DNA from: Methanomassiliicoccaceae archaeon
GTDB taxonomy: Archaea; Thermoplasmatota; Thermoplasmata; Methanomassiliicoccales; Methanomassiliicoccaceae
Length of the DNA stretch: 64,000 nt
Assembly: GCA_040776945.1 (NCBI GenBank)
Contig: JAXGZN010000001.1
Location: forward strand, 224,001 to 288,000
Direction: 5' to 3'
Positions within the stretch are counted from its first letter, which is position 1. The number at the start of each line of letters is the position of its first letter. The notes below the pieces were generated by a model. It ran no database searches, was not told where the DNA came from, and saw only the letters and a program-made list of their open reading frames with translations. This document shows positions 1 through 64,000 of this stretch, piece by piece. Position numbers and translations under genes: made by a program.

Positions 1-890
1 ACCAATCTGCCGGTTCGGGTGTCCAGAGTAGAGCCGACGATCAGACCGAGCACACCGCCGACATAGGGGATCGACGCGGCCCAGATCAGGTCCTGGTCAG
101 TAAAGCCCTTCGCCATTATCAGGTAGGTAGGCAGCCACAGCGAAAGGCCCCACCAGGTCAGATTGGTCGTTATATCGGAAAGGACCAATATGTGGATGCC
201 CTTGAGCTTGATCGTCTTCTTGACGCTATCGATCGATCGTCTCATCTGGCCTCGGAGATCGACGCTCTTGCGGGGGTAATTTCCCGTTGGAGTGTCCGCC
301 AGCTTGAAGTACAATATCACCACCAGGATGAACCCTGCGATCCCCACCGAATAGAATGCGAACGTCCAGTTGGTTACGAGGATGAGCGGGACGATCAGGA
401 GCGCGGCGAGCAGATTGGATATATACAGTGCGCTGAAGTACGCCGAGTTCACTCTTGCCCTGATCGACGGCCTGAACCATTCCTGGGTGATCTTGCTGTC
501 GCTCGGAAATAGAGGCCCTTCCGCCAACCCTAGTATCAATCTGAACAGAATGAACAGGCCGAGGATGAGACCGACGACCCCCGTGAAGAACGTGATCAAG
601 GACCAGATCGACATTATGCCTATGAGCGCCCTCCGTGGCCCGACGCGATCGATCATCGGCGCCAGGAAGATGTTCGAGAAACCGTAGCCGACGAGGAACA
701 TGCCGAGAAGTATCCCGCCGTACAGCCCGTTCTCGTAGCTGTTCCAGCCGTACGCATCGCTTATGAACGGCAGCGCTACCGAGATGTTCACTCGGGTCAG
801 ATAGCCGACCAGGGTGCTCAGGAACAACAGTACGGCAATGGTCAGGCCTCTGCCCTTGATCTTGCTGAGCTGTGTCCCTTGGTCGTTCAT
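1..890 (-). CDS. MFS transporter (ACS-like), runs off the left edge
   Basis: Hand translation from ATG at 890: MNDQGTQLSKIKGRGLTIAVLLFLSTLVGYLTRVNISVALPFI...MIDRVGPRR...RLILGLAEGPLFP; MFS motif A and multiple TM segments; absent from ORF track because no stop lies in the window. Confidence 0.85.
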   Translation of the reverse strand, partial: MNDQGTQLSKIKGRGLTIAVLLFLSTLVGYLTRVNISVALPFISDAYGWNSYENGLYGGILLGMFLVGYGFSNIFLAPMIDRVGPRRALIGIMSIWSLITFFTGVVGLILGLFILFRLILGLAEGPLFPSDSKITQEWFRPSIRARVNSAYFSALYISNLLAALLIVPLILVTNWTFAFYSVGIAGFILVVILYFKLADTPTGNYPRKSVDLRGQMRRSIDSVKKTIKLKGIHILVLSDITTNLTWWGLSLWLPTYLIMAKGFTDQDLIWAASIPYVGGVLGLIVGSTLDTRTGRL

Positions 891-1093
891 TCGGTAGTAC
901 CAACTCCAACCGATGGTTGAAATGCTTTTCGCGCCGCTAGCGGCTCTTCCGCTACCTCGGCCTCGCTGACCTGGAAAAGATCGAGCGCTTCTCCCGCGCT
1001 GTCACTGGCCGCCATGCTCGCTTGCTGCTCCCCGAACGGAGAGGCGGTGAAAGCAGGGTCTTGAATTATCAGGCCGGTCGCCGTGGCCGCCGC

Positions 1094-1432
1094 TCAGCTT
1101 CCGTCTGCCATCTCCCGGCAGACGCTCAAGCAGTCCCGGCGGACCTGGGCGCATGCCTTCATGGCCTGATCGTCGAAAGCGTCGCAGCTCTCGGCGCAGT
1201 TGTCGCAGACGTCCGCGCTCATCCTGCACGCTTGGTTCACGAGCTTGGAGCTGCGGAGCATGAGGTTCTCGCTCTGCTCGCATATGTCCGCGCGATCGCG
1301 CATAAGGCGGACATGCAATATCTCTGCGTGCTTGCCGCACATGTTCAGACAGTGGATCGTCGTCTCGGTGCATACGACACGGCACTCCTTGCAGGCGCCT
1401 ATGCAGCGGTTCACCACGTCGCTCCTTTCCAA
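1094..1432 (-). CDS. Four-helix-bundle Cys-rich copper storage protein (Csp/DUF326-like)
   Basis: Repeated CxxxC/CxxC pattern (CIGACKECRVVC...CDNCAESCDAF...MKACAQV); TTG start at 1432 is inferred. Confidence 0.8.
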   Translation of the reverse strand: MERSDVVNRCIGACKECRVVCTETTIHCLNMCGKHAEILHVRLMRDRADICEQSENLMLRSSKLVNQACRMSADVCDNCAESCDAFDDQAMKACAQVRRDCLSVCREMADGS

Positions 1433-1929
1433 TATCACGGCCCTTGGCATAAAGCTGAAAAGCGCTTCGTCGCCCAAGGTCAAAGATGATAGTTACCCGT
1501 TGTGTCGACCCCATCCAGTTGGCCGCCTTCACTGAGGAGCACGAGAATGCTCGAGACTAATGGCGTCTCTTGCCATATTCGATAACTTGCTCACGAGCAA
1601 CCAGGCGAGCGGGCGGTAGCTCCGAGGCTCGGGTCGTAAGAACATAGGGCCTACGTGAGGCCGACCATTTCTCACGCCTGGTCCTATCATCAGATGTTCG
1701 TTCTGTGTTGAGTTTCTCCACATGAAGAAAAGGGGTAACTATCAGGGACCTAGCAAAGCTCGGAGCTAATGCGATGAAGCAGTATGCTCGAAGACTAGCA
1801 TGCCCGGCGGCAGTTCCTCGATCGGATCGATGATGGGGCGCCACATTGAGAGCCATGTTAGAGTGGAGGAGCTAAGGCGCCAGAATATGCTTGAAGAGGG
1901 CGGGGAACCAAGGTCCAATTGGAGACGCC

Positions 1930-2780
1930 TTAAAATCATCTTGACGCCTGCACGCTCGATCTAGAGGCGATGCGAAAGCGAACTCGTTCGCTTTCTAGCA
2001 GCGTCGCTGCCGCACCGGACGACCGCCGACGGACGAGAGAGCGCTTCTCGTGGCGTCCCTGCTCCGGGAGCTTCTCGATCTGACGTTCCGCGAGACGGGG
2101 GGGCTTCCTGGCGGGGTTTAGCTCGTACTACTCGTTGGAGCGTGTTCCGGACCACTCCACGCTCTCTCGCAAGCTGTCGTCGAAGCGCTGGACGACGGTG
2201 TTAGAGCGGTTCATCCAGCATCTTGCCGACGAAACGCTGGAAGGCAAGGCGATGACCGCCGCCGATGCGAGCGGATAAAGTGGACGCAAGCGCGGATGGA
2301 GGAAAACGAAGCACGCTTGGCGGGCGAGGAGGGACTGGGTCAAGGTGCACGCGATGGTGGAAGTCGATGAGTTCCTCGTTCTTTCGTACTCACTTACGAG
2401 ATCGAAAGTGCACGACAGCCGCGAGTTCGCGAACGTCTGGAACAAGTTGCCGTCGAACGTTTCACCGACGCATTAGCTGGCCGTAACTGCCGCATGCCAT
2501 CAAGAAGAACTCTCGTCTCTTCGCGAAACCGTGTAGCTTCCATCAAAAATTGGTAATTTTCGCTCGACACTGGCCTAACCGGTTCAAGTCGCTGTACGCC
2601 AAGCGCGCGCACGCCGAGACGGCGTTCTCGATGACCTTCGAGCTATTCGAGCACCGATTGAAATGTCGAGCGAATAATAGTAAGAAAAACGAGGTTCAGG
2701 TGAAGCTCGCTCTGTTCGACCTGATCCAGCTGGTTATGAGGCCAGAGTTCTGATCGCGAGGGATATACAACAAGGCCGAT
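1930..2780 (+). mobile_element. Degraded IS5-family (DDE) transposase pseudogene
   Basis: Fragments HSTLSRKL, AADASG*, WVKVHAMVEVDEFLVLSYSLTRSKVHDSREF, LYAKRAHAETAFS...LKCR; stop and frameshifts; boundaries approximate, TIRs not identified. Confidence 0.75.
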
Positions 2781-2850
2781 AGTATTAATTTCTAGAGTAT
2801 GATAATGCTCGAACAGGAAGGAGAGGAACGAGAAGCGGGTCTTGATGGTA

Positions 2851-2959
2851 TGTGATCACCAATATCGAGAGCAAGGACCACGCATACCTCTTGATGAACA
2901 GAGAGATGGAAAAGGCGAAGGCCTGGGGAAAGGGGCTGGCCAAGGCCTTGGAGAAGTAG
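2851..2959 (+). pseudogene. Possible C-terminal remnant of a flavodoxin-like gene
   Basis: VITNIESKDHAYLLMNREMEKAKAWGKGLAKALEK* resembles the flavodoxin C-terminal helix; directly after the IS remnant. Confidence 0.3.
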
Positions 2960-3066
2960 GTTAACGCGGTGGCCCTGGAGTCACCCATAAAACGGACCTT
3001 ACGAAGAATTAACAGCCGAAGGAGCTTGAGATCTTGAAAACTAAAGCTAAGGCGGGGCGGGGGAAA

Positions 3067-3825
3067 ATGAGAAGGGATTCGTTCATCATCGTGGGTTTGT
3101 TAGCGGCAGCGATCGGTCTTTTATCCTTGATCCCAACGGCGATGGGCGAGTCGTCGACGGTTGTCTGGAGGGAGGATTTTGACCATGGGTCCCTAAGTGA
3201 GATGACCTCTGCGGGATGGACCATAGGCAATGCGGCCGAGACCTCACTGGGCGGAGGGCAGGTCTCACTTGGTTCATCTACATCGAATGGCGCAAGCATC
3301 GTTTTCGATGGGTTGCCCGATGGGATCGTAGACTGGACCGTGGAAGCCAACTGCAGTTGGATCGGCGGCTCGGTTGGAAGTCTAATGGTGAGTGTCGGGA
3401 CCACTACCCATTCCTACGCATGGTGGGGGGATGGCTATTACGGCGAGTTCGTTTTCTCGCGTGACGGCGTCAAAGTGATGAAGTTTTCAGGATACGCTCC
3501 TCAAATGAACACTGGGTGCGTACTAAAAATGGACAAGGTGGGCAACAATTTTAATCTGTTTTTCAACGGGGAGCTGAAAAGAACTTTCACCGAGACGGGG
3601 GAAACGGGCGTGGCAACATCCGTTTCCACGATAGGTCCATGGCACGGCCAGTCCAGCTATGATTGGATCGAGCTGCGCATCCCTAACGCCGTGAGCAGTA
3701 CTCCTGCCCCTGGGTTCTTCGATCTGTCCAACCCATGGTTCGTGGGCGGGATCGTGGTCATCATTGGCGGCCTGGCTGGAGCTGGCCTAATTCTCTACCG
3801 TCGGCAGCGTCGGCGGGATGATTGA
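3067..3825 (+). CDS. Exported, C-terminally membrane-anchored beta-rich (ConA/LamG-like) protein
   Basis: N-terminal signal peptide, WREDFD start of beta-domain, FNLFFNGELK motif, C-terminal TM followed by RRQRRR. Confidence 0.7.
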   Translation: MRRDSFIIVGLLAAAIGLLSLIPTAMGESSTVVWREDFDHGSLSEMTSAGWTIGNAAETSLGGGQVSLGSSTSNGASIVFDGLPDGIVDWTVEANCSWIGGSVGSLMVSVGTTTHSYAWWGDGYYGEFVFSRDGVKVMKFSGYAPQMNTGCVLKMDKVGNNFNLFFNGELKRTFTETGETGVATSVSTIGPWHGQSSYDWIELRIPNAVSSTPAPGFFDLSNPWFVGGIVVIIGGLAGAGLILYRRQRRRDD

Positions 3826-3886
3826 AGCAGGAGGGACTGGCAGCGGCACGGGAATCTCAGAAGCAGGCGGGACATGAGGTGGCACC

Positions 3887-4546
3887 ATGGTCCGTCCGGA
3901 GGGCCAAGGCACGACAGGAAGCGGGAGCAACTCTGAACTGAGCATCGAATCAGAGCACGCCAAGATGCTGACGGACCAGCATATCTCGCGGGCCCTCCTC
4001 TCGCTTCTTCAGGGCCATACCAGCACCCTTCAAGCCCAGGAACAGGCCCTCGGTCAGAGCCAACAGGCCATGCAGCATATGCGCCAGGCTGTCGCCGACC
4101 TGAGCTCACGGATCGACCATGCCAACCAGCAGATCGCTGACCTGACCTAAGGATTGATCAGACCTATGTAAACACAAATGGCCGAGGCTCAGGGGCAGTC
4201 CTTGCCTAACCCGTCGAACACCGACCCTGGAAGCTTGGGCGTCTTCTCAAATCCGACCACGCCTGCAGGGAACGCCCTTATCGCCTCGGCTAACGACATG
4301 AAAGCTCAGGCGGCACAGATGGAGGCGCGGAGGGCGCGGCTGGAATCACAGAAGGTAGAATTGCAGGCGATGCTCTAGAAGAACAAGGTCCAGCAGGTGA
4401 CGCAACAGCAGCAGATGCAGGCCAACGAGTTGCAAGTACAACGGACCCAATGGCAGATGCAGCAGACCCGGCGGCAGCTTCAGCAACTTCAAATGGAGAA
4501 CCAGAATGCCGGTTCTGCCGGTCCCCATTCAGAGAACGTAGTTTAA
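3887..4546 (+). pseudogene. Gln-rich coiled-coil protein interrupted by three in-frame stops
   Basis: ORFs 3887-4150 and 4178-4378 and a Q-rich continuation to TAA 4544-4546 share one frame; internal TAA 4148, TAA 4169, TAG 4376. Confidence 0.6.
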
Positions 4547-4799
4547 AGAGGTTTGTGATTGGTCTTGTACGCCATCACCTTCCTCCATTCCTTGTTGCAA
4601 CAGGGGCTCTGTCCCTCGATCCCCTCATAGTCGGGTCCAACCTGCCAAGGAAAGCGCGGGTAATCCCTCCTTCGGACTAATGGATGGGGAGAAGGTTGGC
4701 TTTGTTCTCTCGATCTACTCTAGAGACCACTCTTCGATCCATGCAAGGTGGAAGAATGGTTTTCATCATCTTCGAGAACACATCATAAGAATATTGTAG

Positions 4800-4872
4800 T
4801 GCTCCCGTCGGGATTTGAACCCGAGTCGAAGCCTCGAGAGGGCTTCATGATTGGCCACTACACTACGGGAGC
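4800..4872 (-). tRNA. tRNA-Glu(CTC)
   Basis: GCTCCCGTAGTGTAGTGGCCAATCATGAAGCC-CT-CTC-GA-GGCTTCGACTCGGGTTCAAATCCCGACGGGAGCA cloverleaf. Confidence 0.97.
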
Positions 4873-4914
4873 GTACTTCTTGGCAAATATGGATGTCTTT
4901 TATAAACCTTTCCA

Positions 4915-5463
4915 TTGACCGATGTTCTCGATCTTTTCGCCTCTCCTAGAAAGAGGGATATCGGTGGACCGATTGGCAGATGGTCGATGTGGAGGTCGTT
5001 CCCCTACTCCCGGCGATCGTTGGCGCAGAACGCGATCTACATCGGTGCCATCATCCCCGTCACCCTGGCCCTATTCATCATGATCGAGGCGGACCTTCCC
5101 TATCTCCTGCTCATCATCCTGCTGGAGGCCGTCATGTTCACGGTGATGGGCATATCCCCGCTGCTCACAGCGCATGAGCTCGTCGACGGCGTCCTGGTCC
5201 TCCGCCAGGGATGGTACTTCCGTGCCCGGGTGCCTTTGGACGAGATCATATCGGTAAAACGCCTAAACAGAGGCCCGAAGCGCACCGGCGTGTTCTTCCG
5301 CCTCACCGGCTCCACGCTGCACGTCACAACCAGGCGCGATGATCTGATCGAGATCGAGCTTGCCGGAAAGCGCTCGTTCGGGTGGGCGCTGGGCAAGAGG
5401 GCGGACCGCATCATCTTTGACGCGGAGGACAGCGGCGCCTTGCTAGCCGCTCTGAAAAGGTGA
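4915..5463 (+). CDS. Membrane protein with two TM helices and a bacterial PH-like domain (start uncertain)
   Basis: Two hydrophobic helices followed by LVLRQG...RVPLDEIISV. Confidence 0.6.
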   Translation: MTDVLDLFASPRKRDIGGPIGRWSMWRSFPYSRRSLAQNAIYIGAIIPVTLALFIMIEADLPYLLLIILLEAVMFTVMGISPLLTAHELVDGVLVLRQGWYFRARVPLDEIISVKRLNRGPKRTGVFFRLTGSTLHVTTRRDDLIEIELAGKRSFGWALGKRADRIIFDAEDSGALLAALKR

Positions 5464-5464
5464 G

Positions 5465-6265
5465 CTATTCCCGCCAATCCAAACCGAGCGTTCTCAGTCC
5501 GAGCTTGGGGATGAGCGGCGTCTTCCGCTTGTGTGCGGTGCGGAGATGCATCGACCGGACCTTGCGCACCTGGGCCAGGGATATGGAGGTCTCGGCCGCC
5601 ACCGCCTCATCGCTGAGGGAGCGCTCGAAGCCGAACAGCACCTGGTCCAGCTCATCGTAGGTTATGCCCATCTCCCCCTCGTCGGTCTGTCCCGGCCACA
5701 GCCCGGCCGACGGCGCCTTCTCGATCATCGCCTCCGGAACACCAATCTCCCTGGCCAGCTGCCTGACCTCCGTTTTATAGAGATCGCCAATGGGAAAGAA
5801 ATCCGCGCCCCCGTCCCCGAACTTGGTGAAGTAGCCGGTCAGTAGCTCGCTCTTGTTGCTGGTGCCCATGACCGCCCTCCCCATAAGCCAGGCGTGATGG
5901 AACAGGACGATCATGCGGCACCGGGCGGCCACGTTGCCAACGCATTCCTTCCTATCCGGCTGGGGCAACATGGAACGGAAGGCCTCGACCGCCGGGGCGA
6001 TCTCCACCACCGATAGTGGTATGCCGAGCTCATTGGAGAACTCCTCGGCATCCCGCCGGTCCTCCTCGGACGTGGTGGAGGCGGGCATGAATATGTTGAG
6101 CACCTTCTCCGGCCCCAGGGCATCGGCGCACAGCTTGGACACCGTCACCGAGTCCAAACCTCCGCTGAGGCCGACGACCACGCCGTTCCCGCCACATTCT
6201 TCGACCTTCTGGCGGATGAAGGCCTCGATGGCCGGACGGGCATACTCCTTCAGCTTCGGCCTCAT
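5465..6265 (-). CDS. nadE: NH3-dependent NAD+ synthetase
   Basis: VVGLSGGLDS, GNVAARCRM, GTSNKSE, GYFTKFGDG, KAPSAGLW-GQTDE motifs. Confidence 0.95.
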   Translation of the reverse strand: MRPKLKEYARPAIEAFIRQKVEECGGNGVVVGLSGGLDSVTVSKLCADALGPEKVLNIFMPASTTSEEDRRDAEEFSNELGIPLSVVEIAPAVEAFRSMLPQPDRKECVGNVAARCRMIVLFHHAWLMGRAVMGTSNKSELLTGYFTKFGDGGADFFPIGDLYKTEVRQLAREIGVPEAMIEKAPSAGLWPGQTDEGEMGITYDELDQVLFGFERSLSDEAVAAETSISLAQVRKVRSMHLRTAHKRKTPLIPKLGLRTLGLDWRE

Positions 6266-6323
6266 ATGGGGCAGGGAAGAAGGTACGCTCTTTTATCTCT
6301 TGCCTTGCCATCATGCTCCCATC

Positions 6324-7103
6324 ATGTTGCGCATCGCCCTTGCCCAGGTTCCGTGTGCCCTCGGCGATAAGAAGAAGAACGTCTCCCGCATGAGCGAGGT
6401 GGTCAGAAGCGGGGATGCCGACCTGTACGTTTTCCCTGAACTGTACCTAACTGGTTACATGGTCCGCGACGACGTCTTCCGCCTGGCCGAGGGAACGGAC
6501 GGGGCGAGCGTGAGGGCCGTGGAGAGACTGTGCGACGAGCATGGCGCGCACGTCCTCTTCGGCATGCCCGCCTGGGACGAGCAGGTGCCGGGGGTCCTTC
6601 GCAACAGCGCTGTCCTGGTGTCCCCGGACGAGGTCGTCCAGCGGTATGACAAGGTCAACCCGGCGAGCTTCGGGCCGTTCGAGGAGTCCCTGTACTTCGG
6701 CGCAGGAACGACCGGCGCGCTCATGGACATCGAGGGCCGGAAGGTAGGGGCGGTCATATGCTACGATCTCTTCTTCCCCGAGCTCTCGAGATCGTATGCT
6801 CTAGCCGGCGCCGAGGCCATCATCTGCATCTCCGCCTCGCCCGTGACCTCGCGCGAGTACTTCGAGAAGCTCATCCCGGCGAGGGCCATCGAGAACACGG
6901 CGTACATGGTCTACGTGAACCAAGTCGGGACCCAGCTGAACCAGGTGTACTTCGGCGGCGGGGAGGCGTGCGGCCCCCTGGGGGGAAGGCTGGTCAAGAA
7001 CAAGTACTTCGAGCGGGACATGGGGACGTTCGAGATGTCCGTCGATGAGATCAGGGCTGCCAGGCGGGGGCGTCCCACGCTGCGGGACGCGCTCTCCCGC
7101 TGA
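6324..7103 (+). CDS. Carbon-nitrogen hydrolase (nitrilase family)
   Basis: MLRIALAQ start; E-K-C triad in FPELYLTGY / YDKV / ICYDLFFPE. Confidence 0.92.
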   Translation: MLRIALAQVPCALGDKKKNVSRMSEVVRSGDADLYVFPELYLTGYMVRDDVFRLAEGTDGASVRAVERLCDEHGAHVLFGMPAWDEQVPGVLRNSAVLVSPDEVVQRYDKVNPASFGPFEESLYFGAGTTGALMDIEGRKVGAVICYDLFFPELSRSYALAGAEAIICISASPVTSREYFEKLIPARAIENTAYMVYVNQVGTQLNQVYFGGGEACGPLGGRLVKNKYFERDMGTFEMSVDEIRAARRGRPTLRDALSR

Positions 7104-7111
7104 GCGCGGCC

Positions 7112-7315
7112 TCAGCTGTCGTCGATGATCCGGCACGGACATGTCATGTCCGCACAGGGGAGGGCGTGCGAGCCCTTTTCCGTGTCCCTCTTCCTCCCCG
7201 GCCGCTTCCCCTCGGCCCTCTCCGGAAGCCTGTCGATCGGCCGAGCCAGCTCCTTTTTGAGCTCCTCCATCGCGTCCTCGTCTTTTCTGATGATCGCCAT
7301 CACGCTCACGATCAT
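7112..7315 (-). CDS. Small hypothetical protein
   Basis: 67-aa ORF, charged helix and C-terminal CxxxxCxC; no family recognised. Confidence 0.3.
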   Translation of the reverse strand: MIVSVMAIIRKDEDAMEELKKELARPIDRLPERAEGKRPGRKRDTEKGSHALPCADMTCPCRIIDDS

Positions 7316-7701
7316 TTATTCCCATCCTCGTTCAGCTCACTTCTCCCGGGAGGTGGACGAAAACCGCATTTACGAGCCAAAGGGTGGCCTGATCGTGCAG
7401 TGCTGAAAATGGGCCTTTCGATAGAACGAGAGGATCTCAGGTCTTGGTTGTTGCCCACGGGCTTGAACGCGACGTCGTTCGTCGGATGAGCGATAGAGTG
7501 AACGAGCTTCCTGCATCGATGGTGGCGCGGTCCTGACGAACTCGCACCGCCTATTCTTGCGGCAACACGCAAAGAGATCGCTGAACGCTTTCGAAAGACG
7601 CTCCGCCTGGCTCAGGAGCACCATATGTGGGACCGAACTGAGGTGAAAGGCCGATCGTCGCCGACCATGACGCTCATGATGAATGCCCTCCAGCGACAAT
7701 G

Positions 7702-7709
7702 TTTATAAA
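7702..7709 (+). promoter_or_regulatory. TATA box of tRNA-Ser
   Basis: TTTATAAA about 27 nt upstream of the tRNA 5' end. Confidence 0.7.
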
Positions 7710-7735
7710 CATTGATGCGGTAACCGCAAGAACGA

Positions 7736-7819
7736 GCCGAGGTGGCCCAGACCGGTAAGGCGCAAGCCTGGAAAGCTTGTGTCCGCAAGGACTCGGGAGT
7801 TCAAATCTCCCCCTCGGCG
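7736..7819 (+). tRNA. tRNA-Ser(GGA)
   Basis: GCCGAGG acceptor, CAAGC-CT-GGA-AA-GCTTG anticodon arm, long variable arm GTCC-GCAA-GGAC, GTTCAAATC T-loop. Confidence 0.97.
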
Positions 7820-8134
7820 CTTCACGCTCTTTTCATGTTCTATCTCTGCTCTATCTCAAGACTTCTCTCTTTTGAATGGACCGTAGGAACTTCGAACCTG
7901 CCTGGGCGAGCGGGGCACGGCCATTGCCCAGGGCGGCTTCCTCAACTATCGCGGTCGCATCACCGCTCCCCGAGCACGTCTCTTGATCCTGAATATGATA
8001 TCACCAATGCGGTGGCCGGAGATGCATGCATCAGGGCAAGATGGCGTCCCGCTCGAGGAGTTGCCGGCGAGCGGCCGCGACAATATCAAATATGCCGCAA
8101 GGTGTCAGGACGCGGGATACTGGAAGGTAACCTC

Positions 8135-8629
8135 ATGAAGGTGAACGTAGACCTACGGCTGAAGGACATTCCCGGGCAACTGGTAGGGGCCCTGGAACCC
8201 ATCTCCGCGAACGACGGCAACATCAGAGGAGTGGTGCACCACCATGACGACAGGGTCGGCGGGAGGATCGCGGTCAACGTCACCTTCGAGGTCCGCTCGG
8301 AGCACGCGCTGAATAAGATCCTGGAGGTGTGGCGGAAGAGAGAGGTCGATGTCGCCAAGATCGACTCGTTCTTCGAGACCTTTCCCATTCAATATCTCAT
8401 TGTGGGCAGCATACCGACCAAGGAGCTGGAGAGCATCACCAAGGCGCTGGAGTCCATGGAGAACGTGGCGTTCATCGAGGTCCGCTACACCGGCTCGGCG
8501 AACTCCTCGTCCCGCGCCGCGCTGGTGACCGGGAAGGCCTCAAAGAAGGAGACCATCGCCTCCCTCGACCAGTTCTTCAAGCAGCGCTCGGAGAAGCACG
8601 ATTACATCCTCATCAGGGGGTTGGATTAG
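8135..8629 (+). CDS. ACT-domain protein (homoserine dehydrogenase-associated regulator)
   Basis: MKVNVDLRLKDIPGQLVGALEPISANDGNI is a typical ACT start; abuts hom. Confidence 0.88.
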   Translation: MKVNVDLRLKDIPGQLVGALEPISANDGNIRGVVHHHDDRVGGRIAVNVTFEVRSEHALNKILEVWRKREVDVAKIDSFFETFPIQYLIVGSIPTKELESITKALESMENVAFIEVRYTGSANSSSRAALVTGKASKKETIASLDQFFKQRSEKHDYILIRGLD

Positions 8630-9643
8630 ATGAAGGTCGTTATCGCCGGCTTCGGAACGGTGGGACAGGGCATCGCCGAGGTCATCGGCATGCGGCAGGA
8701 GCTGTTCTCCAAGAGCTTCGGGCAGCAGGTGAAGATCGTCGGAGCGTTCGACTCCTCTACCATCGTCAAGAACGCCAGGGGGCTCGACCCCGTGGAGCTG
8801 GTGCGGCGCAAGGCGTCCACCGGCACAGTGGGCACCCGCAAGGTCGATGGCGGGGTGAAGGAGCTCATCGAGGAATATGACTTCGACACGCTTATCGAAA
8901 CTACGCCGACGAACATCCTGGACGCCGAGCCGGGCTACACGCACATAATGGCCGCGCTGGGCTCCGGAAAGAACGTGATCACCTCCAACAAGGGCCCCCT
9001 GGCGCTGAGGTTCCGGGAGCTGTCCAAGGCCGCGGCGAGGAACAAGGTCCAGCTGAGGTACGAGGCCTCGGTGGGCGGGGCCATGCCGGTGATCAATCTC
9101 TCCAGGGAGCTGCTCAGGGGCGAGGAGATCTTCTCCCTGCGGGGCATTCTCAACGGCACCTGCAACTTCATACTTAACCGGATGAAGGACGAGGGGCTTC
9201 CGTTCGAGCAGGCCTTGCGGGAGGCCCAGGAGATGGGCATCGCCGAGAGGGACCCTTCCTACGACATAGACGGAGTGGACTCTGCGTGCAAGCTTGCGAT
9301 CCTGGCCAACGCGATCTTCGGCAAGGACGTTACGTACAACGACGTCATAAGGACTGGCATCCGGAACATCACCGAGGACGCCATCGCCCTGGCCGGGGAG
9401 CAGAACAAGGTCATCCGCCTGATCGGCGAGATCAACAAGGACCGCCTGGAGGTCTCTCCTCGCATGGTGCCCAACGGCCACCCACTGGCAATAGGGGGCA
9501 CTCTGAACATCGTGCAGTTGCTGACCGACCTCGCCGGAGAGGTGACGGTGGTCGGCCGCGGCGCCGGGAGGATGGAGACCGCGAGCGCGATCCTCAGCGA
9601 CCTGCTGGCCATCCTCAGCGAGGACCGCGCCAAGGGCAGGTAA
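8630..9643 (+). CDS. hom: Homoserine dehydrogenase
   Basis: GFGTVG Rossmann motif, VITSNKGPLA, YEASVGGAMP, GILNGTCNFIL, GRGAGRMETASA. Confidence 0.96.
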   Translation: MKVVIAGFGTVGQGIAEVIGMRQELFSKSFGQQVKIVGAFDSSTIVKNARGLDPVELVRRKASTGTVGTRKVDGGVKELIEEYDFDTLIETTPTNILDAEPGYTHIMAALGSGKNVITSNKGPLALRFRELSKAAARNKVQLRYEASVGGAMPVINLSRELLRGEEIFSLRGILNGTCNFILNRMKDEGLPFEQALREAQEMGIAERDPSYDIDGVDSACKLAILANAIFGKDVTYNDVIRTGIRNITEDAIALAGEQNKVIRLIGEINKDRLEVSPRMVPNGHPLAIGGTLNIVQLLTDLAGEVTVVGRGAGRMETASAILSDLLAILSEDRAKGR

Positions 9644-9876
9644 GCAGAGAGGCGACCGCAGTTCCGGCAGTGTTCCATTATTCGTCCGCTGGGGTCTGGG
9701 ACGGTCGTTTCCTGCCCCCTCGTGCCGGCCGAGGGGAACGGTGGAAGCGTCATGGTGGAGCGATATAGATGGTCCGCTGGAATCGATATTTCGCAATGTT
9801 TAATTAGCAAACCGCATTACGGTTAATCTGTCTCGGAGTAGATTTTCTATGAAGAACGAAAGGCGGGATCGCTTTA

Positions 9877-11445
9877 TTGGGCCGTAAAGTGGCCATCTAC
9901 GACACCACACTTAGGGACGGCACCCAATCGGAGGGTGTTTCTTTCTCCACCGAGGATAAGCTGGATATAACCCGGCGCCTCGACCAGTTCGGCATGGACT
10001 ATATCGAGGGCGGGTGGCCCGGATCGAACCCCAAGGACCAGGCCTTCTTCGAGGCCGCCTCAAGGATGAGGTTCGAGCATGCTCGCCTTGTGGCGTTCGG
10101 CAGCACCCGCAAAGCATCCGCGAAAGCCTCCGAGGATGCCAACCTGAGGGCGCTGGTGGAGTCGAAGGCGCCATGCGTGGCCGTCTTCGGGAAGAGCTGG
10201 GACCATCATGTGAAAAACGCCCTGAAGGTCGCTCTCGAAGATAACCTGGAGATGATCGCCGACAGCGTGGCCTATCTAAAGGACCACGGTCTTGAGGTCG
10301 TGTATGATGCGGAGCATTTCTTCGATGGCTATAAGGCGAACCCGGAGTACGCCTTGGCCACGCTCAAGGCGGCGGCCGACGCCGGTGCGGATTGGCTCGT
10401 GCTCTGCGACACCAACGGAGGCTCCTTGCCTGGCGAGGTGGGGGAGGCCTTCAATGTGGTGCGCGAGCGCTTCAGCATCCCGCTGGGTGCTCACGTCCAC
10501 AACGACGGGGACCTGGCAGTGGCCAACTCGCTCGCCGCGGTCGAGCACGGAGCGACCATGGTCCAGGGGACAGTTAACGGCCTGGGGGAAAGGTGCGGCA
10601 ACGCCAACCTATGCTCCATCATACCGACCCTGACTCTCAAGATGGGCAGGGAACTGTCTATCAGGGACCTATCCCACCTCACTTCGCTGTCCACCTTTGT
10701 GAGCGAGACCGCGAATGTTGCCGCGGACCCCCGTCTGCCGTATGTCGGACGAAGCGCGTTCGCCCACAAGGGCGGCGTTCACGTCAGCGCGGTCATGAAG
10801 GACGCCACGACCTATGAGCACATACGGCCCGAGGTGGTCGGCAATGAGCGGCGGGTGCTGGTCTCCGAGCTTGCCGGCACGGCCTCCATATTGGCTAAGA
10901 TGAGGGAGTTCGGAATCGACCCCGACAAGGGATCGGGCAGGTTGGTCCTGGACCGCCTCAAGGAGATGGAGTCCGAGGGGTACCAGTTCGAGGGCGCCGA
11001 GGCATCGTTCGAGCTGCTGGTGCGCAGGCTTCAGGACGGCATCAGGCCGCCGTTCCGCCTCGAGGGCTTCCGCATATTCGTGGACGTCGCCGGCAGCAAC
11101 GTCTCCTCGGAGGCGAGTATCAAGGTCATAGACTCCACCGGCGCGATGGAGCATACCGCGGCCGACGGGAACGGGCCGGTGAACGCCCTTGACCGGGCGG
11201 TCCGCAAGGCGCTGGAGCGCTTTTACCCGGAGCTGCGCCAGGTCAGGCTCGCGGACTACAAGGTCAGGGTCATCGACAGCAAGGACGCCACCGGAGCAAA
11301 GGTGCGGGTGCTCATCAGGTCGACGGACGGCGAGAGGTCGTGGACCACGGTCGGCGTCTCCACCAACGTCATCGAGGCCTCGCTCGCCGCACTGCTGGAC
11401 AGCATGGAGTACAAGCTGATGCTGGTCCGCAACGGGGGTCCGTGA
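9877..11445 (+). CDS. cimA: Citramalate synthase (LeuA/CimA DRE-TIM family)
   Basis: YDTTLRDGTQSEG, IEGGWPGSNPKD, YDAEHFFDG, HVHND, AFAHKGGVH, C-terminal LeuA regulatory domain GNGPVNALD. Confidence 0.9.
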   Translation: MGRKVAIYDTTLRDGTQSEGVSFSTEDKLDITRRLDQFGMDYIEGGWPGSNPKDQAFFEAASRMRFEHARLVAFGSTRKASAKASEDANLRALVESKAPCVAVFGKSWDHHVKNALKVALEDNLEMIADSVAYLKDHGLEVVYDAEHFFDGYKANPEYALATLKAAADAGADWLVLCDTNGGSLPGEVGEAFNVVRERFSIPLGAHVHNDGDLAVANSLAAVEHGATMVQGTVNGLGERCGNANLCSIIPTLTLKMGRELSIRDLSHLTSLSTFVSETANVAADPRLPYVGRSAFAHKGGVHVSAVMKDATTYEHIRPEVVGNERRVLVSELAGTASILAKMREFGIDPDKGSGRLVLDRLKEMESEGYQFEGAEASFELLVRRLQDGIRPPFRLEGFRIFVDVAGSNVSSEASIKVIDSTGAMEHTAADGNGPVNALDRAVRKALERFYPELRQVRLADYKVRVIDSKDATGAKVRVLIRSTDGERSWTTVGVSTNVIEASLAALLDSMEYKLMLVRNGGP

Positions 11446-11529
11446 CCTTTCCCGCCCCTTATATCCCGATGATGCGATGGCGGTGCGGGGATCCGAACGG
11501 CGAAGGGCGGAGGGCCCGGTAGACCGCGA

Positions 11530-12566
11530 TCATGGATCGTGGTGACATTGGCGGCCGTGGAGATAATGATCGAAGCGCTGGCCGCGGTCATGCCGTACAT
11601 GGATGCCGGGGACAGCAGTTACCGCCGAGAGGCAGGCCAGACCACCTGGTAGATGATCATTAGCTCATCAATTGGAGCCAACGGTACGGTCATGGGCGAC
11701 TCGCCCGACACCCTGTTCATCGCCGACAGCCTGGCCGAGGTGGCGCAGCGCGTTCTGGTCGTCGGTGTTAGTGCGAGCTTCGATGCCGATGAGGTGCTGT
11801 GCGTCGACTGCACCGGAATGACCGAGGAACGCCTATTCAGGTTGACCGCGCCGATCAGGACCTTCATCCTCCGGGGAGCGCCGGTGATCTTCCTCAACGA
11901 TACCTCGGGAACGATGGCGCGAGCGATCGACGGGGAGAAGATGTCGTGCGTCAACGCGATCGCCGGGGACGTCTCCCCGATCGCGGTCCGGGCGCTGAAG
12001 CACGACCCCCTGGGCGGTCACTCCGGCAGCCTGCGCCTGGGAGGGAGCGCTTCGAACCGCGGCCAGTTTGCCGGCGCGCTGCGCATCGCCCACAACTGGT
12101 CGGCAGAGCGCCTGAAGAACGCCGACGCTTCCGGCGAGCTCGATGATCGCGTCCGCGTCTACGCGGCCTTCTCCTATTCCTACTACTCCGGGGAGGCCTG
12201 CGCCCCCTATGGGCGCTTCGCCGTTTCCAACACCTACGTCCGAACGATCTGGAACATGACCCAGGACTAAGACTGGTGGAGCGTGCACTACCGCATGGGA
12301 ACGGGCCCGGCTATGGCGCCTACGATAACGATCAACGGACCGGAGAGATGACCATGGGCTCGACCTTCGGCAGCAGGGCGGTCCTGAGCCGGCACTATGC
12401 CAGCACCTCCTCCGGTGCCGACAGTGTGGGCATCTACATGAGCCCCGGCGAACACGGAGGGCCGGGGGCCGGCGTGAGAGCGGACAGGGATGCGGGCATA
12501 ACCTTCCAGGAGAGCTACAGCATCGACTGGCAGAGGCCATCGCTCTTCACCTGGGAGTCCCGCTAG
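11530..12566 (+). pseudogene. Disrupted exported/membrane protein
   Basis: Hydrophobic N-terminal segment (WIVVTLAAVEIMIEALAAV), in-frame TAG 11650, ORF 11653-12270, TAA 12268 read on as DWWSVHY, then frameshift into the 12276-12566 frame. Confidence 0.5.
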
Positions 12567-12638
12567 GTGTCTCTGACGGTCGAGGGCCGCTTGAACTAGG
12601 GGCAATGATTTATCCCGCCATCTCCCTCCCCGACCTCG

Positions 12639-13598
12639 ATGGCCTATAAAGTCGATATCATCGGCCCGGAGGAGCGCGAGGGCCTCTTCCGCCGCTACGA
12701 GCCCCGATACCTGTACTCTTCGAAGTGCGAGCTCCACGGCACCTGCATCCGCCTGCTCACCGACCAGGCGAACACCAACAACTACTGGGAGGACAACTTC
12801 TATAGCATGTCGGAGAGCGTCCGCTCCCATGGCCGCCTGGTGGTTCTGGACGATCCGGAGCAGGAGATGGGCGTAAGGTACGATCCGCTCACCAGGACCG
12901 CGTTCCTGTTCAACATCGACTACTACGGCTGGGTGAAGAGCATCGCCCTGGCCCTGGCCGGCGACATCCTGGAGGACCAGCACCGCATCCACTCCGTCCA
13001 CGGGGCGGCGCTGGACGTGGCCGGGAAGGGCGTGACGCTGATCGCCCCGTCGAAGTCGGGGAAGACGACACACTCCTGGGGCCTGCTCCGGTCGAACGAT
13101 GCCCGCCTGGTGACCGATGACTGGTTCTTCGTGCGCATGTCCTCAAAGCGCCCGCTTGCCTACGGCTCGGAGAAGAACTTCTACGTGGAGGGGGACATCG
13201 CCAGCATCTGGCCCGAGTACCAGCACCTGGTGGACAAGGCGACCTTCGATAATCGCGGAAGGGCCATCGTGAACGTCCGCTGGACGGTGGGACAGGGCGG
13301 GGTGGTTCCCATGGCCACCATGTACAAGGTCATCTTTCTGAAGAGGGACAAGGGCGACCCGGAGGTCAGCAGGCGGCTCAGCGTCGAGGAGTCGATGGCT
13401 TATCTGGAAGCGAACAACTTCTGCAACCCCCATCAGCTGGTCAAGGACGAGAGGAAGATGAGGCTGCGTCGTGACTTCTTCCGCGAGTTCCTAAGACAGT
13501 GCGAGGTGCACATAGTGAACACCGTTGCCCCGCCTCTGGAGGTCCAAGAGGTCGTCCGCGGCATCGCCTGTGGCAAGGGGTCGGCGGACAAGTGCTAG
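12639..13598 (+). CDS. HPr kinase-related P-loop protein
   Basis: VHGAALDVAGKGVTLIAPSKSGKTT Walker A and LVTDDW motif of the HprK/PEPCK fold. Confidence 0.82.
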   Translation: MAYKVDIIGPEEREGLFRRYEPRYLYSSKCELHGTCIRLLTDQANTNNYWEDNFYSMSESVRSHGRLVVLDDPEQEMGVRYDPLTRTAFLFNIDYYGWVKSIALALAGDILEDQHRIHSVHGAALDVAGKGVTLIAPSKSGKTTHSWGLLRSNDARLVTDDWFFVRMSSKRPLAYGSEKNFYVEGDIASIWPEYQHLVDKATFDNRGRAIVNVRWTVGQGGVVPMATMYKVIFLKRDKGDPEVSRRLSVEESMAYLEANNFCNPHQLVKDERKMRLRRDFFREFLRQCEVHIVNTVAPPLEVQEVVRGIACGKGSADKC

Positions 13599-14008
13599 AG
13601 GCCAGTGGACCAACGGATGTTCTTGAGAGAGGAGCCCCCGAAGATTAAAGAAATGGTGGGGAAGTTGGAGAAGGTCCACGGGGACTCCCCACCCTCATAT
13701 TGAGGAAGGGCTTATAATAATTATCCCCACTTTTTCTAAACTCGCCGACGAGGCTAGAGCGGCCGGGGACCAGGTCCCCGAGGCCGAAAGCCCCCGTAAG
13801 CAAGTTCAGACCGGCGAGAAGATGGAACATGGCATCGTAAGGGAGGGGCCGGCGGAATTGGGAAGCCTTCGCTCCTGCAGCTGGGCAGCATATCGATGAA
13901 CGGCACATGATGTGGGCCGTTCGTTCCCATGCCTGAAAACGAGCCGCCAGGGTCGGTACGATGAGGGCCGTGCAAAAAGGGCAAGGGGGCGGACCGGTCC
14001 CGCCCCGC

Positions 14009-14587
14009 CTAACGTTCCTCGCTGGCCGCCGGCCTCTTCACCTCTCCGTGGACCTTGATTCCGGAGGCGATGTTGAGTATGCCGACCACTATCAGGAAGG
14101 TCCCGATCAGCCACAGCAAGGCCAATATGCCCGCGCCAGGGAACACCGCCAGAAGAACGCCGATGACCAGGGACCATATGCCAGATATGACCAACAGACC
14201 ACGGTTCGAGGTGCCAAAGGCGGTCTGGCCCTTGGGGGCCGCGATCCCTTCTGCTATCTGCAGTATCCCGGTGATCACGGCGAAAGCCCCGAACAGATAT
14301 ATCGCCCATAGGGCGGTGATCCCCGGTGCAAGCAGCGCGATCAATCCCAGAATAACTACAATGGCCCCTTCCGCAAGGTTCAATGTCCGCCATCTGCCTC
14401 CGGCCTCCTTTTGCCTGCTGTAGGCGATCAGCATGATGCCACTGATGATCAGGAGCAGGCCGAATGCATATAGGAACAGAACGAGCGTGAACCCTGGGAC
14501 AAGCAGGAAAGCCAACCCGAACACGAGGGCCATTATGCCTACGGCCATCCGGCCCCACCATGTCCTCGTTATTTTTTCATCTGCCAT
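14009..14587 (-). CDS. HdeD/DUF308 family membrane protein
   Basis: Six TM helices, repeated GxxxLxxP and FxxxxGIxxI motifs. Confidence 0.88.
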   Translation of the reverse strand: MADEKITRTWWGRMAVGIMALVFGLAFLLVPGFTLVLFLYAFGLLLIISGIMLIAYSRQKEAGGRWRTLNLAEGAIVVILGLIALLAPGITALWAIYLFGAFAVITGILQIAEGIAAPKGQTAFGTSNRGLLVISGIWSLVIGVLLAVFPGAGILALLWLIGTFLIVVGILNIASGIKVHGEVKRPAASEER

Positions 14588-15121
14588 CCAGTTCGACCTC
14601 CGTTCCGGGTCGCTGCCCGGCCATCTTACATTTCCGACCGCGGCCTATAAAAACCGATCCATCGGCATTGGGCACATATGGGCGGATGGAGCGCTGTTCG
14701 GGCGGTGATCTGAACGCGTTAATGTTAAGGCGAGATGGCGCAGCGGTTCCGTCGGCGATGTTCGTTGCTAAAAGGCCGTTGGCGGAAGCCTCTATGCTCA
14801 TGAGAGGTTCGTCCGACCGACCCTCCGTGAGGGACGTTGACATTGTGATCCTACCTCTTCTTAGGAGCGAGCATGAATGCCTGTATAAAGGTCCCTGATG
14901 CCATGGCGGCCATCATCACATCGGGATCAATGAATGTACTCCGCCCGCTCGCGGACGACCTGGTGCTGGTGAAGCGACCTGGTCCCGAACATTGGATGCC
15001 ATCGACCTCGTCCTCGTAACGCCAGGGCCTAGGTGCTAATAGAAAGGCCAGATGAGAAAGGACATGCCAGCCCTATCATTAGAGGTAATCATATTTCATT
15101 CCATGTTGGAAATATATTTAA

Positions 15122-15283
15122 ATGGAGGCCGATGATGCTATGGGCATGGAAGAGAACGGATCGATGCAGAGTGCTCCACAGGCTCGTGAGACGCGGAACA
15201 CCAAGAGGTTCGACCGCTTCCTTCTGGCCTACTTCCTTGGCATCGTGCTCATCTCCTTCTATGCGCTGTTCTCCCAGCACTGA
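15122..15283 (+). CDS. Small single-TM protein (53 aa), not in ORF track
   Basis: MEADDAMGMEENGSMQSAPQARETRNTKRFDRFLLAYFLGIVLISFYALFSQH*; AT-rich TATA-like AATATATTTAA upstream. Confidence 0.55.
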   Translation: MEADDAMGMEENGSMQSAPQARETRNTKRFDRFLLAYFLGIVLISFYALFSQH

Positions 15284-15372
15284 GAACCAAGGAGCATAGG
15301 TGCAGGCAAAGGCCGGCGGGTCAAAGGGCAGCTCATGAGGAACGGTCAATAGGTCCCATCGGCCTCATGGAG

Positions 15373-16812
15373 CTAGCTCTTCCGGTGGCCCCCTTCTTCC
15401 TTTTTCGTCTCCTTTTCACTGGCCCAGGATGTCACCGCGCCGATTAGTGAGAGCGCTCCTGCGATGGCCACCGCCACGGCGACGGAGGAGGCTAGCTCGG
15501 AGGCGAGAGGACCGCCGGCGATGGCGCTGTAGTCCATTGAGCCCATCAGGATGGTCATGATCATGGTCGCCAAGGAGACCCCGATCGCTGCGCTGAGGTT
15601 CCTGATGGTCGCCTGGACGCTCGAGGCCAGGCCGCTCTTCTCTCTGGGAAGCGCAAGCATGAACTCGTTGTTGTTCGGCGTCTGGAAAACGCTGCTGCCG
15701 ACGCCCATGCAAGCAAAGGACACGAGGGTCAGCGGCACATCCTCCGTGAGGTACGCGAAGGCCAGGAGGAACAGCGAGGCCGCCCTGACCAGATGGCCGA
15801 TGGTGGCATAGGGCCGGAACCTCGCCCGATCGTACATGCGGCCAACCAACGGAGAGCCTACCATGAGCACGGCGGGAAGGATCATGAAGATAATGCCGAT
15901 GGTCTCTGGATCGTAGTCCAAGACTCCCTCGTAGTAGAACGGCCCCAGTATGGAAACCATGTTGAGCGATATGAAGAACAGGAGCATGCTGAGGCCGACG
16001 AGGTCGAACCTCAGGACCTTGAAGATGGAGAGGTCGAGCAGCGGCTCTCCGGTCCGACGCTCCCATAATATGAAGAGGATGAGGGTGACGACGAATATCA
16101 CCAGGTAGCTCATAGAGGCAGGGTCCGGCCTGCCGCTGTCTCCCAGCGAGCCCAACATGAGGACCAAGGAGGCGATGCATGCCGTCCACAGCACAGAGCC
16201 TGGAAGGTCCAATCGAAGGCGGTCGCACAGCACTTCGTCGTCCTTCATTACCTTGATCGCTATCGCCGCCGCCACCAGCCCTATCGGCACGTTGACGAAG
16301 AATATCGATTGCCATCCCAGGGTGCCCACCAACAGGCCGCCGATCACCGGACCGAGCAGCGCGCCCATGGCGACGATGGCCCCCAGGAACCCCATGGCCT
16401 TGCCTCGTTCTGACGGACCGAAGGTCCTGAAGACGATGGCGGTGGACACGCTGAACAACATCGACGCGCCCAAGCCCTGGATGGTCCGGAAGATGATGAG
16501 CTGAGAGAGCCCGGAGGACAGGGCACAGAGGAGTGAGGATATCGAGAAGACGACCAGGCCGACGTTGAACATCTTTGCCTGGCCCACGCGCTCGGCGACC
16601 TTTCCCGAGATTATGAGCGCGCAGGTCTGGACCAGCACGTAGGCGGTCACCACCCACTGGGCGTCCGCCACCGCCACGTCGTAGTAGGTGGTTATGGCCG
16701 GCAGGGCGATGTTCAGGGCCACGGTGTCCAGGACCGACATGAACACTCCGGTAAGGATGATGGCCAGGACCAGATAGCGCCTCCCGCCATCGCCTGAGCT
16801 GCCAATGCGCAT
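15373..16812 (-). CDS. MFS drug:H+ antiporter (DHA2, 14-TMS)
   Basis: FMSVLDTVALNIALP, FRTIQGLGAS, ERGKAMG, GPVIGGLL, WQSIFFVNVPIG. Confidence 0.93.
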   Translation of the reverse strand: MRIGSSGDGGRRYLVLAIILTGVFMSVLDTVALNIALPAITTYYDVAVADAQWVVTAYVLVQTCALIISGKVAERVGQAKMFNVGLVVFSISSLLCALSSGLSQLIIFRTIQGLGASMLFSVSTAIVFRTFGPSERGKAMGFLGAIVAMGALLGPVIGGLLVGTLGWQSIFFVNVPIGLVAAAIAIKVMKDDEVLCDRLRLDLPGSVLWTACIASLVLMLGSLGDSGRPDPASMSYLVIFVVTLILFILWERRTGEPLLDLSIFKVLRFDLVGLSMLLFFISLNMVSILGPFYYEGVLDYDPETIGIIFMILPAVLMVGSPLVGRMYDRARFRPYATIGHLVRAASLFLLAFAYLTEDVPLTLVSFACMGVGSSVFQTPNNNEFMLALPREKSGLASSVQATIRNLSAAIGVSLATMIMTILMGSMDYSAIAGGPLASELASSVAVAVAIAGALSLIGAVTSWASEKETKKEEGGHRKS

Positions 16813-16910
16813 GAGAGCACCGGAGCGTGGACTGAAGAATAAAGCTTGGCATAGCCGCAGCGTAAGAACTAGCGAGATGGCATCAGGCCGGACGCCGCCA
16901 TCTCCGAAGC

Positions 16911-17405
16911 CTAGGTCCGCTCCAGGATCTGGGTGACGAACATCAGGACCTTCTCCTGCCAGCCATCCAGCAGAGGCCCTTTCATGGTGTCCGGGTTCAC
17001 GAAGGCACGCATCTCCGCCACCTTGATCATGCCCTTGGCCTTGAGCTGCTCGTCGATCATCGGCACGGTGCGGCGGACCCTCTCCAGCTCATCCTCCGCC
17101 GGCATCTTTCCGGTTCGCTTGTCCGGCATGGCCGCGCTGAAGGTGGCGATGACCGCGTACCTTGTGCCGGGAGGCAGGGACAGCTTCTTCAGGAACCGGA
17201 TCATGTCCCCCGGCGCCTTGCCGAAGTGGGTCGGAGAGCCGAAGACGTACAGGTCGGCCGGCGGGACGTCCCGGGGGCTCATATCGCTCACGTGGTGGAC
17301 CTCCACCTCGTTCCCCTTCTCTACCATCAGCTTCCTGAGCTCTTCCGCCAGCTTTGCTCCGTTCCCGTACTTAGAGGCGTGATAGACCGCGATCCTCATG
17401 CCCAC
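16911..17405 (-). CDS. Flavodoxin-family protein
   Basis: YHASKYGNG FMN loop, VFGSPTHFG, KGPLLDGW. Confidence 0.88.
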   Translation of the reverse strand: MGMRIAVYHASKYGNGAKLAEELRKLMVEKGNEVEVHHVSDMSPRDVPPADLYVFGSPTHFGKAPGDMIRFLKKLSLPPGTRYAVIATFSAAMPDKRTGKMPAEDELERVRRTVPMIDEQLKAKGMIKVAEMRAFVNPDTMKGPLLDGWQEKVLMFVTQILERT

Positions 17406-17563
17406 ACCCTAATGGATATTCCAGCCACCATGTAATATTGTTGGCGATAGGCCCTTGGATGCCGCGGCTCTCGCGAGGCGGCCGTTGAATGCCGTCGAGA
17501 GATCGTCTGGCCTGCCGTCCGCGATCCTATATTGAAAAAGGAAGATCAGGAACGGGAGAGTTC

Positions 17564-18688
17564 CTATTCCTTCATCCTGCCTCCGTCCCTGGACCCCTGG
17601 ACGAACGCTCGGAAGTTCGCTTCGGACATCATGGGAGGGCATTCGCAGGCCATTGAGGCGAAGAAGCCGTTCTTGAAGTGCTTGTACCTCATGGCATCCT
17701 TGTATGCCTGTTCGTATATCTGCTGGGGCGTGCCATTGAACGCGAGGATGGTGTCGGTGTTGCCCATTAGGCAGCACTTGCTCTCGTAGATCTTGGCGGC
17801 CTTGATCAGGTCGAACGGTTTCTGGCCGTCATAGGCGATGTGCATTACCGAGCCGGTCGGGAACGGCATGTCCTCGCACAGGTGGTAGTCCTGGCCGTGG
17901 TCGCCGCATTGATGGTAGAATATTCCGGTCGTACCGGAGCCGATGCCTATGATCTTGTTCAGAGCATCCTTCATGTAGTCGGTGGCGAACTCCTTGCACT
18001 GGTCGACGGACATCGTCGAGCTGTTCGCCAGCAGGGTGGCGCAGGATGTTTTGAACGGCTTTCCACCGTAGAGGTCGCTCACCGCCTCGCAGGCGTTGAC
18101 GCAATGCACCACGACCTTCCTCATGATGCTGTGCACGAGCTCCGGTTCCTGGAAGCACCACATCAGCATGTTCTCCGGCGAGACCCAGAACGAACCGATG
18201 ACGAACGGCTCGTAGATGAACTGCCATGGTTTGTAGCCCTTGCCTGAGTATGCCTCCGCCGCCTTCAGTCCCCTGGCGTGCAGCGCCATGGTCGGGCCCT
18301 TTGCCAGCTCCTCCGTCGACAGCGGCTCGATCTTATCGGCCTTGTCCACCGTATCCGCCGGGTAGGTCAGTATCCCGGGGGCGGGCATGAGGCCGGTGGG
18401 CATCTTTATCGTTCCGCCGTAGTCCTCGCTCCAATAGACCGAATAGTTCCAGTTGAGGTACGGCACGAAGCTGTGCATCCGGGCGGTGTCCAGCTGCCAG
18501 GCGATGGCCTTCTCCGGCTCCGTATAGTACTCGTACAGGGAGTGGCCGCAAGCGGTGGCCGCGTAACCGCCGACCAGCGGAGCTATGGGCGCCTGGTCGT
18601 GGTCCCTGCCCACGAACATCCTCTTGATGTTCTCCCTCTGCCGATCGTAGTTCTCTCTCGTCCCGGGGGGCAGCGATTCCCAGCTCAT
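17564..18688 (-). CDS. UroD-superfamily MtaA/CmuA-type methylcobamide methyltransferase
   Basis: Zn ligands HQCGD and C-terminal MACECPP; LMGNTDT, GTPQQI. Confidence 0.85.
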   Translation of the reverse strand: MSWESLPPGTRENYDRQRENIKRMFVGRDHDQAPIAPLVGGYAATACGHSLYEYYTEPEKAIAWQLDTARMHSFVPYLNWNYSVYWSEDYGGTIKMPTGLMPAPGILTYPADTVDKADKIEPLSTEELAKGPTMALHARGLKAAEAYSGKGYKPWQFIYEPFVIGSFWVSPENMLMWCFQEPELVHSIMRKVVVHCVNACEAVSDLYGGKPFKTSCATLLANSSTMSVDQCKEFATDYMKDALNKIIGIGSGTTGIFYHQCGDHGQDYHLCEDMPFPTGSVMHIAYDGQKPFDLIKAAKIYESKCCLMGNTDTILAFNGTPQQIYEQAYKDAMRYKHFKNGFFASMACECPPMMSEANFRAFVQGSRDGGRMKE

Positions 18689-19087
18689 TTCAGCTCCCTC
18701 ATCGTCTTCACCATCTCATCATCTACGCCCTCATTAAGGATCGCTTGATCTGAGCAGGGTCAGCGATCGTGCCGCGGAACCCCTTTTTTCGGGCGATATC
18801 CTTTTTGCATATGGTTCAGCATATATGCAACTTGCTGGCACTATCGCAGAACGGCGATGTCTTGCCCTGCGGGACCTGTTCAGATCATGACCTCCAAGGC
18901 GGCAGGACCAGGAGGCCATGCATTGCTCTTATCATGAAGATCGATCGCCTATGGCACGGTTGAGATGGAGGGTGAGGAGCCAGAGACCATTTGGACAACG
19001 AACATCTCCTCGAATTGCATATTTCCCTCAACGAAGAGAGGGCGCATATGGAGGAAAGGCAAAAATCGACTTGACCAGATTAAGGAG

Positions 19088-19259
19088 TGGGGGCACTGGG
19101 ATTTGAACCCAGATCAGCGGGTTTCCACCGGACAGGGAGCGACCCTGTCGGAATCGTACGGGTCAACGCTCCAGTCAATCATCACTGGTCAGCAAACCCG
19201 TTCTCTTTCATTCCCGTATAACTGGAGCCCGCGAGGATACCGAACTACCCCATACCCCC
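19088..19259 (-). tRNA. tRNA-Trp(CCA) with about 99-nt intron at 37/38
   Basis: GGGGGTA/TGCCCCC acceptor, GCGGG-CT-CCA-G|intron 19123-19221|A-CCCGC, GGTTCAAATCC T-loop. Confidence 0.95.
19123..19221 (-). ncRNA. Intron-encoded box C/D guide RNA (predicted Cm34 and Cm39 of pre-tRNA-Trp)
   Basis: C-like AATGAA, guide CGGGTTT + D' CTGA, C' GTGATGA, guide ACTGGAGC + D-like TTGA; the N+5 rule targets C39 and C34. Confidence 0.85.
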
Positions 19260-19270
19260 ACTGTTCAGCA

Positions 19271-19378
19271 TTATACCTTGCGCATCTTCTGCGCGCGCTT
19301 GCGGCGCCTCATCTTCTTCTTGCGCCACTTCCATCTTTGATTGCCTCGCTTCTTCCAAGCGCGTGAGCTTCTCTTCAT
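19271..19378 (-). CDS. rpl41e: Ribosomal protein L41e (eL41/eS32), not in ORF track
   Basis: MKRSSRAWKKRGNQRWKWRKKKMRRRKRAQKMRKV*; RWKWRKKKMRR is the L41e signature. Confidence 0.9.
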   Translation of the reverse strand: MKRSSRAWKKRGNQRWKWRKKKMRRRKRAQKMRKV

Positions 19379-19445
19379 CAGTACTCCTCAGTGCTATATT
19401 CTTGCCCTGAATCATCGGGCCCATATGAAGGTTTGGATTGGGAAA

Positions 19446-19565
19446 TGGCGGGCTCGTCGGGAATTTCGCCTTCTCCAGAAGGTTTCGAACCCGAGACCAC
19501 TGACTTGCTTCCATGGCAGGCCACGGTAGAAGGCCAGTGCTATATCCAGGCTAAGCCACGAGCCC
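19446..19565 (-). tRNA. tRNA-Arg(TCT) with two 21-nt introns (37/38 and 59/60), encoded CCA
   Basis: GGGCTCG/CGAGCCC-G-CCA acceptor; CTGGC-CT-TCT-A|19506-19526|A-GTCAG; TCGGG-TTCGAA|19463-19483|T-CCCGA; both introns form BHB motifs. Confidence 0.92.
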
Positions 19566-19715
19566 GTAAACCCTCGATAGGGCTTTTGCAATAAAAGGTT
19601 TGGCCCACTGCCATGAGCACACACGCGGACCGAATTTGGCCTGGGCCCCCGCCATCGCCCTGGCCGCAACAAATAATGATATTGGCTTGAACGGCCTTTC
19701 CAGCCCGAAGATCAT

Positions 19716-20279
19716 ATGGATGTGAGCGACGCTGTTCAGCACCGGAGGGCCTTGCGGACGTTCGACCCCCGGCCAGTGGAGGAGGAGAAGGTCCGTGCCA
19801 TGATCGAGGCCATGCGATTGGCGCCGAGCTGCAATAATAACCAACCCTGGAGGCTGGTGGTCTGCTCAGGGAGCGTCCTGAGCAAGGTGAAGGAGTGCCT
19901 GAACCGGGGCAATGTCTGGGCTACCGCGGCGCCGCTGATAATGGTCCTTGCCGCCAAGCCGTCAGATGATTGCCGGCTGAACGAAGGCCGCGACTACTAT
20001 CTGTTCGGTTGCGGCATGGCCGTCGGCCAGATGCTCCTCCAGGCCACCGAGTTGGGGCTGACCGCGCATCCCATCGCGGGGTACGATCCGGTCATGGCCA
20101 GAGTAGTTTTAGGCATACCGAACGACTATGTGGTCATCGCGTTCATCATCTGTGGTTACCCCGGCGAGGACGACAGCCTCCTATCGGACAGGCAGAAGGT
20201 ACAGCAATTGCTGCGACCGGAGAGGCGACCGATCGGGCACGATTTCTTCCTGGATGCCTGGGGCCGCCCCATATCGTGA
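19716..20279 (+). CDS. Nitroreductase family protein
   Basis: RRALRTF, RLAPSCNNNQPW, QMLLQATELGL. Confidence 0.93.
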   Translation: MDVSDAVQHRRALRTFDPRPVEEEKVRAMIEAMRLAPSCNNNQPWRLVVCSGSVLSKVKECLNRGNVWATAAPLIMVLAAKPSDDCRLNEGRDYYLFGCGMAVGQMLLQATELGLTAHPIAGYDPVMARVVLGIPNDYVVIAFIICGYPGEDDSLLSDRQKVQQLLRPERRPIGHDFFLDAWGRPIS

Positions 20280-20298
20280 TTGTGCGAAGCGGGGGAGG

Positions 20299-21189
20299 TC
20301 ACAGCCCGAGCAGTCGCCGCATGTTCCCACCCAGCACCTTGGCCTTGGTATCTTCGTCAGCCCACGGCCGATCCCTGACAAAGTTCAGCCACATCTCCGA
20401 TGGGTAGGATAGGTCGAACAGCGGGAAATCGGTCCCGAAGGAGGCGCGGTCGGGAACCTTCTCCGCCACCTCCTTGAGCCGGGACATGCAGGTGTCGGGA
20501 TCGGAGGGCAGCCATCCCTGGAGGGCGGAGATGTCCGTGAAGCAGTTCGAATGCTTAGCACATAGCTCATAGGTCTCAGAACGATACTTCCCGCCGATAT
20601 GGGCAATGACCACCCGGAGGTCTGGATAGCGGTGCAGTACCTCATCGTAGAACGATGGCCTGGTGTATTTCTCGTCCAAAGGTCCCCAGGCCGCGCCGCC
20701 ATGGGTGATCACCACGAGCCCTAGGTCATCGGCATGCTCCCAGAACCTCTGAACCCGTTCCTCGTTGGGGTACCAACCGGTGGCTGGATATACCTTGATC
20801 CCGGGAGCATCGTACTTCTTCACAAACTTCTCCATGATGCTGATGGCCCGGTCCCCTCGCTGAGGATCGATGCCCACGAACGGAATGATGCGGTCTCGGT
20901 AAGGGGCCGCGCCCTCGAAGGCCCAAATATTGTACTGTTCGATGTCCACCCTTGCCTGGTCCACGAGGTTGTAATCGATGGGCAGCACCACCGCTCGGTC
21001 CACTTTGCCGGCGGACATCATCTCCAGCACCTTGTTGACGTCCACGCCATATTCAGGCCATACTTCCTCGGCGTCGACCTCCCAGTCGAAGAGGTCCTTG
21101 AGGGCGTTCAGCGGTTCCAGATAGGCCCGCACCATGGAATCGGGGAGGTGCTCCCTCATCCATATGTGAACATGGCTGTCGATTATCAT
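20299..21189 (-). CDS. Amidohydrolase_2 family metallo-hydrolase
   Basis: MIIDSHVH, GIKVYP, VITHGG, IAHIGG, FGTDFP, VLGGN. Confidence 0.92.
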   Translation of the reverse strand: MIIDSHVHIWMREHLPDSMVRAYLEPLNALKDLFDWEVDAEEVWPEYGVDVNKVLEMMSAGKVDRAVVLPIDYNLVDQARVDIEQYNIWAFEGAAPYRDRIIPFVGIDPQRGDRAISIMEKFVKKYDAPGIKVYPATGWYPNEERVQRFWEHADDLGLVVITHGGAAWGPLDEKYTRPSFYDEVLHRYPDLRVVIAHIGGKYRSETYELCAKHSNCFTDISALQGWLPSDPDTCMSRLKEVAEKVPDRASFGTDFPLFDLSYPSEMWLNFVRDRPWADEDTKAKVLGGNMRRLLGL

Positions 21190-21280
21190 CGCCTGTGCAT
21201 TCACCGTCGACCATTTAACGGTGTCTAGCCATACCGCTTGATTAATTATCCTCGGCCTCGATAGCGTTTCATGTGATGCA

Positions 21281-21598
21281 ATGAAGATGATTGTCCGCTT
21301 GACCTCCGAACTTCCGCCTGGCAAGATGACCACTGTGGACGTCCTGGGGCGGACGCTGCTAGTGGCCAATGTCGATGGTGCCTTCTTCGCGATGGACGGA
21401 ATATGCTCTCATGGCTTCGCCGACCTGTCCCGCGGACGACTGGACGGCTTCATGGTCGAGTGCCCAAGGCATTTCGCCCGCTACGATGTACGCGACGGCA
21501 AGCTCGTGCGCCGCCCTGTTGATGCCGAGGGACATGCCTTTGACCTCCGCTCCTATCCTGTCACCGTGGACAAGGACCGCATCATTGTGGACATATAG
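21281..21598 (+). CDS. Rieske [2Fe-2S] ferredoxin
   Basis: CSH...ECPRH Rieske ligands, LRSYPV C-terminus. Confidence 0.92.
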   Translation: MKMIVRLTSELPPGKMTTVDVLGRTLLVANVDGAFFAMDGICSHGFADLSRGRLDGFMVECPRHFARYDVRDGKLVRRPVDAEGHAFDLRSYPVTVDKDRIIVDI

Positions 21599-21637
21599 CA
21601 CGAAAACAGCTTATTGCCCAAGCCCCTTATCTAAGGC

Positions 21638-23182
21638 ATGTCCTTTCGCGAGGTTTCAATCCAGCGGGCCGCCGACGCCGACATCCTGGCCTCGCTGCAG
21701 GGCCTGTACCCGGTATCATGCGGTGATTCCATACGCCTCCTGTCGAGAAAGAGGATAATGGGCCTCATCGAAGAGGGGAGGCATGGCGGGAGCCCCGGAG
21801 ACGTTTCCCATTTGCTGAAGGCGCTGGAGTTCAACGGCGAGGCGGTCTTCCGCAACAGCTTCTCCCAGATGGCCTCAAGGAGCGTGGCCCTGCGTACCTC
21901 GACCATGTTCCGAATGTTGGAGGTCATGTCAAGAACCGGCGAAAGCCGAGACGATCTGATGCGCCGCCTCCTGGCGCCCCTGATATCCGATCTCCTCGAG
22001 GACCTGGCCGAGGACATCGACGAGGAGAAGAGGGAGCTTCTGCAGCTCTCACTGGAAGATTGGAAAAGCAAACGGATAGGCCAGGACGAGGTGGAAGCTG
22101 ATGATCTGGCGGGATCGTTCGAGGGCATCCCCTCGCCGCCCGTCCTGCGGATCAGGCTTGGCAGGAACGACCTGCCCGGGGAGCTGATGAAGTCCTCGAG
22201 GTACTTCTTGAAGAACCTGTTCCGATTGAACAACGTCCATGGGATGAACGAGTTCTACCATCCTCCCGAGGTCATCGAGAACTATTGGGAGGTTGTATCG
22301 CCGGAGCAGGGCGTGTTTCATCTCGAGATCTCCCCCGCCACGAAGAGCATCACCATCGGCCTGTACCGCACCTCCAGGTCCTTCGGCCTGATGAGGACGG
22401 AAAACCCCGATTACTATGACATGGCGGAGTTCCTTATCAGTGAGAAGCGCGCCCCCAACATTAAGGGCTGCCGTGTCGAGGTCCACGGAGCGACCGCCGC
22501 CGATGAGATCGTACTGCAGGAGGCCCTTAGCATAGATTCCATGCTGGTTGAGGACCCTTTGGCCGCCGGAGCGGCCGCCACCGTGCCCCGACCTATGAGC
22601 CCAGAGGGCCTCTCGGCCTTCCGCAACACGCTGATGCGGTTGACCGGGATAAGGTCGGAGGTGCGCTTCCCGGTGAACCTCCAGGACCCCTTTTGCGGTG
22701 ACCAGGACTTCTCCATTATAGGCTTCGATATCCGACTGGACCCCGACGTCGGCCGATTCATCATCGATGACGTGCCGGTACTGGAGGCTAACCTGAGCGG
22801 AGTAGGCCTGGCCTTCGCCTCGAGGCTCCTTGGACTGTCCAGACAGGTGTACCGCGACCCTCCCCGCTTCCCACAACCGGACCTCGATCTTCTTGATGCC
22901 GAGGTCCATGCTCTAATGGCCAAAGCGGAGCGCGAGGAGCTCACCGACGACCTGGCCCGGGAGATCGTGGCCAAGATAACCGTTCTGGACTACTATGAGT
23001 CGCTGGCCAGATACAGCTATGCCCTGGGCGAACAGCTGGTGCAGGTGCTCACAGGAAGGCAGAAGGTCACCTTCACCATCCCCCGAATCCTCCTTGCGCT
23101 CCTCAACGCTGCCATTGGGCCTGATGACCTGGAAGAGATGGTCCTCTTGGCCTTGAACGACAGGAGGGATGGGCCCCGGTGA
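21638..23182 (+). CDS. Hypothetical protein (514 aa)
   Basis: Long ORF with genome-like codon usage; GTGA overlap with the NYN gene; no family recognised. Confidence 0.75.
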   Translation: MSFREVSIQRAADADILASLQGLYPVSCGDSIRLLSRKRIMGLIEEGRHGGSPGDVSHLLKALEFNGEAVFRNSFSQMASRSVALRTSTMFRMLEVMSRTGESRDDLMRRLLAPLISDLLEDLAEDIDEEKRELLQLSLEDWKSKRIGQDEVEADDLAGSFEGIPSPPVLRIRLGRNDLPGELMKSSRYFLKNLFRLNNVHGMNEFYHPPEVIENYWEVVSPEQGVFHLEISPATKSITIGLYRTSRSFGLMRTENPDYYDMAEFLISEKRAPNIKGCRVEVHGATAADEIVLQEALSIDSMLVEDPLAAGAAATVPRPMSPEGLSAFRNTLMRLTGIRSEVRFPVNLQDPFCGDQDFSIIGFDIRLDPDVGRFIIDDVPVLEANLSGVGLAFASRLLGLSRQVYRDPPRFPQPDLDLLDAEVHALMAKAEREELTDDLAREIVAKITVLDYYESLARYSYALGEQLVQVLTGRQKVTFTIPRILLALLNAAIGPDDLEEMVLLALNDRRDGPR

Positions 23183-23943
23183 CCACGGTAGGCATCTACG
23201 TGGACGGACCTAACATGGAACGGGGACTCTATACATCGGGCGACCTCGCCATCCTTGAACGTATAGGGAGCCTTCTAATGGAACATGCCCAGACCATTGG
23301 CGAGGTCATCGAGGCGAAGGTCTTCCTGGACGAGGCCACGATGTGGAGGTCGCAGAAGACCCGCGAGGACTATGAGTTGAACGGCTTCTATTTCCAGGAG
23401 AGCAAATCCTTCAAACGGGTGGATAGCAGGACCGGGGCCTTCTCCTTCGGCAAGAGCCTGACCGACCCTTCCATGCACTGCGCCCTGGTCGATAGGCTCC
23501 ATGACCCCGACTGCCCTGACGTGATGATGCTGGTCACTGGGGACAAGGACATCACCGTTGTGCTGGACTACATACACGACCATGAGAAGCGGGCGGAGAT
23601 CGTCGGCGAGGCAAATTCCCTCTCCGCGTTCTTGGTGTCCAAGTGCGAGTCCATGGGGTTCGGCTGCCATGTCCTGCAGTTGCTAGCCCGGGGGAGCAAA
23701 CTGATGAGAGGGCAGCCAGCTGCGCAGGCGAGGGTCGATCCCCGGAAGTGCACCGGACTGAGGGTGACCGACGAATCTGGAAAGCAGGTGAGCACCCAGC
23801 TTTTCATGGAATACCGGAACGAGCGCTCAAACCAGAAGAACCCCAACAACATCGCCTACTGGCGGGCCCGGGGATATCGCGAGCGGCCTCCGGACTGGGA
23901 AGAAAGGCTGAAAAGGGAGAAAAGGAAACTGGCCGTTAAGTGA
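23179..23943 (+). CDS. NYN (LabA/DUF88, PIN-like) domain nuclease with basic C-terminal extension
   Basis: IYVDGPNM, KSLTD, LVTGDKDI, and an SAFL motif matching the NYN acidic catalytic pattern. Confidence 0.85.
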   Translation: MTTVGIYVDGPNMERGLYTSGDLAILERIGSLLMEHAQTIGEVIEAKVFLDEATMWRSQKTREDYELNGFYFQESKSFKRVDSRTGAFSFGKSLTDPSMHCALVDRLHDPDCPDVMMLVTGDKDITVVLDYIHDHEKRAEIVGEANSLSAFLVSKCESMGFGCHVLQLLARGSKLMRGQPAAQARVDPRKCTGLRVTDESGKQVSTQLFMEYRNERSNQKNPNNIAYWRARGYRERPPDWEERLKREKRKLAVK

Positions 23944-24376
23944 TCGCTGCGCTCCGGCCTCGACAGACCTCATATGGTCCTGCCTCCAGAGAGGGTTCGA
24001 GGGATCTAAGATGACCGCGGAAGGCGTTCTCCTCTCAATGTCCGTGTTGGACGTCAAGAGGGGAAGGGGAGGATGGGTTCGTGGATGCCTGGAGTTTGTT
24101 CGAGGAGTGGACCAGGACGACCTGCAGAGGCACGCTAGGTGCTAGCCCGTTGAAAGAGCGGACGTTCTCGCAGCGCTTTGTGACCGCCGGGCAATGGGGG
24201 GACGTGGGGATTCATGAAGTGGTGGGGAGAGAGGAGTTCGAAGGGTTCATGGGCCTGGCAAGAAAGCTGAGCGCTGACATCCGGCAGACGACCTTGGAAT
24301 CCATGACATAGGTCCCTGCCCTCGAGGCACCGGCCGGCCGATAAGGCCACGGCAGGAGAGCGATATTGGGGCAGAT

Positions 24377-25870
24377 TCACGGTTCTGGCGGGGGGTCTGG
24401 TGGGGGCTCGGGCCCTCGCACGGTGAAGATGGTCCCTCCGATGCTTCCGGAGGGCTCCGGCGATAGCGCCATGCCGGTGGACACGTCCTCTAGCCAGTAA
24501 TGTCCGTCGGCGGGCTGATATGCGCCGTTGTCCTCGCCTAGCTGCACCCTGACATGGACCTCGTGGGGACGGCCGTCATGTGTCCAAACGACGATGTATT
24601 CCCCAAGGCTGTTCGCCGTTAGTAGCGTCTCGCTGCCGTCCGTTCCTATTAACCACACGCTCGAGGCGTGCGGGCATTTGAGCACCGAGCGGACCTCTCC
24701 GCGATACTGGTCGTAGCGGCAGGAGTCCGCGAAGGAAATATTGTAGATCTTGCCAGGAACGAACGGGTCCTCGATATCAGTGGCCATAACGGTATCGAAC
24801 ATGCCGTAGGCTCCGGTTGAACCGTATATGGAATAGCTCGTGGCCGCGACGTCCGATATCCTCGCCCCGCTCCCTGCATCATGCGCATACAAGCGCATCC
24901 CGTGCATCCCTAGCTTGAACGTGGTCACCGACAGCGTGACGTTATGATAGATGGACACACCATCATAATGCCAGGTCCAGTTGCCGCCTGCCCTCGCAGG
25001 TTCATCTACTAGTACGCCATAGCAGCCCGCTGCGCCGTCCGAGATCAAAGGCACTGTTATCGACGGTCCGCTCTCGAATGAAGCTTGGACGATCACCTGG
25101 CCAGGAACGAGGTCTGGGAACTGGACGAACACGGCGATGTCGGCAGCGTCCCCGGCCCGGGTCACCTTGGCGATCACCTTGCCTGGGACCGGCTCACCAA
25201 AGAGAGGCGGGCCGCCATCGAAATATGCTGGCCTCAGGGGCAGCGTCTCATCGATCCTCAAGGAGACCACGGGGGCGGCCCTGACAGGGACCTCTGGGTC
25301 GGGTGTTGGCGGCTCAGGGGTCGGCGTCTCTTCCTTAGGTCCTGGGAGCGGCGTCTCTTCCTTAGGTCCTGGGAGCGGCTCCTCCGGTGCTTCTTCAACC
25401 TTAGGCGGGTCCGGTAGGTGTTGGCCTTGGGATGCGATCGGCATGATGGCCCTTAGGTAATGCTCTCCCCGCACCAGGTCGATGACGAATATCTCGATAT
25501 CGTCAAGCTCCTCGAACACTACAAGGAAGCTCCCGGTGGAGCCAGGGGCTACCGCGTCGGGACCGCGGCAGGAGGCATTGATCCGGGCCATCGTGGTCAG
25601 GGTGACGAACGCCCTCATGTCCTTGATGCTGATCGACGACCCCCGATGGTTTGTAACGTTCATCGGCACCTCGTAGCCTGTCGCCGTTCTCACCGCCAGG
25701 CCAGTTATCACTACGTCCACACCATCCATGGCCACAGCATCATTGGTGAGCGGAGCTGACGATGTTCTGGTCTCCGGTGTCCCGTAGACCATGGCCGCAG
25801 AGAGCACGATAAGCAATACCAGGCTGCTCACTACGAGTACCCTGACCTCATGTTTTCTGATCGTTCCCAT
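24377..25870 (-). CDS. Exported/cell-surface protein with Pro/Glu-rich linker
   Basis: N-terminal signal/TM, Ig-like N domain (VPMNVTNH...VAPGSTGSFLVVF), PLPGPKEET repeats, Pro-rich tail. Confidence 0.75.
   Translation of the reverse strand: MGTIRKHEVRVLVVSSLVLLIVLSAAMVYGTPETRTSSAPLTNDAVAMDGVDVVITGLAVRTATGYEVPMNVTNHRGSSISIKDMRAFVTLTTMARINASCRGPDAVAPGSTGSFLVVFEELDDIEIFVIDLVRGEHYLRAIMPIASQGQHLPDPPKVEEAPEEPLPGPKEETPLPGPKEETPTPEPPTPDPEVPVRAAPVVSLRIDETLPLRPAYFDGGPPLFGEPVPGKVIAKVTRAGDAADIAVFVQFPDLVPGQVIVQASFESGPSITVPLISDGAAGCYGVLVDEPARAGGNWTWHYDGVSIYHNVTLSVTTFKLGMHGMRLYAHDAGSGARISDVAATSYSIYGSTGAYGMFDTVMATDIEDPFVPGKIYNISFADSCRYDQYRGEVRSVLKCPHASSVWLIGTDGSETLLTANSLGEYIVVWTHDGRPHEVHVRVQLGEDNGAYQPADGHYWLEDVSTGMALSPEPSGSIGGTIFTVRGPEPPPDPPPEP
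25322..25379. repeat. 27-bp tandem repeat x2 (PLPGPKEET)
   Basis: CGGCGTCTCTTCCTTAGGTCCTGGGAG at 25322 and 25349. Confidence 0.9.
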
Positions 25871-26016
25871 CCCTTCCTAGGTCCCGAGGTCGCTCCCGGG
25901 CGGATGGGAGAATGACCTGGGAATACAAATATCTAATTAGATAATGATAAGTATCGAGAAATAATATGCCCGGTCCGCATCAGCGATACGACAGGGCCAG
26001 TATAGGAAGATTGAGG

Positions 26017-26724
26017 ATGGACCGAGAGAAGAGGATGGAACGGGTCAGGGCTAACTTTGCAGCCGGGTCGAACGATTACGATGACCGCATCCGGAAGATC
26101 GTCCCCCGATACGACGAGATGCTTTGCGCACTGGTGGGGAGTGCGGCCTTAAAAGAAGGAGAGGCGCTCAGGGCTCTGGACATCGGATGCGGCACTGGTG
26201 CGGCGTCCTCTCTGCTGCTGAAGGCCCATCCGAAGATCGAACTTACTTGCTTGGACATGACCGAGAGCATGCTGGATCTGGCCAGAAGGAGACTGGCGGA
26301 CCAAGATGCGCGGTTCGTCCTTGCCGACGTCCATGATTTCGAGCCCGATGGCCCATATGATGCCGTGATATCTTCGCTGGCATTGCACCACGTGGTGACC
26401 GATGCGGACAAGAGAACGCTATATCGGAAGATCTTCAGCGCCCTCGCTCCAGGCGGCTCTTTCTACAACGCGGACATCGTGCTTGGTTCCGACGATTCCA
26501 TCCAGGAGATATACATGATGCGGTGGAAGGAGCATATGTACAGAAGCTTCTCGGCCGAGGAGGTCGACGTCGTCAATGTGCCCCGTTATCTTCGCGAGGA
26601 CAATCCTTCAAAGCTGATGGACCACCTTCGATGGCTCGAGGAGGCGGGATTTGAAGCGGTCGATGTGATATGGAAGCACTATAATTTCGCGGTGTACGGA
26701 GGAAAGAAGAGGGCAGTTCCATGA
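26017..26724 (+). CDS. Class I SAM-dependent methyltransferase (CmoA-like)
   Basis: LDIGCGTG, YDAVISSLALHH, LAPGGSFYNAD. Confidence 0.9.
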   Translation: MDREKRMERVRANFAAGSNDYDDRIRKIVPRYDEMLCALVGSAALKEGEALRALDIGCGTGAASSLLLKAHPKIELTCLDMTESMLDLARRRLADQDARFVLADVHDFEPDGPYDAVISSLALHHVVTDADKRTLYRKIFSALAPGGSFYNADIVLGSDDSIQEIYMMRWKEHMYRSFSAEEVDVVNVPRYLREDNPSKLMDHLRWLEEAGFEAVDVIWKHYNFAVYGGKKRAVP

Positions 26725-27117
26725 TCATTCGAGTCCCGAACGGCGGGGAGCGTCCGCAGCGGTCTCGGGAGCGTCCTCCTTCTCCGCCTCGAAGGTCAGG
26801 ACCGCCGACCCGTCAGGCGCGAGCATGGTGAGCGTTTCCCCGCCCTCCTCTACCCTGCTGACCATGTCCAGTGCCTGGAAGAAGGCGCTCTCAACGTGCA
26901 TGGAGCCCTCACAGTACATCAGGGTCGACCCCAGAGGACCGAACCTTATCTCCGAGCCGTCGAGGGAATATTTCCCGAAGAACCTATTGCATCCGCCCCT
27001 TCCGTACGCTCGATCATCGTTGCCAAGCACGATGTATGCGCCTGCATTCTCCACCCCTGCTATTCGTTCGCCATCAAGAACGATCGCCTGGAGACACCAT
27101 CTCCTGCCCCGAAGCAT
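26725..27117 (-). CDS. META/HslJ domain protein
   Basis: GRGGCNRFFGKY, FGPLGSTLMYC, ESAFFQAL. Confidence 0.9.
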   Translation of the reverse strand: MLRGRRWCLQAIVLDGERIAGVENAGAYIVLGNDDRAYGRGGCNRFFGKYSLDGSEIRFGPLGSTLMYCEGSMHVESAFFQALDMVSRVEEGGETLTMLAPDGSAVLTFEAEKEDAPETAADAPRRSGLE

Positions 27118-27390
27118 GCTTGATCCCCTGTGACGAATCTGCATATAAGGAATATGAAATTTCACTTGATGCGGCATTGCATAGGGGGCTGAGGGTCGAA
27201 GCCTAGGGCGAACGTTGGAACATCAAGGACCGTGCCCGACCCTTGATCCCCTTACTGGCCATCGCCGGCAACGTGGAAGGAACGGGGCCTTGCTCATGGG
27301 CCAAGGGGTCTCGACATGGAAAAAAGAGGTTCGGATGCGGCAGGCCATGTGAGCTTTGCCAGTTAATGAAAAAAGAGGGATGCCGACCGT

Positions 27391-27744
27391 TCAGTGGCAT
27401 CCTCGGACGTGGTCCCGGTCCCTCTCTGCCGTAGCGACGCGGTCCTGGTTGGGGCAGGACGCGCTGCATTGGCAAGCGAGCCGGGGAGCGTGGTCGCAGG
27501 CCGCTGTCCTGTCCGCAGCCATTTCACAGGTTCCCCGATGCTCGTGACAATCGTTCGATGTGCATTCTCCGTTCCTATGGCCCATGCCATGCCCGTTCAA
27601 TGCATCCGTTCCACCATGGCCGTTCATGATGCCGAACCCGTCGCCGGCATGTCCGCCGCTCGCTACCGCTCCGCCCGCGAGGGCGATGGCCGCGACGGCG
27701 CAGACGGCCGCGACAAGCGCGGCGACCTTGATCGCTGTTCTCAT
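27391..27744 (-). CDS. Small secreted Gly/His/Cys-rich protein
   Basis: Signal peptide MRTAIKVAALVAAVCAVAAIALA, GHG repeats, Cys residues, RDRDH tail. Confidence 0.55.
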   Translation of the reverse strand: MRTAIKVAALVAAVCAVAAIALAGGAVASGGHAGDGFGIMNGHGGTDALNGHGMGHRNGECTSNDCHEHRGTCEMAADRTAACDHAPRLACQCSASCPNQDRVATAERDRDHVRGCH

Positions 27745-27858
27745 TTTCGTACACCTTCCGGGCCTTTGCCCAATGGGATTTTCAAGGGTGAAAGAGCATT
27801 TAGCTCTGTTCCTTGCAAGAGGTGAAAGGGGTGAAAGAGGTGGGTCTGGACCATCGAT

Positions 27859-28524
27859 CTAGACATCTATCTGTATCCGGACCTTGTTGCCCATCCCATT
27901 GCGTTCTTTGACCACGAGGCCTTTCTCCACCAGCCTGTCTAGGACCCTTGACACCTTGGCCTCCGACATCTTGGTGGTGAGGACTATGTCGCGCTGCAGC
28001 ACCTCGCCGCCCGACTCCTTGATGGTCCGGAAGACGGTCCGTTCATCCCCGTTCAGAAGTCGTAGTACAAGGGAGCTCTCCATTTCAGGCACCTGATATG
28101 TTGAGGCGGTCTCTGCTGCCTCGGGTGGGTTCGTGAGCGCTGATGAAGGTGCGGCCATCCCGTTGCCTCCGGTCGATGCAGGACCGGGGCCGCGTTGCTC
28201 GTACAATACCGTTGGCGTCTCCTCATGCCTAACGTACGGTCCTGGTTCCCAGAAGGGGGTCCGGGGGAAGGGTGCCGTTCCGTAAGGCCGCCACATGGCA
28301 ACGAAGATCGCCCCGGAGGCGAACATCATGGCGCCGACCATCGCCATGAACATATTGGTGAGCGTATAGTAGCGGAATCCGGTAGAACCGCCCATCATGC
28401 CTCCGTGTTCGCCGGACGCACCTGCTCCGCTCTGGAAGGCCATGAGCGAATAGATCATCAACATCAGGCCTGCCGCTGCGATCAATGCTGCTAGCACTCG
28501 AGCATTGTTCGTTCTATGTTCCAT
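27859..28524 (-). CDS. Membrane-anchored winged-HTH protein
   Basis: Two TM helices around HGGMMGG; C-terminal GGEVLQRDIV..MSEAKVSRVLDRLVEKGLVVKERNGMGN. Confidence 0.85.
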   Translation of the reverse strand: MEHRTNNARVLAALIAAAGLMLMIYSLMAFQSGAGASGEHGGMMGGSTGFRYYTLTNMFMAMVGAMMFASGAIFVAMWRPYGTAPFPRTPFWEPGPYVRHEETPTVLYEQRGPGPASTGGNGMAAPSSALTNPPEAAETASTYQVPEMESSLVLRLLNGDERTVFRTIKESGGEVLQRDIVLTTKMSEAKVSRVLDRLVEKGLVVKERNGMGNKVRIQIDV

Positions 28525-28758
28525 GCGCTCCTCCCCTCTGCCATTGAAGTACTTATCCTGTTCGGTCTCTACATCGGCACTTCATAGCCATTAATGTCGG
28601 TCGATCGATGAGACGACGTGCAGCGATGGACGAGCGAGCGTCGGCACCTTCGACCGTTGGTCCTTTTTAGATCGCGGACCTATCATGAAGGATGCGTTGT
28701 AGGAGCATATGCATTTGCATTTGCTGCGGACCATATGATATCGAGAAATACGGGAGAT

Positions 28759-28834
28759 TGGTGGACAGGGGGGGATTTGAACCCCCGGCCTCTACCATGC
28801 CAAGGTAGCGATCTTCCAACTGATCTACCTGCCC
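28759..28834 (-). tRNA. tRNA-Ala(GGC), encoded CCA
   Basis: GGGCAGGTAGATCAGTTGGAAGATCG-CTACC-TT-GGC-AT-GGTAG...GGTTCAAATCC...TGTCCACCA; G3:U70 pair. Confidence 0.97.
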
Positions 28835-29275
28835 AGTGTTACCTGGCAAAGTAATGCCTCTAATTAAAGGTTTTCATACGGACCCAGACGTCCGGGCGCC
28901 GCCGGCCGCTCATGTGGTTGATGGCCTGGGGAGCGATGATGCGTGCTACCTCTCGGAAGATCTCCCGGCCTAGAGCCTGGCGTTGGTCGGACCAGTCCGC
29001 CTGTGAGCATGCCGGGAGAGCGGTCCCCGGTCGTGACGGTTCCCTCTTTCGCCGTTGTCCCCTCTCAGAACATGAAGCCTGTCCATGGCGACCATATGCG
29101 GCTTAGGCCCAGCATGGGCCAACGGCCGCCCGATGAAGGCGGACGAGAGCGATCGGCTCTGGAGGATGTGTTGGAGGGACCGGTACCTGATGCCCTTCCC
29201 TGCAAGATGTCGGGGACAAGGTGGGTTCAGCGTGAGAGGGCCACGCGACGCACGTTCCCTCCGAATGAGGAGAGG

Positions 29276-30691
29276 TCAGATGTCCAGTTTTCTCTGGAAC
29301 CGCATCTTCTCTCCAGGCACGTTCGTAGGGTACTCGCCGTTGAGGCATGCCAGGCACAGATCGTTCTCCGGGATGTTAAGCGCCTCCTCTAAGCCCTTTA
29401 GTGATATGTATCCGAGCGAATCAGCGGTCAGGTACTCAGCGATCTCCGGCATGGTCTTATTGTTGGCTATGAACTGTTCCCTTGTCTTCATGTCTACGCC
29501 GTAGTAGCATGGCGCGACCACAGGCGGGCATCCGATGCGCACATGGATCTCCCGCGCCCCGCCCCGTCGGAGCATCTGCACTATCTTGCGCAAGGTCGTG
29601 CCTCGAACGATCGAGTCATCGACCACCACCACTCTTTTATCCTTGATGGTTGACCGGATGGGATTGAGCTTAATGCTGACCCCTTCCTCCCTCTGGAGCT
29701 GCTCAGGCATGATGAAGGTTCGCTCGATATAGCGGTTCTTCATCAGCCCCTCGTCGTACGGTATGCCGGAACCGATGGCGAAACCGAGCGCGTGCGCGCG
29801 GCCCGAGTCGGGGACGGGGATCACCACGTCCGCATCCACCGGATGCTCTCTGGCAAGGATCTTGCCGATGATCTTACGGACTTCGTAAACCTCCCGGCCG
29901 TCGATCACCGAGTCCGGCCGGGCAAAGTATACCCACTCGAACATGCAGTGGGCCCTGCTAGATGGCCTTGCCGTTCGGGACGATGAGTATGAATCGGTTG
30001 TGATCTCGATGACCTCACCGGGCAGTATGTCTCTGATGAACTCTCCCTGCAAGATGTCGAACACCGCCGACTCTGACGCTAGACAATATCCGCGCGAGAG
30101 CTTTCCCAGGCAGAGCGGCCGGAAGCCCAGGGGGTCCCGGACCCCGAAAACCCGGTTCCCGATCATGATCACGAGGGAATAGGCCCCGTCGAGCAGCTTC
30201 ATCGTCGACCTTATCGCTTTTACAGGGTCCGCCCCCTGCTTGAGCTCGTTGGCCAGGATCCGCACTATGATCTCCGAGTCGGTTGTGGTCAAGAAGGCCC
30301 AGCCATCGCTCTGGTACTTTGACCTCAGCTTCGCCGAGTTGACGATGTCGCCGTTGTGACCTAGGGCCACGTCCCCGGCCGCCGATGTAACAACGATGGG
30401 CTGGGCGTTATCCGAGCAGGACGTACCCGTGGTGGCGTATCGGACATGACCGATGCCTACGCAGCCCTTCAGGGAATCGAACTCCTTGCCACCCAGTACC
30501 TCGTGGACCAGGCCGGCGCCCCTCAGGTAGGAAAGGCTGCCTTTATCGGAGACGGCTATGCCCGCGGCCTCTTGGCCCCTATGCTGCATTACTCGCAGGG
30601 CTCGCTTAAGCTCGGGGGCGGCCCTGACATCGAGGGCCATGGCGACAACCCCACAATAATGCTTGGGATCGTCATCCATCGGATCTACCAT
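29276..30691 (-). CDS. purF: Amidophosphoribosyltransferase
   Basis: Propeptide then CGV, QHRGQEAAG, GHVRYAT, VVVVDDSIVRGTT. Confidence 0.97.
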   Translation of the reverse strand: MVDPMDDDPKHYCGVVAMALDVRAAPELKRALRVMQHRGQEAAGIAVSDKGSLSYLRGAGLVHEVLGGKEFDSLKGCVGIGHVRYATTGTSCSDNAQPIVVTSAAGDVALGHNGDIVNSAKLRSKYQSDGWAFLTTTDSEIIVRILANELKQGADPVKAIRSTMKLLDGAYSLVIMIGNRVFGVRDPLGFRPLCLGKLSRGYCLASESAVFDILQGEFIRDILPGEVIEITTDSYSSSRTARPSSRAHCMFEWVYFARPDSVIDGREVYEVRKIIGKILAREHPVDADVVIPVPDSGRAHALGFAIGSGIPYDEGLMKNRYIERTFIMPEQLQREEGVSIKLNPIRSTIKDKRVVVVDDSIVRGTTLRKIVQMLRRGGAREIHVRIGCPPVVAPCYYGVDMKTREQFIANNKTMPEIAEYLTADSLGYISLKGLEEALNIPENDLCLACLNGEYPTNVPGEKMRFQRKLDI

Positions 30692-30695
30692 GAGA

Positions 30696-30863
30696 TCAGT
30701 GTTGCTTGGCCCAGGAATAGGACCTCAGTTTCGTGGTCTTACCATATCCACAGGAAGCGCAGGCTCCCTTCTGCATATTGTATGAGCTCTTCCCGCAGCG
30801 GCGGCAGGGGATGTGCGACTTGCCGCTTGACCTCTTACCCATTGATGGAGTGCCCTTTCCCAT
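30696..30863 (-). CDS. rpl37e: 50S ribosomal protein L37e, not in ORF track
   Basis: [55 protein letters not shown]. Confidence 0.96.
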
Positions 30864-30875
30864 GTCCTAGTCTCC

Positions 30876-31091
30876 TTACGGTGAAATGTAAATGACGTTG
30901 TCCCCTCGCACGATGGTCACATCGAGCTTTCTCACCACTTCGTTGTTGATGAGCTCTTCTGCGTTCTTGAGGACCAGGTTCATGTGGGGATCGTATCCGT
31001 CGAGGATCCCCCGGTACTCCCTGTTGGCCTTCAGCTCGACGATCACGGGACGGTTGATCGCCTGGTTCAGAACGGTCAGAGGTTTCTGCAT
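30876..31091 (-). CDS. Sm-like (Lsm/SmAP) RNA-binding protein
   Basis: [14 protein letters not shown] and [12 protein letters not shown]; classic Lsm-rpl37e linkage. Confidence 0.96.
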
Positions 31092-31151
31092 GTTACAGCC
31101 ACCAATCTGCCCGATAAACCGCGGAGTATTTTAAGCTTACTAGTGTGGGGC

Positions 31152-32252
31152 TTAAAGGAAGGCACCTATGGCAGGGGCGTCCAGACGGTCCATGTCGTAG
31201 GCGATTATTCCCTCGATCATGCCCTGTCGGTCGAGCTTGCCGCCACGGATATGAGCTATCAAGGAGGAGCGCCATAAAAGGTCCATGGCCGCCGCCGCCA
31301 GGGCGCCGTAATAGGTGTTAGAAAGATAGTCCTCATAGCCGTAGTCATCGACCAGGAAGCATGCATATCCATACATCGAGTCCCTGCGGTTAAGGGTGCT
31401 CATGTAAGAGCAGAAGACGTCGAGGCCCTGACCTTCGGGCACAAGCAAGGGAACCTGCTTCGGGTCGATGGTCCGCCGGGGATCGAGAGATCCATCGTCG
31501 TTCATCACTGACCACTCCACCTTGCCGTTCTTCGAAAGCAGGATGTTCCACTTCCCTTCGGGGTCGCAGTACACCGGTGCGGAGTAGACGTCGTCGGAGC
31601 TAAGGGACTCCAGGCCGGTCTCGGCCGCCGAGGCCTTGAGCTCCTTCGGATCATACTGCGGTGAGGACAGGGGGGCGGGGAGGGCTTCCATCTCCTCTTC
31701 CTCGGCGGACAGGTCGAGGACCTTTGCCAAATACTGGACGTCCGATAGTTCCTTGATGCGGGGAGCGACATTGCGCCGTAGCCCCTCGGGGGCCCTGTAG
31801 ATGCCCGAGTCGGCACAGTTGGCTTCGAACTCCCTGTACACCGCGCGAGATTCACGAAGCGCCCTAAGTAGCGCTTCACGGTTTTCAGCGACCATCTTGC
31901 CGCCTGTGACCAGGGCGTCCTCCCGTCCGCCGTACCATACTCCTCTGCATGATAGGTCCAGTTCCACCTGGACCCTCGTGCTGATATAGAGATGGAAGGG
32001 GAACTGACGGCAATAGTGCGGCCGGCTAGAGTAGATCTCGCATCGCCGGTTAACCCCTAAGAAGGTGCAGGGTCCCTCCCCCCCTTTGAGAGCAAGGGCG
32101 ACATGGCGGTGCGGCTCGCTCTTCATCACCACCCTAGACGGATGGTCCCTTTTAAAGAAAGGGACCTCATGGGGCAGCACCTCCGCCTGGCATAGGCAGC
32201 ACAGCCCGCACTTGTCGTCGCAGGTGAAGGTCCTGCCCTCAAGCTCCGACAT
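31152..32252 (-). CDS. YkgJ/CxxCxxCC Cys-cluster protein
   Basis: FTCDDKCGLCC...CTFL...CEIYSSRPHYCRQFPF; start uncertain. Confidence 0.85.
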   Translation of the reverse strand: MSELEGRTFTCDDKCGLCCLCQAEVLPHEVPFFKRDHPSRVVMKSEPHRHVALALKGGEGPCTFLGVNRRCEIYSSRPHYCRQFPFHLYISTRVQVELDLSCRGVWYGGREDALVTGGKMVAENREALLRALRESRAVYREFEANCADSGIYRAPEGLRRNVAPRIKELSDVQYLAKVLDLSAEEEEMEALPAPLSSPQYDPKELKASAAETGLESLSSDDVYSAPVYCDPEGKWNILLSKNGKVEWSVMNDDGSLDPRRTIDPKQVPLLVPEGQGLDVFCSYMSTLNRRDSMYGYACFLVDDYGYEDYLSNTYYGALAAAAMDLLWRSSLIAHIRGGKLDRQGMIEGIIAYDMDRLDAPAIGAFL

Positions 32253-32259
32253 GTCCACT

Positions 32260-33513
32260 TCAAGGTCCAGCAAAGACGTCCCTTCCTGCCCTCTCCCCGA
32301 CAACGCTTCCTTCCTCCACCACTACGCTTCCGCGCAGCATGACGGCGTGAGGGAATATGGCATCGAACCCTTCGTAGAGGGTCCAGCCGCACTTGCTGTG
32401 GAGGTTATTAACCTTTATGCCGCCCATGGACCTAGTGTCCACGATCATGAGGTCGGCATCCCTGCCCACCTCTATGCGCCCCTTGTTCAGTCCGAACAGC
32501 GCGGCCGGCCGTTCGGCCATCGCCCGCACCAGGACATCCAGTGGAAGCGTGCCCTTCTTGACCAGCGAGAGCATCACTGGCACTTGGGTCTCCACTCCCG
32601 GCATCCCCGATGGGGCCGCGGCGAACTCCTGCTCCTTCTCCTCGGCGGTGTGCGGTGCATGATCTGAGCCAAGCATCTCGATCCGGCCGGTGATGAACGC
32701 CTGAAGGAGCGCGAGGCGGTCCTGCTCCGTTCGCAGCGGAGGATTGACCTTGGCGAAGGCGCCGCTCTTGGACTCGCGGTCGAGGAGCATATGATGGGCG
32801 GCGACCTCCTTGTGCAGCTTCAGTCCCTCGGCGGCCCTCAGACCCTCGGCCGAGGATATATGGCATACGTTCACTCGGCATCCCAGTGGCGGGAGCTTGT
32901 TGATGGCCGAGACCTCGGCCTCGGCAGGACGGTTCCTCATGTGGTCATGGAGGTCGCGCTCCAGCTCGTTGCCTATCAGTGATTCATCTTCCGCGTGCAC
33001 GCTGAGCACCTTGCCTGTGGCCTTTACCTCGCGGCCGATGCGCTTCATGTCAGCATCCTCGGTCACCAGCAGATTCCCGGTCGAGGAGCCCATGAACATC
33101 TTGAACCCTGCTGCGAACGGTGCCATAGGTTCTAGCTTTTCCCTTGGCATGCACCCGGCGAACAGACCGTGGTCGATCCATGCCTTTCCGGAGATGGCTT
33201 CCTTCTTCTCCTTTAGGTCTATGAGCTTGACCGCCGGGGGCAGGGTGTTGGGCATGTCCAGAACGCAGCCCACCCCGCCGAACGCGGCAGCTAGGGTGCC
33301 GGTCGAGAAGTCCTCCTTGGCCGTGAGCCCGGGGTCCCGGAAGTGCACGTGCGGATCTATGGCGGCCGGCAGGATGAGCATGTGGCGGCAATCGATCTTA
33401 CGGTCCCCTTTGAGGTTCTTCCCCAAGGCCACGATCCTGCCGTCCTCTATGCCTATGCTCCAGTTGGACAATCTCCCCTTGACGAAGGCGCGCCCCTCAA
33501 CGACAAGCTCCAT
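32260..33513 (-). CDS. pyrC: Dihydroorotase
   Basis: IDPHVHFRDPG, DMPNT, KVNPPLR, GSDHAPH. Confidence 0.94.
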   Translation of the reverse strand: MELVVEGRAFVKGRLSNWSIGIEDGRIVALGKNLKGDRKIDCRHMLILPAAIDPHVHFRDPGLTAKEDFSTGTLAAAFGGVGCVLDMPNTLPPAVKLIDLKEKKEAISGKAWIDHGLFAGCMPREKLEPMAPFAAGFKMFMGSSTGNLLVTEDADMKRIGREVKATGKVLSVHAEDESLIGNELERDLHDHMRNRPAEAEVSAINKLPPLGCRVNVCHISSAEGLRAAEGLKLHKEVAAHHMLLDRESKSGAFAKVNPPLRTEQDRLALLQAFITGRIEMLGSDHAPHTAEEKEQEFAAAPSGMPGVETQVPVMLSLVKKGTLPLDVLVRAMAERPAALFGLNKGRIEVGRDADLMIVDTRSMGGIKVNNLHSKCGWTLYEGFDAIFPHAVMLRGSVVVEEGSVVGERAGRDVFAGP

Positions 33514-34105
33514 GCGTGATCTCCTTCCTTGTCACCCGTCCTCGCGGGCTCTGCTCGGCGAAGATCTCGCCCTCGAAACGATAGAGCTTGGTGCGCCGGT
33601 CGAGCCACATGTCCGGGGACATCCCTGCCTTCATGCACGTCTGCCCCAAGAACTCTTCGGAGTCCCATCCCCATTCCACCGGCACTTGCGGAAGGAGGAG
33701 GCCGCGGAAAGGGCCGTGCTCGATGATGAGACCGTCCCTGCCCACCTTCACCTTCTGGGGAAGCTCCTTTCGGTCCTTTACCACGATCTCCTCCGGGACG
33801 GTCAAGATAGTGACCTCGACCACGATTTTGTCAAGCTCATCCTCCTGTAGGTCCTCGAAGCGCGGATCATGGCAGGCATGCTGGGCAGCCTGCAGGATAG
33901 CGCTCGCCAGCGAGAACAGTGGCTCTGGAAATCCGATGCATCCCCGCAACAGATGGCTCGGGTACTGGTTGAGGGTAACGAAAACCCCGCGCTTCTCACG
34001 GAAGCTCTCGGGAGCGTTCACCTGGTTCTCGCCAGTTCCTTTAACCTCTGCATCCACGGCCTGCCTGGCCAATCTGACCGCTATCTCTCCCTCGCCGTCC
34101 TTCAA
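33497..34105 (-). CDS. AMMECR1 domain protein
   Basis: GVFVTL, LRGCIG, DPRF, GLLLPQV. Confidence 0.94.
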   Translation of the reverse strand: MKDGEGEIAVRLARQAVDAEVKGTGENQVNAPESFREKRGVFVTLNQYPSHLLRGCIGFPEPLFSLASAILQAAQHACHDPRFEDLQEDELDKIVVEVTILTVPEEIVVKDRKELPQKVKVGRDGLIIEHGPFRGLLLPQVPVEWGWDSEEFLGQTCMKAGMSPDMWLDRRTKLYRFEGEIFAEQSPRGRVTRKEITHGACR

Positions 34106-34213
34106 TGGTTCGACCCGTTAGTGAGTAGCGAAGGGGTTGCTTATCTTAGTTGCGAGCATGCACGGCCTTGAGGGGACCAATGTATTTCTACCGCTCGTTC
34201 GCATGGTTCTATC

Positions 34214-34804
34214 ATGGCCTTTGAACGAGCGCGGGACATCTATGTCGAGGAGATAATGAGCAGGGTGCCGGTAGTTGGCGGCCCGGACCTCACGGCCAGG
34301 GACCTCGCTGTCCTGATGCGGGCCATGAAGGTTGGGAGCGTCATCATCATCAAGGAAGGTTGCCCGATAGGCATCGTCACTGAAAGGGACTTCGTGGAGA
34401 AGCTTGTCGCCGAGGACCTCCGCCCGGGCGAGGTAAGGGCGGATGAGATAATGACCGCTCCCTTGGTGACGGTTTCCCCCAATGAAAGCGTGGCCGAGGC
34501 CGGGCGCAAGATGGCACGGCTGCATCTGAGAAGGCTTCCGGTGGTTAAGGACAATGGTCTGGTAGGCATGCTGACCGAGAACGATATAACGAGGCTTTCG
34601 CCCTCCCTTATCGAGATAACCAGGGAGTGGAGGAACATCAACGCTCCGGGCGAGGACGAAAGAAGGCAGGCATCGTTCGCCGGGTACTGCGAGAACTGCG
34701 AGAACTACTCATACGATCTCAGGCAGACCGGCATCGCCTCTGGGCGCGGGTCCCTTCTGTGCGCGGAGTGCCGTGATATCTTCGGCCGCGATCCGACCGA
34801 GTGA
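34214..34804 (+). CDS. CBS-pair protein with C-terminal Zn ribbon
   Basis: GIVTERD, RRLPVV...GMLTEND; CENC...CAEC. Confidence 0.9.
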   Translation: MAFERARDIYVEEIMSRVPVVGGPDLTARDLAVLMRAMKVGSVIIIKEGCPIGIVTERDFVEKLVAEDLRPGEVRADEIMTAPLVTVSPNESVAEAGRKMARLHLRRLPVVKDNGLVGMLTENDITRLSPSLIEITREWRNINAPGEDERRQASFAGYCENCENYSYDLRQTGIASGRGSLLCAECRDIFGRDPTE

Positions 34805-34805
34805 A

Positions 34806-35144
34806 CTACTCCAGCTCGATCTTGCGAAGGCCGGTCTCCGGGGGTTGTTCCTTGGACTCGATGTCCCTCACCAGGTTGATATGGGCATCCAATATGGCCC
34901 GGACCAGTAGAAGGCCCTCCCGTTTGGCGGCCAGGTAGTGCTGCTTTACTTCGTCTGGTATCATCTCCCGGGGGATCATGGAGTCGACTGCCAGGATTAT
35001 CTCCGTGGTGGCCCGTATCAGATGCTCCCGGGTCTCCCCGGAGAACATTGTCTCGCCCAACCTTTCCGCCTCGTGCCTGATCCGCCTCTGGCGGCCCGCC
35101 TCGTTCTCTGGTCCTGCCTCATTTTGCGTTTCTTCCCTGTCCAT
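34806..35144 (-). CDS. Small helical hypothetical protein downstream of ArsA/GET3
   Basis: Repeated HL..A..E.LL helices; C-terminal RKIELE; 1-nt gap from the upstream gene. Confidence 0.7.
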   Translation of the reverse strand: MDREETQNEAGPENEAGRQRRIRHEAERLGETMFSGETREHLIRATTEIILAVDSMIPREMIPDEVKQHYLAAKREGLLLVRAILDAHINLVRDIESKEQPPETGLRKIELE

Positions 35145-35145
35145 C

Positions 35146-36309
35146 TCAATCGCTCCTGAACGATATATGCAACCTGCCTTCCTTAAACTCCGCCTTGCTG
35201 GGTTCTTTCCGCGTGAAGGTGGTGGGGAGGGCTATCGACCTCCTGTACTGGCCTACCTCCACTAGAAGGTTGTCTCCCGACATATACAAGTGGACAGTGT
35301 CCTTCATGGTGAACGGCAGCTTCAGAGATATTATGTCCATGCCGTTGTCGGAATAGATCTCCATCGGCTTGTCGGTGGAGAAGTGCGTTACCGGGTCGAT
35401 GCCCCCGAACACCATCTCCCCAAGCTTCTCCAGGGACCGAATGCCGACCAGCTCCACTGGAAGCTGGGAAGCGGTGAGTATCTTGAGTGGATTGAAGGAT
35501 TCGTTGATTACCCTCATGTACTTCTCTTGCTCCTCGATCTTTTCCTTGAAGTAGCCGTTGTTGCCCTCAGGGATCAATCTGTTCACTACCAGGCAGTCGA
35601 CGGTAAGACCATATAGGCACATGTAGGTGAACGCACGCTTCGTTTCATTTATCACCATCTTCTCAGGATTGACCACCAAACGGACCGAGGTGACCTCAGG
35701 GTCCATCAATATCTTCTGGACGGCCTTCATTCGGGAGCCCAGTATCTCGAGGTCCTTGAGGAGCTCGTCCGATGGAAGCGGGGTGCTCATTACCTTTCCT
35801 ACGGTATAGCGGGCGAGGCGGATCAAGTTCTTCACAATGCCGTACATGCGGTCGATGTACCACCCTGAGACATCCGGGAAACTTAACAGCCTGAGCGTCT
35901 CCCCCGTAGGAGCGGTATCCATAACGATGACGTCGTAGACGTCCCGTTGGTAGAAATCGTCGATATAGAACAGGGCGGACATAAGTTCCATCCCGGGCAG
36001 TACAGCCATCTCCTTCGATGTGATGCCGTCCATCCCCTGTGACATGAAGAAGTCGGTGACGTATTTCTGGATCTCTTTCCAGCGGGTCTCCAGCTCATGA
36101 AGCATATCGATCTCAATGGCATCCAGGTTCGGTTCTATCCGGGTCATGCTGCCAGAAAGCGGCACTTCCAGGGAATCGGCCACTGAATGGGCCGCGTCCG
36201 TGGACATGAGGAGGGTCCGGTAGCCCATGCGTGCGGCCTTCAGGGCGGTGGCGGCGGCGACAGAGGTCTTGCCCACCCCACCTTTCCCAGTATAGATTAA
36301 CAGTCTCAA
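35146..36309 (-). CDS. ArsA/GET3 family ATPase with C-terminal HSP20-like domain
   Basis: GKGGVGKTS, STDAAHS, DTAPTGETLRLL; C-terminal RRSIALP..AEFKEGRLHISF. Confidence 0.92.
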   Translation of the reverse strand: MRLLIYTGKGGVGKTSVAAATALKAARMGYRTLLMSTDAAHSVADSLEVPLSGSMTRIEPNLDAIEIDMLHELETRWKEIQKYVTDFFMSQGMDGITSKEMAVLPGMELMSALFYIDDFYQRDVYDVIVMDTAPTGETLRLLSFPDVSGWYIDRMYGIVKNLIRLARYTVGKVMSTPLPSDELLKDLEILGSRMKAVQKILMDPEVTSVRLVVNPEKMVINETKRAFTYMCLYGLTVDCLVVNRLIPEGNNGYFKEKIEEQEKYMRVINESFNPLKILTASQLPVELVGIRSLEKLGEMVFGGIDPVTHFSTDKPMEIYSDNGMDIISLKLPFTMKDTVHLYMSGDNLLVEVGQYRRSIALPTTFTRKEPSKAEFKEGRLHISFRSD

Positions 36310-36429
36310 CAGTTCACCGAACTAATCCTATCTTGGTCCCTCTACTTGAAGGATATGCATGGAGGGAGGAATGGCCTCGTGACATTGAAAAAAGGAATGA
36401 ACGGGGCGCTGCCCCTTGATGATAGTTAG

Positions 36430-36533
36430 TGCCGGGGATGGGCTTTGAACCCATGACCTACGGATCTCCCGGACCCTGGCCTGTGGCCAGGACCTTATGA
36501 GTCCGTCGCTCCACCAGGCTGAGCCACCCCGGC
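36430..36533 (-). tRNA. tRNA-Met(CAT), elongator-type, 30-nt intron at 37/38 (36466-36495)
   Basis: GCCGGGG/CCCCGGC acceptor, ACGGA-CT-CAT-A|intron|A-TCCGT. Confidence 0.93.
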
Positions 36534-36544
36534 ATTGTTCAGTC

Positions 36545-37306
36545 TTATTCCACGATCTCTGGTTCCGAGTCCTCCTCGGCGACCTCTTCCTCCGCCGGGG
36601 ATTCCTCCTCCGAGACCTCTTCCTCTGAGGCTTCGGCGGCCTGCGCGGCCGCCTGTTCCGCAGCCTCCTGGCCGAACCTCTCTTGGATGCTCGGCTCGTC
36701 GGCCGCGACGGTGCCCGCTTCCAGCACCTCGCTCTTGCGGACCTCGATCCTCTTTATGGGTATGATGACCTTGGCCGCGTTGGACAGGTCCCGGGACAGG
36801 TCGCCGGTGATGACCGCTTTGATCAGCTCTGAGATGGTCATGTTTGCAGCCATATCGATCAGCGTGCTGGTCATTATGTTCCTTATGGCGGTCTCCTGCG
36901 CCGCCTGGATCCGCTGTTCGGTGATGCTCATTGGCTTTATTCGGACCTTGAACCCATCCTTGGTGCGGACATCGACCACATGATCGGTCTTTGTCCTCTT
37001 TCGCCTGGTCAGCCTGCGGACATAATCGCTCGTCAGCTCATGGCCTATGAAAGCTGTGTGAGCCTCGAGGCCCCTGACGTCAGTGACATTGAAGCGGATC
37101 TTGATGTGCATCTTGGAGAAGTCCCCTGTCAGTTCATGGACGGTGACCTCGGTTATCCTGCCCATCAACGCGGAGGGATCCGAGCTAGGTGTCTCCCCAA
37201 GCTCCACCTGATTGAACATGCGGGGAGCGTACAGCTTGTACCATTCTTTAGCCTTCCACTTGTCCTTGACCTTCCGCGCCGCCGTTTTCGCCTTCTTAAC
37301 CGCCAT
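36545..37306 (-). CDS. rps3ae: 30S ribosomal protein S3Ae (eS1)
   Basis: KDKWKAKEWYKLYAP, GHELTSDYVRRL, IEVRKSEV; acidic tail. Confidence 0.96.
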   Translation of the reverse strand: MAVKKAKTAARKVKDKWKAKEWYKLYAPRMFNQVELGETPSSDPSALMGRITEVTVHELTGDFSKMHIKIRFNVTDVRGLEAHTAFIGHELTSDYVRRLTRRKRTKTDHVVDVRTKDGFKVRIKPMSITEQRIQAAQETAIRNIMTSTLIDMAANMTISELIKAVITGDLSRDLSNAAKVIIPIKRIEVRKSEVLEAGTVAADEPSIQERFGQEAAEQAAAQAAEASEEEVSEEESPAEEEVAEEDSEPEIVE

Positions 37307-37515
37307 GAGCTAACCTCCGTGATAGTGCAACGACCCACAATAGTGTGTGGCAATCCTGCTCGGGTGAACGGGATAAGGGTCGAATGTACCACTTATATAA
37401 AAGCTTTTGTGTCTTGAACGGTAGGCGTATCAATTGCAAGGGAGGGCTATTGTCTTGAACGGTCCAATGAACTTAGCGGCAGGTTTGGGAACCTCGAAGA
37501 ACGATCAGATCATCA

Positions 37516-37725
37516 TTAGGCCTTCACGGCCTTCTTTGGAGCTGCCTTGGCGACCGTTTTCTTTGCGACCGCCTTCTTAGGCGCTGCGGCCTTCTTTGGA
37601 GCTGCCTTCTTCGCGGCGGTCTTGGCAGCAACCTTCTTCTCCTCGGTTTTCTTAGGCGCTGCGGCCTTCTTTGGAGCTGCCTTCTTCGCGGCGGTCTTGG
37701 CCTTGGTTGTGGTTTTCGCAGGCAT
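37516..37725 (-). CDS. Histone H1-like Lys/Ala/Pro-rich small basic protein
   Basis: MPAKTTTKAKTAAKKAAPKKAAAPKK...; AT-rich promoter region upstream (37745-37860). Confidence 0.75.
   Translation of the reverse strand: MPAKTTTKAKTAAKKAAPKKAAAPKKTEEKKVAAKTAAKKAAPKKAAAPKKAVAKKTVAKAAPKKAVKA
37574..37701. repeat. 53-bp perfect direct repeat, 75-nt period, inside the H1-like gene
   Basis: TTCTTAGGCGCTGCGGCCTTCTTTGGAGCTGCCTTCTTCGCGGCGGTCTTGGC at 37574 and 37649. Confidence 0.9.
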
Positions 37726-37949
37726 TTTTATCCAGGCATAGGTATAGCTAAAGTAATTGAATATCTTTTCTATTCAGATATTAGATTTTAACCGTCGATC
37801 ATACTGGTCGTTAAGAATTATATTCTTTCTCGAATTATAGATGACCCACTAGCCCTTTTTCCTAAGCCAGACAATTATTGATTAACGACAAAAAAACATG
37901 CAGGGGAAAGAAAAAGGATAGAAAAAGGGAGGCGCGCCTCCGTTTGTCC

Positions 37950-38810
37950 TCAGAAAGACGCTGGGACCTCTTGGAGATCGAGGCCGAGCTTCTCCTTGGG
38001 CACGCCCAGGGCAAGCCCGTAGAGCTGAGCGAGATGAATGACCGGGATGTCAAATCCCTTTATGTCCTTCTGGCCCCTGTCGAACTGCAGGTGGCAGAAC
38101 GGGCAAACATCGACAATGTACTGCGCGCCGGCCGCCTTGATGTTCTTCAGTTTCTCCTCGGTGAACTTGTTGGCAAGGGACGGGTTCCCTGAACGGACGC
38201 CTCCGCCCGCACCACAGCACATCATCTTGTCCTTGTAGTCGATGCTCTTTGCGCCGGTGACCTCGACAAGCTCGTCCAGGATCTTGGGACGCTCTGGATC
38301 GTCCAAGTGCTTGATGTTGCTGGGCTTTAGGAAGTGGCAGCCATAGTGGACCGCCACTTTCATGTCCAGGGGCTTCTTGATGTGGGACTTGATGTGTTCA
38401 AGCCCGATGTCCTTGTAGAACAGCTCGGCGAAGTGGTGGACCTTAACATCACCATTGTACTCAAGGCCTACCTCTCTCAGGATCTTGTTGACCGCCCGGA
38501 GCTTCTCCGGGTCATTGTGAAGGACATGCGCCGCATCATACAGCGAGCCGTAGCAACCATTGCAGATGGTGAGTATGTCCGCTCCCTTGTTCTGCGCGAG
38601 CGCCAGGTTCCTGGCGGCGATGGCGAGCCAGGCATCGCTCTCGAAGGACTTGATAACACCTGGAGCGGGGCAGCAGCCTGCGCCCTCCAGCTCTACGATC
38701 TCCATATCCAGCTCCTTGCAGATGGCGCGGGTGGAGGATTCGATACCGGGATATCTTGCGGGGGCCACGCAGCCTAGGAACAGGGCGTACTTCTTGGCCA
38801 TCTTAAGCAC
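37950..38810 (-). CDS. hdrB: CoB-CoM heterodisulfide reductase subunit B
   Basis: FLGC, GCCPAPG, CNGCYGSL, HYGCH, CCGAGGGVRS, CPFCHLQFD CCG motifs. Confidence 0.96.
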   Translation of the reverse strand: MLKMAKKYALFLGCVAPARYPGIESSTRAICKELDMEIVELEGAGCCPAPGVIKSFESDAWLAIAARNLALAQNKGADILTICNGCYGSLYDAAHVLHNDPEKLRAVNKILREVGLEYNGDVKVHHFAELFYKDIGLEHIKSHIKKPLDMKVAVHYGCHFLKPSNIKHLDDPERPKILDELVEVTGAKSIDYKDKMMCCGAGGGVRSGNPSLANKFTEEKLKNIKAAGAQYIVDVCPFCHLQFDRGQKDIKGFDIPVIHLAQLYGLALGVPKEKLGLDLQEVPASF

Positions 38811-39324
38811 CTCCGATGAGCTTGTCGAACCCGACGGCCTTCAGGATCTTCTGGAAGTCCTCGAGGGCCTTCTTGTCGCCCAGGGTGTTGACCGGGCGGC
38901 GGGACAGTCCGAGCTTCTCGCGGGCATCCTCGTATTTGGCGTTCAGAGGGATTGTTGCACCGTTTGCCAGGAGGTACTCTCCTACCTTGCGGTGCTCATC
39001 GGACATTATGCCTTCCTTCACCGCCATGTTCCTGAGCACGGTGATTATGTCGACGATCTCTACTCCACGGGGGCAGCGCTCCATGCAGGTGTAGCAGGTG
39101 GTGCAGGCCCACAGGTCAGGGGATTTCAGGACATCGTCCTTCAGGCCCAGTTGGGCCTTGCGGATGAGCTTCCTGGTCCGGAACGAGGTCATGCGTCCAG
39201 AGGGGCAGCTCCCGGTGCATGTACCGCACTGGAAGCAAAGCATCAAGGACTCGCCGCCATGCTGTTTCTGCACGGCCTCGGCAAAGTCAGCGTTCGGTTC
39301 CTTAGGAGATGGCAATTGATTCAC
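38803..39324 (-). CDS. hdrC: CoB-CoM heterodisulfide reductase subunit C
   Basis: CFQCGTCTGSCPSGR and WACTTCYTCMERCPRGV. Confidence 0.96.
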   Translation of the reverse strand: MNQLPSPKEPNADFAEAVQKQHGGESLMLCFQCGTCTGSCPSGRMTSFRTRKLIRKAQLGLKDDVLKSPDLWACTTCYTCMERCPRGVEIVDIITVLRNMAVKEGIMSDEHRKVGEYLLANGATIPLNAKYEDAREKLGLSRRPVNTLGDKKALEDFQKILKAVGFDKLIGGA

Positions 39325-39393
39325 CTTGAGCGAGTCAAGGTTTGAGGTTATATAAACTTATAGAAAAAAGAGCACTTATTTAACCTAAATAGG

Positions 39394-40218
39394 TTATACT
39401 CTCTCTCCGACCTTCCTCAAGGCCGCGATCAGTCCGCGCACCTTCGGGGTCTCCTTGCGGTAGACTGCGTTGATCTGATGGGCTAGTTTGGCGGGATCTG
39501 TATCGCTCTTGAGCTTCAGGCCCCTCCTCAGGACAAGCGACTCGTTTATGAAGAAGCTCAGTCCAGATGACATCATGATCTCGGGGGAGCGGTAGGCCTG
39601 AACTATCTCATGCTCTACTTCAGCGCTCTCCAGATGACGGAAGCCGATCCTTTGGGCACCGTACATGAAGCGGGCATAGCGCGCCCCCCGTTCCACGTGC
39701 AGCAGGCGATCGGTGGCCACCTCCTGCCATTTGACCCCTTCAAGGTCAAACAGATATAGAGGATCGTCGAGGACCAGAACGTCCATGAGGCCCGCGCGGA
39801 AGTCCTTCAGGTTCCGTTGGTCATCGGAGATGATGAGGTCGCACTCTCCTTTAGGGTCTGCAGCGGTCAGGGCGCGGAGGAGCATCTCCTCGGTGATCAT
39901 CGTGCCGCCTATGACCATCCCCTTCTCTGAGATCACCCGCCTGCTCAGAGCTATATATTCCAAGGCGATCCTTTCCCCCTCTTCGTTGAGGGACGTTCCC
40001 CGGGGGCTTGCCACCAGCAGTCCGGTCCCTACCTTGGTCTCGATCTGCCCGAGATACCGGTTCAGGACCGGAGTGGTGATCCCAAGACGGGCCGCGGCCC
40101 GGTTCTGGCTCCCCTCTTCATAGACAGCACGGAGCACTTCCAACTGCCGAGTGGTGAGGGTGGACCTGCCGACCTTGAAGGATACGGCGGGCTCGAGCTT
40201 CAGTTCACGGGAGGGCAT
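39394..40218 (-). CDS. LysR/ModE-type HTH transcriptional regulator
   Basis: LEVLRAVYEEGSQNRAAARLGITTPVLNRYLGQIETKVG HTH_1; start at MPSRELK inferred. Confidence 0.82.
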   Translation of the reverse strand: MPSRELKLEPAVSFKVGRSTLTTRQLEVLRAVYEEGSQNRAAARLGITTPVLNRYLGQIETKVGTGLLVASPRGTSLNEEGERIALEYIALSRRVISEKGMVIGGTMITEEMLLRALTAADPKGECDLIISDDQRNLKDFRAGLMDVLVLDDPLYLFDLEGVKWQEVATDRLLHVERGARYARFMYGAQRIGFRHLESAEVEHEIVQAYRSPEIMMSSGLSFFINESLVLRRGLKLKSDTDPAKLAHQINAVYRKETPKVRGLIAALRKVGERV

Positions 40219-40315
40219 GCGGCCTGGGGAAAGGCATGCAGGCATATCAACCCTGCACGCAATCCGGGCGATGCCGGGGAAACCTTTTGTACCTGCCTCA
40301 TCTTGAACGGGGAGG

Positions 40316-40780
40316 ATGAAGAACCGAACACTAGTCCTTGGTATCGGCAGTCCGATCATGTGCGACGACGCCATCGGCCTCAGGGTCCTGCAAGAGCTTG
40401 GAAAGAGGGGAGTACAGGGAGTGGACCTCGAGGAGGCATGCGTCAGCGGTCTGGACCTAATAGAGATCATGCTCGACCACGAACTGGTCATCATCGTAGA
40501 TGCCATCATCCAGTCCGGCCACCCGCCCGGTACGGTGATGGTCTTGTCGCCGGAGGATTTCAGCGATACCGTCCACGGCACCAATCCTCACGAGGCCAAT
40601 GTGGCCACCACCATCGAGCTCGGCAAGGTGCTGGAGCCGGACAGGTTCCCCAAGAAGGTGCGGTTCGTGGCGGTGGAGGCCAACGACGTCATCACCGTCA
40701 CCGACAAGATGACCCCCGAGGTGGAGGCAGCTCTTGAGCGGACCGTAGATAAGGTCCTTGAGCTGATCGCTGAGAACTGA
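40316..40780 (+). CDS. Hydrogenase maturation protease
   Basis: VLGIGSPIMCDDAIG, IIVDA, NPHE. Confidence 0.93.
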   Translation: MKNRTLVLGIGSPIMCDDAIGLRVLQELGKRGVQGVDLEEACVSGLDLIEIMLDHELVIIVDAIIQSGHPPGTVMVLSPEDFSDTVHGTNPHEANVATTIELGKVLEPDRFPKKVRFVAVEANDVITVTDKMTPEVEAALERTVDKVLELIAEN

Positions 40781-42055
40781 TCAGAAGTCAAGGTCCTCTA
40801 AGCTCTTAGCCTGCTCCTCCGACTCTTTCTTCGGTGCGTGCATGGCAAGGGCTAGCTTGTTCCGCACCAACAGGTGCTCGGCCGCTTTGAGGACCTCTTC
40901 TTCCGTTACGCGGTCCATCCTTCGCAAGGTCTCCTCAGGAGGGATCGCCTCTCCGGTTGCCATGAACATCTCCCCTAATCGGATCATCCTAGACTCGGTG
41001 CTCTCCAGCCTGCGGACGTAGGAGCCCTTGATCAAGTGCTTGGACCTCTGCAGCTCACCCTTCTCAAGCCCTTCTTTCTTAAGTCGTGCGATCTCCTTGG
41101 CCACCAGGCGGGCCACTCTCTCCTGGTCCTTTACCGCCGTGCTGTAGAACACGCTAAAAGTGCCGCAGTCCGTGTAGTTTCCGGACGATGCGTAGATCTC
41201 GTAGACGAGCCCAGACCTCTCCCTCACCTCTTGGAAGAGACGGGAGGAAGTCCCCATTCCCAGCAATGTAGCGAGCAACCGCTGCGCGAACCGGTCGGGG
41301 TGAACTGCGCTCAGGCCGGGGAACCCTATGCCCACGTAGGCTTGCTTATCGTCCCGAGGATATATGCTGAACCTGGCCTGGGGCACAGGCGCGGAACGGC
41401 CGTCCTGTCCGGATCGCGCTTCAAGGCCGTCGAAGGAGCTGGAGGCCCATTCCATGACCTGCTTCTTGTCAACGTTGCCGACGGCTACCACCGCCAGCTT
41501 GGGAGGCCGATAGCGCTCATGGAAGAACGAGCGGATGTCCTCCTCGGTGAAAGAGGAGACCGTGCTCACCGACCCCGCCTCCGACCGGCCCATGGGATGT
41601 TCGCCCCATAAGGTCTTGTTGAACAAAACATGCACGTAATCGCCAGGATCGTTCTCTAGCATCCGGATCTCTTGGACCACCACATTCCTTTCGACGTCCA
41701 GGCACTCCTTGGATAGCAGGGGCTGCAGGACCATGTCCGCAAGAACATCCTCGGCCACCTCCGCCGTCTCGTCCAAGGCGTAGGCCTGATAGGCGGTGAC
41801 CTCCTTGGTAGTGTATCCGTTCTGCTCTCCCCCGGCCGCCTCGATATCCTCGGACATCTGTCTCGCGGTGCGTTTCTTGGTGCCTTTGAACAACATGTGC
41901 TCGAGCATGTGGGCTATGCCCGCCTGATCGTCGCTTTCGTCCCGAGAGCCTGTGCCGAAGTAGGTGGAGAAGGACGCCGAGTGGGTGAAGGGGAGGCGTT
42001 CGATGATCACTGGGATGCCTCCCGGAGTGCTAAGGATATCTATCTCATCGGTCAT
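40781..42055 (-). CDS. M16 family Zn peptidase
   Basis: GSRDE...GIAHMLEHMLFKGT (HxxEH), SSRLFQEVRE. Confidence 0.94.
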   Translation of the reverse strand: MTDEIDILSTPGGIPVIIERLPFTHSASFSTYFGTGSRDESDDQAGIAHMLEHMLFKGTKKRTARQMSEDIEAAGGEQNGYTTKEVTAYQAYALDETAEVAEDVLADMVLQPLLSKECLDVERNVVVQEIRMLENDPGDYVHVLFNKTLWGEHPMGRSEAGSVSTVSSFTEEDIRSFFHERYRPPKLAVVAVGNVDKKQVMEWASSSFDGLEARSGQDGRSAPVPQARFSIYPRDDKQAYVGIGFPGLSAVHPDRFAQRLLATLLGMGTSSRLFQEVRERSGLVYEIYASSGNYTDCGTFSVFYSTAVKDQERVARLVAKEIARLKKEGLEKGELQRSKHLIKGSYVRRLESTESRMIRLGEMFMATGEAIPPEETLRRMDRVTEEEVLKAAEHLLVRNKLALAMHAPKKESEEQAKSLEDLDF

Positions 42056-42328
42056 GGCCGTCCATGGTCCTGAGGGAGGCTTATTACTTTGCATCGAACG
42101 TAGTTAATGGCCTCGCTAAGGGCGTCGCGGGAACAGGCGCGCCGCACGCTCCTTATCCTGGCTGGTCGGATCTTTAGGTAGGCGAAGGTCCTTGCGTTCG
42201 TGCCGTTGCATGGCGCGGCCCCAAAAATGGGGCCTTTGGACCCTTTACACGCCATCGATATCTGTGGTCAGGCTGATTCTTTCCAGCCAAATGTTATATA
42301 GAGACATACTGATTCTTTTCGGCCTGCC

Positions 42329-42841
42329 ATGGAGAAGAAGCATTTTATAAAAAAGGTCTGCCTCCTTGGGGATGGGGGAGTCGGAAAGACAAGCCTCATT
42401 GGCAGGTATGTCCTCAATTGCTTCAGCGATGATTATGTCGTAAGCTTCGGCACCAAGGTCTCCAAGAAGGTCATCGAGTATGAGGATGTGCAGCTCACGC
42501 TCATGATCTGGGACATCCTGGGACAGAAGTCCCAGAAGGCCCTTCATGGGGCATACTATAGTGGCGCTAACGGCGTCCTCCTGGTATGCGACAACACCCG
42601 GCCGGAAACACTTCTTCATCTGCTGGAATGGAAGAGGGACCTCGAGGAAGTGGTAGGAGCGGTTCCCCTCGTGCCGATCATAAATAAGGCCGACCTGCCT
42701 ACTGCTCTGGTGGGCGCAGACATAGCCGCTGTGAGGACCGCCCTTGGCCATGACTTCCTATATACAAGCGCAAAGATGGGCAGCGGCGTCCAGGAGGCGT
42801 TCGAGCAGCTTGGGCGCCAGATCCTGGGGGTGGCGCTCTGA
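42329..42841 (+). CDS. Ras-superfamily (Rab-like) small GTPase
   Basis: G1 GDGGVGKT, G3 WDILGQ, G4 NKAD, G5 TSAK; YYSGA and LLVCDNT Rab-like segments. Confidence 0.93.
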   Translation: MEKKHFIKKVCLLGDGGVGKTSLIGRYVLNCFSDDYVVSFGTKVSKKVIEYEDVQLTLMIWDILGQKSQKALHGAYYSGANGVLLVCDNTRPETLLHLLEWKRDLEEVVGAVPLVPIINKADLPTALVGADIAAVRTALGHDFLYTSAKMGSGVQEAFEQLGRQILGVAL

Positions 42842-43821
42842 ACCCCTTTTTTGTAATGCCCGCCGCGGCCCTCCTCTCTCTGCGCGAGGAGTTGGAGCTG
42901 CTCTCGCCCGGTCATGAGGGCGAGACCCTGCAGCGCACTGGATTCAAGGCCGGCATGACCTTAGTTTCCACCCTGGACGTACCATCCCCGACCCTGGAGG
43001 ACTTCCCTGAGGTGTTCACTCAGTTGTGGTCCGAGAGCGGGTTGTCCCGGGCCAGGGTAAGCAGGGTCAGCATGGAGGAGATCGTGGTCAAGTTCAATGA
43101 ATCGGTCGAGGCGGCAAGAGGGCGGAAGTGCGACTTCACCCGAGGCTATCTCGCTGGGATCACCTCCGGTCTTCTGGGCCGCCGCTATGAGGCTACGGAG
43201 GTGGCCTGCATGTCCCAAGGTTCAGAATGGTGCGTACACCATATAAGGCCGGCCAACATCCCCATGGCTGGGGCCCATCCTTCCACCATCTCCACCGACC
43301 GTAAATATAGGCTTGAATCAGGATGCTCTTACCTCATCGAGTCGGATGATGCCAGGGAGTCGTTCGAGATCATGGCCGAGTACCTGGCCCATGGCAGTCC
43401 GGGACTGTGCATCTCTCGCGAGTATCCAGACAAGCTGCGCAAGGCCTTCCGGCTGGACGGCGCGAGGCTCATTTGGCTCTCCTACGAGGGGGACCGGGGG
43501 AACGCCTTGGAGCCGACCAACATACCGCTGATCTACAGCGAGATAAAGGCGTTCCTGGAGCAGACCTCTGGAGCTGTCTTCTTGATAAGCGGGTTGGAAT
43601 ATCTCGTCTCCCAGACCAACTTCGCCAAGGTGCTGAAGTTCGTGCAGCTTCTTTCAGAAGCTGCTGCGGTGAGCGATTCGATATTCCTATTGCCCATAAG
43701 TCCCGGGGCCCTCACCACGCGAGAGGTCAAGATGCTCGAGCGCGAGTTCCGGGATATCGGGGCGCCCAACAATGGCTTTTCTACAAGCTTATTGGATAGC
43801 AGAAACGACACCGAAAGGTGA
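42838..43821 (+). CDS. V4R domain + DUF835 (inactive KaiC-like) protein
   Basis: CDFTRGYLAG..EVACMSQGSEWC (V4R); GLCISREYP, IWLS, SGLEYLV (DUF835); possible CTG start overlapping the GTPase TGA, otherwise ATG 42856. Confidence 0.85.
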   Translation: MNPFFVMPAAALLSLREELELLSPGHEGETLQRTGFKAGMTLVSTLDVPSPTLEDFPEVFTQLWSESGLSRARVSRVSMEEIVVKFNESVEAARGRKCDFTRGYLAGITSGLLGRRYEATEVACMSQGSEWCVHHIRPANIPMAGAHPSTISTDRKYRLESGCSYLIESDDARESFEIMAEYLAHGSPGLCISREYPDKLRKAFRLDGARLIWLSYEGDRGNALEPTNIPLIYSEIKAFLEQTSGAVFLISGLEYLVSQTNFAKVLKFVQLLSEAAAVSDSIFLLPISPGALTTREVKMLEREFRDIGAPNNGFSTSLLDSRNDTER

Positions 43822-43923
43822 TGCTCGCGACCGTAGCCCCGGCAATGCGGGGCCAGGGTGTGGACCCGATGGCCGGTCGTGGTGGAGAAATGCTTAAATT
43901 AGAGGTCTTAGTTACCACGCTTT

Positions 43924-44394
43924 ATGCGTCTCGTTCCAAAGAAGTTCTTCATCAGTTCTGGCTGCGCCGTGAGCAAGGTCTCCGACCTTAACGCGTTCGA
44001 CAAGGCGCTGCTTGAAGCAGGCATCGGGGAACTGAACATCGTATCTGTCTCCTCGGTCCTCCCGGTGGGCGCCGAGCAGGTCGGCATCAGGGAGCTGCCC
44101 ATGGGGGCCGTTACCCACTGTGTCCTTGCCCAGATGAGAGGAGGAGAGGGCGAGATGATCTCTGCCGGCATAGCCTATGGGTTCCGTAAGGACGGCAAGG
44201 GCGGCTATGTTGCCGAGGGCCATATCCATGGCTCCAAGAAGGCCCTCCGTGAGATCATGGAATGGAAGATGGACGAGATGGCCAAGCTCCGGGGGATCGA
44301 GATGGAGACCATAGAGTACCGCATTGAGGAGCTCTCGGTGCCCATGGACAACTATGGTGCCTGTGTTGCCGCATTGGTCTTCATTGAATACTAG
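43924..44394 (+). CDS. pdaD: Pyruvoyl-dependent arginine decarboxylase
   Basis: LNAFDKALLEAGIGELNIVSVSSVLP with SS cleavage site; GYVAE. Confidence 0.92.
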   Translation: MRLVPKKFFISSGCAVSKVSDLNAFDKALLEAGIGELNIVSVSSVLPVGAEQVGIRELPMGAVTHCVLAQMRGGEGEMISAGIAYGFRKDGKGGYVAEGHIHGSKKALREIMEWKMDEMAKLRGIEMETIEYRIEELSVPMDNYGACVAALVFIEY

Positions 44395-44820
44395 ATGTTT
44401 GGCGTGATAGTCTGCCCCCGCTGCGCCCTGGTGCAGGGAGCGGACCTTTCCGTGGCCCGGACCGCCTGTCCCCGATGCCAGAAGAGGATCGAGGTGAGAA
44501 AGGCCAAGGTCTATTTTTCAACAGATTCCTTGAAAGAGCTAGCGGAAGGGGTGCGGCAGGTGGGGGCACAGCTTATATATGACATCGAAGCGCCCGGCGT
44601 GAAGGCGGGGGCCCCGGTGACCGTGGCCGCCCGGACCGAGCGTCCAGACATACGGATGCTGGTCCTCGAAGTGCTTAAAGAGCGGGGAGAGGTCACCGGA
44701 GAGGAGATCGCGAGAGCCCTGGCCGGTGTGGGCGAGAGGGACCTTGACATAGCGATAGACAGCTTGCTGGGGTCTGGGCTCATGTACGAGGTCTCGGACG
44801 GGCGGTACAGAGCAGCATGA
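44395..44820 (+). CDS. Zn-ribbon (DUF1922-like) plus winged-helix protein
   Basis: CPRC...CPRC; C-terminal LLGSGLMYEVSDGRY. Confidence 0.78.
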   Translation: MFGVIVCPRCALVQGADLSVARTACPRCQKRIEVRKAKVYFSTDSLKELAEGVRQVGAQLIYDIEAPGVKAGAPVTVAARTERPDIRMLVLEVLKERGEVTGEEIARALAGVGERDLDIAIDSLLGSGLMYEVSDGRYRAA

Positions 44821-45946
44821 GCACGCGGTCCAGGTCATAAACTCCACCCTTGCTGATCCTCTTTGCAGATTCCTCATAGCTTACCTTAGTGTAGTCCTCC
44901 CTGAACACAGGGCCCTTGCCGTCAGAGTAGGCGTTCCGGTCGAAGGTCGTCTGGAAGGTGTAATAATAATCTGCCAAATGTGCTCCCGTTCCGTCATCGG
45001 TAAAGTCCACGAACCGATTGGGCCGGAAGACCAAGAAGTCCCGGTTGACAACATCGATCGTAACGTTCTCCCCGCCGCCGGATGATAGGGGTATGTACGC
45101 CTGCAGCCATCCGTGCCCGCCCCATCGGTCATCGGCGCTGACATACAGGGCGCCCATCTGTAACCAGGCCGGTATCCCCGCGGCACGTGCAAGAGAGCAG
45201 AATAGGATCGATTGGTCGTCGCAGTCCCCTTTCCTGGTTTGAAGGGTCTCCAATGCTGACTGGGGCTCTCCTTCCGACACGTCCGATGAGTACTCCACGT
45301 TCGCGACCATCCAATCATAGATATCCTTGAGCGCCTAATACACGTTGGTCTCGTTCCCCACGATGCTCTCTGACATCGCCGCTATAGATGGCGAGGTCAT
45401 GTCGATCTTGAAGCTCTCGGTGGAGGATTGACCGCTGGAGATGTTCCACTCATCGTGAAGGTATCGTTCCTTGAGCGAAGAGGGTATGTCGCCCTTGCCC
45501 AAAGACGAGGCCCGGTCTATGTTCCAGATGTGCGTGTACACCGTCACCTCGTAGGTGACCTTGTAGGTCATGCTGTCATTGCCGGCAATGGCGGACCCGT
45601 TCCACCCTGCCCATCTTTGGCCGTAACGTGGCTCGCGGAAGGAGGGCTGGGGAGAATATGACACAGATCTCACGTCCTGGATAAGGTACCCGTTCTGAGA
45701 GATGGACGCTGGTTCGCATATGTCGAGGTCATAGCTTATTATCTCGCCGCCGTTGGCCTCCACCGTCAATGACCTTTCCAATGAGAATGTCGCGCTCTCC
45801 GGGTAGCGGGGAGTGAAGGGCGAGTTGACCAGTTCCACTAGGAACGTTTGCACTGCGGGGGTCAGCAATAGCAGGACTATGATTATCGTCGCTAAGGCGG
45901 CCGCCCCGGCTCTGACGGCCTTACGCTTCTTCTTGTTCCTTTCCAC
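44780..45946 (-). CDS. Membrane-anchored transglutaminase-like protein with one in-frame TAG (45335-45337); readthrough or nonsense allele
   Basis: ORFs 45335-45946 and 44780-45310 are one frame: GNETNVY*ALKDIYDWMVANVEY; triad GDCDD / GGHGW / TIDV intact. Confidence 0.85.
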
Positions 45947-45973
45947 GCTAAATGAACACGGGACCAGGTACCT

Positions 45974-46720
45974 TCAATCTTTCGTCTTGGGTACCTTCCT
46001 CGCTTTCCTAGGCTTGCTATCGGTCAGCTTTGCAAGCGCCTCTTTGACATATCGAGGCAGCATGCGATAATGAACATAATGATAATAGATGGCCATGAAA
46101 GCGAAGGCCGTCATGAACAGCGCAATGGCCAGCGTACCGCTGTCGACAAATGATGCGCTCGATGGCGCGAGCATGAGGACATATGCCAAGTGCACCACCA
46201 CGGCCTGTGCGAAGAAGGGCCAGGGGGTCCCCCGTGCCACGCCCATGCCGATGGTCGTGCCAGTGGATATCTGGAGCATGGCCAGCATGATCGAGTAGAC
46301 CACCATCACCGAGATGGCCAAGGGATCGAACCCGGCCATTGCCAGCGCCCGGTTCACAACACCGTAGGCCAGAGCTGTGGCCATCCCCGCGCTCAGCCCG
46401 AAGGCATAGAACGGCGTGTCCGCCCTCCTCTGGAACCTTGGCAGGTTGATTATCATGAGCTTGGTCGCTTCCTCCAGAATAAAGCCGATCAAGGCATATT
46501 CCAGCGCCAGGAACAGGGAAACGGCATAGAGAACGGCGCCGATGACGATGCCTGCGGTGAACATGCCGAAGAGCTTGGGATCGCTGAAGTACGGGCGCTC
46601 CACCTTAGGATAGATATACCTCTGCAGGGTCCAGAGCATAAGGGCAAGGGACGGCGCGAAGCCGATCGCGGCGGCCACGAACGAGGCGTATTCCATCTGG
46701 CCGAGAGGACCGATTATCAC
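45974..46720 (-). CDS. Polytopic membrane protein (PrsW-like)
   Basis: About 7 TM helices, LEEATKL motif, AVVVH. Confidence 0.65.
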   Translation of the reverse strand: MIIGPLGQMEYASFVAAAIGFAPSLALMLWTLQRYIYPKVERPYFSDPKLFGMFTAGIVIGAVLYAVSLFLALEYALIGFILEEATKLMIINLPRFQRRADTPFYAFGLSAGMATALAYGVVNRALAMAGFDPLAISVMVVYSIMLAMLQISTGTTIGMGVARGTPWPFFAQAVVVHLAYVLMLAPSSASFVDSGTLAIALFMTAFAFMAIYYHYVHYRMLPRYVKEALAKLTDSKPRKARKVPKTKD

Positions 46721-46736
46721 TATTTAAATTGACTGT

Positions 46737-48647
46737 TTAGCTGACGAGCTTGTCGTAATAGTGCGCCACAACGCAGGCCTGGGCACATCTTCCGCATTGA
46801 TTGCAGCGGTCCTCGTTGACCAGGAGGCCGCGGTCAAGGCGGATCGCCTTGGCCCGGCAGTTGCGTACGCAGATGCCGCACTCGGTGCACAGCTGCGCCC
46901 GGAGCAGGGCTTTCGCCCCTGCCTCGAACATGGCGTGCGCCTTCTCCGGGGTGGGGCCGGTGGCGACCAATTGCCCTCCTCCGAAGACCTTCAGGGTACT
47001 GTCCTTCGTCTTTACCAAGGCGATCTCATAGTCGTTCGAGTACTTCACCTGACCCACCGTCTTCAAGGCCTCCGCGACCATGGAGAAGTCGCGCTTTCGA
47101 GGCACGGACAATACCCCCTCGGCCGAATAACCGCCGGTCAGGCAGGGGGATACGCCCTTCACCCACTTCAGGTCCAAGCGATCGGCACGGACCTCAGGCA
47201 GTCGGAGGCGCACCTCGTCGGCAAGCTGCCGCATCTTGCGAGGAAATATTTTCCATCGCCAAAAACCATACCTGATGTACTCTTCCCCGCCGCCGGCCTT
47301 CCTGGACCATGCCTTCAGGCGCTCCTCCCAATCCCGATGGAGGTCGGGGTGTATCTTAGAGGTGTTGCGCCATTCGCTCTCTAGACAGGAAGGGCAAAGG
47401 TAGCAGCCTATCCGCTCATAATCCATCTCATAGAGGGGATTGTATTCTATGTTCCTCCACCAAATGTAGCCCCAGACATCGACCGCCCTCCACTCTCGGA
47501 TGGGATTGAGGATAACTTGGTTCGGCACGAAAGGGTTCTTCTCAACGAAGGATATGTTGGAGCGGGCAAAGGACTCGTAGGCTCGGTTCCCCTCGATGGT
47601 CAGCGTTCCATCGGGAAAGTTTTTTTCGATGAGTTCGGTCAGAGGTGCTAGTTTGCAGACCTTGCAGCACCATCGGAAATCCTTTGCCGGAGGTCCAAAG
47701 GAACCGACCTGCTGCCAGAAAGCGTCCCCCGCGTCAGCTATCAGAAGCTGTTCCCGGTTCTTCTTGGCGAAGTCGCGCACATACTTGACGGTCTCCGGGA
47801 ACTCCAGGCCGGTATTCACGAAAATGAGGGTGAGCCCGTCCACCGCCCTGCTCGCCAATCCGTAGCATGCCAGCGAGTCCTTTCCCCCGCTGAACGACAG
47901 CGTGATGGGCAGCTTGTTGTTGCCAGCATAGGAACGTATATCGGAGACCGCTCTGGATTCCAGGGACCGGAAGTGCTTTTCGTTGACGTTGACGAACCCG
48001 GTCCATGAGGAGCGACGTTTGGAGACCTCCAGGGCTCCCTTGCCTACGTCCCGGATCCCTATCGCCCTCTCGGCGGTGGGCGCCTCATCGCTGGATGCTT
48101 TGGCCACAGCACTGCACACAAGGCTGCCTGCTATGACGATCAAAGGGTCCCCGGGATTGAAATCGCCCTTGATCTCCTTGATCATTGTGCCGGGGATGGT
48201 CTTCCCCTTCAGATGGCCTGTGTCGCGCCCCATTACCACCACCCCCTTCTTGGCGATGGGGTACAGCATGCGGGCCCCGCCCAGGCGCAGATCGAGCTGG
48301 AAACCGCAGGACCTAAGATCGTATCGGAGAACGCCGATGACCGTTCCCTGGTACACTATCTCATCGGTACGGTCCTCGCCGGCCACCTTGTTGAGGAAAA
48401 CGGTCCGGTTCCGGAGGAACTCGGAGGTACCGAAATGCCGATCGAAAAGGCTCGCGACCACGGTGTTGCTCTCTCCCATGCACGGCCGTATGTCACCGGG
48501 CTTGGAAACCTCGAAGTAACGGCCGGGAGATGAGCAGATGTCGCAGTTCGGACCAAGGATGAGCGTCCCGCAGTTATCGCACCATCTCAGGCCGACCTTG
48601 CCATGCTCGAAGTGAGGCATCCGATTAAAATGCGCTTGATATTTCAA
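46737..48647 (-). CDS. PAPS-reductase-family protein with PUA-like and 4Fe-4S domains
   Basis: SFSGGKDS, RWCCKVCK, RIGCYLCP, C-terminal CTECGICVRNC / CNQCGRCAQAC. Confidence 0.9.
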   Translation of the reverse strand: MKYQAHFNRMPHFEHGKVGLRWCDNCGTLILGPNCDICSSPGRYFEVSKPGDIRPCMGESNTVVASLFDRHFGTSEFLRNRTVFLNKVAGEDRTDEIVYQGTVIGVLRYDLRSCGFQLDLRLGGARMLYPIAKKGVVVMGRDTGHLKGKTIPGTMIKEIKGDFNPGDPLIVIAGSLVCSAVAKASSDEAPTAERAIGIRDVGKGALEVSKRRSSWTGFVNVNEKHFRSLESRAVSDIRSYAGNNKLPITLSFSGGKDSLACYGLASRAVDGLTLIFVNTGLEFPETVKYVRDFAKKNREQLLIADAGDAFWQQVGSFGPPAKDFRWCCKVCKLAPLTELIEKNFPDGTLTIEGNRAYESFARSNISFVEKNPFVPNQVILNPIREWRAVDVWGYIWWRNIEYNPLYEMDYERIGCYLCPSCLESEWRNTSKIHPDLHRDWEERLKAWSRKAGGGEEYIRYGFWRWKIFPRKMRQLADEVRLRLPEVRADRLDLKWVKGVSPCLTGGYSAEGVLSVPRKRDFSMVAEALKTVGQVKYSNDYEIALVKTKDSTLKVFGGGQLVATGPTPEKAHAMFEAGAKALLRAQLCTECGICVRNCRAKAIRLDRGLLVNEDRCNQCGRCAQACVVAHYYDKLVS

Positions 48648-49079
48648 GCTATCTGCTTTTCATCGCATGCGGCAGCGGGGCGAGGAGGACCGCGTTCCGG
48701 ATGCGATCATGCCGATAATCGCCGGCCATGCCGCCTTCGCTCCCTTGAGGAACATGGTCCGGCCGCCGTCGAGGCATCGGCCTCCGTGAAAGACTATCGC
48801 CTTAGTGCCCGGACCGCTCAAAATCTCGGCCGCAAAGGCTCGCTGGAGGGGGGGATCGTTGTTGTTGATGTTGCCTGATCATCACTACGGGCCTTAAGGA
48901 CCTGCTCCGACCTTATTATGGGCCCCATTGCCGGTCCTGCTGGTCAGGTGCCCGCCCATCGCCTCTTTTTCTAGACCAATGTCTGATCCGTTATATGTGT
49001 CCGGGGGCGGAAACCTCATTCGGATGGGGTCAATGGGAGGCCAAATTATATGAGGGGCCTAGGTCGTGAGCAGAGCAAG

Positions 49080-49730
49080 ATGTACGACCAGAACACCATC
49101 CATATCCCAGCATGGTATGGGCAGATAAGGTTCGGCAAGGTCGAGGTCCGCAATATCATGTTGGCAGTCGGGGCCTTGACCCTTGCCTTCACCCTTTCCA
49201 TGGCCCTCCATTCGTCCATTCCAGGACTGTCCACGATAGAGTTCTTCCTCTATGCCCTGGGCACCTCGTTCATCGCCGTGGTAACCGGGTTCATGCTCCA
49301 TGAGATAGCGCATAAGGTCGTGGCGCAGCGCAACGGGGCGTGGGCGGAATTTCGCGCCTACCCTGTCGGATTGGTCATCGCCATCGTCAGTGCGATGATG
49401 GGGTTCCTCCTGGCAGCGCCTGGAGCGGTGTATATCCAGGGAGCCGTGAGCAGGAGACAGAACGGTCTCATCAGCATCGCCGGGCCGCTGACCAATCTAG
49501 GTCTTGGACTGGTGTTCCTAGGCCTGGGCATTTGGATGCAGAGCGGCCTGTTGGCCATCGCCCTGTATTGGATCGGCTCGGTGAACACCTTGTTGGCGGT
49601 GTTCAATCTGCTGCCCATTCCGCCCCTGGACGGTTCCAAAGTGCTGAGTTGGAGCGTGCCGGTCTACGTCGTGACCTTCGGTGTGACCGTGCTCCTATCG
49701 GCGCTGCTGCTGTTCGGCGTCCTGATCTGA
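49080..49730 (+). CDS. Site-2 protease (M50)
   Basis: LHEIAH, AGPLTN, FNLLPIPPLDGSK. Confidence 0.94.
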   Translation: MYDQNTIHIPAWYGQIRFGKVEVRNIMLAVGALTLAFTLSMALHSSIPGLSTIEFFLYALGTSFIAVVTGFMLHEIAHKVVAQRNGAWAEFRAYPVGLVIAIVSAMMGFLLAAPGAVYIQGAVSRRQNGLISIAGPLTNLGLGLVFLGLGIWMQSGLLAIALYWIGSVNTLLAVFNLLPIPPLDGSKVLSWSVPVYVVTFGVTVLLSALLLFGVLI

Positions 49731-51185
49731 TCATCCTTGCTGGTCAGGGCAAGGGTATCGAAGATGCTGGATGATATAGCCCTCCCATTCCTGCAGCTTG
49801 CCTGGGTTCATGATGTTGTTGGGATCGAGAGCTCTCTTGATGGCCGCCATTGTGCCCAGTGCGGTGACGCGCTCCTTCTGGAAGTACGGAGCCTTCGATA
49901 TGCCCACGCCGTGCTCGCCGGTGACCGTTCCCCCAAGACGCACGCAGGTCTCGAATATGTCCCGGACTGCCTTCTCTCCGTTCCGCCAGGACTCGGGGGA
50001 CTCGGGGTTAAGGAGCATCTTTGTATGCAGGTTGCCGTCCGCGGCGTGCCCGTAGGTCCCGATGATGACGCCATATCTCTCGGCGATCTTGGCGAACTCC
50101 ACGACGGCGTCCGGTATCTTGGAGATGGGTACCGCCATGTCGTCCGCCAGGGACACCGATACCAGGCCTGCTCCGTATCTCGACAGTGCGGACATGACGC
50201 TCTTCCTGGAGTTGGTCCATTTCGCCATCTGCGCCGCATCGTCGGATTGCTGCAGCCCTACCGCACCTATTGACTCGGCCACCTTTACGACCTCCACGAG
50301 ATCCTCGGCCACCACCTTTGGGTCGCCGTCCACCTCTATCATGCACAGCGCGGCCACGTCCGGCAGGCCAGCGTTGATGGCTTTGTTCACCGCGCGGATG
50401 CATGTAGAGTCCATGAGCTCGACCGCCGATGGCAGCAGGGGCTTGGCGATGAGCGCTGAAACACACTGACCAGCCTTTTCCAGGGTGTCGAAGCCGGCCA
50501 CGATCATTGCCATCTTCTTGGGCTTGGGCACGATGCGCAGGATGACCTTGGTTATTATCCCGAGCGTCCCCTCGCTTCCTACGAAGAGCCTCTCCAACTG
50601 ATAGCCTGACGCGTTCTTCAGTGTCCTCGTTCCCACCTCGATAATCTCGCCGGTGGGGAGAACCACCTCCAGACCGAGGACGTAGTCCCTGGTGCCTCCG
50701 TACTTAACCGCTCGCATGCCCGATGCATTGCAGGCGACCATGCCGCCGATTGTGCAGGCCTCTGCGCTGCCCGGCGTGGGCGGGAACGTGAACTTGTACG
50801 GCGCGAGCGCCTTCTGGAGGCTGTCGTACACGACCCCAGCCTCACATACACAATAGAGGTCCTCCACTCGGACCTCCTCGATCCTGTTCATCCGGGTCAG
50901 GTCGATCACCATGCCGCCCTTCAAGGGGACGGCCCCGCCGCAAAGTCCTGTGCCGGCCCCTCGAGGCACGATGGGGATGCCGAGCTTGTTGGCGAGCTTC
51001 ACCAGACGGGACACCTGCTCAGTGCTTCGGGGCTGCACAACGACGTCTGGTGTGACGTGATGGATGGATGCGTCGAAGCCGTAGGTGTAGCGGTCCGCGA
51101 TCCTTGTGGAATAGTTGTTCTCTCCGACTATCGTTCCAATCTGCTCTACCACGGTCTGGTCCATGACATCACTTAACAGGCCCAT
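49731..51185 (-). CDS. FAD-linked oxidoreductase (GlcD/D-lactate dehydrogenase family)
   Basis: PRGAGTGLCGG, FVGSEGTLG, GHAADGNLH, GEHGVG, LDPNNIMNPGK. Confidence 0.93.
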   Translation of the reverse strand: MGLLSDVMDQTVVEQIGTIVGENNYSTRIADRYTYGFDASIHHVTPDVVVQPRSTEQVSRLVKLANKLGIPIVPRGAGTGLCGGAVPLKGGMVIDLTRMNRIEEVRVEDLYCVCEAGVVYDSLQKALAPYKFTFPPTPGSAEACTIGGMVACNASGMRAVKYGGTRDYVLGLEVVLPTGEIIEVGTRTLKNASGYQLERLFVGSEGTLGIITKVILRIVPKPKKMAMIVAGFDTLEKAGQCVSALIAKPLLPSAVELMDSTCIRAVNKAINAGLPDVAALCMIEVDGDPKVVAEDLVEVVKVAESIGAVGLQQSDDAAQMAKWTNSRKSVMSALSRYGAGLVSVSLADDMAVPISKIPDAVVEFAKIAERYGVIIGTYGHAADGNLHTKMLLNPESPESWRNGEKAVRDIFETCVRLGGTVTGEHGVGISKAPYFQKERVTALGTMAAIKRALDPNNIMNPGKLQEWEGYIIQHLRYPCPDQQG

Positions 51186-51355
51186 TGTGGAGGGTTGATA
51201 AAAAACCTATCGCGAAATGGCAGAGCGGACTACGAAGTACCTTTCCCTGCCTACGGTCCCGGCAGTTCACTAGACCGCCGGCATCGTTGGGTCCGCTCCG
51301 CTGTCAGGACAGGCAATTATTAAATCATCCATGCTCGAAGAGCGAGCAGGACATC

Positions 51356-52567
51356 ATGCATGTGGCGATCCTGGGTTATGGCTCGAGCTTCTGGGACCGT
51401 TTTCCTGGTCCTTCCTCGGGACGGGAGGTCCAGGTATGGGGTATCGCCAAGGAACTGGCCCGCCGAAAGCACGAGGTGACGCTTGTGAAGGCCGGAGAGA
51501 GCGATGGCATGATCGCCGCGGACGGGGTAGATATCTTTTCTCTGGAGAACGGTCCGGTCAAGTTCTCGTTCCGAGATGCCGATGATTCTTCGCTGATTGG
51601 AGAAGGGATCTCGTTCTCCCGGAAGACATCTGGGTTGCTGGATAAACTGGGCCCAGATGTCCTATGCCTCCATTACGGCCTTAGCGGCCTCTATCCCGCG
51701 GGCCTTTCCATACCATACTCCTTCACCTTCCATGTCGCTGACACGATGTTCTCAGCGCGCAGGGAGCTACTCCACAGAGATTTCGCTCACTACCCTCGTG
51801 CGATGTGCTCTGCCCTAATGGAGAGGCGTTCAGCGGAGAGGGCCAGTAGATGGTTGGTCCTGAACGAGCATATGGCCCAGTACACGCGCAGGGTCTTGGG
51901 CCGGCCGTCGCAGGTGGTCCCCTGCGGTGTTGATGAGACGGCGTTCCATAACCTGGGCGACGATGGCGGCGTTCTCTATGTCGGCCGCTTGGACCGCAAC
52001 AAGAACGTTGAGCACCTGGTCCGGGCATATGCAGCCCTTCCGCCTGACCTGAGGAGGGAGCATAGGCTGAAGCTGTTGGGCTCTGGAAGCCAAGAGAGCA
52101 GCATCCGCTATTTGGTCCGCAGCATGGGCCTCGAGGAACAGGTGGATATGATCCCCTGGACGGGAAGAGTTGGGACCGCATCGATCATGGGCCTATGCTC
52201 CGTCCTCGTGCTGCCTTCTTACGTGGAAACCTTCGGCATCGTTCTCATAGAAGCGATGGCTTGCGGGAAGCCGATCGTTGCCAGCGATATTCCCGGACCC
52301 CGTAGCATAATAAGGCCCGGCGAGAACGGCTTCCTCACGAGGCCGGAGAGCGTGAGCGACCTCTCCGGAAAACTTGAACAACTCCTGAGGGACCGTGGAC
52401 TTAGAAAGCGGATGGGTGACAGGGGGCGATCGGACGTGGAGGCCAAGTATACCTTTCGGTCGATCGGCGGCACGTACGAGAGCGTTCTCAAGGATTTGGT
52501 CGGAGAGGCGGCGGGGTCGGAACCCTTGGCCGCCGTCACATCCTTCGAGGCCGCGCCGATAAGGTGA
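51356..52567 (+). CDS. Glycosyltransferase family 4
   Basis: YVGRL..KN, ETFGIVLIEAMACGKPIVASD. Confidence 0.93.
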   Translation: MHVAILGYGSSFWDRFPGPSSGREVQVWGIAKELARRKHEVTLVKAGESDGMIAADGVDIFSLENGPVKFSFRDADDSSLIGEGISFSRKTSGLLDKLGPDVLCLHYGLSGLYPAGLSIPYSFTFHVADTMFSARRELLHRDFAHYPRAMCSALMERRSAERASRWLVLNEHMAQYTRRVLGRPSQVVPCGVDETAFHNLGDDGGVLYVGRLDRNKNVEHLVRAYAALPPDLRREHRLKLLGSGSQESSIRYLVRSMGLEEQVDMIPWTGRVGTASIMGLCSVLVLPSYVETFGIVLIEAMACGKPIVASDIPGPRSIIRPGENGFLTRPESVSDLSGKLEQLLRDRGLRKRMGDRGRSDVEAKYTFRSIGGTYESVLKDLVGEAAGSEPLAAVTSFEAAPIR

Positions 52568-52612
52568 CGGGGCCCATCGCCTCTCCTCAGCTTGGGCCAC
52601 CTTTATTAGGGG

Positions 52613-53008
52613 CTATTTTAGGTCGATCTTCACCCCGGCATCCTTGAGGATCTCCATCGCCTTTTCCAGATAGACCTCCTTCATAAGGATGTGGTCGGTG
52701 GAGAAGGAAGAGATGGCGAACAGGCTGATGTTCTGGTCCGCCAGCAGTTTCGTTATATAGGCTAGGAACCCAATGAGGTCGAACGGCAGCTTGGTGTCGA
52801 ACGAGATGATCCGGAACGGCCTTTCCTCCTCCAAGACCTCAAGACCATGGTCCAGCTCGGCGATCGCCGTGATCTCCGCGCCATCGGTCACGACCGCAAA
52901 GATCCTATCGTTGGACCTCGGTACCTCGGCCACCCTGGCAATGGCGTATTCCTTCCTGCGGACCGATGCCCTTATCTCGGTACCTTTCTTGAACTCCTCG
53001 AACTTCAT
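52613..53008 (-). CDS. ACT-domain protein (ACT_7/CASTOR-like)
   Basis: LPFDLIGFLAYITKLLADQNISLFAISSFSTDHILM. Confidence 0.88.
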   Translation of the reverse strand: MKFEEFKKGTEIRASVRRKEYAIARVAEVPRSNDRIFAVVTDGAEITAIAELDHGLEVLEEERPFRIISFDTKLPFDLIGFLAYITKLLADQNISLFAISSFSTDHILMKEVYLEKAMEILKDAGVKIDLK

Positions 53009-53104
53009 TCTATCTTCCGAGGGGGATAGAGCCGGGGACAGATAATAATGAAGACGCTTTCGGCCGGTCAACCTCTGCTTACATCTGTCATTTTAAGGAC
53101 ATTG

Positions 53105-54289
53105 CTAGCGGGCCCGTCCTCCGACCGTCTTGGCAAGCACCTTGCCCGTCATGCTCTTCCTAAGGGCGATGGCATCATGGGGGCACATCTCGTGACAACA
53201 ATAGCACCTAATGCAGGCGCCATAGTTGAACCGGGCCTTGCCCTTGTCCACCCTGACCGCCTTCCTGGGGCACACTTCCTCGCACTGGCCGCAACCAATG
53301 CACCGTCCGATCATCACCTCCGGGCGAAGGGCGTAGGCCCTGGTCAGCCTCGTGATGGCCCGAGCTAGCTTTCCCTGCTCATGGTCCTTTCCCGGAACAT
53401 AGGTAGAGGGCTTCCGGAAGTCGGGCACTATCAGCTTCTCCACTTCCGCGCCTACGGTCCTCACGTCCTTAAAACCCTGGTCCAGGAGCCCGCGGTCCAC
53501 TGCCTCGCGGATGGTGCAGATGTCCATAGGTCCGTAGCCCATGAGGCGGGCCTCGACCACGTCAAGGGCATGGACGTCGGCCGATGCGATGATGGCTCCG
53601 ATCTTCCGGGGCGATCCGTTGTTCGGCCCGTCCCCTTCCATGCCTACGACCGCGTCCATAATGCTAAGCTCAGGCCGCACCAGCTCACTTAGGTCGACCA
53701 GCATGGCGGCGAAATCCCTTGTGGACACCATCCTCGAATGCAGGGATGGTTTCTCCCACCCCGGGAGAAGGCCAAACAGGTTCTTTGTGGCCCCCGTCAT
53801 GGCGGTCATGACGTGCGTCTTTGCCTTGCTGACCGACACTAGTGCATCAGCGTCCAGCGCCGGACCGATCATCGAGAATCGCTTGATCATTCGGCCGCCT
53901 GGATTGGGCACGTCCCGATAAGTGGTGTCGAAGTTCAGCTCGATCCCCAGCTCGCTGGCGACCCTATCCATTCCCGTGGCCGCGTAGACTTTCTGAAGCC
54001 CGACCTCGGTGTACGGCTGCCCCGCTCCCGGTGAATCTGCCAGGACGACCTCGCACCCTCTGTCCAAGAGCATCCTGCCCACTGCGAGGACGACGTGCGG
54101 GTGGGGCGTAACGCACTTCTCAGGTGCGGCGGCCCGCAGAAGATTTGGCTTGAGAAGCACTTTCTGGCCCCTCTCGACGAATCGTTCAATGCCGCCGAGT
54201 AGCCTGATGCTTTCTTGAACGGCGCCCATAACCTCCGCCGCGCCATAGCCCTCGCATTTGACCAAGGAAACGGTCTTTTCGTTGCGCAC
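53105..54289 (-). CDS. DUF362 Fe-S protein with C-terminal 2x4Fe-4S
   Basis: VLLKPNL, KTH..MTGATKNLFG, GMEGDGP, CIGCGQCEEVCP, CIRCYCCHEMCP. Confidence 0.92.
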   Translation of the reverse strand: MRNEKTVSLVKCEGYGAAEVMGAVQESIRLLGGIERFVERGQKVLLKPNLLRAAAPEKCVTPHPHVVLAVGRMLLDRGCEVVLADSPGAGQPYTEVGLQKVYAATGMDRVASELGIELNFDTTYRDVPNPGGRMIKRFSMIGPALDADALVSVSKAKTHVMTAMTGATKNLFGLLPGWEKPSLHSRMVSTRDFAAMLVDLSELVRPELSIMDAVVGMEGDGPNNGSPRKIGAIIASADVHALDVVEARLMGYGPMDICTIREAVDRGLLDQGFKDVRTVGAEVEKLIVPDFRKPSTYVPGKDHEQGKLARAITRLTRAYALRPEVMIGRCIGCGQCEEVCPRKAVRVDKGKARFNYGACIRCYCCHEMCPHDAIALRKSMTGKVLAKTVGGRAR

Positions 54290-54334
54290 GTGGCCGGAAT
54301 GGGCACGGAGATTATTATGGCATGCACCACCTCA

Positions 54335-54874
54335 TCATGGACCACTCCTTGCCCTTCGCTCGTCCCATTCTCTCCTGAGCATTGACATCAGGACGCAGTC
54401 CACATATCGCCCTCTTTTGTATCTATAATCGCGATATATGCCCTCCCGGTGGAAACCGCAGCGTTCGTAGCAGCTAAGAGCACGCGTGTTGGCGGAGTCT
54501 GTCAGTAACCCCACGCGGTTAAGGTTCAGCTCCTCGAAGAGATATCCTACCAGAGTTAGTATGGCATCCCTCCCGTACCCGCATGACCAGAGGTCCTTCT
54601 CTCCGATCATGATCCCTATCTCGGTCCTCCGGTTCCTCCAATCTAGATTGACCGTGCAGATGTTGCCGATGAGCCGGCCATCCTTTGAGTCAATGGAGAA
54701 CACCTTGTCCTTGGACCTGAGCATGTGCGCGAACCAAGCCTCCTCATCCTCCAGGGACATCGGAGGCTCCAGTTTGAGGAACTCGGTGACCTCGGGATCG
54801 TTGATCCAACGGACGAAGGCAGGCAGGTCCCCGCGCTCCACTGGCCTCAGTCTGATCAGTCTGCCCTCGATCAT
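54335..54874 (-). CDS. GNAT RimJ/RimL-type N-acetyltransferase
   Basis: IRLRPVE, EIGIMIGEK, NTRALSCYERCGF.REG. Confidence 0.92.
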   Translation of the reverse strand: MIEGRLIRLRPVERGDLPAFVRWINDPEVTEFLKLEPPMSLEDEEAWFAHMLRSKDKVFSIDSKDGRLIGNICTVNLDWRNRRTEIGIMIGEKDLWSCGYGRDAILTLVGYLFEELNLNRVGLLTDSANTRALSCYERCGFHREGIYRDYRYKRGRYVDCVLMSMLRREWDERRARSGP

Positions 54875-55404
54875 TATGGCCTCTCCGTCCTGAGGGCGCT
54901 CATGATCACTGATGACCTGTGGCCTCCCTGATGGTAATGGTCTTCGCGCAACGTCCCTTCGCGCTCGAAACCGCATGATCTGAAGCATGCTATCGCTCGG
55001 TGATTGTACTCAGCGGCCTTCAGGTGGACCCGGTGCAGATTGAGCACATTGAAGCCGTGATCGAGCAAGATGGCGACCGCTTCCCTTCCATACCCCTGGT
55101 CCCATAGCGAGGGTTCGCCTATGATCGCCCTAAGCTCGGCAGTACCGTTCCGCATGTCCATCTCGAAAAGGCTAACCACGCCTATGCTCTTACCTTCCGC
55201 GAGGGTGACGATGATCAGGTGCAGCTCCGTCTCCGAGGAAAGCGCCTCTTGGACCTTGGCGGCGATCTCCTCGATGGAGGCGCCGATGATCGGTGCCCGC
55301 GCTCCAAGATCTGCAGTGATCCTCTGATCATTGAACCACCGGTAGAGCAACCAGGCATCCTCTGTCACCATCGAGCGCAAGGCGATCCTCTTCCCCATTA
55401 GCAT
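54874..55404 (-). CDS. GNAT RimJ/RimL-type N-acetyltransferase (tandem paralog)
   Basis: WDQGYGREA, NLHRV, NHRAIACFRSCGFEREG; TAATG overlap. Confidence 0.92.
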   Translation of the reverse strand: MLMGKRIALRSMVTEDAWLLYRWFNDQRITADLGARAPIIGASIEEIAAKVQEALSSETELHLIIVTLAEGKSIGVVSLFEMDMRNGTAELRAIIGEPSLWDQGYGREAVAILLDHGFNVLNLHRVHLKAAEYNHRAIACFRSCGFEREGTLREDHYHQGGHRSSVIMSALRTERP

Positions 55405-55743
55405 GGTGTGTCCTCTTTCCTAAAAAGAACATGGTCCCTAAATAATCGTTTTTTCGAGACCCGACCCCAATCATCGGCCGTCCGGGCGGCCAATGGACAT
55501 GCGAGGGGGGGGCGCCATGCCTCGGGGGCCTCGCGGAACAATGTCTCTCGCGGCCCCCTCGTTCCATTGGTGCATTATGACCGGTCTCTCTGGACAACGG
55601 GACCTATTGGGCCTATTTAGAGGTGTGTCCTTGGCCCCTAGACGCTATGGTCTGAAGAGTCACGTGACTGCAGGTCTGTCCGGCGAAGGCGGGACCATAG
55701 CCCAGAGAAGCGTTAAATGGAGAGACCTTATAACGCCTGAGCC

Positions 55744-56382
55744 ATGAACGCTAAGATCGTTCTACTCGGAGCGCCGGGGTCCGGAAAGGGAACTCAAGCG
55801 AAAAGGCTCTGCCAGGAGCTCGGGCTCGCTCTTATCTCGACCGGTGACCTCCTCCGTGAAGCGGTTCGCGAGGGCACCCCCCTGGGCAAGCAAGCGAAGG
55901 GATTTATGGACGCCGGGAAGCTGGTGCCGGACGATCTGGTCATCGGCCTGATCAAGGAGAAGCTGGCCGGGTTGAAGGGGGGCTTCCTCCTGGACGGGTT
56001 TCCCCGCAACCTGGAACAGGCCGAGATGCTCGATGCCATCGCCGACATCAACCTGGCGGTGAACCTGGACGTAGACGAGCAGGCCATAGTGGACCGGATC
56101 GCCAAGCGCCGCAGCTGCAAGCAGTGCAATGAGGTATATCATCTTGCCACCAAGCCATCCAAGAAGGGGGGCGTGTGCGACAAGTGCGGCGGGGAGCTTT
56201 ACCAGCGGACCGATGATACCGAGGCCGTGGTGCGAGAGAGATTAAGGGTGTATAAGGAGCGCACCCTACCCTTGACCGATTTCTACAAGAAGAGGGGCAT
56301 CTTGGTCAACGTGGACGGTCAAGGGGAGATCGATGATGTGTTCGATCGTACCCTGAAGGCCATCAAGAAGTCCAGGTCCTAG
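55744..56382 (+). CDS. adk: Adenylate kinase, bacterial-type with Zn-LID
   Basis: GAPGSGKGTQA, STGDLLR, LDGFPR, CKQC...CDKC, QRTDD. Confidence 0.96.
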   Translation: MNAKIVLLGAPGSGKGTQAKRLCQELGLALISTGDLLREAVREGTPLGKQAKGFMDAGKLVPDDLVIGLIKEKLAGLKGGFLLDGFPRNLEQAEMLDAIADINLAVNLDVDEQAIVDRIAKRRSCKQCNEVYHLATKPSKKGGVCDKCGGELYQRTDDTEAVVRERLRVYKERTLPLTDFYKKRGILVNVDGQGEIDDVFDRTLKAIKKSRS

Positions 56383-56493
56383 ACGGGCGCGGCCGGGAGC
56401 CCGCCTGGCCCTGTCCAAACTCCACCCTACCTCGATCGACGTACGGGTGCCGATAACGGTTCGGTTCAAGGTCCTTTCAGATCCTCATGCTGC

Positions 56494-57534
56494 CTACAGT
56501 AGCTCTTTGAAGATGGACTCGTAACGACTAGCGCTCTCTTCCCAAGTGTAGCTCCCGGCCACCTCAAGGCTCCTTTCGCCCATCGACCTGGCGGTGTTGC
56601 GATCGATGGACATCAGCCTCTCCCTCATCTCGTCCTCGCTTCCGGCCAGGTATCCGTTGGCCCCATTCTTGATCAGCATGGACATGTTCCCCCGGTCGGT
56701 TGACACTACCGCCTTCCCCTGACTTATGGCCTCCATAATGCTTGCTGAAGTGGTTATGTCCTCGAACGGCATGAAAACGATATCACTGGCAGCATAGTAC
56801 TCGGCGATCGTGCTCTCGTCGAGCCGCTCCAGGACCGCGCGGAAACGGCCGGGATGCTCTTCTTCGTACCGCCGTATCAGATCGGCGATCTCGCGGTCCC
56901 TGCAGCTTCCGGCCAATACGCCAAGGTAGCTTTCCGGAAGGGACGAGACCACGCGGAGGTAAGAACGGATACCTTTGTTCCAGCGGTTAGGCCCGATCAT
57001 CAGGACAATGGTCTTGTCCGGAGGAAGGAGGAGCTTTCTACGGGAAAGCTCTGCGTCGGCCTTGGCGACAACATCGAAATAATTGGCCAGAGGTATCACG
57101 TCCAAAGGTAGTTCCTGGCCGAACAAGGCCTGGAAATCGTTCTTGGTCCTTTCGGAATGAACGACCCCGCGGTCTGCCCAGGCCTGAACGTAGCGCATTG
57201 CCATCTGGTCGGCCCCCCTGCTTCCAAACTGCACTGAATGAGGGGATAGGTTGTGCACCGTCCATACCATGCGTATTCCCAGCAGACGGCACGACAGGCG
57301 CGCCAGCCTCATTTCCGCCCTATTGTTGAAAGGCAACCAGTTCAGGTTCATGACCTTGAATCCCTGCAGACGGCGAACGAAAAGCTGAGCGATGCTCCAC
57401 GGGGTCTGGCGTCCGAACCATGAGATGCACCGTACTTCGACGCCTCTCTTCTCCAAGTATCTCTTTAGGAGCTGGAGATGAGGGCCGGAGGCAGCGGGGC
57501 ATAGAAGCACCTTTGTCCTTGTTCCTGATCCCAT
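56494..57534 (-). CDS. Glycosyltransferase family 4
   Basis: WTVHN, NKG, SDIVFMPF..TSASIMEAISQGKAVV. Confidence 0.88.
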   Translation of the reverse strand: MGSGTRTKVLLCPAASGPHLQLLKRYLEKRGVEVRCISWFGRQTPWSIAQLFVRRLQGFKVMNLNWLPFNNRAEMRLARLSCRLLGIRMVWTVHNLSPHSVQFGSRGADQMAMRYVQAWADRGVVHSERTKNDFQALFGQELPLDVIPLANYFDVVAKADAELSRRKLLLPPDKTIVLMIGPNRWNKGIRSYLRVVSSLPESYLGVLAGSCRDREIADLIRRYEEEHPGRFRAVLERLDESTIAEYYAASDIVFMPFEDITTSASIMEAISQGKAVVSTDRGNMSMLIKNGANGYLAGSEDEMRERLMSIDRNTARSMGERSLEVAGSYTWEESASRYESIFKELL

Positions 57535-57659
57535 AGGCTCATCCTCCCGTGTTATCTCTGTAGGCCTTTTCGATCGTAGGGCGGCCTTCGAGCGGTCGTT
57601 GCATCGTAGCTCGAGCGATACATTTAAAACATAGTAGCATTTTCCTGGCACACGGCCAT

Positions 57660-57732
57660 AGCCCCGTAGTGTAGCGGTCAATCATGCGAGACTCTGGATC
57701 TTGCGACGGCAGTTCGAATCTGCCCGGGGCTA
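57660..57732 (+). tRNA. tRNA-Gln(CTG)
   Basis: AGCCCCGTAGTGTAGCGGTCAATCAT-GCGAGA-CT-CTG-GA-TCTTGC-GACGGCAGTTCGAATCTGCCCGGGGCTA. Confidence 0.97.
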
Positions 57733-57783
57733 CTTTCCTTACCTCATGATCGATGAGAGGCATGGTCCCGACCCTAATTGACG

Positions 57784-58377
57784 TCAAGGGCCCTTGAGAT
57801 CATCAGGACCGAGATGCTCTTTCCCGGACGCGAGGTCCCTGAAGTACTGCTCCCCATCCTCCGGTCCCCTGACGTACAGAGTATCGCCGCCCATTATGGT
57901 GGTCGTCTTGTTAGGACCGTAGATGTACCTTCTCCCTCGGCGGACGGCGATGGCGTACATGCCGGTATTGGTGGCTAGGCGGACCTTGCCCAAGGTCGCC
58001 CCGTCCAGGTCGGAGCCTTCGCCCACGACGACGGAAGTGATGATCACGTCCGTCTCGCGGAGCGCCAACTGGATGACCGGATGGGGCGGAACGTCCCTTC
58101 GGACCACATCGGCGATCTTGAGCGCGGCCTTCGATATTTCCCCGACCGATTGCGCCAGGCGGATGATGAGAAGGGCCTTCTTGATGTCCTTGTCCTCGGT
58201 GGCCTTTTCGATCGCCATCTCCTGGATCTCGTTCTCCAGTTCCCTCATGCGACCGTCCAGTTGGTATACTTCTTCAGCAATGTCGCGATTGTTGTAGAGC
58301 AGCGAGGAATATGCAAGGTCCACCATGAGCTCTGAGGTGTCCTTGATCTCGAGAAGCATCTCCTCCAGCCCCATCAT
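57784..58377 (-). CDS. PhoU + TrkA-C (RCK_C) domain protein
   Basis: EIKDTSELMVDLAYSSLL; LDGATLG..L.TNTGMYAIAVRRG..IYGP. Confidence 0.9.
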   Translation of the reverse strand: MMGLEEMLLEIKDTSELMVDLAYSSLLYNNRDIAEEVYQLDGRMRELENEIQEMAIEKATEDKDIKKALLIIRLAQSVGEISKAALKIADVVRRDVPPHPVIQLALRETDVIITSVVVGEGSDLDGATLGKVRLATNTGMYAIAVRRGRRYIYGPNKTTTIMGGDTLYVRGPEDGEQYFRDLASGKEHLGPDDLKGP

Positions 58378-59006
58378 CACTCCTCCTCTGGATACACTGG
58401 CCACTTGTTGACGCCGCTGGTGAAGCACCTTAGTCGTTCATAGCCATCCTCGGTACCGCGGACCACCAGCAGGTCGCATTCCTTGAGACGCTCCGTCTCC
58501 TCAGGATCATATATCCAGCGGATGCCTCTCTTTATGGCTATGACCCTCATGCCCGTTTCCGTCTCAACGCTCAGATCCTCTAGGCTCTTACCCCTCATGT
58601 CCGACCGGTCGGACAGTGTCAGAAGGCGGATCTTCTCCTCAGCTTCCTTAAGGACCAAGCTGACGATGGGATTTCCTTTGGGGTTCAGCTCTAGCAGCTC
58701 GACTATATCGCCGGCGGCAGCGGATATCGCGGCCGCCCCTTCCGCCACCTGCAAGAGCCCTGAGAGCTGGATGGCGTCCTGAGCGGTCCTCGATGCGATC
58801 ATCATTCGGATCTTAATCTCGTGGTTCAGGGTGTCCATTCGCGAGCAGAGGTGATGCACCTCCGCTCCAATCTCCTGGCTATCGAATAATAGAGCGGCGT
58901 ATGCCAGGTCCACGATGACCTCGGAGATGTCCTTTATCTCTGTCAGGAGCTCCCTGACGGTGAGATTCTCCTTCTCCTCCTCATCCTCTTCCCCGTAGTA
59001 CACCAT
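58377..59006 (-). CDS. PhoU + TrkA-C (RCK_C) domain protein (paralog)
   Basis: EIKDISEVIVDLAYAALLF; GKSLEDL.VETETGMRVIAIKRG..IYDP. Confidence 0.9.
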   Translation of the reverse strand: MVYYGEEDEEEKENLTVRELLTEIKDISEVIVDLAYAALLFDSQEIGAEVHHLCSRMDTLNHEIKIRMMIASRTAQDAIQLSGLLQVAEGAAAISAAAGDIVELLELNPKGNPIVSLVLKEAEEKIRLLTLSDRSDMRGKSLEDLSVETETGMRVIAIKRGIRWIYDPEETERLKECDLLVVRGTEDGYERLRCFTSGVNKWPVYPEEE

Positions 59007-59251
59007 TGCCTAATGCACCCTCCCCGGACCCGGGGCACTGTGGCGGCAGCTCATAAGTAAGGTGATTATCCGATCCAGATCAGATATCAAAGGTGTCCAC
59101 CAGGCCGGCAGGGGCCGCTCGCGCCCGTGCCATCCTTAAATCCGATTGGGATATATATCAATTGTCGGGAACAAGGGCCTTCCCGCGGTCAAGTTCCCGA
59201 CTGAGGAAGTTGATATATGAATTAGAGGTTTCCGTTCAAGGGGTGAACTGA

Positions 59252-60469
59252 TTGTTAAAAGGAACGAAGAACTTCCTCTCTCACAACAGATCGGTCTTCA
59301 CCCTTGGCCTGGTCGCGTTGATGGTATCCTCGCTCGGCGACCTTCTGGCCGGAGCCACCCTAGGCTCCATGACCCATGCCTTGGAGATGCTGCCGGGCCT
59401 GATGGTCCTTATCACTCCCGCCATCGGCATGAGGGGGAACGTCTTCGGAGCCCTGGGCAGCCGGTTGGGAACGGCAATGCACATAGGCATATTCGAGATG
59501 TCGGTCCAGAAAGGCACCATACTTAGATCGAACATGGAGTCGTCCCTACTCCTGACCCTGGTCATGTCGGTGATCATGGGCATCTTGGCAACCATTGTGG
59601 CCACCGCCCTGGGGGCCCATGACATACGATTGGAAATGTTGATATTCATCTCTGTTCTCGGAGGTATGCTCGCCGGGGTCGTCCTGATATTCATCAATAT
59701 TCTGGTTGCCTATGTTGGGTTCAAGCGCAACTGGGACATCGATAACATCTCCGCCCCGCTGATAACCGCGGCAGGGGACATCGTAACCCTTCCCATGCTG
59801 TTCCTGGCAGCCATAATTGTGCTGAGCTCTCCTGGCATCTTGATCGAGGTCTTCGCTGCGCTGTTCGTCATCATAACCGTCGTTCTGACCTATCGGACCC
59901 TGGTGAACGGCTCGGGCGAGTCCCGACGGATCTTCGTCCATAGCAGTCCCGTGCTGGTCATATGCATATTGTTGGACATCGCAGCGGGTGTGACCTTGGA
60001 CCGGCAGCTGGAGAGCCTAGTGGCCCTGCCGGCCCTCCTTGTCCTCATCCCTCCGTTCCTTGAGGACGCCAACGCCTTGGGCGGGATACTTACCTCAAGG
60101 TTCTCCTCCCTCCTGCACATGGGTATCCTGGAGCCGAAGAAGCTGCCGAACAAGGTGGCCTGGGAGAACTTTGCCATCATCTACCTGTTCTCTCTGTGGG
60201 TGTTCACCCTGGTTGGGATATCCACATATGCCGTGGCGCTCCTCCTGAAGCTTGGCACGCCTCCCCTGTGGGAGACCGTTCTGCTTTCCCTCACCGCCGG
60301 CCTGGTCACGGTGACGGTGCTTAACTTCCTCTCGTATTACGTGTCGGTGTTCACCTACAGGATGAGATTGGACCCTGACGACCATTCCATCCCCCTGACC
60401 TCATCGGCGATAGATTCGGTCGGGGCCATAGCGCTCATGGGATTCATCGTCGTGTTCGGGCTGGCCTAG
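59252..60469 (+). CDS. MgtE/SLC41-type divalent cation transporter (duplicated MgtE domains)
   Basis: PAIGMRGNV..LGSRL, DIDNISAPLITAAGD, LDPDDHSIPLTSSAID. Confidence 0.9.
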   Translation: MLKGTKNFLSHNRSVFTLGLVALMVSSLGDLLAGATLGSMTHALEMLPGLMVLITPAIGMRGNVFGALGSRLGTAMHIGIFEMSVQKGTILRSNMESSLLLTLVMSVIMGILATIVATALGAHDIRLEMLIFISVLGGMLAGVVLIFINILVAYVGFKRNWDIDNISAPLITAAGDIVTLPMLFLAAIIVLSSPGILIEVFAALFVIITVVLTYRTLVNGSGESRRIFVHSSPVLVICILLDIAAGVTLDRQLESLVALPALLVLIPPFLEDANALGGILTSRFSSLLHMGILEPKKLPNKVAWENFAIIYLFSLWVFTLVGISTYAVALLLKLGTPPLWETVLLSLTAGLVTVTVLNFLSYYVSVFTYRMRLDPDDHSIPLTSSAIDSVGAIALMGFIVVFGLA

Positions 60470-60552
60470 GGCCATGGGCGCTATCTTCGAGCTCGAAGGC
60501 GGGAAAAGCTCGACAAGCTTATACGCTCCGCTCCGTTCCAGTTATCAAGTGC

Positions 60553-61716
60553 TTGTCCATGATTGAACGTGACGCTATCTTCGAGCTTCTTGACGATTAT
60601 GATCTGAGCGACGCTAAGGTCGGGGTGATCGGTTCCCACTCCGCGCTTGACACCTGCGACGGCGCGGTTGAGGAGGGCCTGCGAACCTTGGCGATATGTC
60701 AGGATGGGAGAGATGCCCCCTATTCCAGGTACTTCAAGGCCTTCCGGGACGAGGACGGCGTTGTATATCGGGGCATGGTCGATGAGGTGATGCTCCTCCC
60801 TAAGTTCCGCGATGTCATCAAGCCCCAGGTCATGGCCGATCTTCGTAAGCGCAACGTGCTCTTCGTCCCCAATCGCTCGTTCACCTCTTATTGCTCCATC
60901 GACTCGGTGGAGAACGAGTTCATGGTGCCCCTGATAGGCTCCCGGAACCTCCTGCGAAGCGAGGACCGGGGCGGGCCGAGGGACTACTACTGGTTGCTGG
61001 AAAAGGCCGGACTTCCGTACCCTCGCAGGATCAGCGAACCCGAGGACATCGATTCACTGAGCATAGTGAAGCTTCATCATGCGAAGAAGAAGCTGGAGCG
61101 CGGTTTCTTCACCTGTGCCTCGTTCCGCGAGTATAAGGAGAAATCTGAGCAGCTCATCCGGCAAGGCGTTATCGACCGGGAGTGCCTTGATACCGCCAGG
61201 ATGGAGGAGTACATCATCGGGCCGGTGTTCAACCTGGACTTCTTCTATTCGCCTCTGGAAAGGCAGGGTGAGAGGGTAGAGCTCATCGGAGTGGACTGGA
61301 GGTTCGAAAGCTCTCTGGACGGCCATGTCCGCATTCCCGCCCCACAGCAGCTAACGCTGACCGATGATCAGAAGGTCCCCGAGTACACCGTCTGTGGCCA
61401 TAACTCAGCTACACTTCGCGAGTCGTTGCTGGAAAGCGCCTTCGAGCTTGCCGAGAGATACGTCAAGGCGGCACAGGAGCACTTCTCTCCAGGGATCATC
61501 GGGCCGTTCTGCCTGCAGACCTGCGTGGACAAGGACCTCAAGTTCTACATCTATGATGTGGCGCCGCGCATCGGCGGCGGGACGAACGTCCACATGAACG
61601 TCGGCCACGCCTATGGCAACTCGCTGTGGCGTAAGAACATGTCCACAGGGCGCCGCCTGGCAATGGAGGTGCGACGCGCATTGGAGGAGGACCGGCTTAA
61701 GGAGATCGTGACCTGA
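60553..61716 (+). CDS. purP: PurP-family ATP-grasp ligase (DUF1246/DUF1297)
   Basis: IGSHSALD.CDGAVEEG, PNRSF, LRESLL, GPFCLQ, DVAPRIGGGTN, MSTGRR. Confidence 0.88.
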   Translation: MSMIERDAIFELLDDYDLSDAKVGVIGSHSALDTCDGAVEEGLRTLAICQDGRDAPYSRYFKAFRDEDGVVYRGMVDEVMLLPKFRDVIKPQVMADLRKRNVLFVPNRSFTSYCSIDSVENEFMVPLIGSRNLLRSEDRGGPRDYYWLLEKAGLPYPRRISEPEDIDSLSIVKLHHAKKKLERGFFTCASFREYKEKSEQLIRQGVIDRECLDTARMEEYIIGPVFNLDFFYSPLERQGERVELIGVDWRFESSLDGHVRIPAPQQLTLTDDQKVPEYTVCGHNSATLRESLLESAFELAERYVKAAQEHFSPGIIGPFCLQTCVDKDLKFYIYDVAPRIGGGTNVHMNVGHAYGNSLWRKNMSTGRRLAMEVRRALEEDRLKEIVT

Positions 61717-61726
61717 GGCCCCCATA

Positions 61727-62452
61727 ATGAGATGGCGGTTCGTGGACTCCGGCCTCGTCGCGCCGACCATGGCCTCGGCCATCGATGAGGCCATCCTTGA
61801 GTCGAGAGAACAGGGATCGGTCCCAGATACTTTCCACCTTTACCGCAGGAACGCTCCCGCGATCTCATTAGGACGCTTCGACAAGATAGGCACAAGCGTG
61901 GACCGGGAGGCTGCGGCCAGGCTCGGGGTGTCCCTGGTCCGCCGGATGTCGGGAGGGACCGCGATATATACCGACCCGGGCCACCTGGTATATTCCGTTG
62001 CGGTCGCCCGCGAGTCCATGCCCGATAGCCCCCCGGATGTTTTCCGCATCATCTGTCGAGGTGTGGTCCTTGCCTTGCAGGAGCTTGGCATCGAGGCCGT
62101 GTTCAGGCCGGTGAACGATGTGCTGGTAGGCGACAGGAAGATCTCGGGGAGCGCTCAGGTTCGCAGAAGAGAAGCGTTGCTGCAGCACGGCACCTTGATG
62201 GTTCGCACCGATTACGAGCGTATGTTCGCAGCGCTGCGGGGCAAGCGCCCTCGGAACGGCCTGACCTCGCTGGCAGAGGAGATGGAGGATGTCCCCTCCA
62301 TGGAGATCATCAAGAAGGCTATGGAAAGGGGCTTCTCCCAGGCCCTGGATGCTGACATGGTCAGGGATGGGCTTTCCGCGGCAGAGGTGGAGAGAGCGGA
62401 ACGGCTGGTGCGGACCATCTACGGCCGGGACGAGCACACATTCATCTACTGA
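61727..62452 (+). CDS. Lipoate-protein ligase A family
   Basis: RRMSGGTAIY.D, ND...RKISGSAQ, LLQHGTL. Confidence 0.92.
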   Translation: MRWRFVDSGLVAPTMASAIDEAILESREQGSVPDTFHLYRRNAPAISLGRFDKIGTSVDREAAARLGVSLVRRMSGGTAIYTDPGHLVYSVAVARESMPDSPPDVFRIICRGVVLALQELGIEAVFRPVNDVLVGDRKISGSAQVRRREALLQHGTLMVRTDYERMFAALRGKRPRNGLTSLAEEMEDVPSMEIIKKAMERGFSQALDADMVRDGLSAAEVERAERLVRTIYGRDEHTFIY

Positions 62453-62940
62453 ATGGGCTTGCTGAGGTCCAGATAGGCGATCTTGCGGTCCTCGGCCATG
62501 AATCCCAGCTTCTTATGGAGGAGCAGGGAGCTGATGTTGTCCGGCGCTATCGATGAGTGAAGGACCTGAGCGCCGAGCTTCTGTCCCTCTTGCGCGAGCC
62601 GCCTGAGCAACATGTAACCGACACCCATGCGGCGGTACTCAGGGTCCACGCCGATGTTCTCAAGCCACACGGCCTTCTCGATCCCGTCGATCCAGGGGAC
62701 CATCTGGGCGAACACAAAGCCCACCACTTGGTCTCCCTCCTTGGCCACAAAGCTCAGGCCAGAGCCCTTATAGTGGGCGAACGAACCGCTGGCCGACGCT
62801 CCGAGCTTCTGCCGGGTCTCTTGGTCGAACTCGTCCCAGCTACGCTTCATCGGTCCCTCGATATATTCGCGGATGCATGCCAGCTCCAGCATGCGTACGG
62901 AAACGCGGTCCTCGTCGGATAACGGGACGATCTTCATCAC
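62446..62940 (-). CDS. GNAT acetyltransferase
   Basis: IGVDPEYRRMGVG, N..SLLLHKKLGF. Confidence 0.9.
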   Translation of the reverse strand: MMKIVPLSDEDRVSVRMLELACIREYIEGPMKRSWDEFDQETRQKLGASASGSFAHYKGSGLSFVAKEGDQVVGFVFAQMVPWIDGIEKAVWLENIGVDPEYRRMGVGYMLLRRLAQEGQKLGAQVLHSSIAPDNISSLLLHKKLGFMAEDRKIAYLDLSKPIQ

Positions 62941-64000
62941 ATCTCCTCCGGGGCGCTAAGGCCTAGTGTTGTGAGGACATTGGCCAGCACGATGCGGGTG
63001 GCATCGACGAGCGCAAGCCGGGCCTCGCGGCTTTCCTCCCCCTTGAGCACCGGAACATAGGTATAGAACTGGTTGAACGCCGCGGCGACCTCATGCCCAT
63101 AGGCCGGGAGCGCCTGGATGCGCTGCTTCTCTCCGGACTCGCGGACCACCGATGGATATCTGGCCAGAACCCGGATCAGCTTGAGCTCGTACTCGTTGGT
63201 GAGGACAGACGGGTCGATCTCTCCCCTCGCTGCCCCGGCCTTGCGCTGTATGCTGCAGGCGCGGGCGTGAGCGTACTGCACGAAGGGGGCCGAGTTGCCC
63301 TCGAAGTTAAGAGCGTCCTCCCACTTGAACACCAATGGCTTTTCCGGCTGCACTCGTACGATGTTGTAGCGGACCGCCCCGCGTCCGATGGCCCGGGCGA
63401 TCTCCAACATCCTATCCCCTGGCAGGTCAGTCCGCCTCTTGCGGACCTCTTCCAGGGCCCGCTCCTCCGCCTCCTCGATCAGATCGTCTAGGTAGACCAC
63501 CGTGCCCTTGCGGGTGGACATGCGGCCTTCGGGCAGGGAGACGAAGGAGTAGAAAACGCACTCCGGCACCCGCTCCTGTCCCAGCAGCCTGAGCGCTATC
63601 GCCAGCTGTGCCTGCCCCAGCTTCTGGTCCTCGCCCAAGATGTTGATCGTTCGGTCCGCCCGGCTGAACTTGTCCAGATGATACGCCATATCCCTGGTGG
63701 TGTACAGCGTGGTGCCGTCGGCCCGGGTGAAGAAGAACCTTGTTTCCTTTCCATGGATGCCGAACGGCTTCAGCTCCAGGTAGCACGCTCCCTGGTCCTG
63801 GCCACAGTGCTCAGAGCGCGTCAGCCGTTCGACCACGGTGCGGGCGGAGCCGTCCTCGATGAACCCAGACTCCCAGGTGAACTGGTCTATCACTACGTTG
63901 ATCGAGGCCAGGCTTTCGATGATGCCCTCAAGCATTAGCTTGGCGGTCCTGCGGACCTTGGCCATGACCTCCTTGTCGCCGTCCTCGAATCGACGGAGCA
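62937..64000 (-). CDS. argS: Arginyl-tRNA synthetase (C-terminal part; runs off the right edge)
   Basis: RADGTTLYTTRDMAYH, MSTRKG, FEGNSAPFVQYAHARACSI, DALR anticodon domain. Confidence 0.96.
   Translation of the reverse strand, partial: LRRFEDGDKEVMAKVRRTAKLMLEGIIESLASINVVIDQFTWESGFIEDGSARTVVERLTRSEHCGQDQGACYLELKPFGIHGKETRFFFTRADGTTLYTTRDMAYHLDKFSRADRTINILGEDQKLGQAQLAIALRLLGQERVPECVFYSFVSLPEGRMSTRKGTVVYLDDLIEEAEERALEEVRKRRTDLPGDRMLEIARAIGRGAVRYNIVRVQPEKPLVFKWEDALNFEGNSAPFVQYAHARACSIQRKAGAARGEIDPSVLTNEYELKLIRVLARYPSVVRESGEKQRIQALPAYGHEVAAAFNQFYTYVPVLKGEESREARLALVDATRIVLANVLTTLGLSAPEEM

Follow-up and report, generated by a model that had tools for sequence, protein, structure and literature searches.

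The window (the whole 64,000-nt stretch of DNA analysed here, from a Methanomassiliicoccaceae archaeon) carries on its minus strand a real tRNA-Arg(UCU) gene that is interrupted twice, by one intron in the anticodon loop and one in the T-loop, as confirmed to the base. By direct reading of the minus strand, G1 lies at window position 19565 and the encoded CCA at 19446-19448. The parts of the gene are the following:

19446..19565, minus strand: pre-tRNA-Arg(UCU) gene, 120 nt (direct reading; ARAGORN call after removal of both introns in silico)
19527..19565, minus strand: exon 1, 39 nt, with the acceptor 5' strand, the D arm, the anticodon stem 5' strand and the loop through A37 (ARAGORN and BLAST)
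19506..19526, minus strand: intron 1, 21 nt, at the canonical site 37/38, strict hBHBh' (motif reading)
19484..19505, minus strand: exon 2, 22 nt, with A38, the anticodon stem 3' strand, the variable loop, the T stem 5' strand and T-loop positions 54-59 (ARAGORN and BLAST)
19463..19483, minus strand: intron 2, 21 nt, at T-loop site 59/60, strict hBHBh' (motif reading, covariation and a gap in an RNA-library contig)
19446..19462, minus strand: exon 3, 17 nt, with U60, the T stem 3' strand, the acceptor 3' strand, G73 and CCA (ARAGORN and BLAST)
19590..19596, minus strand: TTTTATT, a TATA-like box about 25-31 nt upstream of G1, putative archaeal promoter (direct reading only)

When both introns were removed in silico, ARAGORN returned a clean 78-nt tRNA-Arg(tct), CCA included, with regular stems and 7-nt anticodon and T-loops. 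It made no call on the unspliced sequence or after removal of intron 1 alone, and a wrong one, Glu(ctc), after removal of intron 2 alone. BLAST of the spliced product on the genome of origin gave back the same three exon blocks, exon 1 (spliced positions 1-39) being found at C1:243527-243565; the 39 nt of this exon are 100% identical in the intron-less orthologues of genus g3 (see below). Intron 2 lies between T-loop positions 59 and 60: before it the exon ends in UUCGAA, after it the next exon opens with U and the CCCGA stem, and positions 54-60 of the joined loop read UUCGAAU.

A tRNA-Trp(CCA) gene occupies window positions 19087-19259, also on the minus strand, about 190 nt downstream of tRNA-Arg(UCU). 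It contains a 99-nt intron (19123-19221) at 37/38, yields a clean 74-nt tRNA when spliced in silico, and is missed by default ARAGORN and by Rfam at the gathering score. Its intron bears a weak resemblance to a C/D-box sRNA (Rfam sR3, 27 bits, below gathering).

Each of the two introns of tRNA-Arg(UCU) lies within a bulge-helix-bulge (BHB) motif of the strict form, i.e. with two 3-nt bulges and a 4-bp helix between them in which all four pairs are formed, flanked by an outer helix in the exons and an inner helix in the intron. In the case of intron 1, the central helix is CUUC/GAAG, the bulges are UAC and CAA, the anticodon stem (at least 5 bp) serves as the outer helix and CGUGG/CCAUG (5 bp) as the inner one. 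For intron 2, the corresponding elements are UUCG/CGAA, AAA and AUU, the 5-bp T stem, and CCUUC/GAAGG (5 bp). Both motifs can form simultaneously in the precursor, whose minimum free energy fold (-51.9 kcal/mol, z = -2.96; 1 of 200 shuffles folds as well) contains the T-arm BHB exactly as predicted, and an anticodon arm with the same 3' bulge and with its 5' side in a slightly different register. An earlier note made from the sequence alone had proposed a tRNA-Arg(UCU) with two BHB introns at 37/38 and 59/60, the removal of which would give a normal 78-nt tRNA, and it proved right in every detail checked by motif reading and ARAGORN.

As a chance control, strict motifs were excised in silico over the whole genome and ARAGORN was then asked for tRNAs spanning the junctions. 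Among the 20,182 nearby pairs formed by 32,029 strict BHB candidates, exactly one, the pair of the tRNA-Arg(UCU) gene, yielded a tRNA upon double removal, a count that holds for strict motifs only since the scan is blind to relaxed ones. Indeed, it missed the two-intron tRNA-Lys(UUU) gene of the same genome (described further on) because the D-loop motif of that gene is not strict.

The tRNA-Arg(UCU) gene escapes two of the tools commonly used to find tRNAs. ARAGORN did not find it in unspliced DNA, either with or without intron mode, and Rfam missed it at the gathering score, the tRNA model scoring just 15.6 bits (E = 1.9); the suspicion voiced in the earlier note that standard annotation may overlook this gene is thus justified for these two tools. 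A tRNA-Gly(acc) called by ARAGORN in intron mode overlaps the locus and was rejected as spurious; that mode yields several false genes, whose introns measure from hundreds to thousands of nucleotides. BLAST of the spliced product detected no second Arg(UCU) gene in the genome, the other matches being short T-arm and D-arm similarities to other tRNAs. The genome (2.17 Mb in 2 contigs) is 99.84% complete and, by our own tally, contains 47 tRNA genes, one alone of which has the anticodon UCU. AGA accounts for 1,675 of 331,790 codons, i.e. about 5 per 1,000, in a crude count over 565 long open frames. The sole AGA decoder of these methanogens is invisible to two common tRNA finders, and genomes annotated with ARAGORN or Rfam will appear to be devoid of one.

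The failure of both tools to recognise the unspliced sequence is also what a decayed pseudogene might give, in which both 21-nt segments would be insertions that stay in the RNA while a different tRNA reads AGA. Such a pseudogene would have an intact redundant copy elsewhere and exons free to decay. Here, the gene is the sole UCU copy of a 99.84% complete genome in which AGA is in use, which makes a silent or dead gene very unlikely, and both inserts sit in perfect BHB motifs. The pseudogene is contradicted as well by the conservation of the gene and by an RNA contig lacking exactly intron 2 (both presented below), and we consider it exceedingly improbable.

A match to the gene was found in 38 of 41 related genomes, the genome of origin included. 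Thirty-five complete orthologues could be parsed: 23 carry both introns, 4 the T-loop intron only, 4 intron 1 only and 4 neither, so that each of the two introns is present in 27 of the 35. The three remaining matches comprise two genes cut by contig ends and that of G037, which appears intron-less from BLAST pieces. The orthologues with intron 1 only all belong to genus g8 of family f3, and those without either intron all belong to genus g3 of the window's own family. Within the window's own genus, the 8 complete genes (that of the window included) all carry both introns and a ninth, cut by a contig end, carries intron 2. The exons are nearly invariant across the order. All 27 T-loop introns retain the four central pairs, the 3-nt bulges, the 5-bp outer helix and an inner helix of 3-6 bp, the sequence of which varies from lineage to lineage (CCUUC/GAAGG, CCCCU/AGGGG, CUCUC/GAGAG, GUCC/GGAC and others). 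Nearly invariant exons together with intron hairpins that change by compensatory pairs are not what decay of a pseudogene would produce.

A scan of one genome per species extended this picture, with at least 119 records showing an Arg(UCU)-type T arm with a T-loop insert. Among the matches listed, the record titles name Methanomassiliicoccales, Methanomassiliicoccaceae, Methanomethylophilaceae, Methanoplasma, Methanogranum, Methanomicula and unclassified Thermoplasmata. Pooling of the loci gave at least 150 Arg(UCU) genes with a T-loop intron, some genomes possibly being counted twice as they were fetched by two tools; among the matches listed, 77 have intron 1 and 73 do not. Four contigs with an Arg(UCU) gene and a T-loop intron are filed under other names, namely Faecalibacterium sp. 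CAG:74 (L090), Eggerthellaceae bacterium (L129), Ca. Bathyarchaeota (L149) and Methanomicrobia archaeon DTU008 (L144), and are probably mis-binned or mis-labelled.

The pooled loci include at least 107 distinct T arms and at least 56 distinct inner helices. In an alignment of 107 T arms, 98.8% of the cells are paired versus 85.4% in shuffles, and none of 500 shuffles attained any of the observed covariation measures. When the partner strand was slid by 1-3 columns, pairing fell to 18-66%. Many of the sequences were retrieved with a search pattern that itself dictates part of the T stem and the central helix, and the unbiased covariation test is thus that of the inner helix only, in which all 5 pairs display changes on both sides. 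The T-loop intron is therefore old and widely shared in the order, not a one-off oddity; most likely, the ancestor of the order already had it, and several losses followed.

Part of the stretch is present in 14 RNA-library runs, and contigs were compared from four metatranscriptomes belonging to four studies (X1, X2, X8 and X9); the evidence consists of assembled contigs, not of individual reads. One X9 contig (441 nt, depth 10.7), which comes from a near-identical but not identical strain, spans window positions 19085-19537 and lacks exactly 19463-19483, i.e. intron 2. The gap coincides with the predicted cut sites to the base, a shift by one base giving a different sequence. Most simply, this contig would represent a spliced precursor. 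In X1, X2 and X8, the contigs that extend over intron 2 contain it in unspliced form; they may correspond to precursor RNA or to DNA carry-over, and are informative neither way. A second X9 contig, matching exon 1 only, was assigned to another organism and discarded.

The intron of the neighbouring tRNA-Trp gene provided a positive control. X2 and X8 each contain a 129-nt contig in which window positions 19123-19221 are joined head to tail, which is the signature of a 99-nt circular intron RNA, and excision of exactly these positions leaves a perfect tRNA-Trp(CCA). Splicing products thus do reach these libraries, two of the four runs containing this circle.

The 21-nt gap could, however, reflect not splicing but the DNA of a strain devoid of the T-loop intron, in which case the introns would be real and there would as yet be no transcript evidence. 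Apart from the gap, 5 positions distinguish the X9 contig from the window; intron 1 and the tRNA-Trp intron are both still in it, an odd finding for processed RNA; and the order does contain alleles of this kind (those of genus g3, and those of family f3, where intron 2 is lacking). On the other hand, intron 2 is carried by the 8 complete genes of the window's own genus out of 8 and by the ninth, truncated one, the gap respects the predicted cut sites to the base, and the tRNA-Trp intron circle, cut at its own predicted sites, is found in two of the same four runs. We consequently deem an intron-less strain unlikely, and regard excision of the T-loop intron in RNA as partly shown.

The genome encodes the enzymes that splicing of the two introns would require. 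EndA, the type of which had been left to be determined by the earlier note, is specified by a single locus, a 351-aa open reading frame (L001:1462-2517, minus strand) in which Pfam recognises PF02778 and PF01974 (the N-terminal and catalytic domains) twice each; with its two tandem units, this EndA is of the α'2 architecture, as judged from its domains. Its best relatives of solved structure are the αβ fusion of M. kandleri (5x89, E = 1e-40) and the α'2 enzyme of A. fulgidus (1r0v/2gjw, E ~2e-29). Pairwise HMMER alignments to 5x89 and 1r0v show no insertion before the catalytic histidine. The ligase RtcB is encoded as well (591 bits). According to excerpts of PMC4033280, PMC4090602 and PMC5829648, α4 and α'2 enzymes cut strict BHB motifs only, and the first two usually describe the action of α'2 enzymes on such motifs at the canonical position. 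Since both motifs of tRNA-Arg(UCU) are strict, no new enzymology is needed.

Very probably, then, the locus is a functional single-copy tRNA-Arg(UCU) gene that serves as the AGA decoder of a Methanomassiliicoccus-like archaeon and both introns of which are spliced by an α'2 EndA and RtcB. The primary transcript would fold so that each intron is held within a strict helix-bulge-helix-bulge-helix, with two 3-nt bulges flanking a 4-bp helix. In the T arm, the T stem would form the outer helix, U54-U55-C56-G57 would pair with CGAA near the 3' end of the intron as the central helix, and the short hairpin of the intron would provide the inner helix. A homodimeric EndA, presumably the α'2-type enzyme described above, would cut both bulges of each motif, and RtcB would be expected to join the three exons into a tRNA of 78 nt whose T-loop, UUCGAAU, is normal. 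The preference for position 59/60 probably stems from the near-universal sequence of the T-loop, which already provides one of the two strands of the central helix: any insert made of a hairpin, CGAA and 2 nt should be a perfect substrate in any tRNA.

The site is occupied well beyond Arg(UCU). Of 401 genomes sampled from the class, two of which (G135 and G244) are unpublished, 218 contain a match to a pattern for inserts at 59/60 (GGTTCGAA, a gap of 14-24 nt, then CGRAANTCC), versus 2 for the reversed-pattern control. The matches are distributed by family, with positive families such as f10 (46/46), f16 (48/59) and f21 (34/44), and negative ones such as f24 (0/43), f13 (0/10) and f19 (0/8). 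Outside the class, the pattern was found in 12 of 162 genomes of a sample of the phylum versus 5 for the control. We fetched 40 of the matches. In 22, ARAGORN called a tRNA directly after removal of the insert (Lys CUU, Lys UUU, Arg CCG, Arg UCG, Arg UCU, Gly UCC, Asp GUC and Leu CAA); in 15, it did so only after removal of a second candidate intron, which makes these calls less certain; and in the other 3 it found no tRNA. Five genomes of the class that are rich in 59/60 inserts all encode an EndA with two catalytic domains in one frame. The view of the earlier note that such introns are uncommon in euryarchaeal-type lineages thus does not apply here, with the T-loop intron in 27 of 35 orthologues of the order and the 59/60 motif in 218 of 401 genomes of the class.

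We tentatively suggest, as a reading that is possible though by no means assured, that 59/60 BHB introns are a hallmark of the class Thermoplasmata, with over half of the genomes sampled and no fewer than nine tRNA species containing them and an α'2 EndA in 5 of 5 lineages checked, and that they form a family of minimal introns that spread by using the universal T-loop as half of the splice-site helix. If true, this would contradict the rule given in reviews that euryarchaea with α4 or α'2 enzymes have single canonical introns only. Position 59/60 emerges as a hot spot for which a simple structural explanation can be given, and it is this class-wide hot spot that is most worth following.

The long retention of the T-loop intron across at least 6 families of the order, and the occupation of site 59/60 in many tRNAs of the class, may also be taken as a sign that the intron is kept by selection, either because it disrupts the attB site of integrating viruses or plasmids, an idea of Randau and Soll quoted in PMC4090602 (consulted as an excerpt), or because it holds back modification of the T-loop until the tRNA has been spliced. 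Alternatively, the intron would be a neutral passenger, difficult to get rid of. The intron has been lost repeatedly without visible consequence (in g3, in g8 of f3, and in g15, g18 and most of g20 of f7), the order of the downstream genes is identical in intron-bearing and intron-less forms, and no guide-RNA-like content is apparent in its 20-25 nt hairpin, all of which makes selection quite unlikely in our opinion.

In the literature, of which we drew on excerpts, 59/60 is a listed site of non-canonical tRNA introns (PMC4090602) and introns at this site are documented in ARMAN-2 (PMC3239211). The ARMAN-2 case resembles ours in the site and, for its Pro gene, in the strict BHB and the presence of two introns; it differs in that the ARMAN-2 EndA is a three-unit ε2 enzyme with a specificity loop and broad specificity, whereas here the enzyme is α'2, the gene concerned is that of tRNA-Arg(UCU), its other intron is canonical, and conservation of the feature extends throughout an order. 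Thermoproteales (Sugahara et al. 2008, as cited in PMC4033280 and PMC4090602) likewise have non-canonical BHB introns, at 59/60 among other sites and up to three per gene, but with an (αβ)2 EndA bearing the crenarchaeal specificity loop and with many relaxed motifs, whereas both motifs are strict here and the enzyme is α'2. Methanopyrus kandleri pre-tRNA-Glu(UUC) (PMC5829648) combines one canonical and one non-canonical intron in a euryarchaeal-type lineage. Its non-canonical intron, however, is a relaxed HBh' in the D-loop, and its EndA is (αβ)2 without the loop; the α'2 enzyme of A. fulgidus cut this relaxed intron poorly (PMC5829648).

Another precedent is an uncommented entry, marked "novel", in the supplement of tRNAscan-SE 2.0 (PMC8450103), as excerpted: a tRNA-Lys(UUU) of Ca. 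Methanomassiliicoccus intestinalis Issoire-Mx1, 139 bp in length, with predicted introns at 22-55 and 95-125. It shares with our gene the order, the presence of two introns and the location of one of them in the T-loop; it is a different tRNA, and its other intron lies in the D-loop, not at 37/38. The genome studied here has the orthologous Lys(UUU) gene, the D-loop and T-loop introns of which match this entry. Should genus g3 be the genus of Ca. M. intestinalis, the Arg(UCU) gene of that organism would be intron-less. This entry means that T-loop introns of the order have already been picked up by software, which weakens the novelty supposed in the earlier note. As for Arg(UCU) itself, a search of full-text literature and of the excerpted supplement brought up nothing that mentions or lists this gene, its conservation throughout the order or the 59/60 pattern seen across the class, and the texts as retrieved do not discuss tRNA introns of Methanomassiliicoccales or Thermoplasmata. 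In the retrieved part of Borrel 2014 (PMC4153887), the sole intron mentioned is a group II intron, and the portion at hand of a 2026 preprint on Asgard introns does not mention Methanomassiliicoccales or Thermoplasmata.

The excerpted reviews state that euryarchaea with α4 or α2 enzymes have one intron, at the canonical position only (PMC4090602), and that Korarchaeum is the sole α2 organism with non-canonical introns (PMC4033280). The introns described here are of a standard archaeal kind, but they are old and common in a lineage where, according to reviews, they should not be. Reviews tie non-canonical and multiple tRNA introns to (αβ)2 and ε2 enzymes; these introns are common in a lineage with an α'2 EndA. 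Co-evolution of intron position with the type of endonuclease, as supposed there, is weaker than stated.

By our tally, 12 of the 47 tRNA genes of the genome carry 14 introns, 5 of them at non-canonical sites. The tRNA-Lys(UUU) gene mentioned above (G000:C1:643697-643843, minus strand, outside the window) went unseen by ARAGORN and Rfam. Both its introns are non-canonical: one of about 37 nt in the D-loop, the motif of which has no directly adjacent outer helix, and one of 31 nt in the T-loop at 59/60. This gene escaped the 59/60 pattern because its gap is 25 nt. D-loop introns of about 25-27 nt are also present in tRNA-Thr(CGU) (G000:C1:801413-801511, plus strand) and tRNA-Leu(CAA) (G000:C2:1055484-1055594, minus strand), both outside the window; the former was found by Rfam only and the latter was mis-called by ARAGORN. 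The BHB motifs of both show slight irregularities, either a mismatch in one central pair or an offset of 1 nt between outer and central helix, a point of note in the presence of an α'2 EndA. A tRNA-Trp(cca) called by ARAGORN in intron mode at G000:C2:551148-551245 (plus strand, outside the window) was rejected, as removal of its 22-nt intron leaves the loop CUCCGGA, which makes the gene a tRNA-Arg(CCG). ARAGORN also called a tRNA-Pyl(cta) at G000:C2:368947-369018 (minus strand, outside the window), which fits a methylotrophic methanogen of this order. Within the window, a tRNA-Met(CAU) gene at 36430-36533 (minus strand) has a 30-nt intron at 37/38; Rfam detects it with 53.8 bits and default ARAGORN misses it.

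Finally, a 35-aa open reading frame rich in Lys and Arg (MKRSSRAWKKRGNQRWKW...) lies on the minus strand between the tRNA-Arg and tRNA-Trp genes (window 19271-19378). It had no Pfam match. It is preceded by a Shine-Dalgarno-like GGAG and by a AAACCTTCATAT box resembling the box upstream of tRNA-Arg, and its start and upstream box are conserved 3' of tRNA-Arg(UCU) in many relatives. Its product may resemble ribosomal protein eL41.
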